Positions 1 to 64,000 of a stretch of DNA of 64,000 nt are shown piece by piece; positions within the stretch are counted from its first letter, which is position 1; each line of letters starts with the position of its first letter. The stretch lies in NCBI GenBank assembly GCA_965228025.1, contig CBDDGX010000032.1:35113-99112 (forward strand). Direction: 5' to 3'. The stretch comes from Polaromonas sp. GTDB taxonomy: Bacteria > Pseudomonadota > Gammaproteobacteria > Burkholderiales > Burkholderiaceae_C. The notes beneath the pieces were generated by a model. That model was not told the DNA's origin. It worked only from the letters and a program-made list of their open reading frames with translations, and ran no database searches. A program made the translations under genes and the position numbers.

Positions 1-1
1 C

Positions 2-640
2 CTTTTTGGAGTCAACAAAGGCGCTTCCATTTGGGGCACGGCTGTTGCCACCGCACAATTTGCCCGCCGCGTGGACATGCGCTGGTCGGCCCTGCTGCCG
101 GCAGCAGCTGCCGGATTTGCCGGTTCACTGGCAGGGGCCTGGCTGGTAACGGTTGTTTCCGGCGGTTTTTTGCGGAAAGCCCTGCCCTTTGTACTGGTCG
201 CAGTACTGGCGTACACGCTGGTGAAAAAGGACATGGGGCGGCATCACGCACCACGCTTCAGCGGCCGCGCCGAAACCCTGGCCGCCTGCTGCATCGGGTT
301 GGTGCTGGGCTTTTATGACGGCTTTTTCGGCCCGGGTACAGGCAGCTTTTTTGTTTTCCTGTTTGTACGCTGGCTGGGTTACGACTTCCTGAACGCGTCG
401 GCATCCGCAAAACTCCTCAACACCGCCACCAATCTTGCCGCGCTGGGCCTGTTTGCATACAAAGGCCATGTCTGGTGGCATTTCGCCCTGACCATGGCGG
501 TTGCCAATGTGGTGGGCAGTCTGCTGGGCACGCGTCTGGCGCTCAAGCATGGTGCTGGTTTTGTGCGCCTGGTGTTTATCTTCGTGGTGAGCGCACTCAT
601 CCTCAAAACCGGCTTTGACGCCTTCCTGCGCCAGACGTGA
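2..640 (+). CDS. Sulfite exporter TauE/SafE family membrane protein (5' end outside window)
   Basis: Frame is open from position 2 (LFGVNKGASIWGT...). Hydrophobic protein with GFYDGFFGPGTG and NTATN motifs typical of TauE/SafE. Confidence 0.85.
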   Translation, partial: LFGVNKGASIWGTAVATAQFARRVDMRWSALLPAAAAGFAGSLAGAWLVTVVSGGFLRKALPFVLVAVLAYTLVKKDMGRHHAPRFSGRAETLAACCIGLVLGFYDGFFGPGTGSFFVFLFVRWLGYDFLNASASAKLLNTATNLAALGLFAYKGHVWWHFALTMAVANVVGSLLGTRLALKHGAGFVRLVFIFVVSALILKTGFDAFLRQT

Positions 641-701
641 CTGTTTTTGGAGGGGCAGCGGCCTGAACCGCGCAGGTGAATAACCTTTTTTTTGGCAGGC
701 C

Positions 702-721
702 AAACGATAACTATTCGCATT
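702..721. promoter_or_regulatory. Putative Fur box
   Basis: AAACGATAACTATTCGCATT (reverse complement AATGCGAATAGTTATCGTTT) resembles the Fur consensus and lies ~45 bp upstream of an iron ABC operon. Confidence 0.65.
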
Positions 722-765
722 GCAAAAATACAATGCCCCCACCTTTACAGACATCAGGAAGACTC

Positions 766-1815
766 ATGCGCCCGGTCACTTCATTTATGCCCGTCCTTTC
801 ACGCAGTTGTGCACTCATAGCCGCCGCAGTACTGTGCGCGCCAGCCTTTGCAGCCGAAGAGGTCAACCTTTACACCACGCGGGAACCAGCCCTGATCCAG
901 CCCCTGCTGGACGCTTTCAGCAAGGACAGCGGCGTGAAGGTCAATACGGTGTTCCTGAAAGACGGCATGCTGGAGCGTGTGAAGACCGAAGGTGCACGTT
1001 CACCGGCGGACGTGCTCATGTCCGTCGATATCGGCAACCTGGTCGACCTGGTTGACGGTGGCGTGACGCAACCCGTCAGGTCCGCCGTGCTTGAAAAAAC
1101 CCTGCCCGCCAATCTGCGCGACGCCAACGGCCAGTGGTTTGCCCTGTCACAGCGCGACCGCGTGATCTACGTGCAGAAGGATTCAAAGCTGGACAAGCTG
1201 ACCTATGAGGACCTTGCCGATCCGAAATTCAAGGGCAAGGTCTGCATACGCGCCGGCCAGCACCCCTACAACACGGCACTGGTCGCCGCCAAGATTGCAC
1301 ATGATGGCGAAGCCGAAACCGAAAAATGGCTGCGTGGCATAAAAGCCAACCTCGGCCGCAAGGCGGGTGGCGGTGACCGCGACGTGGCACGGGACATCCT
1401 GGGCGGCATTTGCGACATCGGTGTGGCCAACGCCTACTACGTCGGCCAGATGAAAAACGCAGCTGCTGGCAGCGATGGGCGCAAATGGGGCGACGCCATC
1501 AGGGTGATACGCCCGACGTTTGCGACCGTGAAAAGCGGCGGCGGTACACACGTCAATATCTCCGGCGCTGCGGTTGCCAGAAATGCGCCCAACAAGACCA
1601 ACGCCGTCAAGCTGATCGAGTTCCTGGTATCCGAGCCTGCCCAGAGCATGTATGCCAAAGGCAATTACGAATATCCGATCCGCGCCGGCGTGGCGCTGGA
1701 CCCTGTGATGGCTGCACTGGGGCCGCTCAAGACTGATGCCCTGTCGGTTGCAGAGATTGCCAAATACCGCAAGCAGGCCAGCCAGCTGGTCGACAAGGTC
1801 GGGTTCGACAATTGA
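766..1815 (+). CDS. Fe3+ ABC transporter substrate-binding protein (FbpA/FutA family)
   Basis: Signal peptide, EEVNLYTTRE, SPADV, GICDIGVANAYY (tyrosine pair), HVNISGA. ATG 766 follows AGGAAG. Confidence 0.9.
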   Translation: MRPVTSFMPVLSRSCALIAAAVLCAPAFAAEEVNLYTTREPALIQPLLDAFSKDSGVKVNTVFLKDGMLERVKTEGARSPADVLMSVDIGNLVDLVDGGVTQPVRSAVLEKTLPANLRDANGQWFALSQRDRVIYVQKDSKLDKLTYEDLADPKFKGKVCIRAGQHPYNTALVAAKIAHDGEAETEKWLRGIKANLGRKAGGGDRDVARDILGGICDIGVANAYYVGQMKNAAAGSDGRKWGDAIRVIRPTFATVKSGGGTHVNISGAAVARNAPNKTNAVKLIEFLVSEPAQSMYAKGNYEYPIRAGVALDPVMAALGPLKTDALSVAEIAKYRKQASQLVDKVGFDN

Positions 1816-1876
1816 GCCTGAGTTACACGCCGCGAGCTACACGCCCTGACACGATGAGGGCCCTCTGCGCCTCCTG

Positions 1877-3511
1877 ATGTCCTGGCGGGGCGGCAGCGTC
1901 ATGCTGCCGGTCGCGGCATTGCTGGCGCTCATGGTGCTGGCGCCACTGGCAATGCTGGTCTGGTTTGCCCTGCACGCCGATACAGCGCACTGGGCGCACC
2001 TGGCAACACATGTACTGCCACATGCGTTCGCCAATACCGTCTTGCTATTGCTGGGTGTCGGTACGCTGGCGGCGCTGCTTGGCACCGGCAGTGCCTGGCT
2101 TGTAACGGCCTATGACTTCCCGGGCAGGCGGGTGCTCTCATGGGCATTGCTGCTGCCGCTGGCAGTGCCCACCTACATAGTGGCATATGCCTACCTTGAC
2201 CTGCTGCACCCGATAGGCCCGCTGCAGACGGCACTGCGGGCATTGCTGGGTTATGACAATCCCCGGCAGTTCCGCCTGCCTGATTTACGTTCGCTGCAGG
2301 GTGCGATTTTTGTACTCGGCTTTGTGCTTTACCCCTATGTGTACCTGAGCACCCGTGTCATGTTCATGAGCCAGGCAGCGAGTCTTCTGGAGGCCGCACG
2401 CACACTGGGTGCCACACGCCGCGAAACCTTCTTTCGTGTTGTGTTGCCCATGGCGCGACCGGCCATCGCCGTCGGCCTGAGCCTCGCGCTGCTGGAAACA
2501 CTCAATGACATAGGTGCATCGGAGTTCCTCGGCGTGCAGACGCTCACGGTTGCGGTCTACACCACCTGGATCACGCGTTCAGACCTGGGAGGTGCAGCGC
2601 AGATCGCATTGGCCATGCTCATCATCGTGGTCGGCCTGATATTGCTGGAGCGCCACGGGCGCAAGCGTCAGCGCTTTTCGGGTACACAGCGCATGCGGCC
2701 CATGCAGGCCACGCGGCTTCGTGGCGGCAAGGCCCTCATGGCTTTCACACTGGGCGCGCTGCCTGTCATCATCGGCTTTTGCGCGCCCGCCGCCTACCTG
2801 GTGGCGGAAACCTTCAAGCGCCTGCACCTGGCGGGCGGGGTATCTGCGCAACTGCTTGCCGGGCTGCGCAACACGCTGGTGGTGGCGACGGCTGCAACTG
2901 TACTCACCCTGCTGTGCGGTCTGGCCATCGCATGGGCAGCAAGAACGCTGCGCTCGGGCAGCGGCTTTGACCCTGCACGCGCATGTGCGCGCATTGCGGG
3001 CCTGGGCTACGCTGTGCCCGGCACCGTTCTGGCGATAGGCCTGCTCACGCCCTTGCTGATGATAGACAGGGCCTGGGGATTTGTGACCGGTCACGGCGGG
3101 CTGTTTCTGATGGGTTCCATGACAGCACTGGTGATTGCCTACGCGATTCGTTTTCTGGCCATATCGTCGGGCGGTATAGAAGCCGGCCTGACACGCATTC
3201 CGCCATCGCTGGAGCAGGCCTCAAGACTGCTCGGGGAAACTGCGGCAGGAACATTGCGGCGCGTACACCTGCCACTGCTGCGTCCGGCGCTGGCGGCGAG
3301 CGCGCTGCTGGTGTTTGTCGATGCCATGAAAGAACTGCCGGTCACGCTGCTGCTCAGACCCATGAATTTCGATACGCTGGCCACCTGGCTGTATGCAGAT
3401 GCCGCACGAGGCAGTTACGAAGAGGGCGCCGTGGCTGCGCTTGCCATCGTCGCCGCAGGGCTGCTTCCGGTCATACTGCTGGCCCGCACCAACCTGAAAA
3501 TGGGCCGATGA
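1877..3511 (+). CDS. Fe3+ ABC transporter permease (FbpB type, fused halves)
   Basis: Two EAA-type loops (EAARTLG, EQASRLLG); ~12 TM segments. Confidence 0.9.
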   Translation: MSWRGGSVMLPVAALLALMVLAPLAMLVWFALHADTAHWAHLATHVLPHAFANTVLLLLGVGTLAALLGTGSAWLVTAYDFPGRRVLSWALLLPLAVPTYIVAYAYLDLLHPIGPLQTALRALLGYDNPRQFRLPDLRSLQGAIFVLGFVLYPYVYLSTRVMFMSQAASLLEAARTLGATRRETFFRVVLPMARPAIAVGLSLALLETLNDIGASEFLGVQTLTVAVYTTWITRSDLGGAAQIALAMLIIVVGLILLERHGRKRQRFSGTQRMRPMQATRLRGGKALMAFTLGALPVIIGFCAPAAYLVAETFKRLHLAGGVSAQLLAGLRNTLVVATAATVLTLLCGLAIAWAARTLRSGSGFDPARACARIAGLGYAVPGTVLAIGLLTPLLMIDRAWGFVTGHGGLFLMGSMTALVIAYAIRFLAISSGGIEAGLTRIPPSLEQASRLLGETAAGTLRRVHLPLLRPALAASALLVFVDAMKELPVTLLLRPMNFDTLATWLYADAARGSYEEGAVAALAIVAAGLLPVILLARTNLKMGR

Positions 3512-4284
3512 CAACTCTTCTTGCACTTCAGAAAGTGCTTCTTGCCTACGACATGCCCGACGGACTGCACGAGGTCGTCAGGGACTTCTCACTCGACCTT
3601 GCGCGTGGCGACATCGGCTGCCTGCTGGGTGCATCGGGATGCGGGAAGTCCACTGTGCTGCGGGCCATCGCCGGCTTTGAGCCGGTGCGCAGTGGCAGCA
3701 TCTCACTGGACGGCGTAGTGATTTCTTCGCCCTCCCGCATCGTCGCACCCGAGCTGCGCCGTGTCGGCATGATGTTTCAGGACTACGCGCTGTTCCCCCA
3801 CCTGACGGTGGCGCAAAACGTAGCCTTCGGCCTGCGCCGCCAGGACAGGGCCACGCAGCAAAAGCGCGTGGCCGAAATGCTGGAGCTTGTGGCGCTGGCA
3901 GAGGCCGGTGGCAGCTACCCGCACGAACTCTCGGGTGGCCAGCAGCAACGCGTCGCACTGGCGCGCGCACTGGCACCGGCCCCCGATCTTCTGCTTCTGG
4001 ACGAGCCGTTCTCTAACCTTGACGTTGACACGCGCGAACACCTTGCATTCGAGGTCAGGGACATCCTGCGCGCCACAGAGCACACCGCCATCCTTGTCAC
4101 CCACAACCAGGCCGAGGCATTTGCCATCGCCGACAGGATAGGCATCATGTCTGCGGGACAGATACGGCAATGGGACTCCCCCTACAACCTCCACAACCAC
4201 CCGCAAGATGATTTTGTAAGGGACTTCATACGGCGCGAAGCCCTCACGACGCAGCGCGCCGCCGCCTATGAACGGCGGCCCTGA
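3508..4284 (+). CDS. Fe3+ ABC transporter ATP-binding protein
   Basis: Walker A GASGCGKS, signature LSGGQQQ, Walker B LLLLDE. ATGA overlap with the permease stop. Confidence 0.92.
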   Translation: MTTLLALQKVLLAYDMPDGLHEVVRDFSLDLARGDIGCLLGASGCGKSTVLRAIAGFEPVRSGSISLDGVVISSPSRIVAPELRRVGMMFQDYALFPHLTVAQNVAFGLRRQDRATQQKRVAEMLELVALAEAGGSYPHELSGGQQQRVALARALAPAPDLLLLDEPFSNLDVDTREHLAFEVRDILRATEHTAILVTHNQAEAFAIADRIGIMSAGQIRQWDSPYNLHNHPQDDFVRDFIRREALTTQRAAAYERRP

Positions 4285-4291
4285 AGCACCC

Positions 4292-6394
4292 CTAGCGCGG
4301 TAACGGTGAAGCGAGGCGGGCCACCGCCTGCGAGGCAGCAGGCCTGGCTGGTGCAGCAGCCGGTACTGCAGCCACGGCGGGCGGTGCGGAGGCAAATGAG
4401 GCAGGGGATGCAGCCGCCTTCGCAAGCTCGGCCGCAGGAGCGCCATTGAGAACCGGCAAAAGCGCAGTCATCTCGGCGACGCGGCGGGGTTTGCCTATCG
4501 GGGCCGCAGCAGCCCCCTTTTGCACAGCGGCCATGTCTTCCTCGCTGGGGTAAAGGCCCATCAGCATGTAGTCAAACACGCGGCGCGCGATGGGCGCCGC
4601 CGCCCCCGCACCCCAGCCCGCGTTCTCGACAATCACGGCCAGTGCGATCTTGGGGTCCTCTGCGGGCGCCATGGCGATATACAGGGCGTGGTCACGCTGG
4701 TGCTCTTCCATCTTGGCACTGTTGTATTTGCCCTTGGCCGCCATGGTCACGGCCTGTGCAGTGCCAGTCTTGCCGCCGCTGAGGTAACCCGCCCCCGCAA
4801 ACACCCTGGTGGACGTTCCACCTTGTGTCACGCCCAGCAGGGCCTTGCGGATGATGGCCACATTTTCAGGCTTATAGCCCAGGTCTTCCGCAGGGGCCAT
4901 GGGCAGGGAATGCATGACTCGGGTGACAGGGTCCTGCGTGCCTATGACCAGGCGAGGCTTGTGCTTCACGCCGTTATTGGCAATGATGGCCGTTGCCTGC
5001 GCCAGTTGCAGCATGGTAAAGCTGTTGTAGCCCTGGCCAATGCCGAGCGAGATGGTTTCGCCTGCAAACCACTTCTGCTGTTCCTGCTTTTTGAAATAAC
5101 CACGCTTCCAGGCCTGGCTGGGCAGGATGCCGCGGACTTCGCCATTGATGTCTATGCCCGTTGTCTGGCCAAATCCCAGCGGCTTCATGAAGTCATGGAT
5201 GCTGTCCACGCCCATCTCGTTGGCCAGCGAATAAAAATACACATTGCTCGACTCAACAATGGCGCGGTTCATGTCCATGATGCCGCCCTTCTCGTTTTCA
5301 GGGCTGCCAAAACGCCGGCCACCGAACATGTAAAAACCGGGGTCGTTGATCAGCGTGGCGGGCGAACGGGCACCGGTCTGCAGCGCGGCCATGGCCATGA
5401 AGGGCTTGTAGGTGGAGCCCGGCGGGTAAGTACCGCGCAACGCCCGGTTCAACAAGGGCTTGTCTATTGACTCGTTAAGCGACTCCCAGCTCTCGGTGTC
5501 GATACCGTCCACAAACAGGTTGGGGTCGAAGGTCGGCTTGCTGACGAAGGCCAGTACATCGCCGGTCTTGGGGTCCAACGCTACCAGCGCGCCGCGCCTG
5601 TCGCCAAACATGTCTTCCACCAGCTTTTGCAGCTTGATGTCCAGCGACAGCATGACGGTATTGCCTGGGGTTGCCGGGTTGGTCGCCAGCTTGCGCACCG
5701 CACGCCCTCCGGCAGATGTCTCAACCTGCTCAACGCCCGTGGTGCCGTGCAATTGCTGCTCAAAACTTTGCTCGACGCCGAGCTTGCCGATGTAGTCGGT
5801 GCCCCGGTAGTTGCCTTCGTCATCGCCTTCTTCGATGGCTTCTTTTTCAGCCTGGTTGATGCGGCCTATGTAGCCCACCACATGACTGCCAAGCTCGCCA
5901 TAAGGGTAGTTGCGAAACAGCCGGGCCTTGATGTCCACACCCGGAAAGCGGAAGCGCTGCGCAGCAAACCGCGCGACCTCTTCATCGGTCAGGCGTGTGC
6001 GTATGGGCAGCGACTCGAAGTTTTTGGACTCTTCACGCAGGCGCTTGAAACGGCGCTTGTCGCGCAGCTGGATGTCCACGACCTTCTCGAGTGCAGCGAT
6101 GGTCTCCTCCAGGTTATCAACCCTTGAGGGCGTGATTTCCAGCGTGTAGGCAGAGTAGTTGGTCGCCAGCACCACGCCGTTGCGGTCAAGGATCAGTCCG
6201 CGGTTGGGCACGATGGGAACAACGGCAGTGCGGTTGTTCTCGGCCTGCTCGTTGAGATCGGTATGGCGGTAAACCTGCAGGTAAACCAGGCGTGCACCCA
6301 GCAATGAAAATGCAAACAGCACAGCCACGCTCGCCACCAGCACCCGCGCACGAAAGCGCGACAGGTCGGCTTCAACATTGCGAAGCTCAGTCAT
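4292..6394 (-). CDS. mrdA: Penicillin-binding protein 2
   Basis: PGSTYK (SxxK), SSN (SxN) and KTGT motifs; downstream of mreBCD. Confidence 0.95.
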   Translation of the reverse strand: MTELRNVEADLSRFRARVLVASVAVLFAFSLLGARLVYLQVYRHTDLNEQAENNRTAVVPIVPNRGLILDRNGVVLATNYSAYTLEITPSRVDNLEETIAALEKVVDIQLRDKRRFKRLREESKNFESLPIRTRLTDEEVARFAAQRFRFPGVDIKARLFRNYPYGELGSHVVGYIGRINQAEKEAIEEGDDEGNYRGTDYIGKLGVEQSFEQQLHGTTGVEQVETSAGGRAVRKLATNPATPGNTVMLSLDIKLQKLVEDMFGDRRGALVALDPKTGDVLAFVSKPTFDPNLFVDGIDTESWESLNESIDKPLLNRALRGTYPPGSTYKPFMAMAALQTGARSPATLINDPGFYMFGGRRFGSPENEKGGIMDMNRAIVESSNVYFYSLANEMGVDSIHDFMKPLGFGQTTGIDINGEVRGILPSQAWKRGYFKKQEQQKWFAGETISLGIGQGYNSFTMLQLAQATAIIANNGVKHKPRLVIGTQDPVTRVMHSLPMAPAEDLGYKPENVAIIRKALLGVTQGGTSTRVFAGAGYLSGGKTGTAQAVTMAAKGKYNSAKMEEHQRDHALYIAMAPAEDPKIALAVIVENAGWGAGAAAPIARRVFDYMLMGLYPSEEDMAAVQKGAAAAPIGKPRRVAEMTALLPVLNGAPAAELAKAAASPASFASAPPAVAAVPAAAPARPAASQAVARLASPLPR

Positions 6395-6404
6395 GACCCG
6401 AAGT

Positions 6405-6450
6405 GCCCCCTCGGGGGCAAAGAGCTACATGCAGTGAGCGAACGTGGGGG
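6405..6450. repeat. Short palindromic repeat, CCCCC(C)GAGGGGGC family (copy 1, partial)
   Basis: Minus strand CCCCCACGTTCGCTCACTGCATGTAGCTCTTTGCCCCCGAGGGGGC aligns by eye with the copy at 54785-54861. Confidence 0.75.
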
Positions 6451-6451
6451 C

Positions 6452-6970
6452 TCATAAAGGTCTATTTTCGTCCGGATTCGGAGCACGGCGCTGCGGCACC
6501 AGCAGCAGCACGCTCACCACAGGCCAGAGCATCGCTTCAAGGACGGGTGCTAGCACTATCAGCCAACCAGGGAACATACCGCCACCCACCATGCGGATGA
6601 TGACTTCCACGCCATGCGCGATGGCAAACAGGGGCAGCACCTGCAGGGCCTGCGACGGGACGGGAAACCACAGAAGGCGCCTGTGGATCATGGTCGCGAA
6701 AAAACTCAGCGCCGTATACGACAGCGCATGCTGACCCATCAGCGATGACTGGTGCACATCCATGCCCAGCCCAAACATGAAGGCCACGCCTATGCCTATG
6801 CGCAACGGCTGGTGCACATTCCAGAACACCAGCACCAGCGCGAGGAAGTCCGGCATCCAGGGGGTGCGTCCCAGTGGCAGCATGTCAAGCAACAGGGCCG
6901 CGATGAGGCTGCACCAGATAAAAACCGGGTTGGCGGGCAACAGCAGCTGCTGGCCTGATGGCATGATCAT
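6452..6970 (-). CDS. mreD: Rod shape-determining protein MreD
   Basis: Hydrophobic; PDFLALVLVFW and GLGMDV motifs; lies between mreC and mrdA. Start MIMPSGQQLLLP chosen. Confidence 0.92.
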   Translation of the reverse strand: MIMPSGQQLLLPANPVFIWCSLIAALLLDMLPLGRTPWMPDFLALVLVFWNVHQPLRIGIGVAFMFGLGMDVHQSSLMGQHALSYTALSFFATMIHRRLLWFPVPSQALQVLPLFAIAHGVEVIIRMVGGGMFPGWLIVLAPVLEAMLWPVVSVLLLVPQRRAPNPDENRPL

Positions 6971-6989
6971 GTCGTCAATCCTTTCGTGC

Positions 6990-7913
6990 TCATCGGGCGG
7001 CGCCTTTTTTGCCTGCAACCGGCGCTTCTGCCGCAGCTTCAGGCCTTGGCGGTATCTGGCCAGACACAGGCTTGACCACCATCACATGCCGGGCTCCAGT
7101 GACCAGGGCCTGCGGCGTGCAATAAATTTTGGCAAATGCAGATTCTGCACGCCGCTCAATACGGGTGATTTTTGCCACCGGCAAACCAGGCGGGTAAACG
7201 CCGTCGACACCACTGGTGGTCAACAGGTCGCCTTCCTTCACATCCGAATTGCTGCCCATGAACCGCAGTTCAAGCCCGGTGCCGCCGGCAGAGGGGTCGC
7301 CATAGGCCACACTGCGTGCGCCGGTGCGTGCGTTGAGCACCGGGATGGCAAGGTCGCGGTCATTGACCAGCGTGACCTCGCTCACCAGGGGGTGAACACG
7401 CGTGACCTGGCCCAGAACACCGGCTTCATCCAGCACCGGCGAGCCCAGGTCAACGCCCTGCAGCATGCCCTTGCCGATGATGACCTTGCGTGTGTAGGGG
7501 TCGGCGGCGTCATAAAGAACCTCGGCAGCCATCACCGAGGTGGCGAGTTGCTCGCGCAGCCCCAGCAGCTTGCGCAACCGGTCGTTTTCCTGCAGCAGCT
7601 GTTCAACCTGTCCGGCACGAAGGGATTGCAGCGCAAGTTTCTTGCGCGCCTCCTCGCTGCTGGAGTTGGCCTGGCTCAGGCTGGTGAAATATTCACTGCT
7701 GCCGCGCACTGCACGCACGGGTTGCAGGGCTATCCACTGCACCGGGTAGAGCGCCGTAGCCAGCACCGCACGTACAGGCTGGGTAATGCGAAAACGTGTG
7801 TCGGCCACCATCAGGAACAGCGCCAGGGCGCTGAAAAACATCAGCTTGGACAGCGCCGACGGTCCCTGCTTGAAGAAGGATGGCGGGGATCTGTCCAGGG
7901 TTCCTAAAGGCAT
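6990..7913 (-). CDS. mreC: Rod shape-determining protein MreC
   Basis: N-terminal TM, coiled coil (ENDRLRKLL), LTTSGVDGVYPPGLPV. Confidence 0.95.
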   Translation of the reverse strand: MPLGTLDRSPPSFFKQGPSALSKLMFFSALALFLMVADTRFRITQPVRAVLATALYPVQWIALQPVRAVRGSSEYFTSLSQANSSSEEARKKLALQSLRAGQVEQLLQENDRLRKLLGLREQLATSVMAAEVLYDAADPYTRKVIIGKGMLQGVDLGSPVLDEAGVLGQVTRVHPLVSEVTLVNDRDLAIPVLNARTGARSVAYGDPSAGGTGLELRFMGSNSDVKEGDLLTTSGVDGVYPPGLPVAKITRIERRAESAFAKIYCTPQALVTGARHVMVVKPVSGQIPPRPEAAAEAPVAGKKGAAR

Positions 7914-7947
7914 GAATCGTCAGGTCGGTTGGAGACCTGGGGCGGGA

Positions 7948-9042
<1,095 letters not shown>

Positions 9043-9246
9043 TTATGATTGATCGATGACGGGTAAGCGGGGAGGACGCTGGAAAACCGGTTTCAAGCGT
9101 TTAAAAAACGCCTAAAGAGTGCATCCCGCCCTGATTTCACACCAAAGGCGGGATAATAACGCATCCCCTTTTCTCCAATGGCCATTATCAGGCGCATTGC
9201 CCCTTATTTACACCCCGTTTCAGCTTGATTTTCAGCTCATTTATTC

Positions 9247-9546
9247 ATGGCACTGACATCCCAGGAAATCGCAAGAGTCGCCAATCTGGCGCGGCTTGAA
9301 TTGCGCCCCGACGAAACCGAGCGCGTGCTGACCCAGCTCAATGGCTTTTTCAAGCTGGTCGAGCAGATGGATGCAGTCAACACCGACGGCGTCGAGCCGC
9401 TGGCCCACCCGGCGGCGGTGCTGGGTGATGTCGCCCTGCGCCTGCGCGACGATATCGCCAGCGAACCCAACCAGCGCGAGGCCAGCCAGGTCAGTGCGCC
9501 GGCCGTCGAACGTGGCCTGTTTTTGGTCCCGAAGGTGATCGAATGA
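9247..9546 (+). CDS. gatC: Asp/Glu-tRNA amidotransferase subunit C
   Basis: [11 protein letters not shown]...LFLVPKVIE; overlaps the gatA start. Confidence 0.95.
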
Positions 9547-11039
9547 GCGCCGCCCTGCATGATCTGGGCGTGGCGCAACTCGCCGCCAAACTCGCCGCCA
9601 AAGAAGTTTCCAGCGTCGAGGTGACGCAGCATTTCCTTTCGCGCATCAAGGCGCAGGACGCGTTGGGCGCTTTTCTGGCGACCGACAGCGACGTATCACT
9701 GGCGCAAGCCAGGGCCGCCGATGCCCGCCTCGCCGCCGGGGAGCGTACGCCGCTGCTTGGCGTGCCCATGGCGCACAAGGACGTGTTCGTCACGCGTGAG
9801 TTTCCGACCACCGCCGGCTCAAAAATGCTGGAGAACTACCGCAGCCCGTTCGACGCTACCGTGGTGGCCCGCCTCGGGGTAGCGGCAGGCGGCGCCGGCA
9901 TGGTCACGCTGGGCAAGCTCAACTGCGATGAATTTGCCATGGGTTCGGGCAACGAAAACAGTGCGTACAAACCGGTGCAGAACCCCTGGGACATCACGCG
10001 CATTCCGGGCGGATCGTCAGGCGGATCGGCAGCGGCCATCGCCGCCGGGCTGGTGCCTGCGGCCACGGGCACAGACACCGGCGGCTCCATCCGCCAGCCC
10101 GCATCACTGACAGGCATCACCGGCATCAAGCCGACCTATGGCCGATGCTCGCGTTACGGCATGGTCGCCTATGCCTCCAGCCTGGACCAGGCAGGCCCAA
10201 TGGCACGCAGCGCGCTGGATTGCGCCCTGCTGCTCTCAGCGATGGCCGGCCCCGACCTGGACCGTGACTCCACATCGCTCGACCTGCCCGCCACGGACTA
10301 TGCCGCCGGCCTGTCCGCGAGCGCCGCGGGTGCAACGCCACTTAAGGGCCTTCGCATCGGTTTGCCAAAGCAGTTCTTCGGTGCTGGCTGCGCAGAAGAC
10401 GTGATCAGCGCCGTGCGCGGTGCGCTGGCTGAGTTTGAAAAGCTGGGCGCTACGCTGGTCGATGTCGACCTGCCGCTGACAGAGCTGTCCATCCCGGTGT
10501 ACTACGTGATCGCGCCCGCTGAAGCCAGCAGCAACCTGAGCCGTTTTGACGGTGTACGTTACGGCCACCGCGCTGCCAACTACAGCGGCCTGACCGACAT
10601 GTACAAGAAGTCGCGCTCCGAAGGTTTTGGTGACGAGGCCACGCGCCGTATCATGATTGGCACGTATGTGCTGTCGCACGGCTACTACGACGCCTACTAC
10701 CTCAAGGCGCAAAAAATCCGCCGCCTGATTGCAGAAGACTTCCAGAAAGCCTTCAAGCAGTGCGACATCATTGCGGGCCCGGTGTCACCCACCGTCGCGT
10801 GGAAAATTGGCGAGAACTCCAACGATCCGGTCGCCAACTACCTGGCCGATATCTACACCCTGTCATCCAGCCTCGCCGGCCTGCCCGGCATGAGCGTGCC
10901 TGCGGGCCTGGGCGCGCACGGCATGCCCGTCGGCCTGCAGTTGATAGGCAACTACTTCAAGGAAGCGCAATTGCTGGGCACCGCCCACCAGTTCCAGCTG
11001 GCGACCGACTGGCACCAGCGCAAGCCCCAGGGCATTTGA
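9543..11039 (+). CDS. gatA: Asp/Glu-tRNA amidotransferase subunit A
   Basis: Amidase signature [22 protein letters not shown]. Confidence 0.97.
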
Positions 11040-11049
11040 GTGATTTGAC

Positions 11050-12549
11050 ATGAGCCAGACCCAAACCATCGCGAACCCTTTTGCAGAAATGCAGGCCGGC
11101 CGCCCTACCGGACCGCTGGTGCAGGGCTATGAAGTCATCATCGGCTTCGAAACCCACACCCAGCTGACCACGCAATCAAAAATCTTCAGCCGCGCATCAA
11201 CATCGTTCGGTGCGGAACCCAACACCAACGCTTCGGCGGTTGACTTTGCACTGCCCGGCGCACTGCCGGTGATGAACAAGGGTGCCGTTCAACGCGCCAT
11301 CGAGTTCGGCCTGGCCGTCGGTGCGCACATCGCTGAAAGCAGCGTGTTTGCCCGCAAGAATTATTTCTACCCCGACCTGCCCAAGGGCTACCAGATCAGC
11401 CAGTTCGAGATCCCCGTCGTGCAGGGCGGCAGCGTCGAATTTTTCCTCGAAGGTGAGAAAAAGGCCGTGCGCCTTGTTCGCGCCCATCTTGAAGAAGACG
11501 CAGGCAAGTCTCTGCACGAGGACTTCATTGGCATGAGCGGCATAGACCTGAACCGCGCCGGCACGCCGCTGCTGGAGATCGTCACAGAGCCCGACATGCG
11601 CTCATCAGCAGAAGCCGTGGCCTACGCCAAGGAGTTGCACAAGATCGTGACCTGGATAGGCATCTGCGACGGCAACATGCAGGAAGGCAGCTTCCGCTGC
11701 GATGCCAATGTGTCTGTGCGCAAGCCGGGCGCCCCGCTGGGCACAAGGCGCGAGATCAAGAACCTGAACAGCTTCAGGTTCATGCAGCAGGCGATTGATT
11801 TTGAAATACGCTGGCAGATCGAACAGATTGAAGACGGCAAGGCGATTGAGCAGGCGACCGTACTGTTTGACCCGGACACCGGCGAGACGCGTTCGATGCG
11901 AACCAAGGAAGACGCGGCCGATTACCGCTACTTTCCGGATCCCGACCTGCCGCCACTGGTCATTGGTCGCGACTGGGTTGAGAAGACACGCGCGGAAATG
12001 AGCGAGTTGCCGCGTGTGATGGCTGCGCGTTTTGTGGCCGACTATGCCCTGCCTGAATACGACGCTGGCCAGCTGACACAAAGCAAAGCCACCGCAGCTT
12101 ATTTTGAAGCCGTTGCGGCCGCCAGCAAACAACCCAAGCTGGCCAGTAACTGGGTCATGGGTGAGTTGTCACGACGTCTTAACACCGAAGAAAAGCAGAT
12201 CGAATCATCGACAGTCGGCGCCGCGCAACTGGCTACGCTCATCACAAGGATTGCCGACGGCACCATCTCCAACAACGCCGCGAAGCAGGTATTTGATGCG
12301 CTCTGGACTGGCGAAGGCAGCGACGTTGACGCCATCATTGAGGCCAAGGGCCTCAAGCAGATGAACGACAGCGGCGAGCTCGAAAAAATCATCGACGACG
12401 TTCTGGCTGCCAACACGAAGAACGTAGAAGAAGTCCGCGCTGGCAATGCCAAGGCCATGAATGCCCTGGTCGGCCAGGCGATGAAGGCGACCAAAGGCAA
12501 GGCCAACCCTGCTCAGGTCAACGAGTTGCTGAAGAAAAAGCTGGGTTAA
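11050..12549 (+). CDS. gatB: Asp/Glu-tRNA amidotransferase subunit B
   Basis: [43 protein letters not shown]. Confidence 0.97.
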
Positions 12550-12577
12550 ACCCACGGCGCCAGCGCGGTACAACTCC

Positions 12578-12665
12578 GTCATCCCGGACTCGATCCGGGA
12601 TCCATCCCCTGAGGCAAGGGTTCAACGACGCGGATTCATGGATTGCGGATCAGGTCCGCAATGAC
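12578..12665. repeat. REP/RPE-like palindromic element
   Basis: GTCATCCCGGACTCGATCCGGGATCCA...TGGATTGCGGATCAGGTCCGCAATGAC: two hairpins bracketed by GTCAT/ATGAC, between convergent genes. Confidence 0.8.
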
Positions 12666-12682
12666 CCCTCCGGGCGAGGCTT

Positions 12683-13408
12683 TCAGTATTTGCCGGCGGC
12701 CGCTGCAGCTGGCACGCTCGCTGAGGCCCAGAGCGGCTTGAGCCTGCCGAGCTCTTCATCAAAGCGCGCATTGACGCGCTTTTTCTCGCTTTCCTGGTCG
12801 GCAATGACACGCTTTTGTGACGCGATGCTCATTTCGTTTTCGTCCACCCGGCGTCGCAGCGAAGGTGGTGCGCGCCCTGGGTCCTTGTTGTAGAACTCCA
12901 TGTCGGCATTGATGGCTTTGCGCTGCTCGGTGAGTTCCTGGCTGCGTTTGGTAGCCGCCTTGAGGGCCTCCTCAACCTGCACCAAAGCCAGGCTGCGTTC
13001 CTTGTCGTGCGCAAGCTTGTTGGGATAGCGCTGCAACAGCGCACGCTCCCGCTTCTTTTCTTCCGCCGCCTGGGCACGCACCTCGGCACCGGCTTTTTCC
13101 TTCTCTTCGGCGGCGGTACGCTCGGCCGCAGTCATCTGGGGCTGGATGATACGTCTGACAGCGCCGGAGGTGGCCGAGATTTCCTGCTGTGTGCGGTCCA
13201 TGCACTCGGCAATAGGGCGGTCAGATGTCAGCTTTCTGCCCTTCCCATCTACACAGGTGTAAATGCCCTGGGCCGCGGCTGACCCGGACACCAGCATCAG
13301 CAGCGCGCATCCGGAAGTCAAAAACAAGTCAGTAGAAGAAAACACAAAAACCTCAATTAACGCCGTAACGTTCCCTGTATGCCAAAACCGCCTTGTAGTG
13401 ACCACCAA
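12683..13408 (-). CDS. DUF4124-like secreted coiled-coil protein (start uncertain, probably nearer 13327)
   Basis: Signal-peptide-like segment, then [24 protein letters not shown]; RALLQRYP coiled coil; next to pyrE. Confidence 0.7.
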
Positions 13409-14099
13409 GTGAAGCGTCGGCAGCTTCGTTGCCGCCTTGCGCTGCCAGATACTGCAGCAAGTCGGTCAGGCGGGCAATTGAGCAGACATGCAAGCCCAAC
13501 TGGTTTGTGACATATTGCACAGCGCTGTAATCCACGTCAAGGCCGTTTTCGGTCGCTTTTTCCTGCCTGTCCAGCGCAATCGCCACGGCATGCGGTATCG
13601 CGCCGGCCGCCTTGATGATGGCAATGGACTCGCGCGCAGCTGTACCTGCCGACATCACGTCATCAATGATCAGCACCCGGCCCCTGACCGGCGCGCCGAC
13701 CAGGGAACCGCCTTCTCCATGGTCCTTGGCCTCCTTGCGGTTGTAGGCGAAAGGCATGTTGCGGCCCAGCCTGGCCAGCTCCACAGCCACTGCCGCCGCG
13801 AGGGGAATCCCCTTGTAGGCCGGCCCGAAAATCATGTCGAACTGCAGGCCGGTGGTCTTCTCTTCGATGAGCAGTTGCTGCGCATAAAATTGCGCCAGGC
13901 GGCCCAGCTTGGCGCCGTCGTCGAACAGGCCCGCATTAAAAAAGTAGGGGCTCAGGCGCCCGGCTTTGGTCTTGAACTCGCCAAACCGCAGCACGCCTGA
14001 TTCGACCGCAAACTGCACAAACTCAAGTGCCAGTTGACTGTCAGCTTCCGGGTCTGCATTGTTGTTTTTCGGCCCAGGCATTGGCGACAACTTACTCAT
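13353..14099 (-). CDS. pyrE: Orotate phosphoribosyltransferase
   Basis: [37 protein letters not shown] motif [11 protein letters not shown]. Confidence 0.97.
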
Positions 14100-14314
14100 G
14101 GATCAATCCTTGTCTGAGCGGCAGGACATGAACACCCGGGATATACCCCAAGGCCAATCACTCTCCCATGCCGCGTGAGGAATTGTATGTGCGCGACAGC
14201 CCCCAAAGGCAACGCAGCCCTGCGGGAAATGCCTGCGATCCCAGGATGAACCGTTTTGTTGCGAAGATTCATTTCAGGCCACCCCTTTTTTTGGGCTTTC
14301 CCGATTCGTCTTTT

Positions 14315-14324
14315 TGGTATACCA
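14315..14324. promoter_or_regulatory. Putative GntR (FadR-subfamily) operator
   Basis: Perfect palindrome TGGTATACCA in an AT-rich promoter of an operon that ends in a GntR/FCD regulator. Confidence 0.55.
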
Positions 14325-14376
14325 TAATACCGAATTCCAATTAAGATATTAAAACTTTTTGTATCGGAGACATTCA

Positions 14377-15375
14377 ATGAAGCCTTTATCACTTCCCCTC
14401 GTATTGATGCGTCAACTACGCAAGATCCCCGCCTGCCTCGCGCTAGCGCTCGGTGCAAGCAGCGCTTTCGCCGCATATCCCGACAAGCCGATAACACTGG
14501 TGGTGCCCTTCGCCCCCGGGGGCAGTTCGGACATCGTGGCGCGAAGCATTGCGCCCATGCTGGGCGAACGGCTGGGGCAAGCCATCGTGATCGAGAACGT
14601 ATCGGGCGCGGGCGGCATGCTGGGCACACAACGCGCAGTTCGTGCAGCCTCTGACGGCTACACCATCCTGCTCGGCTCAGGCTCGGAGATCCTGATCAAC
14701 AAGGTCATCAACCCGGCGCTGGCTTATGACGGCGTACGCGACCTTGCACCAGCCGTGTTTGTCGGAACGGGCCCGATGGTCCTGGTGGGCAAACCCGGCC
14801 TTCCCGCCTCCAATATGAACGAATTGCTGGCACTGGCACGCGCCAAACCCGGTGCTTTGAGTTACGCCTCGGCCGGCAACGGCACGCCCATGCACGTGGC
14901 CGGCGAGTTGCTGAAGATGCGCGCCAACATCTTCATGACCCATATTCCTTACCGCGGCGCTGCGCCTGCGCTGGTTGACCTGCTGGGCGGGCAGATAGAC
15001 CTGGGTGTCTCCACGCTCAGCGCTGCCCAGACCTACATCCGCTCGGGCAAGATCAAGGCATATGCCGTGACCAGCTCGAAGCCCTCCGAACTCGCGCCCG
15101 ACATTCCTGCACTGGGCGCAGTGAAAGGCCTGGAAGGTTTTGACCTCGGTGTCTGGTTCGGCCTGTTCCTGCCGGTCAAGACATCACCGGAAATCGTGCA
15201 AAAAGTGCAGGCTGCCGCGCAGCAGGTGCTGGCCGATCCGGCCGTCCGCAAAAAACTGGCAGAGCAAGGCATCAGCGCCTCGGGCGCTTCGGCAGAAGAA
15301 CTGCGCAAATTCATGGCCGTGGAGGTCGAAAAATACCGCGCCGTGGTGAAAGCCGCAAAGATCACCGCCCAATAG
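14377..15375 (+). CDS. Bug/TctC family tripartite tricarboxylate transporter substrate-binding protein
   Basis: YPDKPITLVVPFAPGGSSD, VIENVSGAGG, HIPYRGAAPA. Confidence 0.93.
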   Translation: MKPLSLPLVLMRQLRKIPACLALALGASSAFAAYPDKPITLVVPFAPGGSSDIVARSIAPMLGERLGQAIVIENVSGAGGMLGTQRAVRAASDGYTILLGSGSEILINKVINPALAYDGVRDLAPAVFVGTGPMVLVGKPGLPASNMNELLALARAKPGALSYASAGNGTPMHVAGELLKMRANIFMTHIPYRGAAPALVDLLGGQIDLGVSTLSAAQTYIRSGKIKAYAVTSSKPSELAPDIPALGAVKGLEGFDLGVWFGLFLPVKTSPEIVQKVQAAAQQVLADPAVRKKLAEQGISASGASAEELRKFMAVEVEKYRAVVKAAKITAQ

Positions 15376-15404
15376 ACCAGCACTCACCCAACGCAGGATT
15401 TTTT

Positions 15405-15995
15405 ATGCAAGACAACGGTATCCGCAAGCTCGTTTCCTTCCAGGAGGACACACTGATCGAAGGCCACAAAAAGGCGGCTGTGCCGCTGAAGATGTTCGGC
15501 GTCGCAGCCGTGCTGAAAAACCCGTGGGCAGGCCGCGGCTTCGTCGATGATCTCAGCCCTGAAATACGTGCACTGGCGCCCGTACTGGGCAAGCTCCTGA
15601 CAGACCGCATCCTCGCCATGGCGGGATCGGGCGAAATCATCGAGGCCTACGGCAAAGCCGCAGTCGTGGGCAGCAGCGGTGAGGTTGAGCATGCTTCTGC
15701 ACTGATCCATACGCTTCACTTCGGCAACTTCTACCGCAAGGCGGTAGGCGCCAAAAGCTATTTAAGTTTTACCAACGTGCGCGGCGGCCCCAACTGCTCC
15801 ATCGCCATCCCGATGATGCACAAGCACGACGAAGGCATGCGCTCACACTATTTGACTCTGCAATTTGCCATCAACGACTCGCCCGCACCGGATGAAATCG
15901 TCGTTGCGCTGGGCGCCTCCATAGGCGGCCGGCCTCACCATCGCATCGGCGACCGCTACAAGGATCTTGCGGAGCTGGGCAGCAATGAAACCTGA
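15405..15995 (+). CDS. DUF1185 ('amino acid synthesis' family) protein
   Basis: AAVLKNPWAGRGFVDDL, EAYGKAAVVG, GEVEHASALIH, DEIVVALG...GRPHHRIGDR recalled as this family. Confidence 0.8.
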   Translation: MQDNGIRKLVSFQEDTLIEGHKKAAVPLKMFGVAAVLKNPWAGRGFVDDLSPEIRALAPVLGKLLTDRILAMAGSGEIIEAYGKAAVVGSSGEVEHASALIHTLHFGNFYRKAVGAKSYLSFTNVRGGPNCSIAIPMMHKHDEGMRSHYLTLQFAINDSPAPDEIVVALGASIGGRPHHRIGDRYKDLAELGSNET

Positions 15996-16854
15996 GATCG
16001 ACACCCTGAGCGGCAAGGCCCCGGGCGGCCTTGCCGGCGGCACGGCCTACAGCGTTTACGGATCGGGAGAACCCGTCGTACTGATACATGGCGTCGGCAT
16101 GGAGCAGGCGGCATGGAAGGCACAGGTCGAGGAGCTCGCCGCCGACTACCAGCTGGTTGTCTACGACATGTTCGGCCACGGCAAAAGCCGGCTGCCGCCT
16201 GAAGGCGTCACGCTCGCGGCGTATGCAGACCAGCTGTCGGATTTGCTCGACCATCTGGGCATCACCACCGCCAATGTGATTGGCCATTCGATGGGCGCCC
16301 TGGTAGCGCTTGAGTTTGCTTTGGGCCGTCCGCACAGAACCATGCGCGTAGCCGCATTGAATGCGGTTTTCATGCGCACGCCTCAGCAGAAGGCCGCCGT
16401 GATGGAGCGCGCTGCAGCCCTGAAGGATGTCGGTGTCAGCGCCACGGTCGATGCGACCATCGCCCGCTGGTTCGGCACCCCCGTGCCCGACGCCCTGCGT
16501 GCATCCGCGCGCATGATTGCCGGCATTCTCGCGAATGTAAACGCCGCAGGCTATGCACGAACCTACCAACTCTTTGCCACCTGCGACAGTGTTCATGCAG
16601 ACCGGCTTGCTTCGCTGGAGATGCCCGCACTGTTCATGACCGCCGAGTTCGATCCGAACTCCAGCCCGGCCATGTCCGCCGAGATGGCGCACCGCGCGCC
16701 GCAGGGCGCACTCTCCGTGATCCCCGGCGCGCGCCACATGATGAACGTGACGGATCCGCAGGAGGTCAATCGCAGGCTCCGCAACTTCCTTGGGACGCCC
16801 ATCAAACCCCGTCGTCAGCCCGACACGGCCACGCAAGCAGCAGCGCGCACCTGA
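15985..16854 (+). CDS. Alpha/beta hydrolase (PcaD-like)
   Basis: LIHGVG oxyanion motif, nucleophile GHSMG, C-terminal His (GARHM). Confidence 0.88.
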   Translation: MKPEIDTLSGKAPGGLAGGTAYSVYGSGEPVVLIHGVGMEQAAWKAQVEELAADYQLVVYDMFGHGKSRLPPEGVTLAAYADQLSDLLDHLGITTANVIGHSMGALVALEFALGRPHRTMRVAALNAVFMRTPQQKAAVMERAAALKDVGVSATVDATIARWFGTPVPDALRASARMIAGILANVNAAGYARTYQLFATCDSVHADRLASLEMPALFMTAEFDPNSSPAMSAEMAHRAPQGALSVIPGARHMMNVTDPQEVNRRLRNFLGTPIKPRRQPDTATQAAART

Positions 16855-16934
16855 ACAACGCCTTTGCATGTGCAGCCATGCAGGCAAGCCACTGCCTTCC
16901 TGCATTGCAGAGCCGAGCAAACACGAAAGACCCC

Positions 16935-18431
16935 ATGAGCACCCTCAGTTATGACGACCTCCTGGTCAGCCGCTGCTATATCGATGGCCGCTGGGTAGAC
17001 GGCACCGATCACTTCGATGTCACCAACCCGGCCAGCGGAGCGGTCATCTCTACCGTGCCCTTGCTGGGTGAGGCAGAGACACAGCTCGCGATAGAGGCTG
17101 CCCACCGCGCCGGCGCACTCTGGAGGAAATTGCCTGCGCGTGAGCGCGCCCGGCTGATGCGGCGCTGGCACGACCTGGTGATGGCCCATGCCGACACGCT
17201 GGCGCGCATCCTCACCGAGGAGATGGGCAAGCCGCTCGCCGAAGCGCGGGGCGAGATCGTCTATGGCGCATCCTACATTGAATGGTTTGCCGAAGAAGCC
17301 AGGCGCGTCTACGGCGACGTGATTCCCTCACCACAAGACAACAAGCGTTTTATCGTGCTCAAGCAGCCTGTTGGCGTGGTGGCCGCCATCACGCCATGGA
17401 ACTTCCCCAATGCCATGCTGGCGCGCAAACTCGCCCCGGCGCTGGCCGCCGGCTGCACGGTGGTGGCCAAGCCCGCCGAGCAAACACCGCTGTCCGCCCT
17501 GGCCCTGGCCAGGCTGGCGGAAATCGCCGGCATACCGCCGGGCGTCATCAATGTGCTGACAGGCGATCCGGAGGCGATAGGCGGCGAGATGAGCCGCAAC
17601 CCGCTGGTGCGCAAGCTGACCTTCACCGGGTCCACCGAGGTCGGCAAGCTGCTCATTCGCCAATGCGCGGACACCGTCAAGCGGGTGAGCATGGAGCTGG
17701 GCGGCAACGCGCCCTTCATCGTCTTCGACGACGCCGACATTGACTCCGCCGTGCGCGGCGCCATGGATTCCAAATTTCGCAATGCGGGGCAGACCTGCGT
17801 GTGCGCCAACCGCATTTATGTGCATGACCGTATCTACGACACATTTGCCGAGCGCCTCGCAGGTGAGGTGGCCAAACTGCAGGTCGGCAATGGCATGGAT
17901 GCCGGTGTCACGCAAGGCCCATTGATCGACGCCAAGGCACTGGCCAAAGTCCGGGCGCACATCGCCGATGCGCTGGCCCATGGTGCAGTGCTGGCCACGG
18001 GCGGATCGCCCCATGCGCTGGGCGGATCTTTTTTTGAGCCCACGGTATTGCGCGATGTCACGCCGGCCATGCGGGTGGCGCGCGAGGAAACCTTCGGCCC
18101 GGTGGCGCCGCTTTTCCGCTTCAGGGATGAAGCAGACGTGATTGCACAGGCCAACGCATCGGAAGCCGGACTGGCCGCTTATTTTTTCACCACTGACATG
18201 GCGCGCGCCTGGCGCGTCGCCGAGGCGCTTGAATGCGGCATGGTCGGCCTCAACACCGGCCTGATCTCTTCGGAAGTCGCGCCCTTCGGCGGCACCAAAC
18301 AGTCCGGCTACGGCAGGGAAGGATCGCACTACGGCATTGACGATTATCTGGATGTGAAATACTTCTGCATCGGCGATCTCGACCAGGAACCCCACCGTGC
18401 CATCCCCCAAACCCAATTCGCTCAAGGTTGA
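16935..18431 (+). CDS. gabD: NAD(P)-dependent succinate-semialdehyde dehydrogenase family
   Basis: ITPWNFP, FTGSTEVG, ELGGNAP, catalytic GQTCVC, EETFGP. Confidence 0.85.
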   Translation: MSTLSYDDLLVSRCYIDGRWVDGTDHFDVTNPASGAVISTVPLLGEAETQLAIEAAHRAGALWRKLPARERARLMRRWHDLVMAHADTLARILTEEMGKPLAEARGEIVYGASYIEWFAEEARRVYGDVIPSPQDNKRFIVLKQPVGVVAAITPWNFPNAMLARKLAPALAAGCTVVAKPAEQTPLSALALARLAEIAGIPPGVINVLTGDPEAIGGEMSRNPLVRKLTFTGSTEVGKLLIRQCADTVKRVSMELGGNAPFIVFDDADIDSAVRGAMDSKFRNAGQTCVCANRIYVHDRIYDTFAERLAGEVAKLQVGNGMDAGVTQGPLIDAKALAKVRAHIADALAHGAVLATGGSPHALGGSFFEPTVLRDVTPAMRVAREETFGPVAPLFRFRDEADVIAQANASEAGLAAYFFTTDMARAWRVAEALECGMVGLNTGLISSEVAPFGGTKQSGYGREGSHYGIDDYLDVKYFCIGDLDQEPHRAIPQTQFAQG

Positions 18432-19092
18432 CCGCAGCGCAAAAACGTTGCGGGAGCTCACGCTGGAAAAAATGCGCGACGCCATCTTCAGCGAACACTT
18501 CAAGCCCGGCGAACGTCTGGTGGAGCGTGACCTGTGCGAGCAGCTTGATGTCAGCCGCTCGGTGGTTCGCGAGGTCTTGCGGCATCTCGAAACAGAAGGT
18601 CTGGTCGAGTCAGGCCAGCAAAAGGGCCCTGTGGTGGCCAGCCTCGATGCTGATCGTGCAGCACAGATCTACGAAATACGCGCCCTGCTCGAAGGCCAGG
18701 CCGCCCGGCTCTGCGCAGAAAAAGCCAGCGACGCGGCGATAGGGCAACTGGCAAAACTGAACGACCGCATCCAGGCCGCCTTCAAGGATGACGACTTCCG
18801 GGAAGTGCTGTCCCGGACCACCGCTTTTTACGAGGCGATGTTCAGCGCCGCTGGGCTGGCCGTGGCGTGGGACATCGTGCAGTCGCTCAATGCCCGAATC
18901 AACCGCCTGAGGTCCATGACCATCAGCTCCAGCGGGCGCAGCGCCGAAGCCGCAGAGGAAATGGCGCGCATCGTCAAGGCCTTGCGGGCGCGCGATCCCC
19001 AGGCCGCGCAGGAGGCCTCGCAGGCGCATGTCCGCCGGGTGGCACAGATCGCCGCATTACGGCTTTCAGGCACAGGCGCACAGACGCGCTGA
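18397..19092 (+). CDS. GntR family regulator with FCD domain
   Basis: PGERLVERDLCEQLDVSRSVVREVL HTH; IYEIRALLEG. Confidence 0.92.
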   Translation: MPSPKPNSLKVDRSAKTLRELTLEKMRDAIFSEHFKPGERLVERDLCEQLDVSRSVVREVLRHLETEGLVESGQQKGPVVASLDADRAAQIYEIRALLEGQAARLCAEKASDAAIGQLAKLNDRIQAAFKDDDFREVLSRTTAFYEAMFSAAGLAVAWDIVQSLNARINRLRSMTISSSGRSAEAAEEMARIVKALRARDPQAAQEASQAHVRRVAQIAALRLSGTGAQTR

Positions 19093-19153
19093 GTCCTGCG
19101 GGCTTGCGTTGCAAGGGCCCCTATACTGGGCCGCCCGATCATGGAGATGACCC

Positions 19154-20029
19154 TTGTTTAAATTGACCAGCCTCAACCTCAACGGGATTCGCTCCGCCAC
19201 CAGCAAGGGGCTTGAAGCCTGGCTGGGCAGCGTCAGTCCGGACTGCCTCTGCGTGCAGGAGCTTAAAGCCCAGGCCGCCGACATCAGCGAGCGTTTTGAG
19301 GAAATGGCCGGCCTGAAGGGGCATTTTCACTTCGCCGAAAAGAAGGGCTACTCCGGCGTCGCCGTCTACACAAAACATGAGCCCAGCGACGTGCTCGTCG
19401 GATATGGCTCAAGCGAATTCGACGCTGAGGGCCGCTATGTCGAAGTGCGTTTTGACAGCCCAGGTCGCAAAAACCTGCCCAAACTCTCCATCATCAGCGC
19501 CTATTTCCCCAGCGGCTCCTCTGGCGAAGAGCGCCAGGCGGCGAAGTTCCGCTTTTTGGCCGAGTTCTACCCCTACCTGTTGAACCTGAAAAAAACCCGC
19601 GACTTCGTGCTCTGCGGCGACATCAACATCGCCCACCAGGAAATCGACCTGAAGAACTTCAAGGGCAACAAAAAGAACAGCGGTTTTCTTCCGGAAGAGC
19701 GCGCCTGGATGACAGAACTGCTGCGCCTTGAAGAGGCAAAGGAAGCCGCCGAAGACGCGAAAGAAGCCAACAAGGCCGCCGACAAACTCAACAGCACCGG
19801 CGGCGGCGTGGTCGATGTCTACCGAAAGCTTCAGCCCACCACAACTGACGAGGCCTACACCTGGTGGAGCAACCGCGGCCAGGCCTACGCCAAGAACGTG
19901 GGCTGGCGGCTGGACTATCACCTGGCCACACCTGCGATGGCGGCCCTGGCCAAAACTGAGCACATCTACAAAGCGCAGAAGTTCTCTGACCACGCACCCA
20001 TCACTGTCGATTACGACTTACAGCTCTGA
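19154..20029 (+). CDS. xth: Exodeoxyribonuclease III
   Basis: NLNGIR, QELKA, GDINIAH, YTWWSNRG, GWRLDY, SDHAP. Confidence 0.96.
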   Translation: MFKLTSLNLNGIRSATSKGLEAWLGSVSPDCLCVQELKAQAADISERFEEMAGLKGHFHFAEKKGYSGVAVYTKHEPSDVLVGYGSSEFDAEGRYVEVRFDSPGRKNLPKLSIISAYFPSGSSGEERQAAKFRFLAEFYPYLLNLKKTRDFVLCGDINIAHQEIDLKNFKGNKKNSGFLPEERAWMTELLRLEEAKEAAEDAKEANKAADKLNSTGGGVVDVYRKLQPTTTDEAYTWWSNRGQAYAKNVGWRLDYHLATPAMAALAKTEHIYKAQKFSDHAPITVDYDLQL

Positions 20030-20178
20030 AAAAACAGGCTTTCGCTGTTGCGGCAGCAGCGAAGCGCAGGGCAACTGCCCTTCCGGTTATGCAGTGAACC
20101 GCGTACCATCGGGACCGTAACAGGGAGTTACAGCGTCTGAACAGGGAAATCATCCCGGCTGCGCATCGCACCATAACT

Positions 20179-21084
20179 ATGAAAATTTGCGACAACAGGC
20201 TGGCGGGGACGTTCAGGCCTGCATTGATGTGTACGGCGCTGCTGGCGATGGCGCTGGCCCTGCCCTCCATGGCCCTGGCGGCCGACAAAACCCCAGCTCG
20301 ACGCACCGTGCACATTCGCGGCTCTGTGTCATTCGCGGGCATCGTGCAGGCCCTGGCGGAGCAGTACATGCGCAACAACCCTGGCACTGCGGTCGTCGTC
20401 AGTGGCGGCGGCACATCGCGCGGCTACCTGACACTGCTCGACAACACGGCCGACATGGCCATCGTCAGCGGATCTGCCTCTGAAGACACCGAGGACGAGA
20501 TCGCCCGCAGCGGCGTCAAGCTGGTCAATGTGCCCTTCCGCCAGGTGGCGATGGCGCCTGCGGTTCATTTCAGCAACCCCATCAGCGACCTCAGCCTGGT
20601 GCAGCTGCGCGAAATTTTCTCGGGCCGCATCAGCAACTGGAAGGCTGTCGGCGGCAAAGACGTACACATCAACGTCTACATCGGCCCGCCTGGTGACGGC
20701 ATCACCAACGCCTGGAACGACAAGGTGCTCGGTGACACGGACACCTACACGCCCCGCGCGCGCAACGCCGAACTCGAACAGCGGATTGCCGGGGTCGGAA
20801 GCGACCCGGCAGGCATTACCTATCTCGCCACCGAGTCGCTGAAGAACCAGGAGCTCAAGGTCCTGTCGGTGAACAAGGTCATGGCTGGCGCCGACAGCGT
20901 GGCCAGCGGGCGCTACGTTCTGCTGGCACCGCTGATGTTTATCACGCGGGAAAAACCGTCACCCGAAGCGCAGAAATTCCTGCAGTTCGTTGGCAGCCTG
21001 TCGGCACCGATTTCAAACTCGGTCTTTGCGCTGCCACCCGCACCGGCCAGACCAGCCAACCCGGCTGCATCGGGCACGCGATGA
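20179..21084 (+). CDS. PstS-like periplasmic binding protein A (divergent)
   Basis: Signal peptide; IRGS, VSGGGTSRG, HFSNPISDLSLVQLREIFSGRISNWKAVGG, SGRYVL match the PstS/PBP_like_2 pattern. Confidence 0.8.
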   Translation: MKICDNRLAGTFRPALMCTALLAMALALPSMALAADKTPARRTVHIRGSVSFAGIVQALAEQYMRNNPGTAVVVSGGGTSRGYLTLLDNTADMAIVSGSASEDTEDEIARSGVKLVNVPFRQVAMAPAVHFSNPISDLSLVQLREIFSGRISNWKAVGGKDVHINVYIGPPGDGITNAWNDKVLGDTDTYTPRARNAELEQRIAGVGSDPAGITYLATESLKNQELKVLSVNKVMAGADSVASGRYVLLAPLMFITREKPSPEAQKFLQFVGSLSAPISNSVFALPPAPARPANPAASGTR

Positions 21085-21914
21085 AAAGACGCTATCTCGC
21101 GGGCGGACTTGCCGCCGCCCTGGTCGGTGCCGCCGCCTACCCCGCATGGCAATGGGTGCAGCTGCGCCGCAGGCCGGCCGGCCAGAATGCGCTGCTCATA
21201 GGTGGCGCATCCGCGATGTACGACCTGAACATCGCGCTGGGCAGGGAGTTTGAAAAACGCTATGGCGTGAAAGTCATCGTCGAACGGGGCGGCTCGCTGC
21301 AGGGCCTGCTGGCCGCCAAGCGCCATGCCATCGACATCGCCGCCATGGCCCGCGACCTTGAAGGCGCGGAAGCAGAGCCGCAGGCACACAACCACCTGAT
21401 TGCACGGGATGCGATTGCCATCGTGGTGAATGCCAAAAACCCGATCCGGCATCTCAGGCAGACACTGGTCCGAGACATCCTGACCGGCAAAATTGACAAC
21501 TGGAAGACGCTGGGCGGCCCCGACCGGCTGATCGAAGTGGTGATGCGCCCACGCCATACCTCCACCAGCCGCTACGTCAGCGAGGTGGTTCTTGCAGGCG
21601 CAGACCTCTCGCTGAAGTCGCACTTCAGGAAAACCCGTGACGAACTGCTGGACTTCATCCGCCAGCACCCGGACGCCATAGGCTGCGTGGCAACGGACGA
21701 TGGCGGTTTGCCTGCGGACATCCCGGCCCTTGAAATCGACGGTATTCCCATCACGCGCGAAACCATCCTCAGTGGGCGTTACCCTTTCGAGCGCTCCCTG
21801 TACCTGATGACCTACGGCAAGGCACGCAAGGAGGTGCTTGACTTCATCGCCCTGGCGGAATCACCCGACGGCCAGGCCATCGTCGACCGCTCCGGTTTCA
21901 TACCGGTCAGATAG
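21081..21914 (+). CDS. PstS-like periplasmic binding protein B
   Basis: IGGAS, GGSLQG, DAIAIVVNAKNPI, ILTGKIDNWKTLGG, RPRHTST, SGRYPFERSL. N-terminal KRRYL plus hydrophobic stretch (Tat signal or anchor). ATGA overlap. Confidence 0.82.
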   Translation: MKRRYLAGGLAAALVGAAAYPAWQWVQLRRRPAGQNALLIGGASAMYDLNIALGREFEKRYGVKVIVERGGSLQGLLAAKRHAIDIAAMARDLEGAEAEPQAHNHLIARDAIAIVVNAKNPIRHLRQTLVRDILTGKIDNWKTLGGPDRLIEVVMRPRHTSTSRYVSEVVLAGADLSLKSHFRKTRDELLDFIRQHPDAIGCVATDDGGLPADIPALEIDGIPITRETILSGRYPFERSLYLMTYGKARKEVLDFIALAESPDGQAIVDRSGFIPVR

Positions 21915-21933
21915 CAGCAGGTACGAGCAGCAT

Positions 21934-23280
21934 ATGGCCAACGAAGCACGCGGAATACTCAACGACTGGCTCACGCGCATGCAGCGCAACGACCGCCTGC
22001 GCAGGGCACTGGCCATCCTGGCCATCCTGGGGCTGCTGGGCATCGCCATGCACTACGTGTATGAGGTGCTGCCCAGGACCTACGCGCTGAAGATCACCGG
22101 AGGCGACATCCTCGGCAACCGGCACTACCTGGCAGGTACCTTGCGCGACGACATCGTGCCGCTCGGCGTGCGTCTGGATGTATTGCCGACCGACGGTTCA
22201 CAGGAAGCGCTGTCGCTGGTGTCACAGGGCAAGCTCGACTTTGCGCTGATACAGGGCGGCCTGGAGCTGCCTTACCCGAATGTGTCGCATGTGGCCAACC
22301 TTGCGCCCGAGCTGCTGCACTTTCTCGTCAGCCCCGACGTCAAGGACATTGCCGGCATGCGCGGCAAGCGCATCAACCTGGGCAGTAAACGCGGCGGCAC
22401 GCGGGTCATCGCCAAGCAGTTGCTCGAATTTTCAGGCATGCGCGACGGCGTGGACTACGTTGAAACCAACCTCAGCACTGAAGACCTGCTGGCCCTGCGC
22501 AAGGACCGCGTGCCCGAGGTCATCGTCATCACCTCCTTCGCACCTTCCAACGTGGCGGACTACATCGTCAAGCAGTATGGCTACAGCCTGCTGGAGATCC
22601 CTTTCCCCAACGCCCTCGCGCTGCGCCAGGGCTGGGTGGCGGACACCAAGGTCATGGCCTATATGTACAGCGTGCAGCCGCCCGTGCCGCCGCGTGATGT
22701 GCGGACTGTGGGCGTCAACCTGCAGCTGGTCGCGAACTCGAACCTGGACCCGCGCGCCGTGTTCAAGGTGCTGGAAGGCGTTTACAGCCCCGACCTGCAG
22801 ATGCACCTGAAGATGAAGTTTGATGAAGACAAGATCCTGGAGTCATCAAGCTATCCGCTGTCTGCCGGCACCCGGATGTTCATGGACCGCAAGAACCCTT
22901 TCCTTTCACAGGCCACGCTCAAGAAGGTCGAGGCGCTTTTTGGCCTGGTGCTGTCGGTGGCCTCCACCCTGATTGTGGTGTTCAAGTGGTTCAAGGGTGC
23001 GCCGCCCGAGGTGGTCAAACCCGAGACCGACGATGCATTTTTTGTCGTCCTGATCGAACGTGTGCTGGCCGTGGATGCGGCCGTCGATGCGGTGCCGGAC
23101 GACCCGCCGCCCCCGTCGCAACTCGCTGCCTGGCAAAAAGAACTCTCCGACATCAAGGCGACCGCGATGCGGCGCCTGACAGCCAACGGACTGCTGGCCA
23201 ATGCCAATCTCGTGCCGCAGCTTTTTTCGGCCATCACTGACTCCCGTGCACGGCTCGATTTTATGAAGGACAAAGCATGA
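21934..23280 (+). CDS. TAXI-family solute-binding domain flanked by two TM helices, with a C-terminal tail
   Basis: ITGG, TDGSQEAL, GKLDFALIQGG, ELLHFLV, GKRINLGSKRGGT. TM near residues 25-45 and a second TM (ALFGLVLSVASTLIVVFKWF). Confidence 0.75.
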   Translation: MANEARGILNDWLTRMQRNDRLRRALAILAILGLLGIAMHYVYEVLPRTYALKITGGDILGNRHYLAGTLRDDIVPLGVRLDVLPTDGSQEALSLVSQGKLDFALIQGGLELPYPNVSHVANLAPELLHFLVSPDVKDIAGMRGKRINLGSKRGGTRVIAKQLLEFSGMRDGVDYVETNLSTEDLLALRKDRVPEVIVITSFAPSNVADYIVKQYGYSLLEIPFPNALALRQGWVADTKVMAYMYSVQPPVPPRDVRTVGVNLQLVANSNLDPRAVFKVLEGVYSPDLQMHLKMKFDEDKILESSSYPLSAGTRMFMDRKNPFLSQATLKKVEALFGLVLSVASTLIVVFKWFKGAPPEVVKPETDDAFFVVLIERVLAVDAAVDAVPDDPPPPSQLAAWQKELSDIKATAMRRLTANGLLANANLVPQLFSAITDSRARLDFMKDKA

Positions 23281-24035
23281 CAACACACCTTCCCGGCACC
23301 GTTAGACGCGTGGGCACAGCCCTTGTCTGGGTGGCTGCGATTGCACTGACCGGCTGCGCCTCGGTCGCACCATCTGCCACCTCGACCAAGGCGGTTTATG
23401 AAGCGGCGATTGCCGACGCCGCCGTGGCCAGCCCGCGCAAGGTCTCGCCCCTGATGCCGCTGCCGGCCGGCGAAAAAGTTCGGGTAGTTTCCTGGGTGAC
23501 GGAAAGCCGCACGCCATGCAAGGCACCCGACACCAGCTGCGCCACCACCACACCGCCTGACCGCATCTGGGTGACGCTGGCTGGCGAGGTGCAGGCGAGT
23601 TGCCGTGCCTGGGGCTTGAAAGGCGATGCATTACGCCAGCGCATTGAACAGCTGCTCGGCCTGCCCATGGACCCGCCGCCACAGTTTCGCAAGGCGAAGT
23701 TTGTAACCATGGAGCTTGCCCGTGATCGCCTCGACAGGCCCTGCCTGGGTGTCGATGACAGCAACCCGCAGGGGCCGGTCTGCACTGTCGGCATCCAGGC
23801 CAGCCGGGCGCCCGATGTGCGCGATTACGTGCTCAGGCAAATGGCGGACTCATTCGTGGTCGATGGCGCAGGCGGCCCCGGCTACCCTTTCACCCGTCTG
23901 GGTTACACCTACGACTGGAACCAGGTCAATGCCAGGCCCAACCACTACGGGGCCTCAGAATTTCTGGTGCAGGCCAGTACACCTGCAGCCGTGATCACGC
24001 AGCAGGATACCGACGCTTACTGCGCTGCGCCCTAG
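23277..24035 (+). CDS. Conserved hypothetical lipoprotein
   Basis: Lipobox ALTGC; RIEQLLGLP, RPC, GYPFTRLGYTYDW, YGASEFLV; ATGA overlap. Confidence 0.7.
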   Translation: MTTHLPGTVRRVGTALVWVAAIALTGCASVAPSATSTKAVYEAAIADAAVASPRKVSPLMPLPAGEKVRVVSWVTESRTPCKAPDTSCATTTPPDRIWVTLAGEVQASCRAWGLKGDALRQRIEQLLGLPMDPPPQFRKAKFVTMELARDRLDRPCLGVDDSNPQGPVCTVGIQASRAPDVRDYVLRQMADSFVVDGAGGPGYPFTRLGYTYDWNQVNARPNHYGASEFLVQASTPAAVITQQDTDAYCAAP

Positions 24036-24047
24036 TCGATCGACTCG

Positions 24048-24992
24048 GTGTCACTGCTGACCCGCTACCTCACTGACGCACTGAAGGCGCAGCTGTCACA
24101 GCGTGTGACACCCAACGGCTACCGGCTGGAGGATGTGACTCGTTCCGGCGTGCGCCATGCCGACAGCCATATCGGTATCTATGCGCCTGACTTCGAGAGC
24201 TACGACATTTTTCGTGAGCTGTTCGGGCCGATAGTTGAAAACTTCAAGGCGCCGGCCCCTGCACATCACACCGATCTGGCATACATTGATCCGGCTGCTG
24301 TCGTTTCCACGCGGATCAGGGTGGCGCGCAATCTCACCGGTCATGCGTTTCCCTCCGTGATGTCAAGGCAGCAACGCCTGGCTGTGGAGGAGGCCATCAC
24401 GCAGGCCTGCAAAACACTGGCACCTGACTTTGAGGGCACGGTCACGCCGCTGGGGCACCTGCCACAGGCCGCTTTAAATGACATGGTTTCAAAGCGACAG
24501 GCCTTTGGGCCGGACGACAAATACATGGCCGCAGCAGGCATCCATGATGACTGGCCGCTTGGACGGAGCGTCTTCAACACACACGCCGGGCATCTGTCTA
24601 TCTGGATCAACGAAGAAGACCACCTGCGCGTGGCCGTGGTCATGCCAGGGGCCTGTGTTGCTGCTTGCCAGGAGGCGATGACCTTCGTCATGTCGCGCCT
24701 GGCTGCGTCGCTTGATTTCTGCTCGGATGCAGAGTTTGGCTACCTCACCAGTTGCCCCAGCAATGTCGGCACCGGACTGCGTGCCAGCTACCGGATAGAC
24801 AAGAGCCTGAAAGCGCCGCAAACAGGCACGCTGGAGCGGCTGGAGGCTGCGGGCTACCTACAGCTGCGCTCACCGTCGGGCGAACATGCCGCGCAAGGCG
24901 GTGAGCTGGTTGACGTGGGCCTGCGCCGACGGGTGGGTCTTTCCGGGCGCGACACGCTCGAAGGCATGAAGGCCCTGCTGTCGCGGCGCTGA
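24048..24992 (+). CDS. ATP:guanido phosphotransferase (phosphagen/arginine kinase-like, with N-terminal domain)
   Basis: SLLTRYLT, SG..DSHIGIYAPD, STRIRVARN, WP.GR, WINEEDHLR, GYLTSCPSNVGTGLRAS, RSPSGEH, RRRVGLS. Confidence 0.9.
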   Translation: MSLLTRYLTDALKAQLSQRVTPNGYRLEDVTRSGVRHADSHIGIYAPDFESYDIFRELFGPIVENFKAPAPAHHTDLAYIDPAAVVSTRIRVARNLTGHAFPSVMSRQQRLAVEEAITQACKTLAPDFEGTVTPLGHLPQAALNDMVSKRQAFGPDDKYMAAAGIHDDWPLGRSVFNTHAGHLSIWINEEDHLRVAVVMPGACVAACQEAMTFVMSRLAASLDFCSDAEFGYLTSCPSNVGTGLRASYRIDKSLKAPQTGTLERLEAAGYLQLRSPSGEHAAQGGELVDVGLRRRVGLSGRDTLEGMKALLSRR

Positions 24993-25009
24993 ACCAGGGG
25001 ACAAAACCA

Positions 25010-25969
25010 TCACGATCCGGTTTTCTCAGGCGCGGTGCGCACGCTGAGCACCATGGTGAAGGCCAGAACGCCGACCACGACACCGAGCGACGCCCAGACC
25101 GGGATCTTGTACACATCAACCAGGCACATCTTCACCCCGATGAAGACCAGAATCGCAGCCAGGCCGTAGTTGAGCAAATGAAATTTACCGGCTACAGCTG
25201 CCAGCAGGAAGTACATCGCGCGCAAGCCCAGGATTGCAAAAACATTGCTGGTCAGAACGATGAAAGGGTCGCTGGTGATTGCAAAGATGGCGGGTATGGA
25301 GTCAACCGCAAAAATCACGTCCGTCAGCGCGACCAGGCAGATCACCATAAAAAGCGGGGTGGCGATCTTCTTTCCGTTTTCCAGCGTGAAGAATTTTTCG
25401 CCATCGAAACCCTGGCTGACCGGCAGCACGCGCCGCAGCAGCTTGAGCGCCGGGTTGTCATTGAGGTCCGGCTCCTTTCCGGCCGCCCACCACATCTTGA
25501 TGCCGGTGAGCACCAGGAACAGGCCGAAGACATACAGTACCCAGTGGAACTCCTGCAGCAGCCAGCCGCCCACCAGGATCATCACCGAACGCAGCACAAT
25601 CGCGCCGATGATGCCTATCATCAGCACGCGCTTCTGGAAGGCCGAGGGCACCGCGAAGTAGGTAAAGATCATCAGGAAGACAAAGATGTTGTCGACAGCC
25701 AGCGACTTTTCGATCAGGTAGCCGGTCAGGAACTCCAGGGACTTCTCATTGGCCACACTGGTCGAGCCGGTGCTGTCCCTGACGGCCCACCAGAAAAGCG
25801 CGTTGAAGACGAAGCTGAGCGCCACCCAGATCAAGGACCAGTTCAGCGCCTCCTTCATGCCAATGTCATGCGCGCCCTGTTTTTTCAGGACGACAAAATC
25901 GACGAAGAGCGAGACAGCCACGATGGCGACGAAGGTCGCCCAAAGCCACAGGGGCGCGATGGTTTGCAT
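25010..25969 (-). CDS. TerC/Alx family membrane protein
   Basis: EKSLAVDNIFVF, DVIFAVDSIPAIFAIT, TSNVFAILGLRAMYF. Confidence 0.93.
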   Translation of the reverse strand: MQTIAPLWLWATFVAIVAVSLFVDFVVLKKQGAHDIGMKEALNWSLIWVALSFVFNALFWWAVRDSTGSTSVANEKSLEFLTGYLIEKSLAVDNIFVFLMIFTYFAVPSAFQKRVLMIGIIGAIVLRSVMILVGGWLLQEFHWVLYVFGLFLVLTGIKMWWAAGKEPDLNDNPALKLLRRVLPVSQGFDGEKFFTLENGKKIATPLFMVICLVALTDVIFAVDSIPAIFAITSDPFIVLTSNVFAILGLRAMYFLLAAVAGKFHLLNYGLAAILVFIGVKMCLVDVYKIPVWASLGVVVGVLAFTMVLSVRTAPEKTGS

Positions 25970-26039
25970 GGGAATGTATTTTTTGTTGAGTGGTTAGATA
26001 CGTCAGCGGCCAGACTGAGGCGGGTTAAGGCTCGCCGCT

Positions 26040-26417
26040 TCAGCGGCCAGGGCGAAAGGTCACGTCAGTGGCGAGCGTTGCACTCACCAGCGCATTGACC
26101 ATGCGGTGACTGCGCTGAGGCTTGCGCTGGCGCTGAATGCTGCGCACCAGCACCCGTGCACAACGCTGTACAGCCAGGTCCAGCGCACTGCGCCAATCGC
26201 CCGCCAGCGATGAGACCACCACAGCGCCATTGGCTGTTTTCAGCTCGATCTGGCACTGCTTGTCAGTGCCGCCGCGCGGCCCATTGATGTCGGACAGCCG
26301 GACTTTGGCGCGAGGCACCAGCCAGCTCAGCCTGCGCAATGCAAAGCGCATCCGTTCGATGGCCACCTGGCGCAGTGCGGCGCCTTCGAGGTCGCGGGAT
26401 TCGAAAACAATGTGCAT
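26040..26417 (-). CDS. HPF/RaiA-like ribosome-associated protein
   Basis: VRLSDINGPRGGTDKQCQIEL motif. Confidence 0.75.
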   Translation of the reverse strand: MHIVFESRDLEGAALRQVAIERMRFALRRLSWLVPRAKVRLSDINGPRGGTDKQCQIELKTANGAVVVSSLAGDWRSALDLAVQRCARVLVRSIQRQRKPQRSHRMVNALVSATLATDVTFRPGR

Positions 26418-26639
26418 CGTGCTCTCCTGTTCGGTTGATCAGGCGTGAAGCTTATTTCCGTAAAGCACACATTAAAAGCAGCGATAAGCTGATGAACACT
26501 TCTGAAAATTCGAAATGTCAGATGCCTGAATCAACGCCCTGCACTTCGTACCTCACCCGCCAATACAAAAAACTGGCCGCGGGTGAGCTGAACGGTCGCC
26601 ACCAGCTTGAGGCGATTGCAGAATAATCCTGGCTGCTGC

Positions 26640-27000
26640 CTTTGCCGGCTACCACGGCACCGGCGGCAAGCTGCCATCGGCCTGGTGCAGGCTGGCCAGA
26701 TAGGTAGGCTGCAAGGCGACGCCAAGACCCGGCAAAGCGGCGCGCAGCAAGGCCGTGGCCTGATTGGCGCTGAACTGGCTGCTAACGCCGGCCTCGGTTT
26801 TCTCGTCGCCGTGTTTAAAGCGCCAGACGCTCTCGCCGAAATTGGCCTAGCTCAGGCAGTGGTCACTGGGTGCGCAGGGTGTGCCAGGGCTGATGGTGAC
26901 CAATGCAGTGGAGCGCAGGCTGCTGGACGCCTGGCTACACGACATAGTGCACGCGCAGGAGGGCGACCTTGAGGTCGCTGAATACTGGTGTGGCCTGGCC
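26640..27000 (-). pseudogene. LysR-family regulator remnant (substrate-binding domain)
   Basis: HCLS*ANFGESVWRFKHG...FSANQATALLRAALPGLGVALQPTYLA with an in-frame TAG and upstream frameshifts; cut at the IS21 end. Confidence 0.65.
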
Positions 27001-27034
27001 AACTGTTGGATTCCATCGAAATCTGGCCCACTTA

Positions 27035-28312
27035 TGGAGTGAGCCCCTGGGACTGGACCACGGAAAAGAGATGAACTGATGCGCTTGCTGGGCCCTCATA
27101 GAAGGAGAGGTCTATGTCATCAAGAGGTCCATATCGCAGGCACACTGCGCAGTTCAAGCTGCAGCTGTGCAGCGACATTCGTTCAGGCGCACTCGGGCGC
27201 CGTGATGCGCAGAAGAAGTATGCGTTGTCCGCCAATCTCATTCAGATGTGGCTGACGCAGTTCGATCGCGGTGAACTTAGCACCAAGGAGGTTGAGGCGG
27301 ACGTCATCGCCGAGTACGAGGCCAAGGTCGCCGCCCTGGAGCGCAAAGTGGGGCAGCTCACGATGGAACTGGATCTGGTCAAAAAAGACTACACGCCTGC
27401 GACTCGTGAGCGACAACGAGAACTCCTCCATCATCACCGGCCCGAAGCCTGCTCCATCCGACAGGGGTGCAAAGTGATTGAACTGCCGCGCAGCACCTTT
27501 TACTACCGTTCCATGGGCGACACCGACGGTTTGACAGATACCAAACTGGTCGAGCTCATCCAGAGCATTCAGGATGAGCTACCCGGCTACGGCTATCGAC
27601 GCGTCACGCACGAGTTGCGCCAGCGTGGCCATGTCGTCAATCACAAGCGAATCGCACGCCTCATGCGAATTCATGGCCTGGGCATAAAGCCGCACCGCCA
27701 GTTTGTTCGCACGACGGACAGTAACCACGAATCGCCGATCTTCCCGAACTTTTACCGCAACATGATCCCAAGCCGACCTGATCTGGCGTGGGTCGCGGAC
27801 TTCACGTAAATCCGTATCGTGACAGGTTTCTGCTACCTGGCGGCAATCCTGGATGCGTGCAGTCGCAAGGTTGCGGGCTACGCCATCTCCCGCCGCATTG
27901 ATACGCCGCGGGCACTGGCAGCGTTACGCTCAGCACTCGAGAGCCGACGACCACCGCCAGGGTGCATTCACCATACGGATCGCGGCTGTCAATACGCGAG
28001 CGACACGTACCGGCGAGCACTGCGGGAGGCCGGGCTTCGCGGCTCGATGAGCTCACCGGCCAATCCGTATGACAATGCTCAGGCAGAGAGCTTTATGAAG
28101 ACGCTTAAGGTCGAGGAGGTGTACTTGGCCGGCTACGAGACCTTCGCGGATGTGGCAACACGGTTGCCGCGCTTCATCGAAGAGGTCTACAACGCCAAGC
28201 GGCTTCACTCGGCACTTGGCTACCGTTCACCCAACGAATTTGAATTGCAACTTGCTCAGGAGGCGGCTTAGTTCTGATGAACCCGGCGGTCCAGTCCCAG
28301 GGGTTCACTCCA
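27035..28312 (+). mobile_element. IS3-family insertion sequence (inactivated)
   Basis: TG...CA ends; IRs TGGAGTGAGCCCCTGGGACTGGACC / TGGAGTGAACCCCTGGGACTGGACC (24/25); TTA duplicated on both sides. Confidence 0.92.
27114..28271 (+). pseudogene. IS3 transposase OrfAB with internal TAA (27807-27809)
   Basis: [30 protein letters not shown]; both halves are in the same frame. Confidence 0.9.
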
Positions 28313-28388
28313 TTAGCGCAATAGTTTCCACCCCAAACTGACCCACACAGGCACTACCCTGATTGTTTTGAAAGCAGGGAAATTAGGA

Positions 28389-28540
28389 GTGACAGACGTG
28401 GCGACATTGAATGTCAGCGGGCGCTGGGCATTGCGGGATCAGATGTCCATCCGCGAGATTTCAAGGCGGACACGCCTGGCTCACAAAACAGTAAAAAAGC
28501 ACCTGCGGTCGGAAGACAGTGAGCCCAAGTACCTAACGCG
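28389..28540 (+). pseudogene. IS21 IstA transposase N-terminal fragment
   Basis: TDVATLNVSGRWALRDQMSIREISRRTRLAHKTVKKHLRS HTH, then runs directly into the right IR. Confidence 0.7.
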
Positions 28541-28605
28541 GGCCAGACTTCAGTGCAATTCAACAAACCACTGGGCCTCGCAGCCCGAAAGTGGGAAGTC
28601 CGGAC

Positions 28606-29805
28606 CTATGCGGCGGGGTCAACGGCGCGACCGAGCGCTGCCACCAGGTCAGACTGCGTGATCATCCCCGTCAGCTTGCCGCCGTCGCCAATGATCGGAA
28701 TGTGGTGGTGACCGGTACTGCCAAACAACGGCACCAGTTCCACCAGCCTGCGCTGCTCGCCTGCCACACGCACGTTGCGGGTCATGATCTGACCCACCAC
28801 TTCAGCCTTGTCTGAATACGAACTGCGCGTCGTGCGGATCAGCTTGCGCAGCTTTTCGTCAAAGCCTTCATACACATCCAGCTCGGCCGTGCGCATGAAG
28901 TCAGCCACGGTGATGATGCCGGCGATGCGAAACGCCTTGTCCACCACAGGCAAGGCCTTGATGCGTCGTTCGCGCAGCAGGGCCCAGGCTTCCTGCAGCG
29001 GCGTCCCGAATTCAACGGTAACCAGCTGCCGCGACATGATGTCGGCGCAGCGCACATCGGCCAGCTTGCGGTCATAGGCGCGCAGTTGCGTTTCCGACAA
29101 CAGGGCCTTCAGGTCATCACGGCTGATGTCCAGCACCTGGTTGTAGCGCGCCAACACAGCGTCGAGGTCGGCATCAAGCTGGTCTTCATGGCCGGGCAGG
29201 ACATGGTCGTCGGCAGCCAGCTGCATATGGGGATAGGGCCTGCGCGTGGCGTTGTTGTAGGCAATACCCATAAGCACCAGCAACACCGAGTTGAGCAGGA
29301 CGGGATAAAGCGCAAAGCCCGGATCACGTATGCCACCCAGCACCATCATCAGCGCCATCGCGCCACCGGGCGGGTGCAGGCAGCGCAAGGCCAGCATGCC
29401 CGCTATGGCAACCGCCACCGCCAGGCCTGCTGCCAGTTCAATCGGCACAGACAGGCCCATGCCATGCACAAAAGCAATGCCCACGAGAGCAGACAGGGTG
29501 TTGCCCGCCACCACGGCCCAAGGCTGTGCCATGGGGCTTGCGGGTGTCGCAAACACCAACAAGGCACTGGCACCCAGCGGTGCCACCAGCCAGGTCAGGG
29601 AGGGCGTGGCAAAAATACCAGGCAGGTGGCAAATCCATCCTGTTAACACAACTCCCAGAAAAGCACCGGCCACCAGCCGTAGCCGCTCGCGTGCATCGAC
29701 ACGCGTGCGGCCGGGGCGGAATGCCCGCCACCAGTTACGGGAGAACACGCGGCTTGAAGGTGCCGACACCGCACCGGTGTCGATGTGTGGGGATGGAGGA
29801 CTCAC
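28606..29805 (-). CDS. HPP family membrane protein with CBS domains
   Basis: APLGASALLVF, LRCLHPPGGA, two CBS repeats. Confidence 0.92.
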   Translation of the reverse strand: MSPPSPHIDTGAVSAPSSRVFSRNWWRAFRPGRTRVDARERLRLVAGAFLGVVLTGWICHLPGIFATPSLTWLVAPLGASALLVFATPASPMAQPWAVVAGNTLSALVGIAFVHGMGLSVPIELAAGLAVAVAIAGMLALRCLHPPGGAMALMMVLGGIRDPGFALYPVLLNSVLLVLMGIAYNNATRRPYPHMQLAADDHVLPGHEDQLDADLDAVLARYNQVLDISRDDLKALLSETQLRAYDRKLADVRCADIMSRQLVTVEFGTPLQEAWALLRERRIKALPVVDKAFRIAGIITVADFMRTAELDVYEGFDEKLRKLIRTTRSSYSDKAEVVGQIMTRNVRVAGEQRRLVELVPLFGSTGHHHIPIIGDGGKLTGMITQSDLVAALGRAVDPAA

Positions 29806-29894
29806 CTGCGGAGTTTAGGGCACCGCCGCAGACACGGCTGTCCTGGCCGGCGTCACGTCAGAGTAGCGACATTCCGCTTTATGCGTTTTGCCCT

Positions 29895-30734
29895 TTAACC
29901 GCGTGCGCGCTGGTACAGGCCCTGAACCTTGGGCACATTCGCCTGTAGCTGGCGGATGCGGTCCGGGCCGGACGGGTGGGTGGACAAGAAGCTCGGACCA
30001 CCAGCGCCCCCGCTGGCCTGGCCCATCTTTTCCCACAGGCTGACGGCAGCTTGCGGGTTGTAGCCGCCGCGTGCGGCGAGTTCAAGGCCCACCAGGTCGG
30101 CATCGGTCTCGTCTTCACGGCTGAAACGCAGCGTCAGCAACTGCGTGCCCACATTGGCGGCAAGATCACCCACCTGGCCGAGTCCCAGCAACTGGGCACC
30201 CAGCGACAGCAACGTGCCGGTGCCCTGGCTTTTGGCAATGCGGGCGCGGGCGTGCTCACGCAGTGCGTGGGCCATTTCGTGGCCCATGATCATGGCGGCT
30301 TCGTCGTCGGTGAGTTTGAGCTGGTCGAGGATGCCTGTGTAGAACGCGATCTTGCCGCCGGGCATGCAAAAGGCGTTGAGCTCCTTGCTGCCCAGCAGGT
30401 TGACCTGCCAGTTCCATTGTTTGGCGCGGTCGTTCCACTGTGCGGTTTGAGGTATCAGCTTTGAAGCAATATTGCGAAGACGCTGCAGTTGCGGGAAGCC
30501 GGCGGGTGCAAGCGCACCTTTGGCTTTGGCCTCGGCGAGCATCTTGGCGTATTCCTGTGTGGCGGCGTTTTCAAGGTCTTCCGCCGGAATCAGCTTGCGG
30601 AAGTTGGACGACGGCCCTACCTCAACCTGCGCCAGGGCAGGTACGGCAGCAGTCGCAGCAACGATGCCCGCGCCCAGCATGAAACCCCGGCGGCCAGCCC
30701 AGGCAGAATTTTTGGCCTCACATAGATAGCACAT
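29895..30734 (-). CDS. M48 family metallopeptidase
   Basis: NAFCMPGGKI, HEMAH zinc motif, FSREDETDAD, STHP; twin-Arg-like GRRGF. Confidence 0.92.
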   Translation of the reverse strand: MCYLCEAKNSAWAGRRGFMLGAGIVAATAAVPALAQVEVGPSSNFRKLIPAEDLENAATQEYAKMLAEAKAKGALAPAGFPQLQRLRNIASKLIPQTAQWNDRAKQWNWQVNLLGSKELNAFCMPGGKIAFYTGILDQLKLTDDEAAMIMGHEMAHALREHARARIAKSQGTGTLLSLGAQLLGLGQVGDLAANVGTQLLTLRFSREDETDADLVGLELAARGGYNPQAAVSLWEKMGQASGGAGGPSFLSTHPSGPDRIRQLQANVPKVQGLYQRARG

Positions 30735-30765
30735 GCGTGAATAATAGTGACAAACCGAAAGACCC

Positions 30766-32139
30766 ATGTCAGAAAAAACCCCTTCTTTAACTGAGTCGGC
30801 CCCCAACGTCCCGCCACCCGGCGATGCCCCCGCCGCAAAGGCGGGCTGGCGCGACATCTGGAAGGTCTACACCGAAGCGGCCACTCTGCGCATGCTGCTG
30901 CTGGGCTTTTCTGCAGGATTGCCCCTGCTGCTGGTGTTCGGCACCCTGAGCTTCTGGCTGCGCGAAGCAGGTATCAACCGCACCACCATCGGCTTTTTAA
31001 GCTGGGTCGGCCTGGCCTACGGTTTCAAATGGGTCTGGGCGCCGCTGGTAGACCGCATGCCCATTCCGGTTTTGACGCGCCTGCTGGGCCGCCGCCGCAG
31101 CTGGCTGCTGCTGTCGCAGCTGACCATTGTTGCCGCGCTTGTCGGCATGGCGCTGACCGATCCCCGGCTGGCGCTGATGCCCGTGGTGTGGTGTGCGCTC
31201 GCCGTGGCTTTCGGTTCAGCCACACAGGACATCGCACTTGACGCTTATCGCATCGAATCCGCCGACATCCAGCGCCAGGCTGCGCTGGCCGCCAGCTACC
31301 AGACGGGCTACCGCATCGCCATGATCTGGGCCGGCGCGGGTGCGCTGTGGATTGCCGCGCGGGCAGAGGTGGCGGGCGTGACGGGCTACCAGCAGGGTGC
31401 ATGGCAGACGGCGTATCTGGTGATGGCGGTATCGATGCTGCTGGGCGTGGTGACCGTGCTGCTGTCACCCGAACCTGTGGCGCGGCCACTGGCACCCTCG
31501 CGCAATGCAGCCGAGTGGCTCAGGAGTGCGCTGGTCGAACCCTTTGCCGATTTTTTGCGTCGCTACGGCAAGCAGGCCGTCCTGATACTTGCACTCATTG
31601 CCGTCTACCGCATCAGCGACGTCGTCATGGGCATCATGGCCAACCCTTTCTATGTAGACATGGGTTACACCAAGGACGAGGTCGCTGCTGTCACAAAAAT
31701 CTACGGCGTCATCATGACGCTGGCCGGTGCCTTTGTCGGTGGTGCGCTGGCCATGCGCTTTGGCGTGATGAAGGTACTGATGCTCGGCGCCGCGCTAAGC
31801 GCCGGCAGCAACCTGCTGTTCGCATGGCTGGGTTCGCGCGGGCATGATGTCAATGCACTGATCTTTGTGATCTCTGCCGACAACCTCTCCAGCGGCATTG
31901 CATCGGCGGCCTTTATTGCCTACCTGTCGAGCCTGACCAACATCAACTATTCAGCGACGCAGTACGCGCTGTTCAGTTCGATGATGCTGCTACTGCCGAA
32001 ATTTCTGGCTGGCTATTCGGGCAAATATGTGGACACTTTTGGCTACACGCACTTCTTCACCGCAACCGCAATTCTGGGCCTGCCGGTGCTGATTCTGGTG
32101 TGGCTGGCGTCGCGCATGAAAAAACCCGAAGGTGCTTGA
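30766..32139 (+). CDS. ampG: AmpG muropeptide MFS permease
   Basis: LGFSAGLPLLL, WAPLVDR, SATQDIALDAYRIE, ATQYALFSS. Confidence 0.93.
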   Translation: MSEKTPSLTESAPNVPPPGDAPAAKAGWRDIWKVYTEAATLRMLLLGFSAGLPLLLVFGTLSFWLREAGINRTTIGFLSWVGLAYGFKWVWAPLVDRMPIPVLTRLLGRRRSWLLLSQLTIVAALVGMALTDPRLALMPVVWCALAVAFGSATQDIALDAYRIESADIQRQAALAASYQTGYRIAMIWAGAGALWIAARAEVAGVTGYQQGAWQTAYLVMAVSMLLGVVTVLLSPEPVARPLAPSRNAAEWLRSALVEPFADFLRRYGKQAVLILALIAVYRISDVVMGIMANPFYVDMGYTKDEVAAVTKIYGVIMTLAGAFVGGALAMRFGVMKVLMLGAALSAGSNLLFAWLGSRGHDVNALIFVISADNLSSGIASAAFIAYLSSLTNINYSATQYALFSSMMLLLPKFLAGYSGKYVDTFGYTHFFTATAILGLPVLILVWLASRMKKPEGA

Positions 32140-32251
32140 CACCCACTGATGACGACCGGCGCGCCCCTTGTCAGGAGTGTTTTTGTCTTACATCCATCAG
32201 ACCCGGGCCGCGCTAAGCTGAAAATTCACCGATCGATGGTCAAAGTATCGG

Positions 32252-32267
32252 TTTACCGCAACTTTAC
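32252..32267. promoter_or_regulatory. TTTAC direct repeat (11-bp period), possible OmpR/CpxR-type site
   Basis: TTTAC-CGCAAC-TTTAC upstream of an OmpR-family response regulator. Confidence 0.35.
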
Positions 32268-32352
32268 GGTGCCTACAAGCACACTTGTTTTGTAAAGCGC
32301 ACCATTCTTTACCGCGATTCACGGGGCACGCCCCGCAATGGAGGACTCGCTT

Positions 32353-33072
32353 ATGGCTCAACAGCAACTTTTAATGATTGAAGACGACACCCGCCTGGCC
32401 AACATGGTGGGTGAATACCTTCGCCAGTCCGGCTATGGTTTTGTGCATGCTGCCGACGGGGCTGCGGGGCTGGCCGCACTTCAGGCCAATACTCCTGACC
32501 TTGTCATTCTTGACCTGATGCTGCCCGACATGGACGGCCTGGAAGTCTGCCGCCGCATCAAGCAGGGCGGCGAACAGGCACGAACCGCTGTGCTCATGCT
32601 CACCGCCAAGGGCGACCCCATGGACCGCATCGTCGGCCTTGAGATCGGCGCTGACGACTACCTTCCCAAGCCGTTCGAACCGCGTGAACTGCTGGCCCGC
32701 ATCCGCGCCGTGCTTCGTCGCGGCGGCGAAGGCGCTGCCGCAGGCAGCAGTAACAGCCTGCAGAAAGTCATGCGCTTCGGCTCTCTTGAAATTGACCGGG
32801 ACGCGCGTACCGTCACGGTATCGGGCAACGTTTGCGAACTCACCTCCTACCAGTTCGATTTGCTGGTGGCGCTGGCCGAGCGCTCGGGCCGGGTGCTGAG
32901 CCGCGACCAGATCATGGAAGCCGTGCGCGGCCGTGAACTCGAGGCCTTTGACCGCTCCATCGACGTGCACATGGGCCGCATCCGTAGCGCGATCGAGGCC
33001 GACCCGAAAGACCCGAAACGCATACTGACGGTGCGTGGTGTCGGCTACGTTTTCGCCAAGCAACAAGATTAG
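32353..33072 (+). CDS. OmpR-family response regulator
   Basis: IEDD, ILDLMLP, LTAKG, ADDYLPKPF, winged helix. Confidence 0.95.
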   Translation: MAQQQLLMIEDDTRLANMVGEYLRQSGYGFVHAADGAAGLAALQANTPDLVILDLMLPDMDGLEVCRRIKQGGEQARTAVLMLTAKGDPMDRIVGLEIGADDYLPKPFEPRELLARIRAVLRRGGEGAAAGSSNSLQKVMRFGSLEIDRDARTVTVSGNVCELTSYQFDLLVALAERSGRVLSRDQIMEAVRGRELEAFDRSIDVHMGRIRSAIEADPKDPKRILTVRGVGYVFAKQQD

Positions 33073-33084
33073 CAAGGCAGCACC

Positions 33085-34305
33085 ATGCAGCAGATGTGGA
33101 CACGGTTCGCCTCACACCTTTATGTCCGCATCTGGCTGGCCGTGGTCGCCACCGTGGTGGTACTGACCTTTCTGGTCGCAGCCGCCTGGCGCTTTACCAA
33201 AGACCCGCCGCAGCTACCGATACGCGAGGTGCTGGTGCACAACACCAACGGTGAAGTCATTGGTACCGCACAAACCAAACCCGGCCGCAAGCTCGGCGAC
33301 GACCTGGAGTTTGATGTCGTCACGAAGGACGGACAGTCGCTGAGGCTGCTGCTGCCGCGGCCCAAGCGCCCGCCACCACCGCCCTGGGGTCGCCCGCCAT
33401 TTGACTTTGGCTGGATGCTCATCGTTGTGGGTCTGGCTGTCGCCGTCGGCGCCTACCCCGTCATGCGCCGCCTGACGCTCAGGCTTGAATCGCTGCAACG
33501 CGGCGTCGAACGCTGGGGCGAAGGCGACCTCTCTGCACGCGTCAGCGCCGAAGGCAGCGACGAAGTGGCATTTCTGGCCGCACGCTTTAACCATGCGGCA
33601 GAGCGCATCGAAACGCTTATGAACTCGCACAAGTCGCTGCTGGCGAATGCCTCGCATGAGCTGCGTTCACCACTGGCCCGCATTCGCATGGGGCTTGAAC
33701 TCATGGGCGCTGATGCCAACTCGCCGCAGCGCATTGAAATCTCGCGCAGCATCAGCGAGCTGGACCAGCTGATTGACGAGATTTTGCTGGCCAGTCGCCT
33801 CGATGCCCGGCAGTCAGACGCCGAACCTTTTGAGCGCCTGGACCTGACCGGCCTGGCCGCAGAAGAATGTTCGCGCGTGAATGCCGAATTGAGCGCAGAC
33901 CTGGATGCCGGAGCGTCCAGCCAGACTGGCGACGCCGGCCGCAGCCTGACGCTGCAGGGCTCACCGCGCCTGCTGCGCCGCCTGATACGCAACCTGCTTG
34001 AGAACGCCAGGCGTTACAGCACTGGCGATATCACCCTGGAGCTTTCACAAATCAAAAAGGGCGGCAAGGAAATCGCCGTCATCAAGGTCAACGACCGCGG
34101 CCCGGGCGTACCCGAAGCCCAGCGCGAGCGCATCTTTGAACCCTTCTACCGCCTGCCTGGCGCAAGCGAGCGTGAAGGCGGTGTGGGCCTGGGCCTGGCA
34201 CTGGTCAAGTCCATCAGCCAGCGCCACGGCGGCACTGTGCGCTGTGAGGGGCGGCCAAGTGGTGGCGCCTCATTTGTCGTCGAGTTGCCCAAGCAGCAGG
34301 CCTGA
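33085..34305 (+). CDS. HAMP sensor histidine kinase
   Basis: SHELRSPL H-box, NLLENA, DRGPG, GGVGLGL. Confidence 0.95.
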   Translation: MQQMWTRFASHLYVRIWLAVVATVVVLTFLVAAAWRFTKDPPQLPIREVLVHNTNGEVIGTAQTKPGRKLGDDLEFDVVTKDGQSLRLLLPRPKRPPPPPWGRPPFDFGWMLIVVGLAVAVGAYPVMRRLTLRLESLQRGVERWGEGDLSARVSAEGSDEVAFLAARFNHAAERIETLMNSHKSLLANASHELRSPLARIRMGLELMGADANSPQRIEISRSISELDQLIDEILLASRLDARQSDAEPFERLDLTGLAAEECSRVNAELSADLDAGASSQTGDAGRSLTLQGSPRLLRRLIRNLLENARRYSTGDITLELSQIKKGGKEIAVIKVNDRGPGVPEAQRERIFEPFYRLPGASEREGGVGLGLALVKSISQRHGGTVRCEGRPSGGASFVVELPKQQA

Positions 34306-34341
34306 GACTTCTTTTCATCTGGCCGAATCTGGCCAGGCCGA

Positions 34342-35394
34342 TCAAAGTTCCGCGAACAGCTCGCGCGTCAGTTGCGCTGCTGGAATCTCGCGACACGCAC
34401 TGTTGTTCTGACCGGACCACAGAGGCGAAAAATCCCCAAGGCCCAGACTTTCAGCGCGGGCGCGCAGGGGTGCTATCGCGGCGGTGGCCAGTGGAAACGC
34501 CGGCGGCGCAGCGCTCAGGGAGCCGAGTTCCCGCATCACGCGGTTCATGATGCCACGCGCCGGCCTGCCGGTGAACAGATTGGTCAATGCGGTATGGCTG
34601 GCAGCGCCGCTTTTGAATGCCGCCCGGTGCACGGCGCTGGTAGTGGCTTCCGGGCACAACATGTAGGCCGTGCCCACCTGCACGGCGGAGGCCCCCAGCG
34701 CCAGCGCTGCAGCAACACCTCTGGCATCTGCAATACCGCCTGCGGCAATCACGGGAACATCCACGGCGTTCACGATTTGCGGCAGCAGGGCAAAGCTGCC
34801 CAGTTGGGTGCTCACTTCGTCAGTGAGAAACATGCCGCGATGCCCGCCCGCTTCCAGGCCCTGGGCAATGATGGCGTCAGCGCCGTGCGCTTCAAGCCAG
34901 CGCGCTTCTGCTACCGTGGTCGCCGACGCCAATACAACGGCACCCCAGGCGCGTACCCTGGCCAGCAGGTCTGGGGATGGCAGGCCGAAATGAAAACTCA
35001 CCACAGCGGGCTTGAAGGCCTCCAGCACATCAGCCGCTTCATGGCTGAAGGGCGAGCGGCCCGCACCCGGTGGCACGGTGGCTGCATCCAGACCCAGTTC
35101 AGCGTAATAGGGCGTCAGCGCTTTTCGCCATGCTGCCTCACGTTCGGCGCTGACCACCGGCGGTTCATGACAGAAAAAATTAACGTTGTACGGCTTGCTT
35201 GTTTGTTTGCTGATGATGTCCAGCTCGCCTTGCAGGGCCTGCAGGCTCAGCATGGCGCAGGGCAAAGACCCCAGGCCGCCAGCATTGCAGACGGCGACCA
35301 CCATGGCGCTGCCTTGCACGCCCGCCATGGGCGCCTGGATCAGGGGCAGCTCTATGCCCAGCAAGGTCTTGAGGAACGTCTGTTGTGCTTTCAT
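34342..35394 (-). CDS. Nitronate monooxygenase family flavoprotein
   Basis: LIQAPMAG, QGLEAGGHRG, IAAGGIAD, VQVGTAY. Confidence 0.9.
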   Translation of the reverse strand: MKAQQTFLKTLLGIELPLIQAPMAGVQGSAMVVAVCNAGGLGSLPCAMLSLQALQGELDIISKQTSKPYNVNFFCHEPPVVSAEREAAWRKALTPYYAELGLDAATVPPGAGRSPFSHEAADVLEAFKPAVVSFHFGLPSPDLLARVRAWGAVVLASATTVAEARWLEAHGADAIIAQGLEAGGHRGMFLTDEVSTQLGSFALLPQIVNAVDVPVIAAGGIADARGVAAALALGASAVQVGTAYMLCPEATTSAVHRAAFKSGAASHTALTNLFTGRPARGIMNRVMRELGSLSAAPPAFPLATAAIAPLRARAESLGLGDFSPLWSGQNNSACREIPAAQLTRELFAEL

Positions 35395-35433
35395 GGCTTT
35401 CCCCCGTATGTATGCGTGTCTGCGAGTCGTCTT

Positions 35434-36552
35434 TCAACTTGCCAGAACGGCCTGTTGCAAGCCATCGATCACACGCTGCGCACCGATGTCATTGAGGCAG
35501 CGCGTGTGGCCCAGCGGGCACTCACGCTCGAAGCAGGGTGCACAGTCGAGCGGCGGCATGTAAGCGGGATCATTCTTTAGCCAGAGCACCGTAGCCTTGC
35601 TGCTCAGCGGCGGCGTGTGCAGTGGGCTCGAAGATCCGAAGACCGCAACCTGCGGCACGCCAAATGCCGCCGCCACATGCATGAGGCCGGAGTCATTGCT
35701 GATGGTCGCCTTGCTTGCCGCAATCAGGCACAGCGCCTGCAGCAGCGAGGTGCGGCCTGCGAAGTTGATGCACTGGCCGGGCGCTGCGGCATTCACAGGC
35801 GCGGCGATTTCATCGCAGAGCGGGGCTTCCTTTCCGGAGCCGAGCAACACGACCGGCTTGTCGAGCTGCGCGGCCAGTTCGGAGAAATGCCGCGCGGGCC
35901 AGCGCTTGGCAGGGCCGTATTCGGCGCCTGGTGCGAACACGTAAAAACCGCCGCGCTGCAGGCCGAGTTCTGCAAGGGTGTGTTCAATATCTGCTTCGCC
36001 CATCTGCAGTTGAGGGCGATCTGTTTCCAGACCACTTTCACCACTGAGCGCGGAATAAAACGCCACCATGGGCGGCTTGTTTTTCGGGTTCTTGAGGCGG
36101 TGCGTCAGCAGGCCGACACGTGCCTCGCCGAAGTAGCCTATGCGCTCGGGAATACTCGCCAGGAAAGGCAGCAACGCGCTTTTGAGCGAATTGGGCAGCA
36201 CATAGGCTTTGTCGAATTGGCCCTGAATGCGTTTGGCAAGTGCCCGCCGCTCCCGAAACTGCAGGCCACCGTGTGCGAACGGGAATTCAATGACTTCGGC
36301 CACCTGCGGCATGGCGCGGTAGACCGGCGCGACCCAAGGCAGTGCTCCGACGGTGAGCTTTTCGCCCCGCGCCGCCAGGCGACGCATCAGCGGCTCGGTC
36401 ATGACTGCATCCCCAATCCACTGGGGCGCAATGATTAAGGAAGCCCCCCCATGACGGCCTGCGGCCGTCTCCCCCCCTGGGGGGCGCCGCTGGCGGCCCG
36501 ATGAAACCGTTAAGGCCGGTTCCGCGGCGGCCGCTTGCGGGGGAAGCGGCAC
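35434..36552 (-). CDS. waaF: LPS heptosyltransferase II (N-terminal ~35 aa repeat-derived)
   Basis: APQWIGDAVM, APGAEYGPAKRWP, NDSGLMHVAAA. Confidence 0.93.
   Translation of the reverse strand: MPLPPQAAAAEPALTVSSGRQRRPPGGETAAGRHGGASLIIAPQWIGDAVMTEPLMRRLAARGEKLTVGALPWVAPVYRAMPQVAEVIEFPFAHGGLQFRERRALAKRIQGQFDKAYVLPNSLKSALLPFLASIPERIGYFGEARVGLLTHRLKNPKNKPPMVAFYSALSGESGLETDRPQLQMGEADIEHTLAELGLQRGGFYVFAPGAEYGPAKRWPARHFSELAAQLDKPVVLLGSGKEAPLCDEIAAPVNAAAPGQCINFAGRTSLLQALCLIAASKATISNDSGLMHVAAAFGVPQVAVFGSSSPLHTPPLSSKATVLWLKNDPAYMPPLDCAPCFERECPLGHTRCLNDIGAQRVIDGLQQAVLAS
36444..36545. repeat. CCCCCC-GGGGGG palindromic repeat family (copy 2), within the waaF 5' end
   Basis: GACGGCCTGCGGCCGTCTCCCCCCCTGGGGGGCGCCGCTGGCGGCCCG...GCCGGTTCCGCGGCGGCCGCTTG resembles 55505-55567. 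Confidence 0.75.
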
Positions 36553-36553
36553 G

Positions 36554-36766
36554 TTAGTGGCCAGCGCCGAAGTGTTCGCCCGCCTTCAGCGCGTAAACCG
36601 TGCCGCAATACGGGCACTTGGCACTGCCGGTGCGCGCCACGTCCAGGTAAACCTTGGGATGGCTGTTCCAGATCTTCATGTCGGCCTTGGGGCTGGGGCA
36701 GAACACGCCGCCCTGATGGTTCAGGTCAGAGGCTAGCAATTCAACGGGGGCAATGGTGATGGTCAT
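36554..36766 (-). CDS. Small zinc-finger protein (zf-CHCC type)
   Basis: VFCP...WNSHPKVYL...KCPYCGT. Confidence 0.88.
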   Translation of the reverse strand: MTITIAPVELLASDLNHQGGVFCPSPKADMKIWNSHPKVYLDVARTGSAKCPYCGTVYALKAGEHFGAGH

Positions 36767-36778
36767 GATGAATGGGCC

Positions 36779-37717
36779 TCAAACTTTCGTAAGCCAGTGT
36801 GCGTACTTGGGATTGCGGCCATTGACGATGTCAAAAAACGCAGCCTGGATTTTTTCGGTGATCGGGCCGCGTGAGCCGATGCCGATCTCAATGCGGTCGA
36901 GTTCGCGGATAGGTGTGACTTCAGCGGCCGTGCCGGTAAAGAAGGCTTCATCGGCGATGTAGACCTCATCACGTGTGATGCGCTTTTGCACCAGCTCCAG
37001 GCCCAGGTCCTTGCAGATGTGCATGACGGTGTTGCGGGTGATGCCGTTGAGTGCGCCGGCAGACAGGTCGGGCGTGTACACCACGCCGCCCTTGACGACA
37101 AAAATGTTCTCGCCAGCGCCTTCGCTGACAAAACCCGACGCGTCGAGCAGCAGGGCTTCGTCGTAGCCGTCGTCCAGCGCTTCCATGTTGGCAAGGATGG
37201 AGTTGGTGTAGTTGCTGACAGCCTTGGCCTGCGTCATGGTGATGTTGACGTGGTGACGGGTGTAGCTCGATGTCTTGACGCGAATGCCGCGCTTCATGCC
37301 CTCTTCACCCAGGTAGGCACCCCATTCCCAGGCCGCGACCATGGCGTGAATGGTGTTGCCGCGCGGGCTGACGCCCAGCTTTTGCGAACCTATCCAGGTC
37401 AGGGGGCGCAGGTAGCCGCTCTCCAGCTTGTTCTCGCGCACGACGGCTTTCTGGGCTTCGTTGATTTCCTGCTGGGTGAAGGGGATCTTCATGCGCAGGA
37501 TCTTGGCGCTGTTGAAGAAACGCTCGGTGTGTTCTTCCATGCGGAAGATGGCTGTGCCGTTAACCGTCTTGTAGGCGCGCACACCTTCAAAAGCGCCGCA
37601 GCCGTAATGCAGGGTGTGGCTGAGCACGTGGATCTTGGCGTCACGCCAGTCGACCATCTGGCCGTCCATCCAGATTTTGCCGTCGCGGTCTGCCATGGAG
37701 GGTGTTACTGGGGACAT
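36779..37717 (-). CDS. ilvE: Branched-chain amino acid aminotransferase
   Basis: LHYGCGAFEG, AKAVSNY, SEGAGENIF, FFTGTAAEV. Confidence 0.96.
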   Translation of the reverse strand: MSPVTPSMADRDGKIWMDGQMVDWRDAKIHVLSHTLHYGCGAFEGVRAYKTVNGTAIFRMEEHTERFFNSAKILRMKIPFTQQEINEAQKAVVRENKLESGYLRPLTWIGSQKLGVSPRGNTIHAMVAAWEWGAYLGEEGMKRGIRVKTSSYTRHHVNITMTQAKAVSNYTNSILANMEALDDGYDEALLLDASGFVSEGAGENIFVVKGGVVYTPDLSAGALNGITRNTVMHICKDLGLELVQKRITRDEVYIADEAFFTGTAAEVTPIRELDRIEIGIGSRGPITEKIQAAFFDIVNGRNPKYAHWLTKV

Positions 37718-37838
37718 GGTGATGTGATCCTGTGGTGATGTCGTGGTTGTTCTGGTCAGTCAGGTGCAGCCCGCCGGCTGGCGGCGGCTGCTAAAACCCG
37801 AAACCACGATTTTACGGGGCGGGAGCAATACAGGCAGA

Positions 37839-38273
37839 TCAGGCCGGCGGCAACTCGGACGGGGTGGGCGTCGGCGGGTCTTCCGGCTGCGGCCTGAAGA
37901 GTTCATGGTGCGACAGCTTGCCGCTCACAAAGGTGGCCGTCACGCGCGACTCGGAGCCGTCAGTCCAGGCGAACACTTCGGGCTGTGTGTCTTTTGGCGA
38001 CTTGAGCTCCCCCAGTGCCTTGGTCATGGCAATCACGTGCATCAGCGTCATGCCGGGCTTGAGTTTGGCATTGAGCATGACGGCGCTGTCGACATAACCA
38101 ATGGGCCGGTTGGCGGCGCGCTTGAGCACCTGCATCATGCGGTTGAAGTTGAGCAGCACCCAGAACACCAGCATGGACACCACACCGGCCACACCCTGCC
38201 AGCCGTAGAAGCGGTAAGCCAGGACGACGGCGGCGATGCCTGCGATGGGGACAAATATCTTTTGAAAGTTCAT
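37839..38273 (-). CDS. Conserved hypothetical membrane protein
   Basis: Two N-terminal TMs, then RPIGYVDSAVMLNAKL; host-like codon usage. Confidence 0.75.
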   Translation of the reverse strand: MNFQKIFVPIAGIAAVVLAYRFYGWQGVAGVVSMLVFWVLLNFNRMMQVLKRAANRPIGYVDSAVMLNAKLKPGMTLMHVIAMTKALGELKSPKDTQPEVFAWTDGSESRVTATFVSGKLSHHELFRPQPEDPPTPTPSELPPA

Positions 38274-38454
38274 GCCGCTATTTTCGCAGCATGGCGGGGG
38301 GCTGGATTGTGGGCAATGCTTAGGGCATCACGCAGGGGTCATCGGCAGGTAAAGTTGCGGGAAGCGCCGTTGGCGCCGAACAGCGGACAGGTGCTGCCGC
38401 CCATAGCGGGCACCAAGTGCTTTAAACCCAATATCCCACTAGCTGCAGATCACG

Positions 38455-39348
38455 ATGTTGTTTTCCTTGTTGTCGAACGGTTCGCACGCCCAGCATGACG
38501 GGCAGGATGTGATGGTTCCGTGGTGGAGCTTCACGAAGACCGTGCTTGCGGCCGTGTCTCTTTCACTGGTACGCGATGGGTTGGTCAAGCTGGATGAGCC
38601 TGTTCCTGAAGGTCCGTTCACCCTGCGTCATTTGTTGCGGCACGAAGCCGGGCTGGCAGACTACGGCGAACTTGCCGAATATCACGCTGCCGTTGCGCGT
38701 GACGAGAAGCCGTGGCCTGTGGATGAAATGCTTCAACGCCTTGATGCGACGCGCTTGCGTTATGTGCCCGGGTCCAGCTGGCAATATTCAAACGTCGGCT
38801 ACATCTACGTCAGGAGGCTTATTGAACGTGTGGCAGGCCTCTCGCTCGAAGAAGCCCTGATGCAGCAAGCGTTGGGGCCACTCGGTTTGCCGGACGTTCG
38901 GCTGGCAAAGACGCGAGACGACCTGGCTGACTGCGCTGGAGTCACAGCCGCATATGACCCCGGGTGGGTTTATCACGGCCTGCTTGTCGGACCTCTCAAC
39001 AGTGCGGCGCTTTTTCTGGATCGCCTGTTTGCCGGACAACTCCTGCCAGACATTCTGCTGAAGGAGATGCAAGCCGCACGGGCCCTGGGGGGACCGATTC
39101 CAGGGCGGCCGTGGACCTCTGCGGGATATGGTCTTGGCCTCATGCAGGGTACCGTGGTCAAGGGAATTACCCTCTGCGGGCACACCGGGGCAGGGCCGGG
39201 CAGCGTGGTCGCCGTCTATCGCTCTGCCTGCGGCGTGAATACGGCTACCTGCGCCGCCTTTTTTGAGGGTTCTGAGCAGGGCCTGGTTGAATCAGAGGTC
39301 GTGAATCGCCTGTCCGCAACGTTGAAGCCCGCGAAACAGATTGGTTGA
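38455..39348 (+). CDS. Serine hydrolase, beta-lactamase/DD-peptidase family
   Basis: SFTK (SxxK), LLRHEAGL, YSN, GHTG. Confidence 0.85.
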   Translation: MLFSLLSNGSHAQHDGQDVMVPWWSFTKTVLAAVSLSLVRDGLVKLDEPVPEGPFTLRHLLRHEAGLADYGELAEYHAAVARDEKPWPVDEMLQRLDATRLRYVPGSSWQYSNVGYIYVRRLIERVAGLSLEEALMQQALGPLGLPDVRLAKTRDDLADCAGVTAAYDPGWVYHGLLVGPLNSAALFLDRLFAGQLLPDILLKEMQAARALGGPIPGRPWTSAGYGLGLMQGTVVKGITLCGHTGAGPGSVVAVYRSACGVNTATCAAFFEGSEQGLVESEVVNRLSATLKPAKQIG

Positions 39349-39490
39349 CAGTGCAAGCGAGGCGCGCATCTGGTTTCAGCAAAACCCATGACTGATTAGC
39401 CTGCCTTGTGCGCGTTGTGTGCGCAGAAAAAACGGTAAGAAATTGGCAGGCTTCACGCCCACAGCAGGCCACAATTTAACGTACACAGCA

Positions 39491-39672
39491 AAAATTTAAC
39501 GTACACGTTAAAAATTGCAAAAAGTTAATATGGGTGTTAACTTTTTTTGGCCACAAGAAGCCCAGCAGACATCAAAAAAGGTCGACAAATCGCAAAAAAG
39601 GCCCATTTTCAGGCATCAAACGGCCGTGAGCCAATAGATACGCGCGTGAGCAGCTACTAAATCAATAGCAAT
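39491..39672. repeat. AT-rich twin-hairpin element (copy 1)
   Basis: TTTAACGTACACGTTAAA; AAAAAGTTAA-N8-TTAACTTTTT; GCCAATAGATACGCGCGTGAGCAGCTA; matches 53456-53649. Confidence 0.8.
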
Positions 39673-39693
39673 TTCACACAAATGGGCCACTGA

Positions 39694-40329
39694 TCAGGCG
39701 CCAGCAGGCATTACGGGCACAGGCCTGTCGACCGGAATGGAGGTGTCTTGCCGCTCATAAGTGCCGATCAGCATGCCACTGGCAATGGCGCGCTCGCGGA
39801 TGGCGTACATCAGCGCATCACGGCCGGGCGTGTCGCCGAACGCTTCGCCGACGCCGATGGCGCCCAGCGCAAACACCTGGAAGGCATAGCGGTGCGGCCC
39901 GTGGCCGGGGGGCGGGTCGGGTGGCAGCCAGCCGGACATCAAATACGAGTTGCGGCCTTCATGCACGTCCCCGCCTTCATGGTCCGGGCTCTTCAAGGCG
40001 CCTTCAGGCAGGCCGCCGTCGGCAGCGGGCAAATCGACCACGATCGCGTGCACCAGCGGGCGCGGCGTGGGCGCATCAGCGTCTTCAACAATCAGCACCA
40101 CCGACTCGGTATCGGCCGGCACGCCCGACCACTGCAGCGGCGGCGAGAGGCCTTCGCCATCGGCGGTGTAGCGCGCGGGGATGGGCGCGTGGTCGGCAAA
40201 CGCCGGGCTGGTGACCGTGATGGACGCCAGTCCTGTGCGCAGGCCGGAGTTTTTGAAGACAAGCTCATCCATGCCGGCACGCACATCGCGCAGCGCGTGG
40301 CCGAGGGCATCTGGAAGGTTTTCAAGCAT
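39694..40329 (-). CDS. YbhB/YbcL (PEBP) family protein
   Basis: DGEGLSPPLQW, EDADAP, HAIV, PPPGHGPHRYAFQVFAL. Confidence 0.92.
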   Translation of the reverse strand: MLENLPDALGHALRDVRAGMDELVFKNSGLRTGLASITVTSPAFADHAPIPARYTADGEGLSPPLQWSGVPADTESVVLIVEDADAPTPRPLVHAIVVDLPAADGGLPEGALKSPDHEGGDVHEGRNSYLMSGWLPPDPPPGHGPHRYAFQVFALGAIGVGEAFGDTPGRDALMYAIRERAIASGMLIGTYERQDTSIPVDRPVPVMPAGA

Positions 40330-40448
40330 GGCGCGTCAGCTCCTGTGATGAGAAGTTTGAAGTTACCCGCAGCCGTACAAACCATCTGTAGGAGAAACCA
40401 CCTTCACGAAAGCAGCCAGACACCAGCGCGCGCCGGGCCGCCTGCTGG

Positions 40449-40856
40449 TCACTTCTTGTGCTTGAGGCTGTCATGCCGGCGCTTTTCTTCGTGCCGGATT
40501 TTCTCCATCATTTTGGCGTCCGGGTCTTGCCATTTGCCGCCCGCCTCGCGCGACATGAAGGCCACTGCGCGTGCGAACTCTTCAAGCGACAGGTCAGGGC
40601 GGCCACCTTTGGGCGGCATGGCGCGCACGCCCACCCAGGCATGGGCAGTGAGCACTTGCTGGCCTTCGGCGATCAGCGGTGCCCAAGCTTTGCGGTCACC
40701 AAACTTCGGCGCATTTGCCACACCAGCGCCGTGGCAGGCCACGCAGGTCTGTTTGTAAACCTGTTCGCCGGTTTGCAGGGTTTGTGCAGTTGCCGTGTGG
40801 AGCTGGGTCAACGCAATGGCGAGGAGAGGAATGGAAGCAAGTGGGGCGGAGTTCAT
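40449..40856 (-). CDS. Cytochrome c5-like protein
   Basis: Signal peptide, CVACH, AMPPKGG. Confidence 0.9.
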   Translation of the reverse strand: MNSAPLASIPLLAIALTQLHTATAQTLQTGEQVYKQTCVACHGAGVANAPKFGDRKAWAPLIAEGQQVLTAHAWVGVRAMPPKGGRPDLSLEEFARAVAFMSREAGGKWQDPDAKMMEKIRHEEKRRHDSLKHKK

Positions 40857-40880
40857 TGTTATCACCTTCAAAAAATCTTG

Positions 40881-42239
40881 TTATGGTGTGGCGGCCAGCG
40901 GCCATTGCAGGTCGACGGCGAGCCCGCCAAGTTCGCCGGAGCGGCTCACCCTGACCCTCGCGCCAGACACCAGCGCAATTCTTTTCACAATCGACCAGCC
41001 CAACCCGCTCCCCGGCTGGTCCTGGCCCAGCACGCGGTAAAAACGCTCGCCCAGGCGGCTCATGGCCTCTTCACTCAGGCCAGGGCCGCCGTCTTCAACG
41101 CGCAGCATCAGCTGCCCGCCTCGAGGCGCCACCTGTACGCGAATCTGCCCGTGCGCCGGGCTGTAGCGAATGGCGTTGTCAACCAAGTTGCGTACGAGCA
41201 CGCCCATCAACACCTCATCGCCCGTCATCAGGCAGCCGGCACTGGCATCAAGCTCCAGGTGCTGGTGGTGGGCCAATGCAGCGGGCGCCAGATCGGCCAT
41301 CACTGCGCGCACCACGGCAGCCATGTCGAGTGCCGCCGCGTTCGCTGCGGGTGCGGCCTCTACACGGGCCAGCGTCAACAGCTGCTCGACCAGCCGGGTG
41401 GCTCGGTCGCAACCCGCCAGCGTGAACTGCAGGGCATGCTCGCGCTGAACGGTGTCAGCCCCGGCACCCAGTGCGACCTGGGCCTGGGCGCGAATGGCGG
41501 CGATAGGCGTGCGTAACTCATGCGCGGCATCGGCGGTGAAGCGGCGCTCGGATTCCATCATGCGGGCCAAGCGTGCAAAGAGTCCGTTGAGCGCCTCGAC
41601 AGGTGCCTGCATTTCAGAAGGCATGTCGGCCAGCGCCACGGGTTGGAGGTCACCGGCCTGCCTCTCGTGCAGGGCACCTTCCAGTTGACGCAGGGGCAAC
41701 AGGCCGCGGCGCACAGCCCACCAGACAGCCAGTGCCAGCAGGGGCAAGGCGACCAGCAGCGGCCAGAGCACGCTGCGCAGAACAGCGCGCAGAACCTCGT
41801 TGCGCGCAGCTATCTGCTCGCCGACATAAACCTGCACATCGTTTTGGGCGCCCTTTGCGCCGAAGATGCGCCAGTCATTGCCATCGGCCAGGCGGATGGT
41901 GGCAAAACCAGTATTCAAGGGAGATAGGGGCGCAGACTGTGTGCCCGCAGATCTCATGACCAGTTGCCCTTCGTGAAAGACCTGAAACGCCACGCGCGGC
42001 GCATATTTGTGCAGCGAAGGCGCATCGGCGATGCCATCGTCATCGCCGCCGGCGGCCTGCTGCACCACCAGCAGTGCGGCGGCCTGCGCCAGGTGGCCGT
42101 CGAGCAGTTCGTCAAGCTCATGGCGGGCGTCATACCAGGTCACGCCAGCCGCAAGCACCCACAGCGCACTCACCATGCCGAGCACGAGCAGCAGCAGTCG
42201 GCGCTGCAATGACCACTGACGCGGCACCGGGCGCGTCAT
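40881..42239 (-). CDS. Sensor histidine kinase (QseC/PmrB-like)
   Basis: SLQRRL, FTADAAHELRTP, NLVDNAIRY, GSGLG. Confidence 0.93.
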   Translation of the reverse strand: MTRPVPRQWSLQRRLLLLVLGMVSALWVLAAGVTWYDARHELDELLDGHLAQAAALLVVQQAAGGDDDGIADAPSLHKYAPRVAFQVFHEGQLVMRSAGTQSAPLSPLNTGFATIRLADGNDWRIFGAKGAQNDVQVYVGEQIAARNEVLRAVLRSVLWPLLVALPLLALAVWWAVRRGLLPLRQLEGALHERQAGDLQPVALADMPSEMQAPVEALNGLFARLARMMESERRFTADAAHELRTPIAAIRAQAQVALGAGADTVQREHALQFTLAGCDRATRLVEQLLTLARVEAAPAANAAALDMAAVVRAVMADLAPAALAHHQHLELDASAGCLMTGDEVLMGVLVRNLVDNAIRYSPAHGQIRVQVAPRGGQLMLRVEDGGPGLSEEAMSRLGERFYRVLGQDQPGSGLGWSIVKRIALVSGARVRVSRSGELGGLAVDLQWPLAATP

Positions 42240-42904
42240 GCACCGGACTCCTTTGGCATGATGTAGCCAACGCCGCGCACGGTCTGTATCAGGCCCGCAT
42301 GCAGCTTGCGGCGCAGGTGGTGGATGTGTACCTCGATGGCATTGCTGTCCACTTCATAACCCCAGCTATAAAGCTGATGCTCGAGCTGCTCACGCGACAT
42401 CACGCGGCCCGGCTGCAGCATCAGCGCATGCAGCAGGTCGAACTCGCGCTGCGACAGCGCCACAGCCACGCCCTCATGCACAACCTGCCGTGCAGAGGGG
42501 TCGAGCGACACGCCGCCGCAGTGCAGGATGCCCTGCGACTGGCCGCCTGCACGGCGCACCAGCGAGCGCAGGCGTGCAGCCAGCTCATGCAGGTCTACCG
42601 GTTTGACGACGTAATCGTCAGCGCCCAGGTTGAGGCCGGTGATGCGGTCAGGCACGGCATCGCGCGCAGTCAGCACCAGAACGGGCGTGTTGATGCTTCG
42701 GGCGCGTGTAGCGCGCAGCACATCCAGACCATCATTGAGCGGCAGGCCAAGGTCAAGAACGGCAGCCGCATAAGCGCCGCCGGCAAGCTCGCGCTCTGCA
42801 GCAAGGCCGTCACGCACCCAGTCGACCTGAAAGCCAAGCTGGCGCAGCCCGGCCCGCAGGCCGTCGCCAAGAATGGGGTCGTCTTCAGCGAGAAGTACGC
42901 GCAT
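42236..42904 (-). CDS. Response regulator (QseB/PmrA-like)
   Basis: MRVLLAEDD, LDLGLP, EVHIHHLRRKL. Confidence 0.93.
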   Translation of the reverse strand: MRVLLAEDDPILGDGLRAGLRQLGFQVDWVRDGLAAERELAGGAYAAAVLDLGLPLNDGLDVLRATRARSINTPVLVLTARDAVPDRITGLNLGADDYVVKPVDLHELAARLRSLVRRAGGQSQGILHCGGVSLDPSARQVVHEGVAVALSQREFDLLHALMLQPGRVMSREQLEHQLYSWGYEVDSNAIEVHIHHLRRKLHAGLIQTVRGVGYIMPKESGA

Positions 42905-42999
42905 GGTGCATGCCGGTGTCAGTGCGTCCGTGGTGTGAAGTGGGTTGGGGCCAGCGCCTGCGCGCTGCCCTGCCGTGTCCCGTATTGTGCGGCCTGTCT

Positions 43000-43692
43000 T
43001 TATGCGGCGCCACGCCACTGCAGCCACCAGAAAACCATGACAGCCATCAGCAAGATCACCGCCAGCACAGACCAGCTGCGGCGAATGCCCTGATGTGGCG
43101 CGCCATCTTTTTTGCCATCCAGCATGGCGCGCACCAGGTTTTCGTGGTGCAGCCAGCTGGCAAGCGCCACACCTCCCACGTGGACAAACACCACGGCCAG
43201 CATGAAGGTCGCTGCGCCCTCGTGCAGCTCCTCTATCCAGTTGCCCGTGATGTCGTTGTAATTCGCCCACCCGGTGGCAACAATGACCACGCTGGCAAGC
43301 AGCATCAGCAAAATCGCCACGGCACCAGCCGGGTTGTGGCCAACATGGTGTTCAGGTGGGGCAGGGTGAACAGCGCCGCTCATCTGGCTGACGGCTTCTG
43401 TACGCGGCATGAATGCAAGGCCGCCAAGCCGCAGCAAGTGCTGCAGGTACCCCTTGATGGCCGCCGGGCCGCGCACAAACTCTGCAAAGCGCGCATAGCG
43501 CGTGCCGACAAGCCCCCACAGAATGCGAAACGCCACCAGGCCACCCAGGGTGTAGCCAAGGGTCACGTGTATCAGGCGCCAGCGTTCACTTTCGGCCGTC
43601 AGATAGGCACCGGCGAAGCTCAGCACCATCAGCCAGTGAAAAACTCGTACCGGTGCATCCCACACCAGGATTTTTTTGTCTGTATTGGCCAT
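43000..43692 (-). CDS. Cytochrome b/b6 domain protein
   Basis: VWDAPVRVFHW, GHNPAGA, HVGGV, ENLVRAM. Confidence 0.9.
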   Translation of the reverse strand: MANTDKKILVWDAPVRVFHWLMVLSFAGAYLTAESERWRLIHVTLGYTLGGLVAFRILWGLVGTRYARFAEFVRGPAAIKGYLQHLLRLGGLAFMPRTEAVSQMSGAVHPAPPEHHVGHNPAGAVAILLMLLASVVIVATGWANYNDITGNWIEELHEGAATFMLAVVFVHVGGVALASWLHHENLVRAMLDGKKDGAPHQGIRRSWSVLAVILLMAVMVFWWLQWRGAA

Positions 43693-43696
43693 GCTG

Positions 43697-44173
43697 TTAT
43701 TTCGGTATCCTGATGTCGCGCTCATTGAAATTGCCCTGCGCCGCCCCGCTGTGGCAGGCCACGCAGTTCGAGGCACCGCCTACGGAGGCACGCTTCCAGA
43801 CCTCGGGCGCAACCTCACGCGCGTTGTGCTTGCGAAGAAACCAGGCCGACTGCGTGATGCGATCCTGCGGCGGCTCTTCGCTCACGCGTTTGTAGGTACC
43901 GGCGTTCGCACCCAGCCAGACGCTGATCTCGCGCACGCTGGCTTCGTCCATCGATGCATCGGTACCGTAATGTTTGTTCAGCCCGCCCATGATGCGTTTC
44001 CACGAAGCTGCAGGCAGCATGCCCGCCGGATAGGGCGTGTGACAGGCGGCGCACTCCTGCTTGTATTTGGGCAGCAGCGGGGTTGTATTTGCCGGGCCAT
44101 CCGCCAGGGCCAGGCCGGTGAAGACAGCAAAGCCCGTGAACAGGCCGGCGAGAAGGGATCGTGAGAGCGACAT
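43697..44173 (-). CDS. Diheme cytochrome c (DHC)
   Basis: CAACH and CVACH; HYGTDAS, RIT..WF..KH. Confidence 0.9.
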   Translation of the reverse strand: MSLSRSLLAGLFTGFAVFTGLALADGPANTTPLLPKYKQECAACHTPYPAGMLPAASWKRIMGGLNKHYGTDASMDEASVREISVWLGANAGTYKRVSEEPPQDRITQSAWFLRKHNAREVAPEVWKRASVGGASNCVACHSGAAQGNFNERDIRIPK

Positions 44174-44200
44174 GGCGATCTTTCTGTAGGTGGGCAAAGA

Positions 44201-44602
44201 TCAGCGTTTGAGCGTCAGCAGCCAGGCCAGCACATCGGCCTTTTCTGCAGCGGTGCATTCGCGGCCCATCACGTCATTGCAGTTGCGCCTGAACCATTTG
44301 TCAGACTTGGCGGTGTCGGTAAAGCGCTCGGGGTTAAACGCGGGTGCCAGGGGCCCTATCGTTTTGCCAGTGCTGGCATGTTTGCCGTCCACCGTGGGAA
44401 TGCCCGTGTGGCATGAAGCGCAGCTCCAGTCCTTGCCATGTTTGGCATTGAAGAGCTGCTGCCCGCGCGCGGCTTGCGCGGGCGCGCCCGCCTGTGCGGT
44501 GTACGCGGCGAGCTGCTCTGCCGGTGTTATGGCGTGAGCGACTGGGCCCAGGGCTGCGCTGGTGAGAATCAGCGCACGAAAAAAGTGAGTCGAAATGTGC
44601 AT
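44201..44602 (-). CDS. SHP-like (DUF1924) c-type cytochrome
   Basis: CASCH, HASTGKTIGPLAP, KWFRRNCNDVMGREC. Confidence 0.88.
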   Translation of the reverse strand: MHISTHFFRALILTSAALGPVAHAITPAEQLAAYTAQAGAPAQAARGQQLFNAKHGKDWSCASCHTGIPTVDGKHASTGKTIGPLAPAFNPERFTDTAKSDKWFRRNCNDVMGRECTAAEKADVLAWLLTLKR

Positions 44603-44637
44603 GGTACCTCCATGGATAGCCATGGTAGGTAGCGCAA

Positions 44638-44654
44638 ATTAAGGCTTTCTTAAC
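44638..44654 (-). promoter_or_regulatory. PmrA/QseB-type direct repeat box
   Basis: GTTAAG-AAAGC-CTTAAT (YTTAAK-N5-YTTAAK pattern) upstream of the cytochrome operon that contains a QseB-like regulator. Confidence 0.5.
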
Positions 44655-44681
44655 ACCCCGGTGCAGCACCTGCCAGACGAA

Positions 44682-46070
44682 TCAATTCAGGCTGCGCACC
44701 ACTTCAAGCGCCTGCTCGATACGCTCAACCGCGTGAATGGTCAGGCCTTCAAAAGCCTTGTCGTTCTTTTTGGGCGCGTTGGCCTTGGGCACGATGGCGA
44801 TGCTGAAGCCGAGCTTGGCGGCTTCTTTCAAACGCTCCTGCCCGCGCGGCGCGGGACGCACTTCACCGGCCAGGCCGACCTCACCAAAGGCAATGAAGCC
44901 CTTGGGTAGCGGCCTGCCGCGCAGGCTGGAGGTGATGGCCAGCATCACGGCCAGATCGGCTGCGGGTTCGCTGATGCGCACACCGCCCACCGCGTTGACG
45001 AAGACATCCTGATCCATGCAGGCGACACCCGCGTGGCGGTGCAGCACGGCCAGCAGCATGGCGAGGCGGTCACGGTCCAGGCCGACCGAGAGACGCCGCG
45101 GGCTGGGTCCGCCGCTGTCAACCAGCGCCTGGATTTCAACCAGCATGGGGCGTGTGCCTTCGAGCGTGACCATGACGCAGCTGCCGGGCACCGGCTCGGT
45201 GTGCTGGCTGAGAAAAATCGCGCTCGGGTTGCTGACGCCCTTGAGGCCTTTTTCGGTCATCGCAAAAACGCCAATTTCATTGACCGCGCCAAAGCGGTTC
45301 TTGATGGCGCGCACCAGGCGAAAGCTCGAATGTGTGTCGCCTTCAAAGTACAGCACGGTATCGACCATGTGCTCAAGCACACGCGGGCCGGCGAGAGCGC
45401 CCTCTTTGGTCACGTGGCCGACGAGCACGATGCAGACCCCGCTGGCCTTGGCGGCCCGCGTGAGGTGCGCTGCGCATTCGCGCACCTGTGCCACAGAGCC
45501 GGGCGCGGAGGTGAGCTGGTCTGAGTACACCGTCTGGATGGAGTCGATAACGGCGATCATGGGCCGCTCTGCTTCGAGCGTAGCGAGAATTTTTTCGAGC
45601 TGGATTTCGGCCAGCACCTTGACGCGGGAGCCTTCAAGCCCCAAGCGGCGTGAGCGCAGTGCAATCTGCGCGCCACTCTCCTCGCCCGTAACGTAAAGCG
45701 TGCTGTGACCCGCGCGCTGCAATGAATCCAGCGCCTGCAGCAACAGCGTTGATTTGCCGATACCGGGGTCACCACCAATCAGCACCACACCGCCCTCCAC
45801 AATGCCGCCGCCCAGCACACGGTCAAGTTCTTCATGGCCTGTAGGCGTGCGTTCCATGTCGGTCGCGTCGATGTCGGACAGCATGGTCAGCTCTGACGCC
45901 TTGGCCAGGCCCTGGTGCTGGTTGCTGTAGCGGTTCTTCACGCCCGAAGTGTTCTCGGCCACTGATTCGATCAGCGTGTTCCAGGCGTTGCAGTGCGGGC
46001 ACTTGCCCAGCCACTTGGGGCTGGTGCCGCCACACTCGGTGCAGGTATAAATGGTTTTGTCTTTTGCCAT
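44682..46070 (-). CDS. radA: DNA repair protein RadA/Sms
   Basis: CTEC...CPHC zinc finger, GDPGIGKS, KNRFG. Confidence 0.97.
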   Translation of the reverse strand: MAKDKTIYTCTECGGTSPKWLGKCPHCNAWNTLIESVAENTSGVKNRYSNQHQGLAKASELTMLSDIDATDMERTPTGHEELDRVLGGGIVEGGVVLIGGDPGIGKSTLLLQALDSLQRAGHSTLYVTGEESGAQIALRSRRLGLEGSRVKVLAEIQLEKILATLEAERPMIAVIDSIQTVYSDQLTSAPGSVAQVRECAAHLTRAAKASGVCIVLVGHVTKEGALAGPRVLEHMVDTVLYFEGDTHSSFRLVRAIKNRFGAVNEIGVFAMTEKGLKGVSNPSAIFLSQHTEPVPGSCVMVTLEGTRPMLVEIQALVDSGGPSPRRLSVGLDRDRLAMLLAVLHRHAGVACMDQDVFVNAVGGVRISEPAADLAVMLAITSSLRGRPLPKGFIAFGEVGLAGEVRPAPRGQERLKEAAKLGFSIAIVPKANAPKKNDKAFEGLTIHAVERIEQALEVVRSLN

Positions 46071-46150
46071 GCTTGCGATGTTACCGCATGGCTGTATATA
46101 TAAACAGTGCTTTGCAGGCGAACACACTGCTTTCAACCAGGACAAAAACA

Positions 46151-47125
46151 ATGAAGGTCTGTATTTACGGTGCCGGCGCCATTGGCGGGTGGATAGGCCA
46201 CAAGCTGGCGGCTTCGGGCTGCGATGTCAGCGTGGTGGCGCGCGGCGCAACGCTCACCGCACTGCAGCAGCACGGCCTGCGGCTCAATGAGGGTGGCAAC
46301 ATCACGGCTGCGCAGGTGAGCGCCAGCGCGCAACCCGCAGACCTGGGCATTCAGGACCTGGTGGTACTGGCCGTCAAGGCACCCGCCTTATCTGAAGTGG
46401 CGCGCCACATCGCGCCGCTGATCGGACCGGAAACGATTGTGCTGACCGCGATGAACGGTGTGCCCTGGTGGTTTTTGCAGGGCTTTGGCGGCGCGCTGGC
46501 CAACCAGCGACTGCGCACGGTTGACCCTGACGGCACGCTCGAAAAGGCGATCCCCGCAGCGAACATCATTGGCTGCGTGGTGCATGCCAGCGGCCTGGTC
46601 GATGAGCCGGGCCTGATACGCCACCACAAGGGCAACACGCTCATCATCGGCGAGCCTTCGGGCCGAAAGACAGCGCGCGTTGAGGCACTGTCGGCGCTGC
46701 TTGCGAAGGCCGGCTTTGATGCGCCGGTGTCAGAGCAGATCCAGAAGGACATCTGGTACAAGCTTTGGGGCAACATGACCATGAACCCCATCAGCGCGCT
46801 GACAGGCGCTACATCAGACCTCATCATGGGCGATGAACTGGTGTGCGGCTTCACCTCGAGCGTGATGCTCGAAGCAAAAGAAATCGGTGCGCGTGTGGGC
46901 ATACCGATTGACCAGACACCGGAAGAGCGCCACCTGATCACGCGCAAGCTGGGCGCGTTCAAGACCTCCATGCTGCAGGACGTGGAAGCCGGCAAGCCGG
47001 TTGAGCTTGATGCCCTTGTTTCTGCCGTACGCGAGCTGGGGCAACTGACGGTTGTGGCAACGCCGTTTACCGATGCGCTGCTCGGCCTGGCGCGACTGAA
47101 CGCGCGCATGCGGGGGCTGTACTGA
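46151..47125 (+). CDS. Ketopantoate reductase (PanE/ApbA) family
   Basis: GAGAIGG, MNG, WYKLWGN, TSMLQD, ELDAL. Confidence 0.88.
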   Translation: MKVCIYGAGAIGGWIGHKLAASGCDVSVVARGATLTALQQHGLRLNEGGNITAAQVSASAQPADLGIQDLVVLAVKAPALSEVARHIAPLIGPETIVLTAMNGVPWWFLQGFGGALANQRLRTVDPDGTLEKAIPAANIIGCVVHASGLVDEPGLIRHHKGNTLIIGEPSGRKTARVEALSALLAKAGFDAPVSEQIQKDIWYKLWGNMTMNPISALTGATSDLIMGDELVCGFTSSVMLEAKEIGARVGIPIDQTPEERHLITRKLGAFKTSMLQDVEAGKPVELDALVSAVRELGQLTVVATPFTDALLGLARLNARMRGLY

Positions 47126-48042
47126 TGGCGGTGACTGCGGGGAAAGCGGGCCGCGCCTTGAGCGGCACCGCCTTCGCGACGCTTTTGCTCATCGCACTGA
47201 TGATGGGCGCCAACCATGTGGCGGCGCGTTTTGCGTTCAACAACGGGGTCGATGTGGCCACGGCCGTGACGGTGCGTAGTTTTGCCACGGCCGCCGTCGT
47301 GTCCGTGCTGTTCATGCTGCACGGCATCAAGGTACAACTCACGGGGCGGCACAAGACCTTCCTGCTCGCCATCGGTTTGCTGATTGGTGTGCAGAGCCTG
47401 TGCCTATATTCAGGTGTGGCGCGCCTTCCGGTGGTGCTGGCGTTGCTCGCTTTCAACACCTACCCGCTGTGGACAGCCATCTGGAACCGCATTTTTTACG
47501 GTCACAAACCGGAACGCGCAACCTTGCTGGCCATGCCCTTCATCCTGGTGGGCCTGTGCATGGCGCTGGATGTGTTCGGTGCCGCATCAGGGCTGGGCGC
47601 GGCGGGCCAGTGGGCGCGCATAGGCGCGGGCGTGGCCTTTGCGCTGGCGGCAGGCGCATCGTTCGGGCTTGCACTGGTGCTGACACAACATGAAGCGGCA
47701 GACCTCGATGGCCGGCTGCGCAGTGCCACGACACTGGGACTGGCAGGCATGCTTGCGCTCGGCATGGTCGCCACACAGGGCGGCCTGCACATGCCGCAGG
47801 CCGCGGCAGGCTGGTGGGGCCTGGCAGCGCTGACGTTTCTTTATGGCACGGCATTCACCATCATGTTCACCGTGCTGCCCAAACTGGGCGTGGCCGGCAA
47901 CTCGGCCATCATGAATGTCGAACCCGTGTGCGCCATGGTGCTGGCCTGGCTGCTGCTGGGCCAGACCATTGCACCGATGCAGGTGGCCGGTGCGCTGCTG
48001 GTGGTGGGTACGGTGATGGTGCTGGGTTTGCGCAAGCGCTAG
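47125..48042 (+). CDS. DMT/EamA family transporter
   Basis: ~10 TM segments; MNVEPV motif. Confidence 0.85.
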
Positions 48043-49151
48043 CCCGAAAGACTTTCACCATCGACAGCCACAGGCACCCGCTGCGCCAGTGCGCACATGA
48101 GTTCATAGCCGACGGTGCCAGCGGCCAGCGCAATCTCGTCGATAGACAGCACCCCGCCATTGGCTGCCCGGCCCCACAGCGTGACGTCGCTGCCAATACA
48201 CGCATCGGGCACGGGCGAGAGGTCTACGGTGATCATGTCCATGCTGACCCTGCCTACCATGCGCGTGCGCACGCCATTGACCAGCACAGGTGTCCCGGTG
48301 GTGCAGTGGCGGGGGTAGCCATCGGCATAACCACACGCCACCACCCCTATGCGCAAGGGACCGTCTGCCGTGAAGCTGGAGCCATAGCCCACCGTGTCGC
48401 CGGCCTGCAGCTCCTGCACGCCTATGATTTTTGAGGCGAGTGTCATGGTCGGCAGCAGGCCCCAATCTGCCGCACTGCGCTCCGGAAAATCAGGGGAACT
48501 GCCGTAGACGGCGATACCCGGGCGAATCCAGTCGGACTTGAGCTCCACGGCATCTGCATGGCGCAGTGCCGCTGCGCTGTTGCTCAGGCTGCGCTCACCG
48601 GGCAGGTCATGTGTAACGGCTTCAAACGCAGCAACCTGCGCTGCGACACCTTTGGCCCCATCTGCATCCGAGAAATGTGTCATCAACGAAATCTCTTCAA
48701 CCTGCGGCAACGCATTGAGCCGCGTCCATGCGGCGCGGTAGCGTTCGGGTGTGAAGCCGAGGCGGTTCATGCCCGAGTTCATCTTCAGGAATATGCGGTG
48801 CGGCAGCTGCGTCTTGTGCGTTGCCAGCATGTCGATCTGCTCGTTGCAATGAACCACATGCCACAGGCCTAGGCGCGAGCACAGCTCCAGGTCGCGCAAC
48901 TCAAAGCAGCCTTCCAGCAGCAGGATGGGGCCGCGCCAGTCGAGTGCGCGCAGGCGCTGCGCCTCGGACAGGTCAAGCAGCGCAAAACCGTCGGCGCTGC
49001 GCAGGCCTTCAAAAGTGCGCTCTATGCCGTGGCCATAGGCGTTGGCCTTGACGATGGCCCAGACCCGCGCATCAGGCGCCGCCGCGCGCATGCGCGCCAG
49101 GTTATGCGCCAGGGCGGTGGTGTGTATGGTGGCGAGTATGGGACGGGGCAT
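48039..49151 (-). CDS. alr: Alanine racemase
   Basis: [14 protein letters not shown] motif, [15 protein letters not shown]. Confidence 0.95.
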
Positions 49152-49249
49152 TGGGGTAAGTGATGACGGCAGCAGCTCAATCAGGCGCGTTGTACAGGTG
49201 CCTGTGTATTTTGACAACAAGCAGAATCAGGGTAAGCCCGGCCCTGAAG

Positions 49250-49281
49250 TTTACAAACCGGATTTAAGTGCTTTACAAACC
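49250..49281. promoter_or_regulatory. Direct repeat TTTACAAACC x2 (22-bp period) in the alr/lplT divergent promoter
   Basis: Exact 10-bp repeats at 49250 and 49272. Confidence 0.35.
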
Positions 49282-49400
49282 TGTCCTATGGATTTTGACA
49301 GCAGCCCCCATGCTATAAACCACCTTGGTTCGGAGACACCCCCATTTTTTGCAGCAGCCAAAACGCTGGTGCATGCCCATGAAGTGACGTACAAAGTTTA

Positions 49401-50681
49401 ATGAAGCGCGGTTTTTACACCATCATGGCAGCCCAGTTTTTCAGCTCGCTGGCTGATAACGCGCTGTTCGTGGCTGCCGTCGAACTGCTCAAGACCAGTG
49501 GCGCGCCCAAGTGGCAGCCAGCCGCGCTGGTTCCAATGTTTGCGCTGTTCTATGTTGTGCTCGCACCATTTGTGGGCGCGTTTGCCGACTCGCAACCCAA
49601 AGGCAAGGTCATGTTCATCAGCAACGCCATCAAGGTGGTGGGTTGCCTGATGATGCTGTTCGGCACGCACCCCCTCATGGCCTATGCCATCGTCGGCCTG
49701 GGCGCTGCGGCTTATTCGCCGGCCAAGTACGGCATCCTGACCGAACTGCTGCCTTCATCACAACTCGTGAAGGCCAATGGCTGGATCGAAGGGCTGACGA
49801 TTTCATCCATCATTCTTGGCGTATTGCTGGGCGGCCAGCTGGTCGGCCACCATGTGTCTTCACGGCTGCTGGCCATAGACCTGCCGTTTCTGGAAACCGG
49901 TGTCGACACCGCGCCCGAAGCCGCGATTGCGGTGCTGATACTGCTCTACGCCATTGCCGCCTGGTTCAACACCCGCATACCCAATACCGGCGTCGAGATG
50001 CGGCCTATGCCGCGCAACAAGCTTGAACTGCTGCCTGATTTCTGGAACTGCAACTCGGCCCTGTGGCGCGACAAGCTGGGCCAGATCTCGCTGTCAACCA
50101 CCACGCTGTTCTGGGGCGTCTCTGGCAACCTGCGCTACATCGTGCTGGCGTGGAGCGCCGCCGCGCTGGGCTACAGCACCACGCAGGCGTCGTCACTCGT
50201 CGGTGTAGTGGCCATAGGTACCGCAGTTGGCGCGGTGGTCGCGTCCATGAAGATGCGGCTGGACCAGGCCACCAGCGTGATGCCGCTGGGCATCGCGATG
50301 GGCGTGCTCGTTATCTTGATGAACTTCATCAGCAATGTGTGGGTAGCGGCGCCTTTCCTGATCTTGCTGGGCGGCCTGGGCGGCTTCCTGGTTGTGCCCA
50401 TGAATGCACTGCTGCAGCACCGCGGCCACAACCTCATGGGCGCGGGCCGCTCGATTGCCGTGCAGAACTTCAACGAACAGGCCTGCATTCTGGCGCTGGG
50501 TGCGGGTTACAGCCTGTCAACCGGCATGGGCATGTCGGCCTTCGGTGCCATCACCGCCTTTGGCATCGTCGTCGCCGGTTTCATGGGCCTGATCCAGTAC
50601 TGGCACAAGAGCAACCTTGTAAAACACAAGGAACAGGTTGACCACCTGCTGGCCATCGCGCGTAGCGACAACAGCCACTGA
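49401..50681 (+). CDS. lplT: Lysophospholipid transporter
   Basis: AQFFSSLADNAL, YSPAKYGILTE, GAGRSIAVQNFNE. Confidence 0.93.
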   Translation: MKRGFYTIMAAQFFSSLADNALFVAAVELLKTSGAPKWQPAALVPMFALFYVVLAPFVGAFADSQPKGKVMFISNAIKVVGCLMMLFGTHPLMAYAIVGLGAAAYSPAKYGILTELLPSSQLVKANGWIEGLTISSIILGVLLGGQLVGHHVSSRLLAIDLPFLETGVDTAPEAAIAVLILLYAIAAWFNTRIPNTGVEMRPMPRNKLELLPDFWNCNSALWRDKLGQISLSTTTLFWGVSGNLRYIVLAWSAAALGYSTTQASSLVGVVAIGTAVGAVVASMKMRLDQATSVMPLGIAMGVLVILMNFISNVWVAAPFLILLGGLGGFLVVPMNALLQHRGHNLMGAGRSIAVQNFNEQACILALGAGYSLSTGMGMSAFGAITAFGIVVAGFMGLIQYWHKSNLVKHKEQVDHLLAIARSDNSH

Positions 50682-50696
50682 CCAACCAGGCCCCGA

Positions 50697-51599
50697 ATGA
50701 GAGCAGAGAGTAAGGGTGCATTGCTCGCCGCAGGAGCGCTTGTCTGCAATGCATTTGTCTGGGGCGTGTCCTGGTGGCCCTTCCGGCAACTCCATGAACA
50801 CGGGCTTCACCCGCTCTGGTCTACCGCGCTGGTCTATGTTTTTGCGCTGATGGCGCTGCTCATCGCGTATCCGCAAAGCTGGCGCAGCTTTGTTACCCAC
50901 CCGCAACTCTGGCTGCTGGCGATCGCTGCAGGGTTCACCAACGTCGGCTTCAACTGGGCCGTCACGGTCGGCGATGTGGTGCGTGTGGTGCTGCTGTTCT
51001 ACCTGATGCCAGCGTGGTCGGTGCTGATGGGCTGGTACCTGCTGGGTGAGAAACCATCCAGGGGTTCATTGCTCAGGCTGGTGCTGGCCATGGCAGGTGT
51101 GCTGATTGTGCTGAAGACACCCGAATCGCCCTGGCCGGTTCCGCAAAGCGGTGCCGACTGGCTGGCACTCCTGGGCGGCTTCAGCTTTGCAGTGACCAAC
51201 GCACTGCTGCGCAAGATGAAAGCCGTGCCCGACAGTTCACGCATGCTGGCGATGTTTGGCGGCGGCGCCATGCTGGCGACCGGTGTGGCGCTGGTGGGCA
51301 TGGCGCAGCATGCGGTTACCGCACCTTCACTTGCCGCTGCCGGCATACCTGTGGCGATTGGTTTGAGTGTGGCTTTTCTTGTGGGCAATGCTGCGCTTCA
51401 GTATGGTGCTGCGCGGCTGGCTGCGAGTACGACTTCGCTGGTGATGCTGACTGAGATTCTTTTTGCGAGTGGATCCGCAGCTCTGCTGGGCGCTGCAGCT
51501 TTCACGCCGCGGATTTTGCTGGGGGGTGGGGTTGATTGTTTTTGCTGCCTTGCTGGCGGCTTTGGCGTCTTCGGAGAAATAGCGACTTCGACTTTTTGA
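50697..51599 (+). CDS. DMT family transporter with apparent +1 frameshift near the 3' end
   Basis: EamA pattern. The expected last TM (GGGLIVFAALLAALASSEK*, stop at 51582) is out of frame after the G6TG4 run at 51521-51531. Confidence 0.85.
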   Translation: MRAESKGALLAAGALVCNAFVWGVSWWPFRQLHEHGLHPLWSTALVYVFALMALLIAYPQSWRSFVTHPQLWLLAIAAGFTNVGFNWAVTVGDVVRVVLLFYLMPAWSVLMGWYLLGEKPSRGSLLRLVLAMAGVLIVLKTPESPWPVPQSGADWLALLGGFSFAVTNALLRKMKAVPDSSRMLAMFGGGAMLATGVALVGMAQHAVTAPSLAAAGIPVAIGLSVAFLVGNAALQYGAARLAASTTSLVMLTEILFASGSAALLGAAAFTPRILLGGGVDCFCCLAGGFGVFGEIATSTF

Positions 51600-51606
51600 G
51601 GAGGGT

Positions 51607-52170
51607 GTTGCCCTTCACTACCAGGCCGGGGGTTGCCCGGCAGCAAGTCACTTTCTTTTGCTTCGCCAAAAGAAAAGTAACCAAAGAAAAGGCGACCCGA
51701 CGCCTGGGTACCTGCGCTTCGCTACGGGCAACCTGTGGTGCTCGATTACGTCGGCGGGAAAAACAACTCGCTTCGCTCAAACAGGTTTTCCCCCTTGATG
51801 CCGACTCCATCTCCGCTCCTCGGCCCAGCCTCAACGGGGTTGGGAAGGAGTTCGGGAGCGGGGGCGGATTCAGATTCGGGGAGCCACAAGCGCGAAGCGC
51901 TTGAGGCGAGAGTCCGGACTTCGCATTCATCCCCAAACCCTTGGAGAGGAGCCGAGAAGCGCAGGGCCAGACGGATCAGGGCTGAAACTTGTTTGAGCCG
52001 AAGGCGAGTTGTTTCAGACCCCGGCTGGACAGAGCATCGCAGGGTGCCCGGAGCGCAGCGTAGGGACGACGAACAGGGTCGCCTTTCTTTTCGTTAGGTT
52101 TCTTTGGCGAAGCAAAGAAAAGTAACTCGCCCGCCGGGGCGAGACCCGGCCTGACAGTGAAGTGCACAAC
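51607..52170. repeat. Large imperfect inverted-repeat (MITE-like) element
   Basis: ~220-bp arms, each beginning CAGGCCGGG...ACTTT(T)CTTTGCTTCGCCAAA(A)GAAA...GGCGACCC. Confidence 0.85.
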
Positions 52171-52232
52171 GGACAACCGCTGGCCATTCCCCACCCCAAC
52201 GGGTAAAGTCGCAAAAACAACCGGAGGACCTC

Positions 52233-52727
52233 ATGAGCAGCACAGACACGATCTACGGCTTCGAAGCCACCAACATCAACGGCAAAACCATTCCGCTGCA
52301 AGAGTTCAAGGGCAAGGTCATGCTCATCGTGAACACCGCCAGCAAGTGCGGCTTCACCCCACAGTTCGGCGGGCTGGAAGACCTGCACAAGAGCTACGCA
52401 GGCAAGGGCCTGGCGGTGCTGGGCTTTCCGTGCAACCAGTTCGGCTCCCAGGACCCCGGCGCTGATGGCGAGATCGAGCAGTTCTGCCAGCTCAACTATG
52501 GCGTGAGCTTTCCCATGATGTCCAAGATCGACGTCAACGGCCCCGCCGCCCACCCGCTCTACAAATGGCTGGGCGCTGAAGCCCCCGGCCTGTTGGGGAG
52601 CAAGTCCATCAAATGGAACTTCACCAAATTCCTCGTGGGCAAGGACGGCAAGGTGATTCGCCGTTACGCACCGACCGACAAGCCTGCCGATCTGGCCAAG
52701 GATATTGAGGCGGCGCTCGCAGCCTGA
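52233..52727 (+). CDS. Glutathione peroxidase family
   Basis: NTASKCGFTPQ, LGFPCNQF, WNFTKFL. Confidence 0.95.
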   Translation: MSSTDTIYGFEATNINGKTIPLQEFKGKVMLIVNTASKCGFTPQFGGLEDLHKSYAGKGLAVLGFPCNQFGSQDPGADGEIEQFCQLNYGVSFPMMSKIDVNGPAAHPLYKWLGAEAPGLLGSKSIKWNFTKFLVGKDGKVIRRYAPTDKPADLAKDIEAALAA

Positions 52728-52729
52728 GG

Positions 52730-53456
52730 TTGACCGGGGTGCCATCGCCGCTGCACATCGGCATCGTCGCCTGCTCGGCCGAGGGCGCGGCCCTTTGTTA
52801 CCGCACCATCTGCGCAGAAGGTGCGGCGCGGCTCGGCCCCCATGCGCACCCTGAGATTTCGCTGCACTCGCTGTCGCTTGCCGACTACGTCACCTGCCTG
52901 GACAACAACGACCTGCAGGGCGTGGCCGACCTCATGCTCACCTCGGCGAGAAAGCTGGCTGCCGCCGGCGCCGACTTTCTGATCTGCCCGGACAACACGA
53001 TTCACCAGGCCTTTCACCTCGTCGCACCCGCCTCTCCGCTGCCCTGGCTGCACATCGCTGAGGTCGTCGCTGCAGAAGCCGTCGAACGCGGTTATCAAAA
53101 GCTGGGGCATTACCGGCACACGCTGGCTGGTGGCCAGCGAGGTTTACCCCGACGCCTTGCGGACCAGCGGCCTGGGGTTTGAACGCCCGACGGACGCAGA
53201 GCGCGACGAACTTGGGCGGCTCATCATGGACGAACTGGTCTACGGCATCTTCAGGCCCGGGACGGTGGCGCGCTTCCAGAACGTGATCAAGGGCCTGAAA
53301 GACCGCGGCTGCGACGCGGTGGTGTTGGGCTGCACCGAGATACCGATCATCATCAATGACGGCAACTCTGCCTTGCCGACGCTGGACTCCACCCGCCTGC
53401 TGGCACGGGCGGCCCTGCGCAGGGCCATTGAAGGCGCCTCACAAGCCACCTTTTGA
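52730..53456 (+). pseudogene. Asp/Glu racemase family, frameshifted
   Basis: ICPDNTIH in ORF1 and LGCTEIP in ORF2. One G fewer at 53104-53107 gives LGITGTRWLVASEVY. Confidence 0.85.
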
Positions 53457-53649
53457 AAATTTAACGTATACGTTAAAAATGAGCAAAAAGTTAACTTGCA
53501 TATTAACTTTTTGCCTCCAGAACGCGTTTCAGGCCGCCCAGAACCTGAAAAATGCCAAAAAACAGCCCAAAAACACGATATTTAGGCATTAAAACAGGCT
53601 GCAAGCCAATAGATACGAGCGTGAGAGCAGCTATGAAATAGATAGCAAA
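53456..53649. repeat. AT-rich twin-hairpin element (copy 2)
   Basis: TTTAACGTATACGTTAAA; GCAAAAAGTTAA-N8-TTAACTTTTTGC; GCCAATAGATACGAGCGTGAGAGCAGCTA. Confidence 0.8.
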
Positions 53650-53686
53650 ATCAGGTTTTAGGTGGCAACTGAAACCTGGCGCACCT

Positions 53687-54358
53687 TTACCCCACGCAGA
53701 AGAAATCCGCCAGCGTTCGCCCCTCGTCATGCACGAAGCGCTCGTCCAAAGTGGTGACCGCTTGCATCCGGTCAATGCGAAAACTGCGAAAGGCCTGCCG
53801 CGACTCGCACCAGGCGCCCAGCGTCCAGACGGCGCCCCAGTAAAAGCAGCCCAGCGGCCACAGCACACGCTCGCTGGCCTGGCCAGAGAGGTCGCGGTAC
53901 GACACCCTGAGCTTGTGGCGTGACTGCACAGCTTCGCGCAGTTGCTGCAGGGTGTGCTGCAGGTCGGCGTCGGCAGCGATGACGGGCGCATACACCGGCA
54001 GGCTTTCGGCAGCGGCCTGCGCTGCGGCTGGCAGCACCGACAGCACCTTGCCCCATGCAGCCTGCGCATCTGCCGCCAGCGCCGGGTCCAGCCAGGCCTG
54101 TGCGAGGCGTATGGATGCCACCAGCGCACGAGCTTCGGCCTGGGTGAACATCAGCGGCGGCAAATCAAACCCCGCACCCAGCCGGTAGCCGACACCGGCT
54201 TCGCCTTCAATCGGCACGCCCTGGTGCTGCAGGTCGGCGATGTCCCGGTACACGGTGCGCGCAGACACCTCCAGCCGCTGGGCCAGAAACTATGCCGTGG
54301 TCAGGCGGCGGCCGCGAATCAGCTGGACGAGGTGGAAGAGGCGGTCTGCGCGGCGCAT
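53687..54358 (-). pseudogene. YafY-type HTH-WYL regulator with amber stop at codon 23
   Basis: MRRADRLFHLVQLIRGRRLTTA*FLAQRLEVSARTVYRD...WTLGAWCESRQAFRSFRIDRM; TAG at 54290-54292. Confidence 0.88.
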
Positions 54359-54396
54359 GATCTGGACTTTATCGCAGGCATTCATGCACCGCGGCC

Positions 54397-54933
54397 TTAA
54401 CCATGCAGTTGTAGCAACGCGGGATCTGCCTGCATGACACGCGCGATCAGGCGCATGTCGTGGTCGCTGACGGCAAACAAGCCAAACCTGAACTTGTAGC
54501 CCCAGCGCTGGCGGTCTTCTACAAAATCAAGGTCGTCGAGCAGCGGCAGGATGGACGCTTCTTTTGATTCGAGATACGAGACATCGCGCCGCCAAGCGGC
54601 AAAACCATTACCCATGACGCCGGCGTAAGGCTGGCCGGGTTGCACAACACCGATGGAGACAAAACTCTGGAACGCGTCTTTCACGCCGTAGACGACGGTG
54701 GGTGAGTAGTAGGCCACGACGTCTCCGGGCTGAATCCGTTTCAAGGGCGCGATTTTGCCGTGGTTAACCTGCATGAATCCCGAACGCCGCGCCGGGCCGC
54801 CCCAAGCAAGTTCAGCCCCCTTGGGGGGCAGCGCAACACACGAAGTGGCAAGCGTGGGGGCACATGAGTTTGAATGACGCCCAAGCCGCGCATGTTCGGC
54901 GCTGGCCACGGCTATCCAGTTTTTTCGCGTCAT
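54397..54933 (-). CDS. EVE domain protein with in-frame repeat insertion
   Basis: [10 protein letters not shown]...[32 protein letters not shown]. Confidence 0.88.
54785..54861. repeat. CCCCCC-GGGGGC palindromic repeat family (copy 3), in-frame within the EVE gene
   Basis: Coding strand CCCCCACGCTTGCCACTTCGTGTGTTGCGCTGCCCCCCAAGGGGGCTGAACTTGCTTGGGGCGGCCCGGCG. Confidence 0.85.
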
Positions 54934-54948
54934 GGCATTCACTCCCGT

Positions 54949-55326
54949 TCAAGCCAGCGCGTGCAAACCAACGCGGTTGCCATCAGGGTCGGTGATGTGG
55001 GCAAAAAAGCCCATGCCAGGTGGCAGCGCCTGGCGCGGCAGCGCAATGCGGCCACCTGCTTTTTCAGCACGCGCCAGCGCGTCATCGAGTGAAGGCGAAG
55101 CGTCCAGATAAATCAGCGTGCCCTGCGCGCCGGGTGTGGGCGCTGTCGGGCCGCACATGAGTGCGCCGCCAGTCCCGTCTGCCGCTTGGTCATAGGCAAA
55201 CACAGCGCCTTCGGATGGCCCCATGTTTTCAGGCTGCATTTTGCGGCCGAGCACAGCCTCGTAAAAGGCGGTGGCTTTGGCCAGGTTGGTGGTGCCGATT
55301 TCAAACCAGCTGATGGCGTTTTTCAT
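54949..55326 (-). CDS. VOC/glyoxalase family protein
   Basis: AISWFEI, FYEAVLG, GFFAHITDPDGNRVGLH. Confidence 0.92.
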   Translation of the reverse strand: MKNAISWFEIGTTNLAKATAFYEAVLGRKMQPENMGPSEGAVFAYDQAADGTGGALMCGPTAPTPGAQGTLIYLDASPSLDDALARAEKAGGRIALPRQALPPGMGFFAHITDPDGNRVGLHALA

Positions 55327-55409
55327 GGAAAGCTCCTTTGTTGAAGAAGCCTTGATCATGATGACCTGCTACTGACAACGTGGTGTCAGCAGGGCCTCCA
55401 CGCCAGTTA

Positions 55410-55497
55410 TTGGGGTCAGACACCAATTTTGCTGGGGTGTCTGCACCGCACCCGCAGGGCAAGCCAAAGGCTGGGCAAATTTGGGCTCTGACCCCAA
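55410..55497. repeat. 88-bp element with terminal inverted repeats (REP-doublet/MITE-like)
   Basis: TTGGGGTCAGACACCAATTTTGC vs rc TTGGGGTCAGAGCCCAAATTTGC (20/23). Confidence 0.8.
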
Positions 55498-55504
55498 AAA
55501 CTGG

Positions 55505-55567
55505 CTGCCCCCCGAGGGGGCCGCTGCGCCTGCAGCCCGGCAGAGCCGGTTCTGCGGCCGCTGCTTG
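55505..55567. repeat. CCCCCCGAGGGGGC repeat family (copy 4)
   Basis: GCTGCCCCCCGAGGGGGCCGCTGCGCCTGCAGCCCGGCAGAGCCGGTTCTGCGGCCGCTGCTTG. Confidence 0.8.
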
Positions 55568-55595
55568 AAAAGACCGGGGCGCTAGCTCAGGAATG

Positions 55596-56822
55596 TCAAC
55601 GCATCAACGCCTCATCCAGCAGCTCGACCCAATGGCGCACCGGCGTGGCGGTCCCACTTTGCAGGTGGGTGATGCAGCCAATGTTGGCAGAGGCGATGAC
55701 CTCTGGCTTCATCTCGCCGAGGTTGCCCAGCTTGCGGTCGCGCAGCTGGTACGCGATCTCTGGATTCAGCACCGAGTAGGTGCCGGCAGAGCCGCAGCAC
55801 AGGTGCGGCTCGCAGCTGGCGACCCTGATGTTGAAGCCGAGCTCACCCAGGTGCTTTTCAACACCGCCGCGTAGCTTCTGGCCATGCTGCAGGGTACAGG
55901 GCGGGTGAAAGGCGATCTGCCCGGCTTTGGCGGCCACGCGCGCGCGCAGTGGTTCGACGAGATCAGGTAACAGCTCGCTGAGGTCGCGCGTGAGGGCCCT
56001 GATGCGTGCGGCTTTGGCCGCGTACTCAGCGTCGTCTTTGAGCAAATGGCCGTAGTCCCTGACGGTGACGCCACAGCCTGAGGCGTTCATGACGATGGCT
56101 TCCACGCCTTCACTTTCAACATATGGCCACCAGGCATCGATGTTGCGGCGCATTTCTGCCTTGCCGCCTTCCTGGTCATTGAGGTGAAATTTGACGGCGC
56201 CGCAGCAACCGGCCTTGGTGGCCACAACGGTTTCAATACCAGCCGCATCCAGAACGCGGGCTGTTGCAGTGTTGATGTTGGGCATCATGGCCGGCTGCAC
56301 GCAGCCTTCAAGCAGCAGCATCTTGCGAACATGCTTGTTCCTCGGCCATGCTCCGCCGGCCTGTTTGGCGGGCACCTTGTTTTTGAGCGACTCAGGCAGC
56401 AGCCCGCGCACAGACTGACCCAGCTTCATGGCAGGCGCAAACAGCGGCGAAGGCAGCCCCTCTTTTAATGCCCAACGCAGGGCTTTTTCGCCTGCGGGGC
56501 GGGGCACTTGTTCGTCGACCAGCTTGCGCCCTATGTCGACCAGGTGGCCGTATTCAACGCCGCTGGGGCAGGTGGTCTCGCAGTTGCGGCATGTCAGGCA
56601 CCGGTCAAGGTGCATCTGCGTCTTGCGCGTGGGCGTCTCACCTTCAAGCACCTGCTTGATAAGGTAGATGCGGCCACGCGGGCCGTCAAGTTCATCACCC
56701 AGCAACTGATAGGTGGGGCAGGTGGCAGTGCAAAAGCCGCAGTGCACGCACTTGCGCAGTATGGCCTCGGCCTCCTGGCCGTCGGTGGTGTTCTTGTATT
56801 GCGGGGCGAGATGGGTTTGCAT
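55596..56822 (-). CDS. glcF: Glycolate oxidase iron-sulfur subunit
   Basis: CVHCGFCTATCP and CLTCRNCETTCP clusters; CCG domains. Confidence 0.95.
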   Translation of the reverse strand: MQTHLAPQYKNTTDGQEAEAILRKCVHCGFCTATCPTYQLLGDELDGPRGRIYLIKQVLEGETPTRKTQMHLDRCLTCRNCETTCPSGVEYGHLVDIGRKLVDEQVPRPAGEKALRWALKEGLPSPLFAPAMKLGQSVRGLLPESLKNKVPAKQAGGAWPRNKHVRKMLLLEGCVQPAMMPNINTATARVLDAAGIETVVATKAGCCGAVKFHLNDQEGGKAEMRRNIDAWWPYVESEGVEAIVMNASGCGVTVRDYGHLLKDDAEYAAKAARIRALTRDLSELLPDLVEPLRARVAAKAGQIAFHPPCTLQHGQKLRGGVEKHLGELGFNIRVASCEPHLCCGSAGTYSVLNPEIAYQLRDRKLGNLGEMKPEVIASANIGCITHLQSGTATPVRHWVELLDEALMR

Positions 56823-56842
56823 GGGTTTAGGGCCTGTTAACA

Positions 56843-57622
56843 CTAGTCCTGCGCGATGAGCCTGGCTTTGAGTTCAGCCTTGCGCCTCAGCCTGCGCCGC
56901 CAGTCTGAAAAGAGCGGCGGCAACGACAGCGCAAACAGCAGGATGGCCAGCGGCACAACCCAGATAAAACCCACGTACTTGAAACCCAGAGCCCCCACCA
57001 GCCCGCCGGTGATGAACATGCCGATCAGGGTGCCGAAGAGCCTGAGCTTGATGCGGTTGGCGCGCACGCGCGACTCGGGAGGGCTGGCGGTGCGGTTCCA
57101 GTACAGCAGCTTGCCGAGTTCAATGCCCAAATCGGTGATCACACCCGTCATGTGAGTGGTACGGATCTGGGATGACGAGATCTTGCTGACCAGCGCATTT
57201 TGCAGCCCCATGGTGAAGGCCAGCACCAGCACGGTCAGCGGCACGGCAAACGGCGTCTGGTGGCCCATGTTCGCGCCCATCAGGCCAAAGACCAGCAGCA
57301 ATGCAGCCTCCAGCAGCAGGGGCAGGGCGTATTCGCTGCGCAGCCAGTGGTGGCGCGACCAGTTGACCAGGATGGCGGTGGTGGCAGCGCCAGCGGTAAA
57401 AGCCAGCAGCGTACCGGCCGCGCCCAGTACGAGCTTCATGTTGCCGAGCACCAGGTTATCGGCCAGCATGGAGGCAAAGCCCGTCATGTGAGACGTATAC
57501 ATGCTGACCAGCAGAAACCCACCGGCATTGATGGCACCGGCCACAAAAGCCAGCACGCCGCCCAGCAGGCGGTTGGTGGCGGGCGTGCGGTGCTGCCCGG
57601 TGAGGTGGCGTAGGCGGCGCAT
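56843..57622 (-). CDS. YoaK/DUF1275 family membrane protein
   Basis: AFVAGAINAGGF, TSHMTG, MGLQNA, IRTTHMTGVITDLG. Confidence 0.9.
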   Translation of the reverse strand: MRRLRHLTGQHRTPATNRLLGGVLAFVAGAINAGGFLLVSMYTSHMTGFASMLADNLVLGNMKLVLGAAGTLLAFTAGAATTAILVNWSRHHWLRSEYALPLLLEAALLLVFGLMGANMGHQTPFAVPLTVLVLAFTMGLQNALVSKISSSQIRTTHMTGVITDLGIELGKLLYWNRTASPPESRVRANRIKLRLFGTLIGMFITGGLVGALGFKYVGFIWVVPLAILLFALSLPPLFSDWRRRLRRKAELKARLIAQD

Positions 57623-57625
57623 TCT

Positions 57626-58732
57626 TCAGAGGCCCGGATACATGCGGCCGGGGTTGAAGATGCCGGCCGGGTCAAACTCATGCATGAGCCGGCGGTGAAT
57701 GCGGTCAAGCGGGGGCTTGAGCGCATCAAAACGCGCAATGCTTCCACCAGGGGCCGCAGCCCTGAAGAGCGTGGCGTGGCCGCCTGCAGCCTTGGCTACT
57801 TCACGCAGGGCTTGAGCATGATCTGCACTGGCGCGCACCCATCGCAGTGCGCCATGCCATTCGATGAGGGGTGGCTCAGGCAAATTGAGCACGGGCGCGG
57901 TCTGCGGCACGGACAGGCGCCACAGGTCATGCGTATCCGGGCGTTCGGTAAACCACGGCAATTGCTGGTCGCGACAGGCGTCCCAATCTGACGCGACGTT
58001 TTCCTTTCTTTCGCCACCAGATACAGCAAGCGTTTTGCAGGCCGCTTCAACCGCCGCGATGGCCCCACGCAAGCGCAGGTAAAGCGTGCCGGTCCCATTC
58101 TCTTCAAGCCAGCAGCTGGCGTTGAGCGGCAGGGGCTGGCCGCCCCAGGCGTTGAGGCGTTGCAGGGCTTCTGACTGGCTGCATTCAAAGCGCAGGGTCG
58201 CTTCGGCAGGCGCAACCGGCAGCACCTTGAGACTGACTTCGGTGATCAGACCCAGCGTGCCCATGGCTCCGGCCATGAGACGCGAGACATCGTAGCCGGC
58301 CACGTTTTTCATGACCTGGCCGCCAAAGGTGAGGTGTTCACCCTTGCCATTGATGAGCTGAAGGCCCAGTACATAGTCGCGCACCGCACCTGCGCTGGCA
58401 CGCGCCGGGCCGCTCAGACCGCTGGCCACCATGCCGCCAACCGTGGCATTGCCGCCAAAGTGTGGTGGCTCGAAAGGCAGGCACTGGCCATGCTCTGACA
58501 ACAGGGCTTCGAGTTCAGCCAGCGGCGTGCCTGCCCCTGCAGTGACGACCAACTCGCTGGGCTCGTAGCTGGTGATGCCGGCAAGTTTGGCCGTGCCGAG
58601 AAGCTCGCCAGTCAGCGCCTGGCCGTAGAAATCCTTGCTGCCGCCGCCCCTGATGCGCAGCGGCGTTCCAGCGGCTGCCGCGCGGCGCACACGGTCAGCG
58701 AGGGAGGCAATGGCGTTGGCGGGGGAATCCAT
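57626..58732 (-). CDS. glcE: Glycolate oxidase FAD-binding subunit
   Basis: GGGSKDFYG, YEPSELV, GGQVMKNVAGYDVSRL, FDPAGIFNPGR. Confidence 0.95.
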   Translation of the reverse strand: MDSPANAIASLADRVRRAAAAGTPLRIRGGGSKDFYGQALTGELLGTAKLAGITSYEPSELVVTAGAGTPLAELEALLSEHGQCLPFEPPHFGGNATVGGMVASGLSGPARASAGAVRDYVLGLQLINGKGEHLTFGGQVMKNVAGYDVSRLMAGAMGTLGLITEVSLKVLPVAPAEATLRFECSQSEALQRLNAWGGQPLPLNASCWLEENGTGTLYLRLRGAIAAVEAACKTLAVSGGERKENVASDWDACRDQQLPWFTERPDTHDLWRLSVPQTAPVLNLPEPPLIEWHGALRWVRASADHAQALREVAKAAGGHATLFRAAAPGGSIARFDALKPPLDRIHRRLMHEFDPAGIFNPGRMYPGL

Positions 58733-58822
58733 GAGTATTGATGGTACGCGGACGCAGCGCGGAGTAGTTTGAATTTTTTGAACGCGGACTGTTCGATTTT
58801 TTACGGCTTCCGGGGCCACTTC

Positions 58823-59761
58823 TCAATCCTGGAAAAAGTTGACCGGCAGCCCCGGCACATCGACCTGCATTGAAAACACGCAGCCTGAGTCAGGGTATAT
58901 CTGCAACTCGGCGTCAGGCCGGTTCTGGCGCGCAGTGGTGAGGTAGAGCGTGTGCAGGTCGGCACCGCCAAAGCAGGGCATGGTAGGGCATTGGGCTGGC
59001 ACCGGTATGTCTGCGAGCACCTCGCCCTGCGGTGAGAGCTTGAGCACCCGCGCGCCTTCGAACATGGCCACGTAGTAGTTGCCCTGCACATCAACCGCAG
59101 CGCCGTCGGGTCGGCCATCGTAGCCGGGCATACCGCTCTGCCAGCCTGCGGGTTTGGCTGGCCAGCGTTTGAAGACGCGCTCACCGCCCATGGTGTTGGC
59201 GTCAATATCCCAATCCCAGGCGCGTATGGTGTGGGAGGGCGTATCTGACCAGTAAATGGTTTTTGTATCGGGTGACCAGGCCAGGCCGTTGGCCGTGGTG
59301 ACGCCACCCGCCATGGCCTGCAGGCCATACATCTGGCCGGGCATGGGCTTGCGCGCATCCAGTGAATAGAGCTGCGCCTTTGCGGCATCACGCGGCTCGT
59401 AAATGGTGCCGGCCCAGAAGCGCCCTGCGGGGTCGGCCTTGCCGTCATTAAAGCGGCTGCTGGCCGGGTCATGAAGGGCAGGCGCTATCAGTTGAAGCTC
59501 ACCGCCCCAGTGGCGCGCGCGATAAATGCCGCCCCGCAGGGCAATCACCAGGCCATCGCTTCCACCAGCGGCATCTTTCACGGGCGCGATGCAGCCGGGC
59601 TCTGACGGCATGGCCCAGCTTTCGACGCTGCCCATGAAAACATTGAGGCGGTGGATTTGCCTGCCGGGAATATCCACCCAGTAAAGCATCTGCTCGTCAG
59701 GGTGCCAGAACGGTGATTCGCCCAGTGCAGAGGCTTGTGTGACAACGGTTTGCCAGGTCAT
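58823..59761 (-). CDS. SMP-30/gluconolactonase/LRE family protein
   Basis: LGESPFW, RFNDGKAD, NGLAWSPD, PDGAAVD. Confidence 0.92.
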   Translation of the reverse strand: MTWQTVVTQASALGESPFWHPDEQMLYWVDIPGRQIHRLNVFMGSVESWAMPSEPGCIAPVKDAAGGSDGLVIALRGGIYRARHWGGELQLIAPALHDPASSRFNDGKADPAGRFWAGTIYEPRDAAKAQLYSLDARKPMPGQMYGLQAMAGGVTTANGLAWSPDTKTIYWSDTPSHTIRAWDWDIDANTMGGERVFKRWPAKPAGWQSGMPGYDGRPDGAAVDVQGNYYVAMFEGARVLKLSPQGEVLADIPVPAQCPTMPCFGGADLHTLYLTTARQNRPDAELQIYPDSGCVFSMQVDVPGLPVNFFQD

Positions 59762-59817
59762 GAATGCCTTGTTCAGCCAGGTCGGCTTGATGAGGGGTGA
59801 TCACAAACTGTACAGGC

Positions 59818-59853
59818 AAAAAAAACAGCCTGCCGGTTTGCACCAGCAGGCTG
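59818..59853 (-). terminator. Rho-independent terminator after amtB
   Basis: Minus strand CAGCCTGC-N12-GCAGGCTG followed by a T run. Confidence 0.75.
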
Positions 59854-59890
59854 AACATCCAAAGGAGACTCTCTAGCTATTAACAGAGCT

Positions 59891-59911
59891 CCCTGAGGCG
59901 CAGCCTCAGGG
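59891..59911. terminator. GC hairpin just after the amtB stop (RNA stability or pause element)
   Basis: CCCTGAGGC-GCA-GCCTCAGGG. Confidence 0.5.
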
Positions 59912-59926
59912 CAGTCCGGTTAATTC

Positions 59927-61456
59927 TTAACGGTTGTAGGCGGTTTCGCCGTGGGACGTGATGTCCAGGCCTTCGCGTTCGTCTTCTTCGCTGACACGCA
60001 GACCGATGGTCAGGTCAACAATCTTGTAGGCGATGAAGGACACAACACCGGACCAGACGACGGTGAGCAGCACAGCCTTGGCCTGTACCCACACTTGCGA
60101 CATGACGGAGAAGTCAGCAGCCGTAACCATGGTGACGGTAACCCAGTCAGCGGTGTAGCCAGGGCCACCCAGGCTTGGCGAGTTGAACACGCCGGTCAGC
60201 AGCGCGCCGAGGATACCGCCGATACCGTGCACGCCGAACACGTCGAGCGAATCGTCAGCACCGAGCAGTTTCTTCAGGCCGTTCACACCCCAGAGGCATG
60301 CGAAGCCGGCTGCAAGACCGATGACCAGACCGCCGCCGATGCCGACGTTGCCGGCTGCTGGCGTGATGGCCACGAGGCCAGCAACTGCACCTGATGCGGC
60401 GCCAAGCATGGAAGCCTTGCCGCGCATCAGTGCCTCACCCACACACCATGCCAGCACTGCAGCTGCGGTAGCAACCAGGGTGTTCATGAATGCGAGGGCT
60501 GCGAAACCGTTGGCTTCGAGCGCGGAACCGGCATTGAAACCGAACCAGCCCACCCACAGCAGGGCGGCACCAACCATCGTCAGCGTCAGGCTGTGGGGAG
60601 CCATGGCTTCCTTGCCGTAACCGAGGCGCTTGCCAACCATGTAGGCACCGACCAGGCCGGCAACAGCAGCGTTGATGTGAACAACGGTACCGCCTGCGAA
60701 GTCCAGGGCGCCCATCTGCCAGATGTAACCGGCCTTGGCGTTCATTGCATCGACAACTTCCTTGCCGGTGTAGGCATCAGGACCCATCCAGAACCAGACC
60801 ATGTGGGCCATTGGAGCGTAGCTGAAGGTGAACCAGAGCACCATGAACAGCAGGACGGCGGAGAACTTCATGCGTTCGGCGAAGGCGCCGACGATCAGTG
60901 CGCAGGTGATGCCGGCGAAGGTGGCCTGGAATGCAGCGAAGACGATCTCGGGTATCACGACGCCCTTGCTGAAGGTTGCAGCATTGGCAAACGTGCCTGC
61001 AGCGTTGTCCCAGATGCCCTTCATGAAGAGCCGGTCAAAGCCGCCAAAGAACGCATTGCCCTCGGTGAATGCCAGGCTGTAGCCGTAGAGCACCCAAAGA
61101 ACGACGATCATGGAGAAAGTCACCATGACCTGCATCAGGACGGACAGCATGTTCTTGCTGCGGACCAGGCCGCCGTAGAACAGCGCCAGACCAGGCACGG
61201 TCATCATGATGACGAGAAGCGTGGACACCATCATCCAGGCGTTATCGCCCTTGTTGGGGACGGGTGCAGGAGCAGCAGATGCTGCAGGTGCAGACGCGGC
61301 AGCAGCAGCGGCAGGTGCTGCGGCGGAAGCTGCAGGTGCGGCCTCGGCGGCTGATGCAGCGGAAGCGGCTGGAGCAGCAGGGGCCTGTGCGAGCACAACG
61401 GCGCCTGAGGCCAGCAAACTGAATCCCAGTACCAGGGAAGCAAGTAGTTTTTTCAT
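59927..61456 (-). CDS. amtB: Ammonium transporter
   Basis: DFAGGTVVH, LWVGWFGFNAGS, DDSLDVFGVHG. Confidence 0.97.
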   Translation of the reverse strand: MKKLLASLVLGFSLLASGAVVLAQAPAAPAASAASAAEAAPAASAAAPAAAAAASAPAASAAPAPVPNKGDNAWMMVSTLLVIMMTVPGLALFYGGLVRSKNMLSVLMQVMVTFSMIVVLWVLYGYSLAFTEGNAFFGGFDRLFMKGIWDNAAGTFANAATFSKGVVIPEIVFAAFQATFAGITCALIVGAFAERMKFSAVLLFMVLWFTFSYAPMAHMVWFWMGPDAYTGKEVVDAMNAKAGYIWQMGALDFAGGTVVHINAAVAGLVGAYMVGKRLGYGKEAMAPHSLTLTMVGAALLWVGWFGFNAGSALEANGFAALAFMNTLVATAAAVLAWCVGEALMRGKASMLGAASGAVAGLVAITPAAGNVGIGGGLVIGLAAGFACLWGVNGLKKLLGADDSLDVFGVHGIGGILGALLTGVFNSPSLGGPGYTADWVTVTMVTAADFSVMSQVWVQAKAVLLTVVWSGVVSFIAYKIVDLTIGLRVSEEDEREGLDITSHGETAYNR

Positions 61457-61496
61457 GTCAGTGTTCTCTTTTTTTGGCTTGTAGATGGGTGAGGCC

Positions 61497-61901
<405 letters not shown>

Positions 61902-62693
61902 TTAGAACGCTTTGGTCAGTGTCAGGATGAACGTATCGCGGTTGAGCGACTTGGTATTTCCAGCAACGGTGTATGTGTACGAATTCTTCTGGCTGGCGCC
62001 CTGCACGTAGCCGGCCAGCGACAGTGAATTGCCGAAGTCGTAGGAAACGCCCAGGCTGTAGTCGGTGAAGTTGGGGATACCGGCTGCCTTGACAGCTTGC
62101 TTGAAGCTGGTCTGGCCAACGGAAGCCTTCACGGTCCAGCTAGGAGCCACTTCCTTGGCAAAGCCAATGTTGAAGTACTGGGTGCCGCGTCCGTCGCTGA
62201 TGGTTCCGGCTGCATTGATACCCGTGCCGAAATAGCCCTTGGAGAGGGTGTTGGAGTATTTTGCAGAGATTGGGCCCCAGCTTGCGCCGATGTAGGCTTC
62301 AGTCGTGTTGGCCTTGGTGGTGCTTGGGTAGTAGTACTGCAGCAGACCGATGTCAAAGCCCCAGTCGCCTACAGACCACTTGTAGCCGCCGTAGAAGTCC
62401 ATTTCCAGGTTGGCGCGACGGGCAGCATTCACAGGATCAACAAAGCTGACCGACGAATTCCAGTTGCCGAGGTAGAAGCCATTGCTGAATGCATAGTCAA
62501 CGCCGCCTTGAATCGCAGGCTTGAAGCTGCTGGTGCGGTAGGTGTCCTGGTCCTGGCCGCGGAACTTGTAGTTCGTGGTCAGGGCAACGTTGAAGGACCA
62601 TGGGGATGCAGGTGCAGCTGCAGTCTGTGCGGATGCAGCGCCTGACAGGGCCACAGCGGCCGCGAGTGCGATCTGGATGGGGATAAGTTTCAT
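61902..62693 (-). CDS. TorF-like putative outer-membrane beta-barrel
   Basis: Signal peptide, NYKFRGQDQ, PAIQGGVDY, EMDFYGGY, C-terminal Phe; upstream of glnK. Confidence 0.85.
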   Translation of the reverse strand: MKLIPIQIALAAAVALSGAASAQTAAAPASPWSFNVALTTNYKFRGQDQDTYRTSSFKPAIQGGVDYAFSNGFYLGNWNSSVSFVDPVNAARRANLEMDFYGGYKWSVGDWGFDIGLLQYYYPSTTKANTTEAYIGASWGPISAKYSNTLSKGYFGTGINAAGTISDGRGTQYFNIGFAKEVAPSWTVKASVGQTSFKQAVKAAGIPNFTDYSLGVSYDFGNSLSLAGYVQGASQKNSYTYTVAGNTKSLNRDTFILTLTKAF

Positions 62694-62750
62694 GGAATGC
62701 TCCGGAGAGAGTTGTTTAAGTTAACGAGGCTATTCAAGCGAGTACCGTTA

Positions 62751-62766
62751 AGCACAGACCGTGCCA
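62751..62766 (-). promoter_or_regulatory. Sigma54 -24/-12 promoter of the porin-glnK-amtB operon
   Basis: TGGCACGGTCTGTGCT with correct GG-N10-GC spacing. Confidence 0.75.
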
Positions 62767-62858
62767 GAGCAAATTACTTGCATGAACAGGCGAAGTCTAC
62801 CGACGCAATGCCTGATGCGTTATAGCTTTCGTGGGGTAAATACCACCAAGAATAACAA

Positions 62859-62897
62859 TGCACCAAGTTGGGCACGAATATGCACAACACTGATGCA
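62859..62897. promoter_or_regulatory. NtrC-type upstream activator sites
   Basis: TGCACAACACTGATGCA (62881-62897, TGCAC-N7-RTGCA) and a weaker TGCACCAAGTTGGGCA. Confidence 0.6.
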
Positions 62898-62917
62898 TTT
62901 CACAGGGGGATTTCACG

Positions 62918-64000
62918 ATGAGCTTGTCTTTAGTGCACAGCCGTGCACTGCTGGGAATGGACGCGCGGCCGGTTTTTGTAGAGGTTCACCTGGCAAACGG
63001 GTTGCCCAGTTTCACGCTGGTCGGACTTGCAGAAACAGAAGTGAAGGAAGCCCGCGAACGTGTGCGTTCGGCCATCCAGAATACCGGCCTTGAATTTCCG
63101 GCGAACAAAAGAATCACCGTCAATCTGGCTCCTGCGGACTTGCCCAAGGACTCGGGACGCTTTGATCTTCCGATCGCACTGGGCATTCTTGCCGCCAGCG
63201 GACAGCTGGACCCCGTGAAGATGCAGGGCTATGAATTTGCAGGGGAGCTGTCACTGGGCGGAGAACTCAGGCCGGTGCGCGGCGCGTTGGCCATGAGCCT
63301 GGCCATCAACCGCAACGCTGGCGACAACATCAGCGACATGCCACGACTGGTGCTTCCCGCAGCCAGCGCACAGGAAGCCGCGCTGGTACCGGGCGCTGAA
63401 ATTTACGGCGCCCTTCACCTGCTGGACGTTGTCAGGCGCTTTCTGCCGGGCGATGCCGCAGCAGAAGAGCAACAGGGCTGGAGCCGCGTCCTCGCCGCCG
63501 AGCCTTCCACCCACACACCTTACGCCGACATGGCCGACGTAAAGGGACAGGCAGCGGCACGACGGGCGCTGGAGATCGCAGCAGCAGGCGGGCACAGCGT
63601 GCTGATGGTCGGTGCCCCGGGGTCCGGCAAATCCATGCTGGCACAGCGCTTTGCAGGCCTGTTGCCGGCCATGACCACCGAGGAGGCGCTTGAGAGCGCT
63701 GCAGTCGGGTCGTTGGCCGGGCGTTTTTCGCTGGACCAGTGGGCCGTCAGGCCCACCTGCTCCCCGCATCACACAGCAAGCGCAGTGGCGCTGGTGGGCG
63801 GCGGCTCCCCGCCACGACCGGGTGAAATCTCGCTGGCGCACCGGGGGGTTCTATTTCTGGATGAGCTGCCGGAGTTTCCACGTGCAGCGCTGGAGGCACT
63901 GCGTGAGCCGCTTGAGTCAGGCCACATCACCATATCGCGCGCAGCTCAGCGGGCCGAGTTCCCCGCCCGCTTTCAGCTGATCGCGGCCATGAACCCATGC
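62918..64000 (+). CDS. comM: ComM/YifB Mg-chelatase-like AAA+ ATPase (3' end outside window)
   Basis: Hand translation: [13 protein letters not shown]...LPSFTLVGL...[22 protein letters not shown]; Walker A GAPGSGKS; LFLDELPEF. Confidence 0.93.

Follow-up and report, generated by a model that had tools for sequence, protein, structure and literature searches.

The five genes described here lie within a 64,000-nt stretch of Polaromonas sp. DNA (GCA_965228025.1 CBDDGX010000032.1:35113-99112), which we call the window. Reading the sequence directly, we found five open reading frames on the + strand at 20179-24992, with the coordinates given in a preliminary description of this DNA. They encode two PstS-family proteins (pbpA, 20179..21084; pbpB, 21081..21914), a two-helix TAXI protein (21934..23280), a lipoprotein without a Pfam match (23277..24035) and a phosphagen kinase (24048..24992), and domain searches and topology predictions agreed with the protein types first proposed. 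The tight spacing was also seen as described: ATGA overlaps occur at 21081-21084 and 23277-23280, the pbpB stop codon (TAG, 21912-14) is followed after 19 nt by the TAXI ATG at 21934, and the lipoprotein stop codon (TAG, 24033-35) is followed after 12 nt by the kinase GTG at 24048. The TAXI start was placed at ATG 21934, where the alignments of its relatives begin, and not at the earlier TTG 21838. Judged from the sequence, the five genes are very probably co-translated, and we infer that they are co-transcribed. The cluster contains neither a pstCAB-type nor a TRAP permease, as had been claimed; pstC, pstA and pstB are absent from both the operon and its flanks, and no fused DctQM membrane component adjoins the TAXI gene. 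Membership of a defence system was dropped, as none of the five proteins matched a PADLOC model at E <= 0.01. An IS3-family transposase is present 2 kb downstream of the locus.

Upstream of pbpA, a promoter-like -10 hexamer, TACCAT (20104..20109, + strand), is positioned 75 nt before the start codon. It lies within a conserved motif, (A/C)AAACGCGG-TAnnAT-CCGC, which about 14 of 16 orthologous loci share at a distance of 75-137 nt before pbpA. A generic sigma-70 scan did not call the hexamer, and we regard the conserved motif as a putative, promoter-like element. The presumed 5' leader carries a small hairpin, read by eye (GTAAC-AGGGA-GTTAC; 20117..20131, + strand), whose position is kept in orthologues with different stem letters (by eye, TGCCG...CGGCA in L014 and CCCGC...GCGG in L026). 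Rfam identified no known RNA in the window at a permissive threshold, nor in nine related loci at the gathering threshold, and we therefore rejected a riboswitch or other known RNA for both leader and operon. A Pho-box, suggested by eye from upstream CTGT repeats, was likewise dropped because the repeats are not conserved in the orthologous upstream regions.

Both pbpA and pbpB belong to the PBP_like_2 family (PF12849, 2.4e-32 and 1.6e-28) and have PstS proteins as their closest solved relatives (4gd5 for pbpA, which is predicted to carry a signal peptide and to be exported). Each falls below the NCBIfam cut-offs for PstS, with TIGR02136 scores of 136 and 128 bits (cut-off 206.6) and TIGR00975 scores of 24 and 19 bits (cut-off 205). 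They had been described together as PstS-like, and motif alignment separated them. The canonical phosphate-ligand pattern of the PstS of PstSCAB is retained in pbpB, which has GG(A/S)S, GGS, D..R and R...(T/S)xT at the four PstS motifs. In contrast, the site is remodelled in pbpA, where a conserved GPPxDG(I/L)T stands in place of R..SGT, the canonical phosphate motif (R to G, S to D, T to I), so that the Arg and Ser/Thr ligands are lost and an Asp is gained. Unlike PstS of PstSCAB, neither protein is accompanied by pstCAB here.

The third protein has a TAXI-family binding domain (NMT1_3, PF16868, 2.7e-13, above cut-off) between two transmembrane helices; its TIGR02122 score is 46.9 bits against a cut-off of 84.35. 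Hydrophobic helices are found at residues 25-43 and 332-350, and the AF2 model (pLDDT 79) places the same helices at 20-45 and 322-353. The two helices would fix the domain in the inner membrane. With this topology, a conserved N-terminal peptide, which carries conserved arginines, would be cytoplasmic, and so would a tail that spans about 100 residues and forms three helices. Foldseek searches with the model retrieved glutamate-bound TAXI proteins (8u79, 1us4, 9ibo; TM 0.75-0.77). No recognisable signalling domain was found in the tail by domain search, and the tail is conserved regardless of the downstream gene, equally so when nothing follows.

The lipoprotein carries an LTGC lipobox and six further conserved cysteines, and would be rich in disulfides. 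It belongs to a widespread family of 355 homologues with an invariant PGYPxTRLGYTYDW...YGASEF motif, and neither it nor its distant relatives match Pfam; NCBIfam gave no match to the lipoprotein itself. The AF2 model is confident (pLDDT 83) and had no PDB match at E < 0.3, so a fold assignment was abandoned. Its distant homologues have no conserved neighbour across 71 loci, and the attempt to derive a function from gene context was given up as well.

The last gene encodes a compact, two-domain phosphagen kinase of 314 aa, of the arginine-kinase type; the genome has no second gene with PF00217. Both domains score above their Pfam cut-offs (ATP-gua_PtransN, PF02807, 1.7e-19; ATP-gua_Ptrans, PF00217, 7.6e-32). 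The protein matches arginine kinase 4rf6 in phmmer at 5.7e-98, with the STRIRVARN, NEEDHLR, CPSNVGTGLRAS, GEH and RRRVG motifs in alignment. Relative to 4rf6, about 24 residues are missing from its N-terminus, and both the interdomain linker and the C-terminal loop are shorter. Across 18 clade members, the catalytic motifs (the Arg cluster, NEEDHLR, the reactive Cys in CP(S/T)N, the GEH loop and RRR) are invariant or nearly so. The specificity loop is as long as in 4rf6, and D-S-x-(I/V)-G-(I/V)-Y is conserved; relative to the arginine-type loop (DSGVG-Y, without a creatine-kinase-type insertion), the Gly position is variable in the clade and is H in this kinase. From both domains and the aligned motifs, this cytoplasmic enzyme is predicted to be catalytically intact. 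It shares the ATP:guanido phosphotransferase catalytic domain with McsB but has, in addition, the N-terminal domain typical of small-molecule phosphagen kinases. McsB-type models are its only NCBIfam matches, and the best of these scores 96 bits against cut-offs of 385-679, a quarter or less. These comparisons support a true small-molecule-type phosphagen kinase, not a McsB.

Phosphagen kinases are rare in bacteria; few species have been studied, and what these enzymes do in the cell is debated (PMC6429109). The characterised arginine kinases are those of Desulfotalea psychrophila, Myxococcus xanthus, Sulfurovum lithotrophicum and Moritella sp. PE36 (PMC6429109). The Polaromonas enzyme shares with them the two domains, the catalytic motifs, the length of the specificity loop, a patchy distribution and, for several, a cold-adapted host. 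It differs in belonging to a separate, apparently undescribed clade of 314-residue proteins, restricted to Comamonadaceae, with a stem length of 1.09 and at most 38% identity to any other phosphagen kinase.

The same five-gene order was found by neighbourhood search in about 17 other species-level Comamonadaceae genomes, confirming that the genes co-occur elsewhere. Among 41 related genomes, the kinase and TAXI genes are both present in 3 and both absent from 38 (Fisher p = 9e-5). Of 301 family genomes sampled evenly, 2 carry the kinase; both also carry the lipoprotein, which had one further match at a contig edge. The arrangement is thus no mere accident. On this gene content, the locus is best described as one accessory operon, which Polaromonas and neighbouring Comamonadaceae inherit or lose as a whole. 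Some of the carriers are cold-water Polaromonas-type bacteria. An empty-site comparison with members of the genus lacking the cluster showed that synteny around xth is not conserved.

The kinase junction has its own regularities. No Shine-Dalgarno sequence precedes the kinase start, and in 11 of 19 loci the gap after the lipoprotein stop is 9-12 nt, with GTG or ATG starts and again no Shine-Dalgarno sequence. This proximity, together with the missing ribosome-binding site, suggests translational coupling. In sister loci the kinase starts 3-7 nt behind an MscS gene, often with TTG. Three loci have lipoprotein-kinase gaps of 48-177 nt, which leaves room for separate signals.

Next to these regularities stands a second result: the envelope genes have a life of their own. 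The module as found here comprises both PstS-like proteins, the TAXI protein and the lipoprotein; its conserved core, the PstS-like/PstS-like/TAXI triad, is autonomous. Kinase-free copies exist in other Burkholderiales, at L102/L103, L176 and L199, in four order-level genomes and at every permease-type locus. Most often the triad is then followed by a permease with a cyclic-nucleotide (cNMP)-binding domain and a further binding protein. At six independent loci the module, a cNMP_binding/Na_sulph_symp permease and an ABC_sub_bind protein are encoded by overlapping or nearly abutting genes. Many genomes have the triad without any permease, and the gene 3' of the module may encode the kinase, a cNMP-domain permease or a Crp-family regulator. 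Permease-type loci lack the kinase, kinase-bearing loci lack the permease, and the genome studied here has no orthologue of it. Consequently, of the proposal that the five genes form a linked unit, conservation and co-inheritance stand, but the envelope genes are not kinase-specific partners.

Substrate-binding-protein-dependent secondary transporters of the elevator type are an emerging theme, and those of the TAXI type include TAXI-TRAP and the recently described TAXI-GltS of Bordetella pertussis (PMC12344293), a paper that also cites Roden et al. 2023 for membrane-anchored TAXI proteins. The Polaromonas protein has the TAXI fold and membrane anchoring in common with these systems, and the module's relatives are likewise tightly coupled to a permease of the elevator type that belongs to the ion-transporter superfamily (Na_sulph_symp; DctM matched weakly). 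The differences are that the Polaromonas domain sits between two helices and has a cytoplasmic tail, that two PstS-family genes always precede the module's TAXI gene, and that the relatives' permease is DASS-like, with an N-terminal cNMP-binding-like domain, rather than DctQM or GltS. In the window there is no permease, and the kinase occupies that place.

Genes of the kinase clade, in turn, always close an envelope or transport operon. They do so behind three different upstream hosts, namely the module or, for the sister kinases, which have no module, either a cNMP-binding MscS channel or an uncharacterised membrane protein. In Chloroflexota, a kinase lies beside a cNMP-binding ABC exporter. 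The module is absent from all 57 loci examined for other bacterial kinases; their neighbours showed lineage-specific synteny only (e.g. MoxR/DUF58-type in Desulfobacterales), and conserved neighbours were rejected for these enzymes. A common unknown kinase partner was also ruled out, as the proteins beside the kinase in L007, L009 and L095 are unrelated. At L095 (and also L097), a canonical kinase of 363 aa, 35% identical to the Polaromonas enzyme, follows a module copy that is 52-54% identical and belongs to a different branch of the TAXI tree. That a second, canonical kinase follows a distant module copy argues for a real functional link.

The phylogenetic tree suggested independent recruitment of two kinase lineages. 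However, one origin for both module-linked kinases survives the AU test (p = 0.42), and we make no claim of convergence. The kinase is under purifying selection (dN/dS 0.16-0.25), in line with an active enzyme, and evolves 2-4 times faster than the module genes. The locus is a recombination mosaic, in which a recent 2.4-kb tract homogenised pbpA to TAXI with an L028-like lineage; this tract and the generally faster rate of the kinase explain its low identity better than swapping of a kinase cassette, which we rejected.

What, then, might the kinase do behind this module? The best reading, to which we give a probability of about 0.5, is that it provides an accessory ATP/phosphoryl buffer that is co-expressed with an envelope anion-binding module. 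The module, we hypothesize, is a cell-surface binder or sensor of an anionic solute, for which phosphate or a phosphoryl-bearing compound would be the best guess from pbpB. A role as the front end of anion transport is supported by the six permease loci, by the ligand residues of pbpB and by the elevator-type theme noted above. In other Burkholderiales, the module would pass this solute to, or work with, the cNMP-binding-domain DASS-type permease; in this lineage that permease pair is missing, and the kinase would stand in its position. Translational coupling would keep kinase output proportional to that of the module, and the enzyme would run ATP + arginine <-> ADP + phosphoarginine as a fast ATP/phosphoryl buffer for the membrane process that the module serves. 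The link would probably be through co-expression and physiology, not a common substrate. Binding or import of a phosphoguanidine, and a module that feeds the phosphagen pool, are hypotheses. In animal cells, creatine kinase couples to membrane ATPases, pumps and channels, and this is the closest working analogy because the other partners of the bacterial kinase are also inner-membrane transport proteins. Here the phosphagen kinase is placed beside transport proteins genetically, and no bacterial partner in the window is an ATPase. In favour of the buffer reading we counted the co-inheritance of the unit, the close kinase junction, the intact catalytic motifs, the linkage at L095 over deep divergence and the transport proteins beside the kinase elsewhere. 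Against it we counted that module and kinase each occur without the other, so that neither requires the other, that three loci have long lipoprotein-kinase gaps, that the kinase evolves faster than the module genes, that pbpA has no phosphate site, and that the cognate permease is absent from the genome.

The strongest competitor, which we consider possible though clearly short of probable, is that a promoter-less kinase cistron rides as a passenger at the 3' end of well-expressed envelope and transport operons, supplying general ATP buffering (for example in cold, energy-poor habitats) with no specific tie to the module. The three upstream hosts within one kinase clade, the conservation of the module without the kinase in many lineages, the mosaicism of the locus and the nearby transposase all fit this account, and the faster evolution of the kinase, a sign of weaker constraint, also fits a loosely constrained passenger gene. 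However, within the genus any gain or loss of the kinase coincides with that of the module, their linkage is kept across at least 17 species, and it reappears at L095 with both partners highly diverged. Fewer than 1% of family genomes carry the kinase family, and chance is therefore unlikely to have made the two neighbours time and again.

An unlikely alternative to the buffer is a receptor, in which the TAXI protein reports ligand occupancy to an effector encoded downstream, here switching the phosphagen kinase on or off, with the two PstS-like proteins perhaps docking on it. The model puts the periplasmic domain between two helices and leaves a conserved N-terminal peptide and a three-helix tail in the cytoplasm, which is what a receptor might look like, and the triad is a conserved core that is permease-free in many genomes and has a variable 3' gene. 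But the tail has no recognisable signalling domain and is equally conserved when nothing follows the module, and the sister kinases work behind unrelated proteins. If true, a phosphate-like periplasmic signal would in this lineage directly set phosphagen kinase activity, and hence the phosphoarginine/ATP buffer. Transmembrane signalling in which a kinase, a cNMP-domain permease and a Crp-type regulator can replace one another as the output would then be new to bacteria.

More doubtful still is scavenging, which develops the second idea of the preliminary description and by which phosphoarginine or another N-phosphoguanidine released by eukaryotes would be captured, imported through a permease encoded elsewhere and converted by the reversed kinase into ATP and arginine. 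The phosphagen kinase reaction is reversible, pbpB has a phosphate site next to a protein with an acidic, remodelled one, and the nearest solved relatives of the TAXI domain bind the amino acid glutamate. In contrast, the operon has no permease, the genome lacks an orthologue of the module's usual one, and the complete pathway was never seen together because loci with the permease lack the kinase and those with the kinase lack the permease. Finally, McsB-like phosphorylation of protein arginine, possibly in the Arg-rich cytoplasmic N-terminus of the TAXI protein, is suggested by the NCBIfam matches, the conserved arginines there and the name 'protein-arginine kinase' given by JGI to several clade members, but is hardly credible for an enzyme far under the McsB cut-offs, with PF02807 present, that aligns end-to-end with arginine kinases at E about 1e-98 and with McsB structures at 1e-19 from residue 84 only.

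The architecture reported here is new: as the preliminary description had supposed, we found no published description of an envelope binding-protein module paired with a phosphagen kinase, nor of the compact, Comamonadaceae-specific kinase clade that this locus adds. It also provides a reproducible context, in which the kinase genes close operons for inner-membrane and periplasmic transport proteins and are apparently coupled to them in translation; because of this reproducibility, the role of a bacterial phosphagen system becomes testable by ordinary genetics and enzymology. Beyond the kinase, the operons of other Burkholderiales that combine the triad with a cNMP-domain DASS-type permease may represent another class of secondary transporter that depends on binding proteins, next to TAXI-GltS.

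The five genes lie on the forward strand between 20179 and 24992. Pfam and NCBIfam searches placed PBP_like_2 domains of the PstS family in the products of the first two, pbpA (20179-21084) and pbpB (21081-21914), an NMT1_3/TAXI domain in the third (21934-23280), and ATP-gua_PtransN plus ATP-gua_Ptrans in the fifth, the kinase gene (24048-24992); the fourth, the lipoprotein gene (23277-24035), matched no family. Two of the junctions are ATGA overlaps, and 19 and 12 nt separate the genes at the other two, which confirms, reading frames included, the tightly coupled same-strand genes of the preliminary description. According to hydropathy and the AF2 model, PbpA has a signal peptide and the fourth protein a lipobox, and the TAXI domain lies between two membrane helices with three cytoplasmic helices behind the second. 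The periplasmic part of the TAXI protein matches the structures of TAXI proteins with bound glutamate at TM 0.75-0.77. The first two proteins have PstS-family folds, yet fall below the PstS family cut-offs and are not accompanied by pstCAB. The third has the TAXI fold without a TRAP membrane partner, and its two-helix, tailed architecture is unusual. Upstream of the cluster are genes for an aldehyde dehydrogenase, a GntR regulator and exonuclease III; downstream are a convergent TerC gene and, 2 kb beyond the operon, a split IS3-family transposase (HTH_21 part 27114-27809, rve part 27819-28271). A Polaromonas MAG has the gene for exonuclease III directly beside TerC (L014:2325-4165), with the five-gene cluster 2 kb away. 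Thus, the position of the cluster relative to these flanks is not fixed.

Upstream of pbpA, at a distance of 75-137 nt, most loci conserve the motif (A/C)AAACGCGG-TAnnAT-CCGC. Behind it comes a short hairpin with a stem sequence that varies by locus (20095-20135 in the window and the orthologous upstream regions), and the two may represent the operon promoter and a leader structure; neither this locus nor the related ones gave an Rfam match. The kinase starts with GTG, or with ATG in a few loci. Of 19 loci, 11 place this start 9-12 nt behind the end of the lipoprotein gene, five 23-30 nt and three 48-177 nt, and no Shine-Dalgarno sequence is visible before it.

The gene-neighbourhood comparison proposed earlier, with the kinase and lipoprotein as queries, revealed that the five genes do co-occur. 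Scanning one genome per species recovered 21 loci of the kinase clade, 17 of which carry the pbpA-pbpB-TAXI-lipoprotein-kinase order wherever the contig allows, and two metagenome contigs add to these. Among 41 related genomes, the same three carry both the kinase and the TAXI gene and the other 38 carry neither (Fisher p = 9e-5). Of 301 family genomes sampled evenly, two have the kinase; the lipoprotein occurs in both of these and in one contig-edge fragment. The five-gene operon is therefore a co-inherited unit. Record titles indicate glacier-fed streams, Antarctic sites and groundwater as the origin of many of the genomes. Two MAG records with the Polaromonas-type operon are titled ‘Asaia bogorensis’ (L019) and ‘Ramlibacter sp. 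2FC’ (L018); these labels misfit the gene content and are probably binning or naming errors.

By every sequence test, the product of the fifth gene is a phosphagen kinase. It aligns over its full length with arginine kinase 4rf6 (E = 5.7e-98), and its arginine cluster, NEEDHLR, CPSN cysteine, GEH loop and RRR motif line up with those of arginine kinases. It is the only PF00217 gene in its genome. A search of 5.8 billion proteins placed it in a group of ~85 clusters, all ~314 aa and 47-100% identical, from Polaromonas, Rhodoferax, Caenimonas and unnamed Burkholderiales; the nearest relatives outside are at most 38% identical. This compact group is monophyletic with a long stem. Its catalytic residues are invariant, and in sequence the kinase looks like an intact enzyme. 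Characterised bacterial phosphagen kinases come from Desulfotalea, Myxococcus, Sulfurovum and Moritella (PMC6429109), and we found no paper mentioning one in Polaromonas, Rhodoferax or Caenimonas.

The compact kinase also has other partners. In six loci, from Caenimonas aquaedulcis, Rhodoferax, Burkholderiales PBB3 and a metagenome contig, it follows by 3-30 nt an MscS-type channel of 490-500 aa with a C-terminal cNMP-binding domain, and one basal member sits behind an unknown membrane protein. In the kinase tree, the kinases of these loci are nested within the module-linked kinases. One Rhodoferax MAG (L020/L029) carries the MscS-kinase pair on two contigs. In a metagenome contig (L008:2252-4837), the MscS-cNMP gene is split, the kinase frame leaves the family alignment after ~residue 228 and an IS66 transposase fragment adjoins; a copy in decay or a misassembly is the probable cause. 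Two Chloroflexota have a distant phosphagen kinase behind an ABC exporter that carries a fused cNMP-binding domain, so that a kinase directly downstream of an inner-membrane transport protein with a cNMP domain occurs in two phyla (L053:693-4547; L072:7387-10963; L007:8497-10945). The cNMP domains beside kinases carry the canonical PR(S/N)AT cassette. Among the other 55 bacterial kinase loci, no module gene or cNMP-domain neighbour occurs, and we found no description of this adjacency in the literature.

The binding-protein module, pbpA-pbpB-TAXI with or without the lipoprotein, also occurs elsewhere. Lipoprotein and TAXI searches identified second-tier relatives at 50-60% identity in other Burkholderiales, in which the module is followed by a permease pair, a Crp-family regulator, a 363-aa canonical phosphagen kinase (L095 and L097) or no gene at all. 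The permease pair, found in six loci, comprises a 610-617 aa protein with an N-terminal cNMP_binding domain, lacking the canonical PR(S/N)AT cassette, and a Na_sulph_symp/CitMHS permease (weak DctM), and then an ABC_sub_bind protein, with stops and starts usually overlapping; the lipoprotein gene is optional. These operons of five to six genes (L094:4723-11651; L197:4278-10224; L198:4259-10973; L200:4291-10215; one record is named Noviherbaspirillum sp.) are candidates for an undescribed class of binding-protein-dependent, elevator-type secondary transporter, the nearest published concept being the TAXI-GltS class (PMC12344293). Sampling 401 genomes evenly across the order added four with only pbpA, pbpB and the two-helix TAXI gene, at 37-46% identity. 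Consequently, this triad is the conserved core, and lipoprotein, permease and kinase are additions; the module is autonomous, and partners vary at both ends. In all variants PbpA has GPPxDG(I/L)T in place of the PstS R..SGT, and thus lacks the arginine and hydroxyl ligands and gains an acidic residue, while PbpB retains the PstS pattern. The lipoprotein family is widespread (>400 metagenomic relatives, down to 25% identity), with an invariant PGYPxTRLGYTYDW...YGASEF motif and six conserved cysteines (window 23277-24035; L100-L175). We found no Pfam model or PDB fold match for it, and no conserved gene neighbours outside the window's subfamily.

On the TAXI tree, the modules with the compact kinase form one clade (support 99) and have as sister the L102/L103 module, which has no kinase. 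The pair is embedded in permease-type modules, and the module with the canonical kinase, L095, falls in a separate branch, which looks like two kinase recruitments. However, a tree that unites the L095 kinase with the Comamonadaceae clade is not rejected by an AU test (p = 0.42); thus, a single ancient linkage followed by fast kinase divergence is equally possible. Non-synonymous divergence in the kinase is 2-4 times that in the neighbouring genes, and its dS is also higher. In most comparisons its dN/dS is 0.16-0.25 against 0.05-0.19 for these genes, which means a functional kinase under weaker constraint. A 2.4-kb tract (20342-22700) is ~100% identical in nucleotides to another genome's locus (~L028:6300-8660), in a region otherwise 70-95% identical, with 85-90% in the lipoprotein gene and ~70% in the kinase beyond the tract. 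Such a tract suggests that homologous recombination took place recently inside the operon, and since the TerC side is closest to a different locus, L011, the locus is a recombination mosaic.

We hypothesize, with a probability of about 0.5, that translational coupling links the kinase to the module, that the kinase would buffer ATP and phosphoryl potential through phosphoarginine, that the module would bind an anionic solute, possibly of the phosphate type, and that the link between them would be physiological rather than a common substrate. A passenger gene without a specific link to the module is less likely. Receptor-effector coupling through the TAXI tail seems less likely still; the cytoplasmic peptide and tail are conserved regardless of the downstream gene. 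Import and use of external phosphoguanidines is improbable, as kinase and permease never occur together in the loci examined and the window's genome has no such permease. Least probable is a protein-arginine kinase: McsB structures match only the catalytic half (1e-19), and the sequence tests rule out McsB identity.

Our literature search found neither the module-kinase operon nor the compact kinase clade described, in agreement with the earlier statement that no pathway with this architecture was known. The five-gene architecture is real, conserved and assembled from known kinds of parts, and whether the kinase joined the module once or twice, either history implies selection for their pairing.

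Follow-up and report, generated by a model that had tools for sequence, protein, structure and literature searches.

Genes at the locus

The window, by which we mean the whole 64,000-nucleotide stretch of DNA analysed, from a freshwater, Polaromonas-like betaproteobacterium, carries a run of five same-strand genes whose ends overlap or are separated by gaps of 20 nt or less. The first four encode two PstS-family (PBP_like_2) binding proteins, a TAXI/NMT1_3-like binding protein, and a lipoprotein; the last encodes a predicted phosphagen kinase, the subject of this study (Table 1). The longest open reading frame of the TAXI-like gene starts at 21838, and the 448-aa version given here follows the gene calls in relatives. 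The lipoprotein has no sequence match in Pfam, NCBIfam, or the PDB, and a fold search with its AF2 model (pLDDT 76) gave no match either (best E 0.29). Between the TAXI-like gene and the kinase gene, no terminator-like site was found on the forward strand; the promoter and terminator scan was itself uninformative, with counts at or below shuffle expectation.

Table 1. Features of the five-gene run and of the predicted kinase; residue numbers are those of the kinase, with Limulus arginine kinase numbering where named.
Feature	Position	Strand	Basis and remarks
First PstS-family (PBP_like_2) binding protein, signal peptide	20179..21084	+	PF12849, 113.2 bits; TIGR02136, 136 bits, below cut-off; N-terminal hydrophobic segment
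Second PstS-family (PBP_like_2) binding protein	21081..21914	+	PF12849, 100.6 bits; TIGR02136, 127.7 bits, below cut-off
TAXI/NMT1_3-like binding protein, 448 aa, with one N-terminal and two C-terminal hydrophobic segments	21934..23280	+	PF16868; TIGR02122 below cut-off
Lipoprotein, 252 aa, lipobox LTGC	23277..24035	+	Stop 12 nt before the kinase start
Compact two-domain phosphagen (arginine-type) kinase, predicted	24048..24992	+	314 aa, GTG start, TGA stop; open reading frame, Pfam, PDB matches, AF2
N-terminal helical domain, residues 2-64	24051..24239	+	PF02807, 70.5 bits, profile positions 5-67 of 67
Guanidino-specificity loop D39-S-H-I-G-I-Y45 (Limulus D62-Y68)	24162..24182	+	Alignment with Limulus and Anthopleura arginine kinases
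C-terminal catalytic domain, residues 113-310	24384..24977	+	PF00217, 110.8 bits
NEEDH motif (Limulus E224 E225 D226 H227)	24609..24623	+	Invariant in 83/83 clade members
CPSNVGTGLR motif with reactive Cys (C271) and R280	24753..24782	+	C, P, N, G, R invariant in 83/83
Flexible loop R274 (R309)-E279 (E314)-R295 (R330), containing the clade-specific DVGLRRR	24867..24932	+	R309, E314, R330 invariant in 83/83

Domains and fold of the predicted kinase

A sequence-only reading of this DNA had described the gene as a eukaryote-type phosphagen kinase with the N-terminal helical domain that McsB lacks. Profile searches agree on the domains: PF02807 (ATP-gua_PtransN; E 1.7e-19, cut-off 25.7 bits) and PF00217 (ATP-gua_Ptrans; E 7.6e-32, cut-off 22.4 bits) both score far over their curated cut-offs in the kinase protein. 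Against the sequences of the PDB, the protein has full-length matches to the arginine kinases (AKs) of Limulus, tick, shrimp, and Anthopleura, with E values of 1e-45 to 1e-51 per domain: 6e-51 for the tick AK, 3e-49 for the Limulus AK (query residues 2-304 aligned with Limulus 25-339), and about 1e-47 for each domain of the Anthopleura two-domain AK. PDB chains of McsB reach an E value of 1e-18 only, in a match that runs from residue 84 on. The NCBIfam models that match are all McsB models; the best scores 96 bits against a cut-off of 385, the others score 50-95.5 bits against cut-offs of 381-679, and the matches begin at residues 81-84. McsB was considered as an identity for the protein and rejected on these grounds: PF02807 is present, the McsB models stay far under their cut-offs, and the match to the McsB chains is partial. 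As judged from its domains, the product is best described as a two-domain phosphagen kinase of the arginine-kinase type.

The predicted structure is consistent with this assignment. An AF2 model built from an alignment of 94 homologues has a mean pLDDT of 91.1 and a pTM of 0.89. In a Foldseek search with the model, the best matches are AK transition-state complexes (1BG0, 1RL9, and 4BG4; TM 0.86-0.88), and the TM values of 0.80-0.88 against AK, CK, TK, and LK structures point to the two-domain alpha plus alpha/beta fold of the family.

Active-site residues and sequence signature of the clade

The alignment used to compare residues comprised Limulus AK, 83 close relatives, and 33 more distantly related kinases from bacteria or metagenomes. 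The catalytic residues whose equivalents had been recognised by eye all map: in the order Limulus to kinase, R124 is R89, R126 is R91, E225 is E190, R229 is R194, C271 is C236, R280 is R245, R309 is R274, and E314 is E279; R330 corresponds to R295. All of these are invariant in the 83 clade members, as are E224, D226, H227, P272, N274, and G276.

The guanidino-specificity loop, with D62 S63 G64 V65 G66 I67 Y68 in Limulus AK and D39 S40 H41 I42 G43 I44 Y45 here, aligns without insertion or deletion to the Limulus and Anthopleura enzymes and thus has the arginine-kinase length that had been proposed for it. In the clade, S63 is kept in 82/83 members, G66 in 83/83, and Y68 in 82/83. In the Limulus structure 1BG0, we take S63, G66, Y68, E225, E314, and C271 to be the residues that hold L-arginine: S63 and Y68 presumably bind the free amino-acid end, and E225 and E314 flank the guanidinium. 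Of the inter-domain pair of D62 and R193, which we take to be partners in arginine kinase, the first is kept as D39 (D in 69/83), and the second is replaced by lysine in 77/83, a conservative change.

The deviations listed in the sequence-only reading are all real: G64 is H41, H185 is R150, H284 is R249, and the DISNKRR segment is DVGLRRR (residues 289-295). The first of them does not carry the weight that it was given as a substrate-changing deviation, and we reject it in that role, because position 64 varies everywhere: it is S, A, T, H, R, or L in the clade and S, H, D, or N in other bacterial homologues. The other changes belong to a signature that sets the clade apart from the 33 other bacterial kinases: H185 is replaced by R in 59/83, R193 by K as described, and H284 by R in 42/83 or M in 35/83; N327, which is N in 33/33 of the others, is F in 72/83 and L in 9/83. 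V283 is replaced by Y, F, or C, T277 by S or A, and R329 by N. In addition, about 23 N-terminal residues are missing and the linker is 12 residues shorter, both specifically in the clade.

Several of these changes fall in the nucleotide pocket. The nucleotide-ring contacts of arginine kinases are S122, H185, and H284 (review, PMC12467219). S122 is kept in the kinase and the other two contacts are replaced (R150 and R249). H185 is also absent in 16 of the 33 other bacterial homologues, where G, N, or K stands in its place. The altered pocket (H185R, H284R/M) might indicate a donor other than ATP. We prefer to read the protein as a probable arginine kinase with an altered adenine pocket, because two of the three ring contacts are remodelled and all of the phosphate-binding arginines and guanidinium-positioning residues are kept.

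Distribution and phylogeny

The short kinases form a small and sharply bounded group. A word-indexed search returned about 85 clusters at 47-87% identity to the kinase, all of 294-330 aa; where a source name is given, it is Polaromonas, Rhodoferax, Caenimonas aquaedulcis, or a Burkholderiales MAG, and the annotation is mostly “hypothetical protein.” Beneath them, identity falls abruptly to at most 38%. In an exhaustive HMMER search of 1.84 billion representatives, the clade is a single 50% cluster (P0006), and all other matches are at most 41% identical; at E<1e-10, bacterial proteins with PF02807 and PF00217 amount to about 1,400 representatives. The patchy distribution anticipated for the gene is borne out: it occurs in 3/37 genomes of the genus and 2/401 genomes of the family (201 genera), and it is absent from 24/24 other families of the order sampled. 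All members of the short-kinase clade that were seen are from Comamonadaceae, and few genomes of that family have one.

In the phylogeny, the short kinases form one monophyletic clade (100/100), set on a long stem (0.51+0.29 substitutions per site). Its sister is a single metagenomic protein, P0149 (100/99), and both lie inside a well-supported group (99/98) of metagenomic single-domain kinases, unnamed and about 320-350 aa long, which a Kiritimatiellia sequence joins, with weaker support, two nodes further out (87/95). Animal AK/TK, Oceanithermus, and Deinococcota sequences are placed elsewhere in the tree. The kinase does not cluster with McsB, as had been expected; the term “eukaryote-type” stands for the domain architecture and does not extend to ancestry, since the clade has its place among kinases from bacteria and metagenomes, outside the animal AK/TK. 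The P0149 gene adjoins transposase and integrase genes.

The envelope cassette

The order PBP-PBP-TAXI-lipoprotein-kinase is not peculiar to the window: it recurs in 11 independent loci with differing outer flanks. Among 41 relatives, the lipoprotein gene occurs in precisely the 3 that have the kinase. TerC is a further family found among the neighbours of the kinase. A metagenome scan centred on the lipoprotein, which recorded the relatives that sit in a cassette, found that only relatives of about 48% identity or more stand in one; distant relatives (25-36% identity) lie outside.

The fifth slot of the cassette can be filled in several ways. It may hold a short kinase; a long canonical kinase 35% identical to that of the window (L032, a Rhodospirillaceae MAG, and L034, and likewise in the cassette of L116); a cNMP-binding anion symporter (L031, L045); a Crp-type cNMP regulator (L069); or an unrelated gene (L040). 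A kinase 62% identical to that of L032 (P0176) stands directly after PBP-PBP-NMT1_3 in three further contigs. These long kinases of the P0176/L032 lineage (363-366 aa; Rhodospirillaceae MAG SCTM01000261 and relatives) thus share the slot after PBP_like_2-PBP_like_2-NMT1_3(-lipoprotein) with the short kinases; unlike them, they have the canonical length and keep H284 and DISNKRR.

Outside the cassette, five short-clade members lie 3-22 bp behind a gene for an MscS-type channel of about 490 aa with a cNMP-binding domain (L001, L004, L006, L020 from Caenimonas, and L021 from Rhodoferax). Two members stand in yet other contexts. In L025, the kinase follows a different membrane protein of 358 aa. 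No neighbours of these kinds stand at nine more distant bacterial kinase loci.

In maximum-likelihood (ML) trees, the long cassette kinases lie in a different part from the short clade, near a cnidarian AK, and the cassette would therefore have gained a kinase twice. We withdraw two independent recruitments as a firm claim, because the AU test does not reject a single origin: in the quick tree, the topology constrained to a joint clade was even better than the free search, and in the careful tree, it was 45.6 lnL worse and not rejected (p-AU 0.18). The association of kinase and cassette argues for a functional tie, and it does so in either case, as an ancient linkage preserved down to 35% identity or as convergent recruitment.

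Selection, translation start, and local evolution

Across 28 pairs from eight loci, the kinase has a dN/dS of 0.14-0.25, and the gene is therefore clearly under purifying selection. Relaxed selection, on which the sequence-only reading could have foundered, and pseudogenisation are both rejected, given this ratio and catalytic residues that are invariant in 83/83 clade members. Selection is nonetheless looser than on the operon neighbours: their dN/dS is 0.05-0.13 against about 0.2 for the kinase, which evolves 2-3 times faster.

As had been noticed, no Shine-Dalgarno sequence precedes the GTG start. A start codon (GTG, ATG, or TTG) stands directly before S-L-L in 16/16 related loci, and this constancy indicates that the short N-terminus is real. 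In these loci, the start usually lies 3-26 nt past the upstream stop; translational coupling best explains the missing Shine-Dalgarno sequence, since the start is near the upstream stop and conserved. The arrangement points to coupling of the kinase to the gene before it. In the window, the lipoprotein and kinase genes are in the same frame, split by a TAG and four codons. We considered read-through or fusion with the lipoprotein gene and rejected it: in 10 other cassette loci, the kinase start comes 6 to about 30 nt, or more, after the upstream stop, the frames differ among loci, and the kinase has its own conserved start.

In comparison with L002, L003, and L005, the lipoprotein gene is about 86-90% identical at the nucleotide level; precisely where the kinase starts, the value falls to about 70%. 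Compared with the lipoprotein gene, the kinase has a dN about six-fold and a dS about two-fold higher, and the genes downstream of the kinase are entirely different from those of the three loci. By these measures, the kinase is the faster-evolving edge of a conserved block. The allele in the window has probably also been exchanged by recombination.

Proposed function and alternatives

Enzymes of the arginine-kinase type serve as a quick-release energy store in animals. We consider it likely that the gene encodes a cytoplasmic, catalytically competent arginine kinase, coupled as the last gene of an envelope operon, whose phosphoarginine pool buffers ATP and possibly phosphate. The most likely reaction would be ATP + L-arginine <-> ADP + N-phospho-L-arginine (EC 2.7.3.3). 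In such an enzyme, S40, G43, and Y45 of the N-domain loop would bind arginine by its amino-acid end, with E190, E279, and C236 placing the guanidinium group and R89, R91, R194, R245, and R274 holding the phosphates of the nucleotide. The kinase would be made as the last, translationally coupled product of a five-gene operon, probably co-transcribed and co-translated with four genes whose products are all predicted envelope proteins. A phosphoarginine pool would then be built and drawn on, buffering ATP and possibly phosphate in step with uptake or sensing by the envelope module, to which it would be physiologically coupled. Weighing against this proposal are the replacement of two of the three nucleotide-ring contacts, the F or L at N327, the K at R193, the faster evolution of the kinase relative to its operon neighbours, and the clade members that lie in contexts other than the cassette.

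A more specific extension of this proposal is one that we offer tentatively, as a possibility. Phosphagen kinases may be the cytoplasmic output module of an undescribed envelope system that consists of two PstS-like proteins, a membrane-anchored TAXI-like protein, a novel lipoprotein, and an interchangeable fifth gene: short kinase, long kinase, cNMP-gated anion symporter, or Crp-type cNMP regulator. Elsewhere, the short kinase is coupled to a cNMP-gated MscS. Phosphoarginine synthesis would in this manner be linked either with the uptake or sensing of phosphate-like anions or with ion and osmotic flux across the envelope.

Among the alternatives to an arginine kinase, the one that fares best, though we think it rather unlikely, is an active enzyme of the phosphagen-kinase fold whose substrates are not the pair ATP and L-arginine: it would take another guanidino acceptor, for example agmatine, homoarginine, D-arginine, or taurocyamine, or use something other than ATP as phosphoryl donor. 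We retain it because the ring contacts are remodelled while the phosphate and guanidinium residues are kept; the replacements at H185 and H284 come together with those at V283, N327, and R193, and the clade sits on its long stem. Against it, the acceptor side looks like that of an arginine kinase, with S63, G66, Y68, E225, E314, and C271 conserved and a loop of matching length, and the phosphate-binding arginines are all invariant. Moreover, the loss of H185 is shared with other bacterial homologues, and an arginine side chain can stack on adenine as histidine does.

A protein-arginine kinase in the manner of McsB, one that modifies arginine residues of its partners (for instance in cytoplasmic tails of the TAXI-like protein or the MscS-cNMP channel) instead of free arginine, is in our judgement very improbable. 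Each context does supply a gene for a membrane protein next to the kinase (the TAXI-like protein with the lipoprotein, the MscS-cNMP channel, or the 358-aa protein in L025), and the C-domain is homologous to that of McsB from Bacillus, Geobacillus, and Staphylococcus, which shares PF00217. McsB, however, has no PF02807, has a C-terminal domain of its own, and is encoded in a ctsR-mcsA-mcsB-clpC context. The kinase has the N-terminal domain that clamps small substrates and keeps S63 and Y68 for a free amino-acid end; it scores at most 96 bits with the McsB equivalog models, as given above, and it has no McsB-type C-terminal domain, because its sequence ends after the catalytic domain. Its neighbours are PBP_like_2, NMT1_3, lipoprotein, and TerC genes, and no mcsA, ctsR, or clpC gene lies nearby.

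Least credible is a recent import from a protist or invertebrate, decaying or neutral in its bacterial host: the top PDB sequence matches are animal AKs, the distribution is very patchy, and the nearest outgroup lies among mobile-element genes, but animal matches are expected because the PDB, to our knowledge, holds no bacterial two-domain AK, and we reject recent transfer from a eukaryote on the exhaustive search, which gave nothing above 41% identity outside the clade, on the nesting of a monophyletic, Comamonadaceae-only clade within the metagenomic group with the animal AK/TK elsewhere, on a GC content of 0.618 against 0.615 for the window, on a dN/dS of about 0.2 with invariant catalytic residues, and on the conserved operon position.

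Relation to known arginine kinases and significance

Compared with the AK of Limulus polyphemus (1BG0, 1M15, 1RL9) and other arthropod AKs, the arginine kinase proposed here has the same predicted two-domain fold, the same catalytic and phosphate-binding residues, the same loop length with S63, G66, and Y68, and the NEEDH and CP(S/T)N-G-T-x-R motifs. Its identity to Limulus AK (357 aa) is only about 31%. Of the 43 residues by which it is shorter, about 23 are missing from the N-terminus, 12 from the linker, and about 8 from the C-terminus. Further differences are H185R, H284R, V283Y, N327L, R193K, and G64H and the place of its gene in a bacterial operon.

Arginine kinases have been known from bacteria since 2008; what they do physiologically is for the most part an open question, and debate continues over whether they are ancient or were acquired horizontally (PMC6429109, PMC11492440). 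Those characterised include the enzymes of Desulfotalea psychrophila, Myxococcus xanthus (Ark), and Sulfurovum lithotrophicum, and their hosts are delta-, epsilon-, and gamma-proteobacteria, Ahrensia, and Oceanithermus (Deinococcus-Thermus) (PMC11492440, PMC6429109). Suzuki 2013 and Fraga 2019, in the outline that PMC11492440 and PMC6429109 give of them, distinguish clusters A, B, and B'. The characterised enzymes are likewise full two-domain AK homologues of patchy distribution. Relative to them, the kinase of the window is shorter (314 aa against about 340), is at most 38% identical to named relatives of the characterised clusters (Oceanithermus, Desulfobacterium), branches apart from these, and has lost H284 and N327, which they keep. 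It further differs in its conserved operon context and in its host, a betaproteobacterial family not named in the searchable literature, where we found nothing relevant that links phosphagen kinases to Polaromonas, Rhodoferax, Comamonadaceae, or betaproteobacteria; Fraga 2019 may include betaproteobacterial entries.

As a class, then, bacterial arginine kinases are familiar, and what is new is an undescribed branch confined to Comamonadaceae and its context of envelope genes. The compact lineage, not mentioned in the searchable literature, combines an invariant catalytic core with a remodelled nucleotide pocket and so amounts to a natural experiment for asking which residues the family can do without. 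The repeated, tight operonic link of phosphagen kinases with envelope proteins, in the cassette and with the cNMP-gated MscS, extends across kinases that are only 35% identical. It provides testable hypotheses on the part played by bacterial phosphagen kinases in the handling of phosphate or anions, in ion or osmotic flux, and in signalling by cyclic nucleotides. If phosphagen kinases do act as an output module of the envelope system, this would offer the first physiological clue to why a phosphagen system is retained in free-living bacteria. At least one carrier, Caenimonas aquaedulcis, is in culture, so that work by genetics and 31P-NMR is feasible.

Mosaicism and insertions around the operon

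Aligned with the related locus L003, window 21838-24992, within the operon, displays an identity profile that is mosaic along its length: identity is 99-100% as far as ~22600, falls to ~78-92% from ~22600 to 24035, and is ~70% within the kinase gene. This profile suggests that the operon interior contains at least 2 recombination breakpoints. Upstream of the cassette, the alignment of the window with L003 and with a second related locus, L002, jumps from window position 14079-14086 to 19142, marking a ~5-kb insertion in the window. This insertion encodes a TctC receptor, an AA_synth protein, an alpha/beta hydrolase, an aldehyde dehydrogenase, and a GntR/FCD regulator, and has the look of a catabolic islet of the accessory kind.

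On the other side, an IS3-family insertion sequence lies ~2 kb 3' of the kinase gene, within a stretch that the related loci L002, L003, and L005 lack. Beyond the kinase there is also a TerC-family gene adjoining a small open reading frame with a weak S30AE-like match, and neither is present in related loci.

Features of the window and of related loci
Feature	Locus	Position	Strand	Length	Basis
Insertion relative to L002 and L003	window	14087-19141		~5 kb	alignment
Lipoprotein	window	23277-24035		252 aa	
TerC-family membrane protein	window	25010-25969	-		
S30AE-like ORF	window	26040-26417	-	125 aa	weak Ribosomal_S30AE/hibernation-factor-like match, 25.9 bits
IS3-family element, two ORFs	window	27114-28271	+		domain matches
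IS3 first ORF	window	27114-27809	+	231 aa	HTH_21
IS3 second ORF	window	27819-28271	+	150 aa	rve integrase-core domains
Symporter in kinase slot	L031, likewise L045	L031:6779-8620		613 aa	cNMP_binding + Na_sulph_symp
Crp-like regulator in kinase slot	L069	6711-7607			cNMP_binding + HTH

A large lipoprotein family

The cassette lipoprotein is a member of a large family that lacks annotation (loci L033-L112), found in at least 409 metagenomic stretches and characterized by 6 invariant cysteines and the invariant motif P-G-Y-P-x-T-R-L-G-Y-T-Y-D-W. Searches against Pfam, NCBIfam, and PDB, and by fold, returned zero matches. The majority of distant family members are located outside the cassette.

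Cyclic-nucleotide modules at the cassette and the kinase

In other hosts, the kinase follows an MscS-cNMP channel gene. One Rhodoferax MAG (JANXVI01) carries this order, channel gene and then short-clade kinase, on 2 different contigs (L001 and L004), with kinases 59% and 64% identical to that of the window; the 2 pairs reflect a genuine duplication or, alternatively, strain heterogeneity within the bin. In cassettes without the kinase (L031, L045, and L069), the fifth gene encodes a symporter or a Crp-like regulator. Cyclic-nucleotide-binding modules occur repeatedly around the cassette and around the kinase alike.

Follow-up and report, generated by a model that had tools for sequence, protein, structure and literature searches.

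A copy of the Beta-proteobacterial repeat element (BRE) has landed in a loop of an EVE-domain gene of Polaromonas, where it is very probably translated as a tolerated, unstructured passenger loop of 28 residues rather than as a useful peptide. The gene lies in the window, the 64,000-nucleotide stretch of DNA that was analysed here. The element, a GC-rich repeat of about 84 nt that forms three hairpins and lacks coding capacity of its own, was inserted between helix 1 and strand 2 of the protein. The insert amounts to 28 codons, none of them a stop in the host frame. The reading frame of the gene is thus preserved, and its most likely product is an EVE protein with an extra loop. We infer that the insert is translated and harmless. 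It would persist through tolerance and not because its peptide is useful, with selection acting on the flanking protein and on the nucleotides and structure of the repeat, not on the inserted amino acids.

The EVE gene, the element and the adjacent gene are located as follows.

54397..54933, minus strand: EVE-domain gene with its start ATG at 54933, encoding 178 aa; the coordinates include the stop codon
54781..54864, minus strand: BRE copy inside the EVE gene, in frame; 84 nt corresponding to codons 24-51; nhmmer E=1.3e-22, model positions 3-85
54949..55359, minus strand: glyoxalase-family gene directly upstream of EVE (Pfam PF00903)

The open reading frame extends from 54397 to 54942 on the minus strand and encodes 181 aa. 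Judged from the orthologues, the true start should be the ATG at 54933, giving a protein of 178 aa; a GGGAG ribosome-binding site is found 9 nt upstream of this codon. Against the 181-aa frame, the Pfam EVE profile (PF01878) scored 27.4 bits (cut-off 23), but it aligned with residues 52-168 only and was entered at position 21. Because the first 22 residues of the protein are conserved with the orthologues, the profile match is interrupted rather than truncated. The peptide encoded by the insert is rich in Ala, Gly, Pro, Ser and Thr. The initial annotation had noticed extra in-frame residues in this protein, and there are indeed 28 additional codons (84 nt) that are absent from the closest orthologues. 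The coordinates it proposed, 54785-54861, were close to the actual boundaries of 54781 and 54864. It had also taken the inserted DNA for a repeat, in agreement with a profile match far above chance (E=1.3e-22 within the window) and with 98 copies in the genome.

A search of 5.8 billion proteins returned 1666 EVE homologues, and we compared loop lengths in the best 120 of these 1666. A loop of equal length in orthologues without the repeat had been named beforehand as the observation that would speak against an insertion. Between the conserved G18 and the GF of GFMQ, however, 108 of the best 120 homologues have only 6-7 residues, as opposed to 34 in the window protein. The closest relatives among the best 120, P0003 (locus L021, an NCBI MAG) and P0004 (locus L026, an ENA assembly), are 89% identical over the aligned columns. 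With the loop sequences ARLGRHSIPGFMQ and ARLGRDSNHGFMQ, each is shorter than the window protein by exactly 28 residues. The gene order glcF-like, glyoxalase, EVE, WYL regulator is conserved at loci L002, L021, L023 and L024, including a genome of the same genus. The WYL/HTH regulator gene that adjoins EVE downstream in the window starts with an ATG at 54358 (MRRADRLFHLVQLIRGRRLTTA) and has an in-frame TAG at 54290-54292 (minus strand). Its orthologues read through at this position, and the listed open reading frame restarts at a GTG (54268); either the regulator is a pseudogene or the TAG is a sequencing error.

We could also observe a second filled allele (P0002, locus L023) in an independent metagenome assembly. 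It has the site, the orientation and a rare variant of the third hairpin (GAAC/GTTC) in common with the window allele; the closer relatives at L021 and L026 are empty. The EVE flanks of these two filled alleles show a dS of 1.12 and a dN/dS of 0.137, and the EVE protein is therefore under purifying selection. The 28 inserted codons are 89% identical in nucleotide sequence and have a dN/dS of 0.79, which argues that the inserted peptide is not constrained. The insert is far less diverged between the filled alleles than the flanks are. As BRE sequences are conserved across genera anyway, precise loss, independent gain and recombination of a short patch are inseparable as histories of the EVE alleles. 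A third insertion in EVE was found in a Polaromonas MAG (P0059, locus L024), where the BRE has the opposite orientation and the frame is open as well. Two further homologues have unrelated inserts in the same loop, whose total length is 28 aa in P0097 (L061 555-625; RDARFAPQPASDLWIPAADPAAPRRACG) and 24 aa in P0048 (RDAQVVPRRVDDLWPEEADPLACG). The DNA encoding P0097 at L061 contains the direct repeat CCCGGCGGC-TGA-CCCGGCGGC.

The AlphaFold2 model of the EVE protein, based on 120 aligned sequences, had a mean pLDDT of 80. Residues 24-47, placed between the helix 12-20 and the strand 52-54, remained below 50, a value that could in part be due to the presence of the insert in only 3 of the 120 sequences; the remainder scored 84-97. 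In a Foldseek search with the model, the top matches were PH1033 (1wmm, 2hd9) and MJECL36 (2p5d), with TM scores of 0.75-0.77 normalised to the target. The protein can be assigned to the EVE domain by a Pfam score above the curated cut-off together with an EVE/PUA-like fold in the model. Modelling the insertion onto this fold had been suggested as a check; the model predicts that the fold is retained and that the insert is a floppy, unstructured surface loop.

To describe the repeat family, we built a 90-position HMM from the genome's own copies (BLAST and nhmmer) and searched the 4.56-Mb assembly (G000) with it. The 98 copies comprise 52 of near full length and 46 partial ones. The partial copies are halves that stand alone and consist of hairpins 1+2 or hairpins 2+3. 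Head-to-tail arrays of four units are located at G000:C8:43729-44067, with a period of 84 nt, and at C28:249143-249484, and there are several doublets. Intergenic copies are depleted between divergent genes, with 3 observed versus about 9.5 expected from a crude gene caller that over-extends 5' ends. In the EVE copy, the three hairpins have the following positions.

54832..54854, minus strand: hairpin 1 (CGCTTGCCAC-TTC-GTGTGTTGCG), columns 11-33, compensatory changes at 16:29, 17:28 and 19:25
54815..54829, minus strand: hairpin 2 (GCCCCCC-AA-GGGGGC), the near-invariant core, columns 36-50, paired in 98-100% of copies
54782..54813, minus strand: hairpin 3 (GAAC..GC..GGG-GCGG-CCC..GC..GTTC), with the rare GAAC/GTTC stem variant, columns 52-83

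Across 44 distinct full-length copies, the three-hairpin model pairs 93% of cells, versus 37-58% in controls with the 3' partners shifted by 1-3 columns, and the observed pairing was reached by none of 500 column shuffles. Compensatory double changes occur at nine pairs. In hairpin 3, the pairs 53:82 and 54:81 are formed by 4 and 3 Watson-Crick pair types, respectively; among the 44 distinct copies, 53:82 is G-C in 28, T-A in 11, A-T in 2 and C-G in 1. Folding of the insert region as a single sequence gave z = -0.08 relative to shuffles, one GC-rich sequence being uninformative in such a comparison; it was the covariation among copies that revealed the structure. In Rfam, the whole window had no match above the gathering thresholds, and the region around the insert had none even at E<=5.

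The profile also matched two BREs from the bprJ region of B. pertussis (List S1 of PMC3110155) with E=1.6e-9 and 2.8e-9 over model positions 2-72. By this match the repeat is identified as the known BRE, and the family is not new. The blocks GGCCCCCACGC, GCTGCCCCCCGAGGGGGCT and TTGGGCGGCCCG are conserved between the genome copies and the B. pertussis BRE, while in hairpins 1 and 3 the sequence differs from that of the Bordetella element but the pairing is kept. Hot et al. (2011, BMC Genomics 12:207, PMC3110155) described the BRE as an element of about 90 bp (75-91 bp) in Bordetella and other Betaproteobacteria. They reported full and partial (about 40-60 bp) copies, head-to-tail arrays whose copy number varies between strains, and transcription as the small RNAs BprJ1/J2 in B. 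pertussis. The element was most abundant in Polaromonas-like Comamonadaceae and mostly intergenic; some copies lay within coding sequences, to which one sentence was devoted (PMC3110155). Size, full and partial copies, arrays, a mostly intergenic location with some intragenic copies, and abundance in Polaromonas are common to the published family and to the one described here. Our count of 98 copies was made by profile, whereas the published maximum, 29 copies in Polaromonas sp. JS666, was obtained by BLAST (PMC3110155). The 2011 paper contains no analysis of reading frame, encoded peptides, host-protein structure or repeated use of one loop (PMC3110155). In our literature search, the name BRE was found only in that paper, and no paper on coding copies was found.

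Within the same GTDB family, BRE DNA was present in 123 of 151 sampled genomes (122 of 150 genera), often with 85-100% identity. In coding and noncoding copies alike, nucleotide conservation is 85-100% over more than 120 genera.

Three relatives of the insert within the window had been named by the initial annotation. The one at 6405 is a true half copy, the one at 55505 has only the central hairpin, and the one at 36444 is not a BRE match at all.

6404..6452, minus strand: half BRE (hairpins 1+2), intergenic; nhmmer model positions 3-51, E=2e-4 in the window
55503..55573, plus strand: BRE-variant module with a different right arm; nhmmer matches 21 nt only (55503-55523), E=0.17

What the segment 55503-55523 has in common with the BRE is only the central C6-N3-G6 hairpin (hairpin 2). 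The module has at least 54 matches in the genome (blastn-short), many of which adjoin partial BRE matches. It belongs to a variant family with a different right-hand module and is not a BRE by profile. The BRE profile did not match at 36444 when searched against the window; the GC-rich segment 36425-36560 around this position is essentially single-copy, with two partial genome matches of 24-26 nt.

All BRE copies were screened for an uninterrupted frame flanked on either side by coding signal, and the host proteins were then checked against Pfam. For a genus-wide census of frames, the length of the open frame was rejected as a criterion, since antisense frames of real genes are also open in GC-rich genomes and would yield false positives. 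The screen revealed nine further in-frame BRE copies in Pfam-confirmed genes of this genome. Together with the EVE copy, whose host is supported by Pfam and by its orthologues, this gives an internal count of ten. The nine other hosts are listed here.

6-phosphogluconate dehydratase (edd), domain split into two stretches (Pfam)
NAD-dependent DNA ligase LigA (ligA), adenylation domain split (Pfam)
PriA helicase (priA) (Pfam)
RlmI-like methyltransferase (Pfam)
Acetoacetyl-CoA synthetase-like AMP-binding enzyme (Pfam)
CysN (cysN) (Pfam)
Sensor histidine kinase, insert in the ATPase domain (Pfam)
FtsX-type permease (Pfam)
Amidohydrolase (Pfam)

The intragenic copies occur in both orientations and encode two recurring peptides, APTLxTSCxALPPEGAxLAWGGPA in the sense frame and SAGPPQAxxAPSGGSxxHEVxSVGA in the antisense frame. 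Out of the six reading frames, these two account for 9 of the 10 internal copies (roughly P=5e-3 after correction for frame choice). Small residues make up more of the peptide in these two frames (0.60 and 0.62) than in any other, and Arg, Cys and Trp make up less (0.15 and 0.09). The two frames in which stops are rarest, with 44 and 43 of 45 copies free of them, are not used by any internal copy. The bias, seen in a small sample of 10 copies, points to selection for a certain character of the peptide in addition to a stop-free frame.

When LigA is aligned with the E. coli enzyme (4glx, 2owo), three loop residues of the latter, 162-164, are replaced by the BRE-encoded segment. Within the genus, this loop is empty in two genomes (G017 and G012, 96% identity; KLPADAPPVIEV), and two others carry the BRE there. 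A different repeat-derived peptide, HPNPLPQAGEG...SLSLGEGAGVRV (PLPQAGEG...GEGAGVRV), follows the residues IPL(W/R)LN in G005 (L065) and G191 (L067), and shorter inserts are found in two more genomes of the same genus. The EVE and ligA loops have thus each been struck several times in relatives, suggesting that tolerant loops collect insertions repeatedly.

Among about 75 BRE copies in G000 whose 5' flanks were compared, most are preceded by an A/T-rich leader that ends in ATG (AAATATG, GAATGTG, AAGATATG). About a dozen copies have this ATG in the frame of the sense peptide (ATG GCC CCC ACG, giving MAPT...), and a BRE should therefore be able to supply a start codon.

Some copies are found at the ends of proteins. 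The coding frame runs on through those at G000:C19:70133-70210 and G000:C32:184466-184544, which become the C-terminal tail of a LivG-like ABC ATPase (...AVYLGHGEEGHDAGPPQGGQAPSGGSAAHEVASVGVKGHD) in one case and of a 340-aa open reading frame (...LAPTLFTSCNTLPPEGANFSWGGPAKN...) in the other. Possible N-terminal leaders were noted at C27:80810 (Ddl-like), C29:90120, C23:184574 and C28:282065.

Other readings of the EVE insert have to be weighed against a tolerated passenger loop. The insertion might have inactivated the gene, so that the locus is a young pseudogene or yields only a truncated product starting at M54. An ATG codon (M54) is indeed found three codons after the insert, and the in-frame TAG in the neighbouring WYL regulator gene speaks for some decay at the locus. 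However, every orthologue has this M54, which is not a start specific to one lineage, and strand 1 and helix 1 of the predicted fold would be missing from a product initiated there. It seems difficult to reconcile inactivation with the conservation of the N-terminal 22 residues in both filled alleles, despite a flank dS of 1.1 and with a dN/dS of 0.14, or with a frame that is open in both of the diverged filled alleles as well as in a third, where the repeat has the opposite orientation. We therefore regard inactivation as unlikely. It is even more of a stretch to assume that the loop was co-opted, i.e. that the BRE-coded peptide aids EVE function, for example as a new interaction surface, and is kept by protein selection. 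The insert does evolve with a dN/dS of 0.79 versus 0.14 in the flanks, it is missing from the closest relatives, and it is predicted to be disordered. An orthologue with a flank dS of 1.1 shares the insert, its site and the rare hairpin-3 variant, as co-option would predict, but the conservation of BRE nucleotides (85-100% across more than 120 genera) explains this without a protein function. The use of the two frames with the mildest peptides by 9 of 10 intragenic copies also fits a useful peptide; on balance, we consider co-option very improbable.

Finally, the 84 nt could be removed before the mature protein is formed, whether as an intron-like RNA, through bypass during translation or as an intein-like peptide. 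In favour of this, there is strong structure in the element, with compensatory changes. Yet neither an intron family nor any other Rfam family was matched, 84 nt is far below the size of self-splicing introns, and the peptide has no intein motifs. Intragenic copies in both orientations would moreover be unfit for a strand-specific RNA mechanism, and we give removal next to no credence. The tolerated, translated passenger loop remains the reading that we prefer for the EVE gene. Whether BREs are more than occasional passengers and quite generally supply free-living Betaproteobacteria with new protein loops is a separate and more tentative idea, which we consider possible but rather doubtful. 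It draws on the nucleotide conservation of 85-100% over more than 120 genera, the entry into essential genes such as those of LigA and PriA, the retention almost exclusively in the two frames whose peptides are rich in small residues and poor in Arg, Cys and Trp, the reuse of surface loops in both orientations and the codon-precise gain or loss. If true, the BRE would be a tractable model outside Rickettsia for mobile DNA that seeds disordered loops, and a conserved machinery recognising the three hairpins would still await discovery.

In-frame "coding palindromes" tend to be portrayed as something peculiar to Rickettsia. The Rickettsia palindromic elements (RPEs; Ogata et al. 2000, 2002) are, as outlined in a 2024 review, hairpin repeats found in frame in unrelated housekeeping genes, with a peptide compatible with the protein fold (PMC10969869). 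A similar process in other prokaryotes is called only "conceivable" in this review (PMC10969869). RPEs are about 100-150 bp long and restricted to one genus of obligate intracellular bacteria, whose genome is reduced. The BRE described in 2011 does likewise in the genome of a free-living member of the Comamonadaceae, in at least 10 genes including those of DNA ligase and the PriA helicase. The initial annotation had drawn the analogy with RPEs, and it has been strengthened by a dispersed repeat of 98 copies, nine further Pfam-confirmed in-frame hosts and frames that are open. Both elements insert in frame into unrelated genes and keep the frame open, and both appear to place a peptide without disturbing the host fold, as far as can be judged for the BRE from prediction (EVE model) and alignment (LigA). 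By analogy, the BRE would thus work like an RPE, but we do not claim that it belongs to an RPE family, and we know of no sequence relationship between the two. They also differ in size and range, the BRE having about 84 bp and occurring in more than 120 genera of free-living Betaproteobacteria, compared with about 100-150 bp and one genus for the RPEs. The intragenic share is about 10 of 98 copies here, as opposed to nearly half for RPE-1. A modular build and a tandem copy number that differs from strain to strain, as in the BRE, are also found in the BOX elements of Streptococcus pneumoniae and the MIRU/VNTR units of mycobacteria, whose sequences and host phyla are unrelated.

The BRE and some of its intragenic copies were thus already known, and what is added here are the genome-wide in-frame copies, the frame bias and the hot loops. 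For annotation, Pfam domains split by about 28 residues of the type APTL..LPPEGA..WGGPA or SAGPPQA..APSGGS..HEV.SVGA are best taken as BRE insertions and not as new domains or assembly errors. Pairs of filled and empty alleles can serve as natural experiments on the size of insertion that a fold tolerates.

The filled and empty alleles also suggest a "selfish" mobility of the BRE, which we infer from comparing their sequences. A classical MITE was considered and rejected. The element has no terminal inverted repeats, as its 5' end (ATG-GCCCCCACGC) does not recur in inverted form at its 3' end (GCGCTGCGGCCG). The filled/empty pairs of EVE (89% identical, junction ambiguous) and ligA (96%) showed no clean duplication of the target site. 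An A-rich leader, AAAAATG, precedes GCCCCCAC in most copies. In ligA, only the filled allele has this leader, which indicates that the leader moves together with the BRE. The filled alleles have gained a net 81 nt (ligA) and 84 nt (EVE), and a few target bases therefore seem to have been replaced. We lean towards movement by a trans-acting enzyme that would recognise single-strand hairpins.

REP and REPIN sequences resemble the BRE in that they are short GC-rich hairpin repeats, mostly intergenic, depleted between divergent genes and without target-site duplication. They are, however, single palindromes of 20-40 nt or inverted doublets, whereas the BRE is a unit of three hairpins. A REP/RAYT link of the BRE was rejected, as the sole Y1 transposase gene of the genome (IS200/RAYT-type, PF01797; G000:C30:486749-487075) is flanked by a different repeat, of the TTGGGGTCAGA / AATTGGGGTCAGATTCCAATTAAT type. 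Within the window, two 31-nt arms with 87% complementarity (GCCAGTTATTGGGGTCAGACACCAATTTTGC / GCAAATTTGGGCTCTGACCCCAAAAACTGGC) form an inverted doublet at 55402-55505, which has at least 33 BLAST matches in the genome. Because the same repeat type flanks the sole Y1 gene, this doublet is likely part of a REPIN/RAYT pair that is distinct from the BRE.
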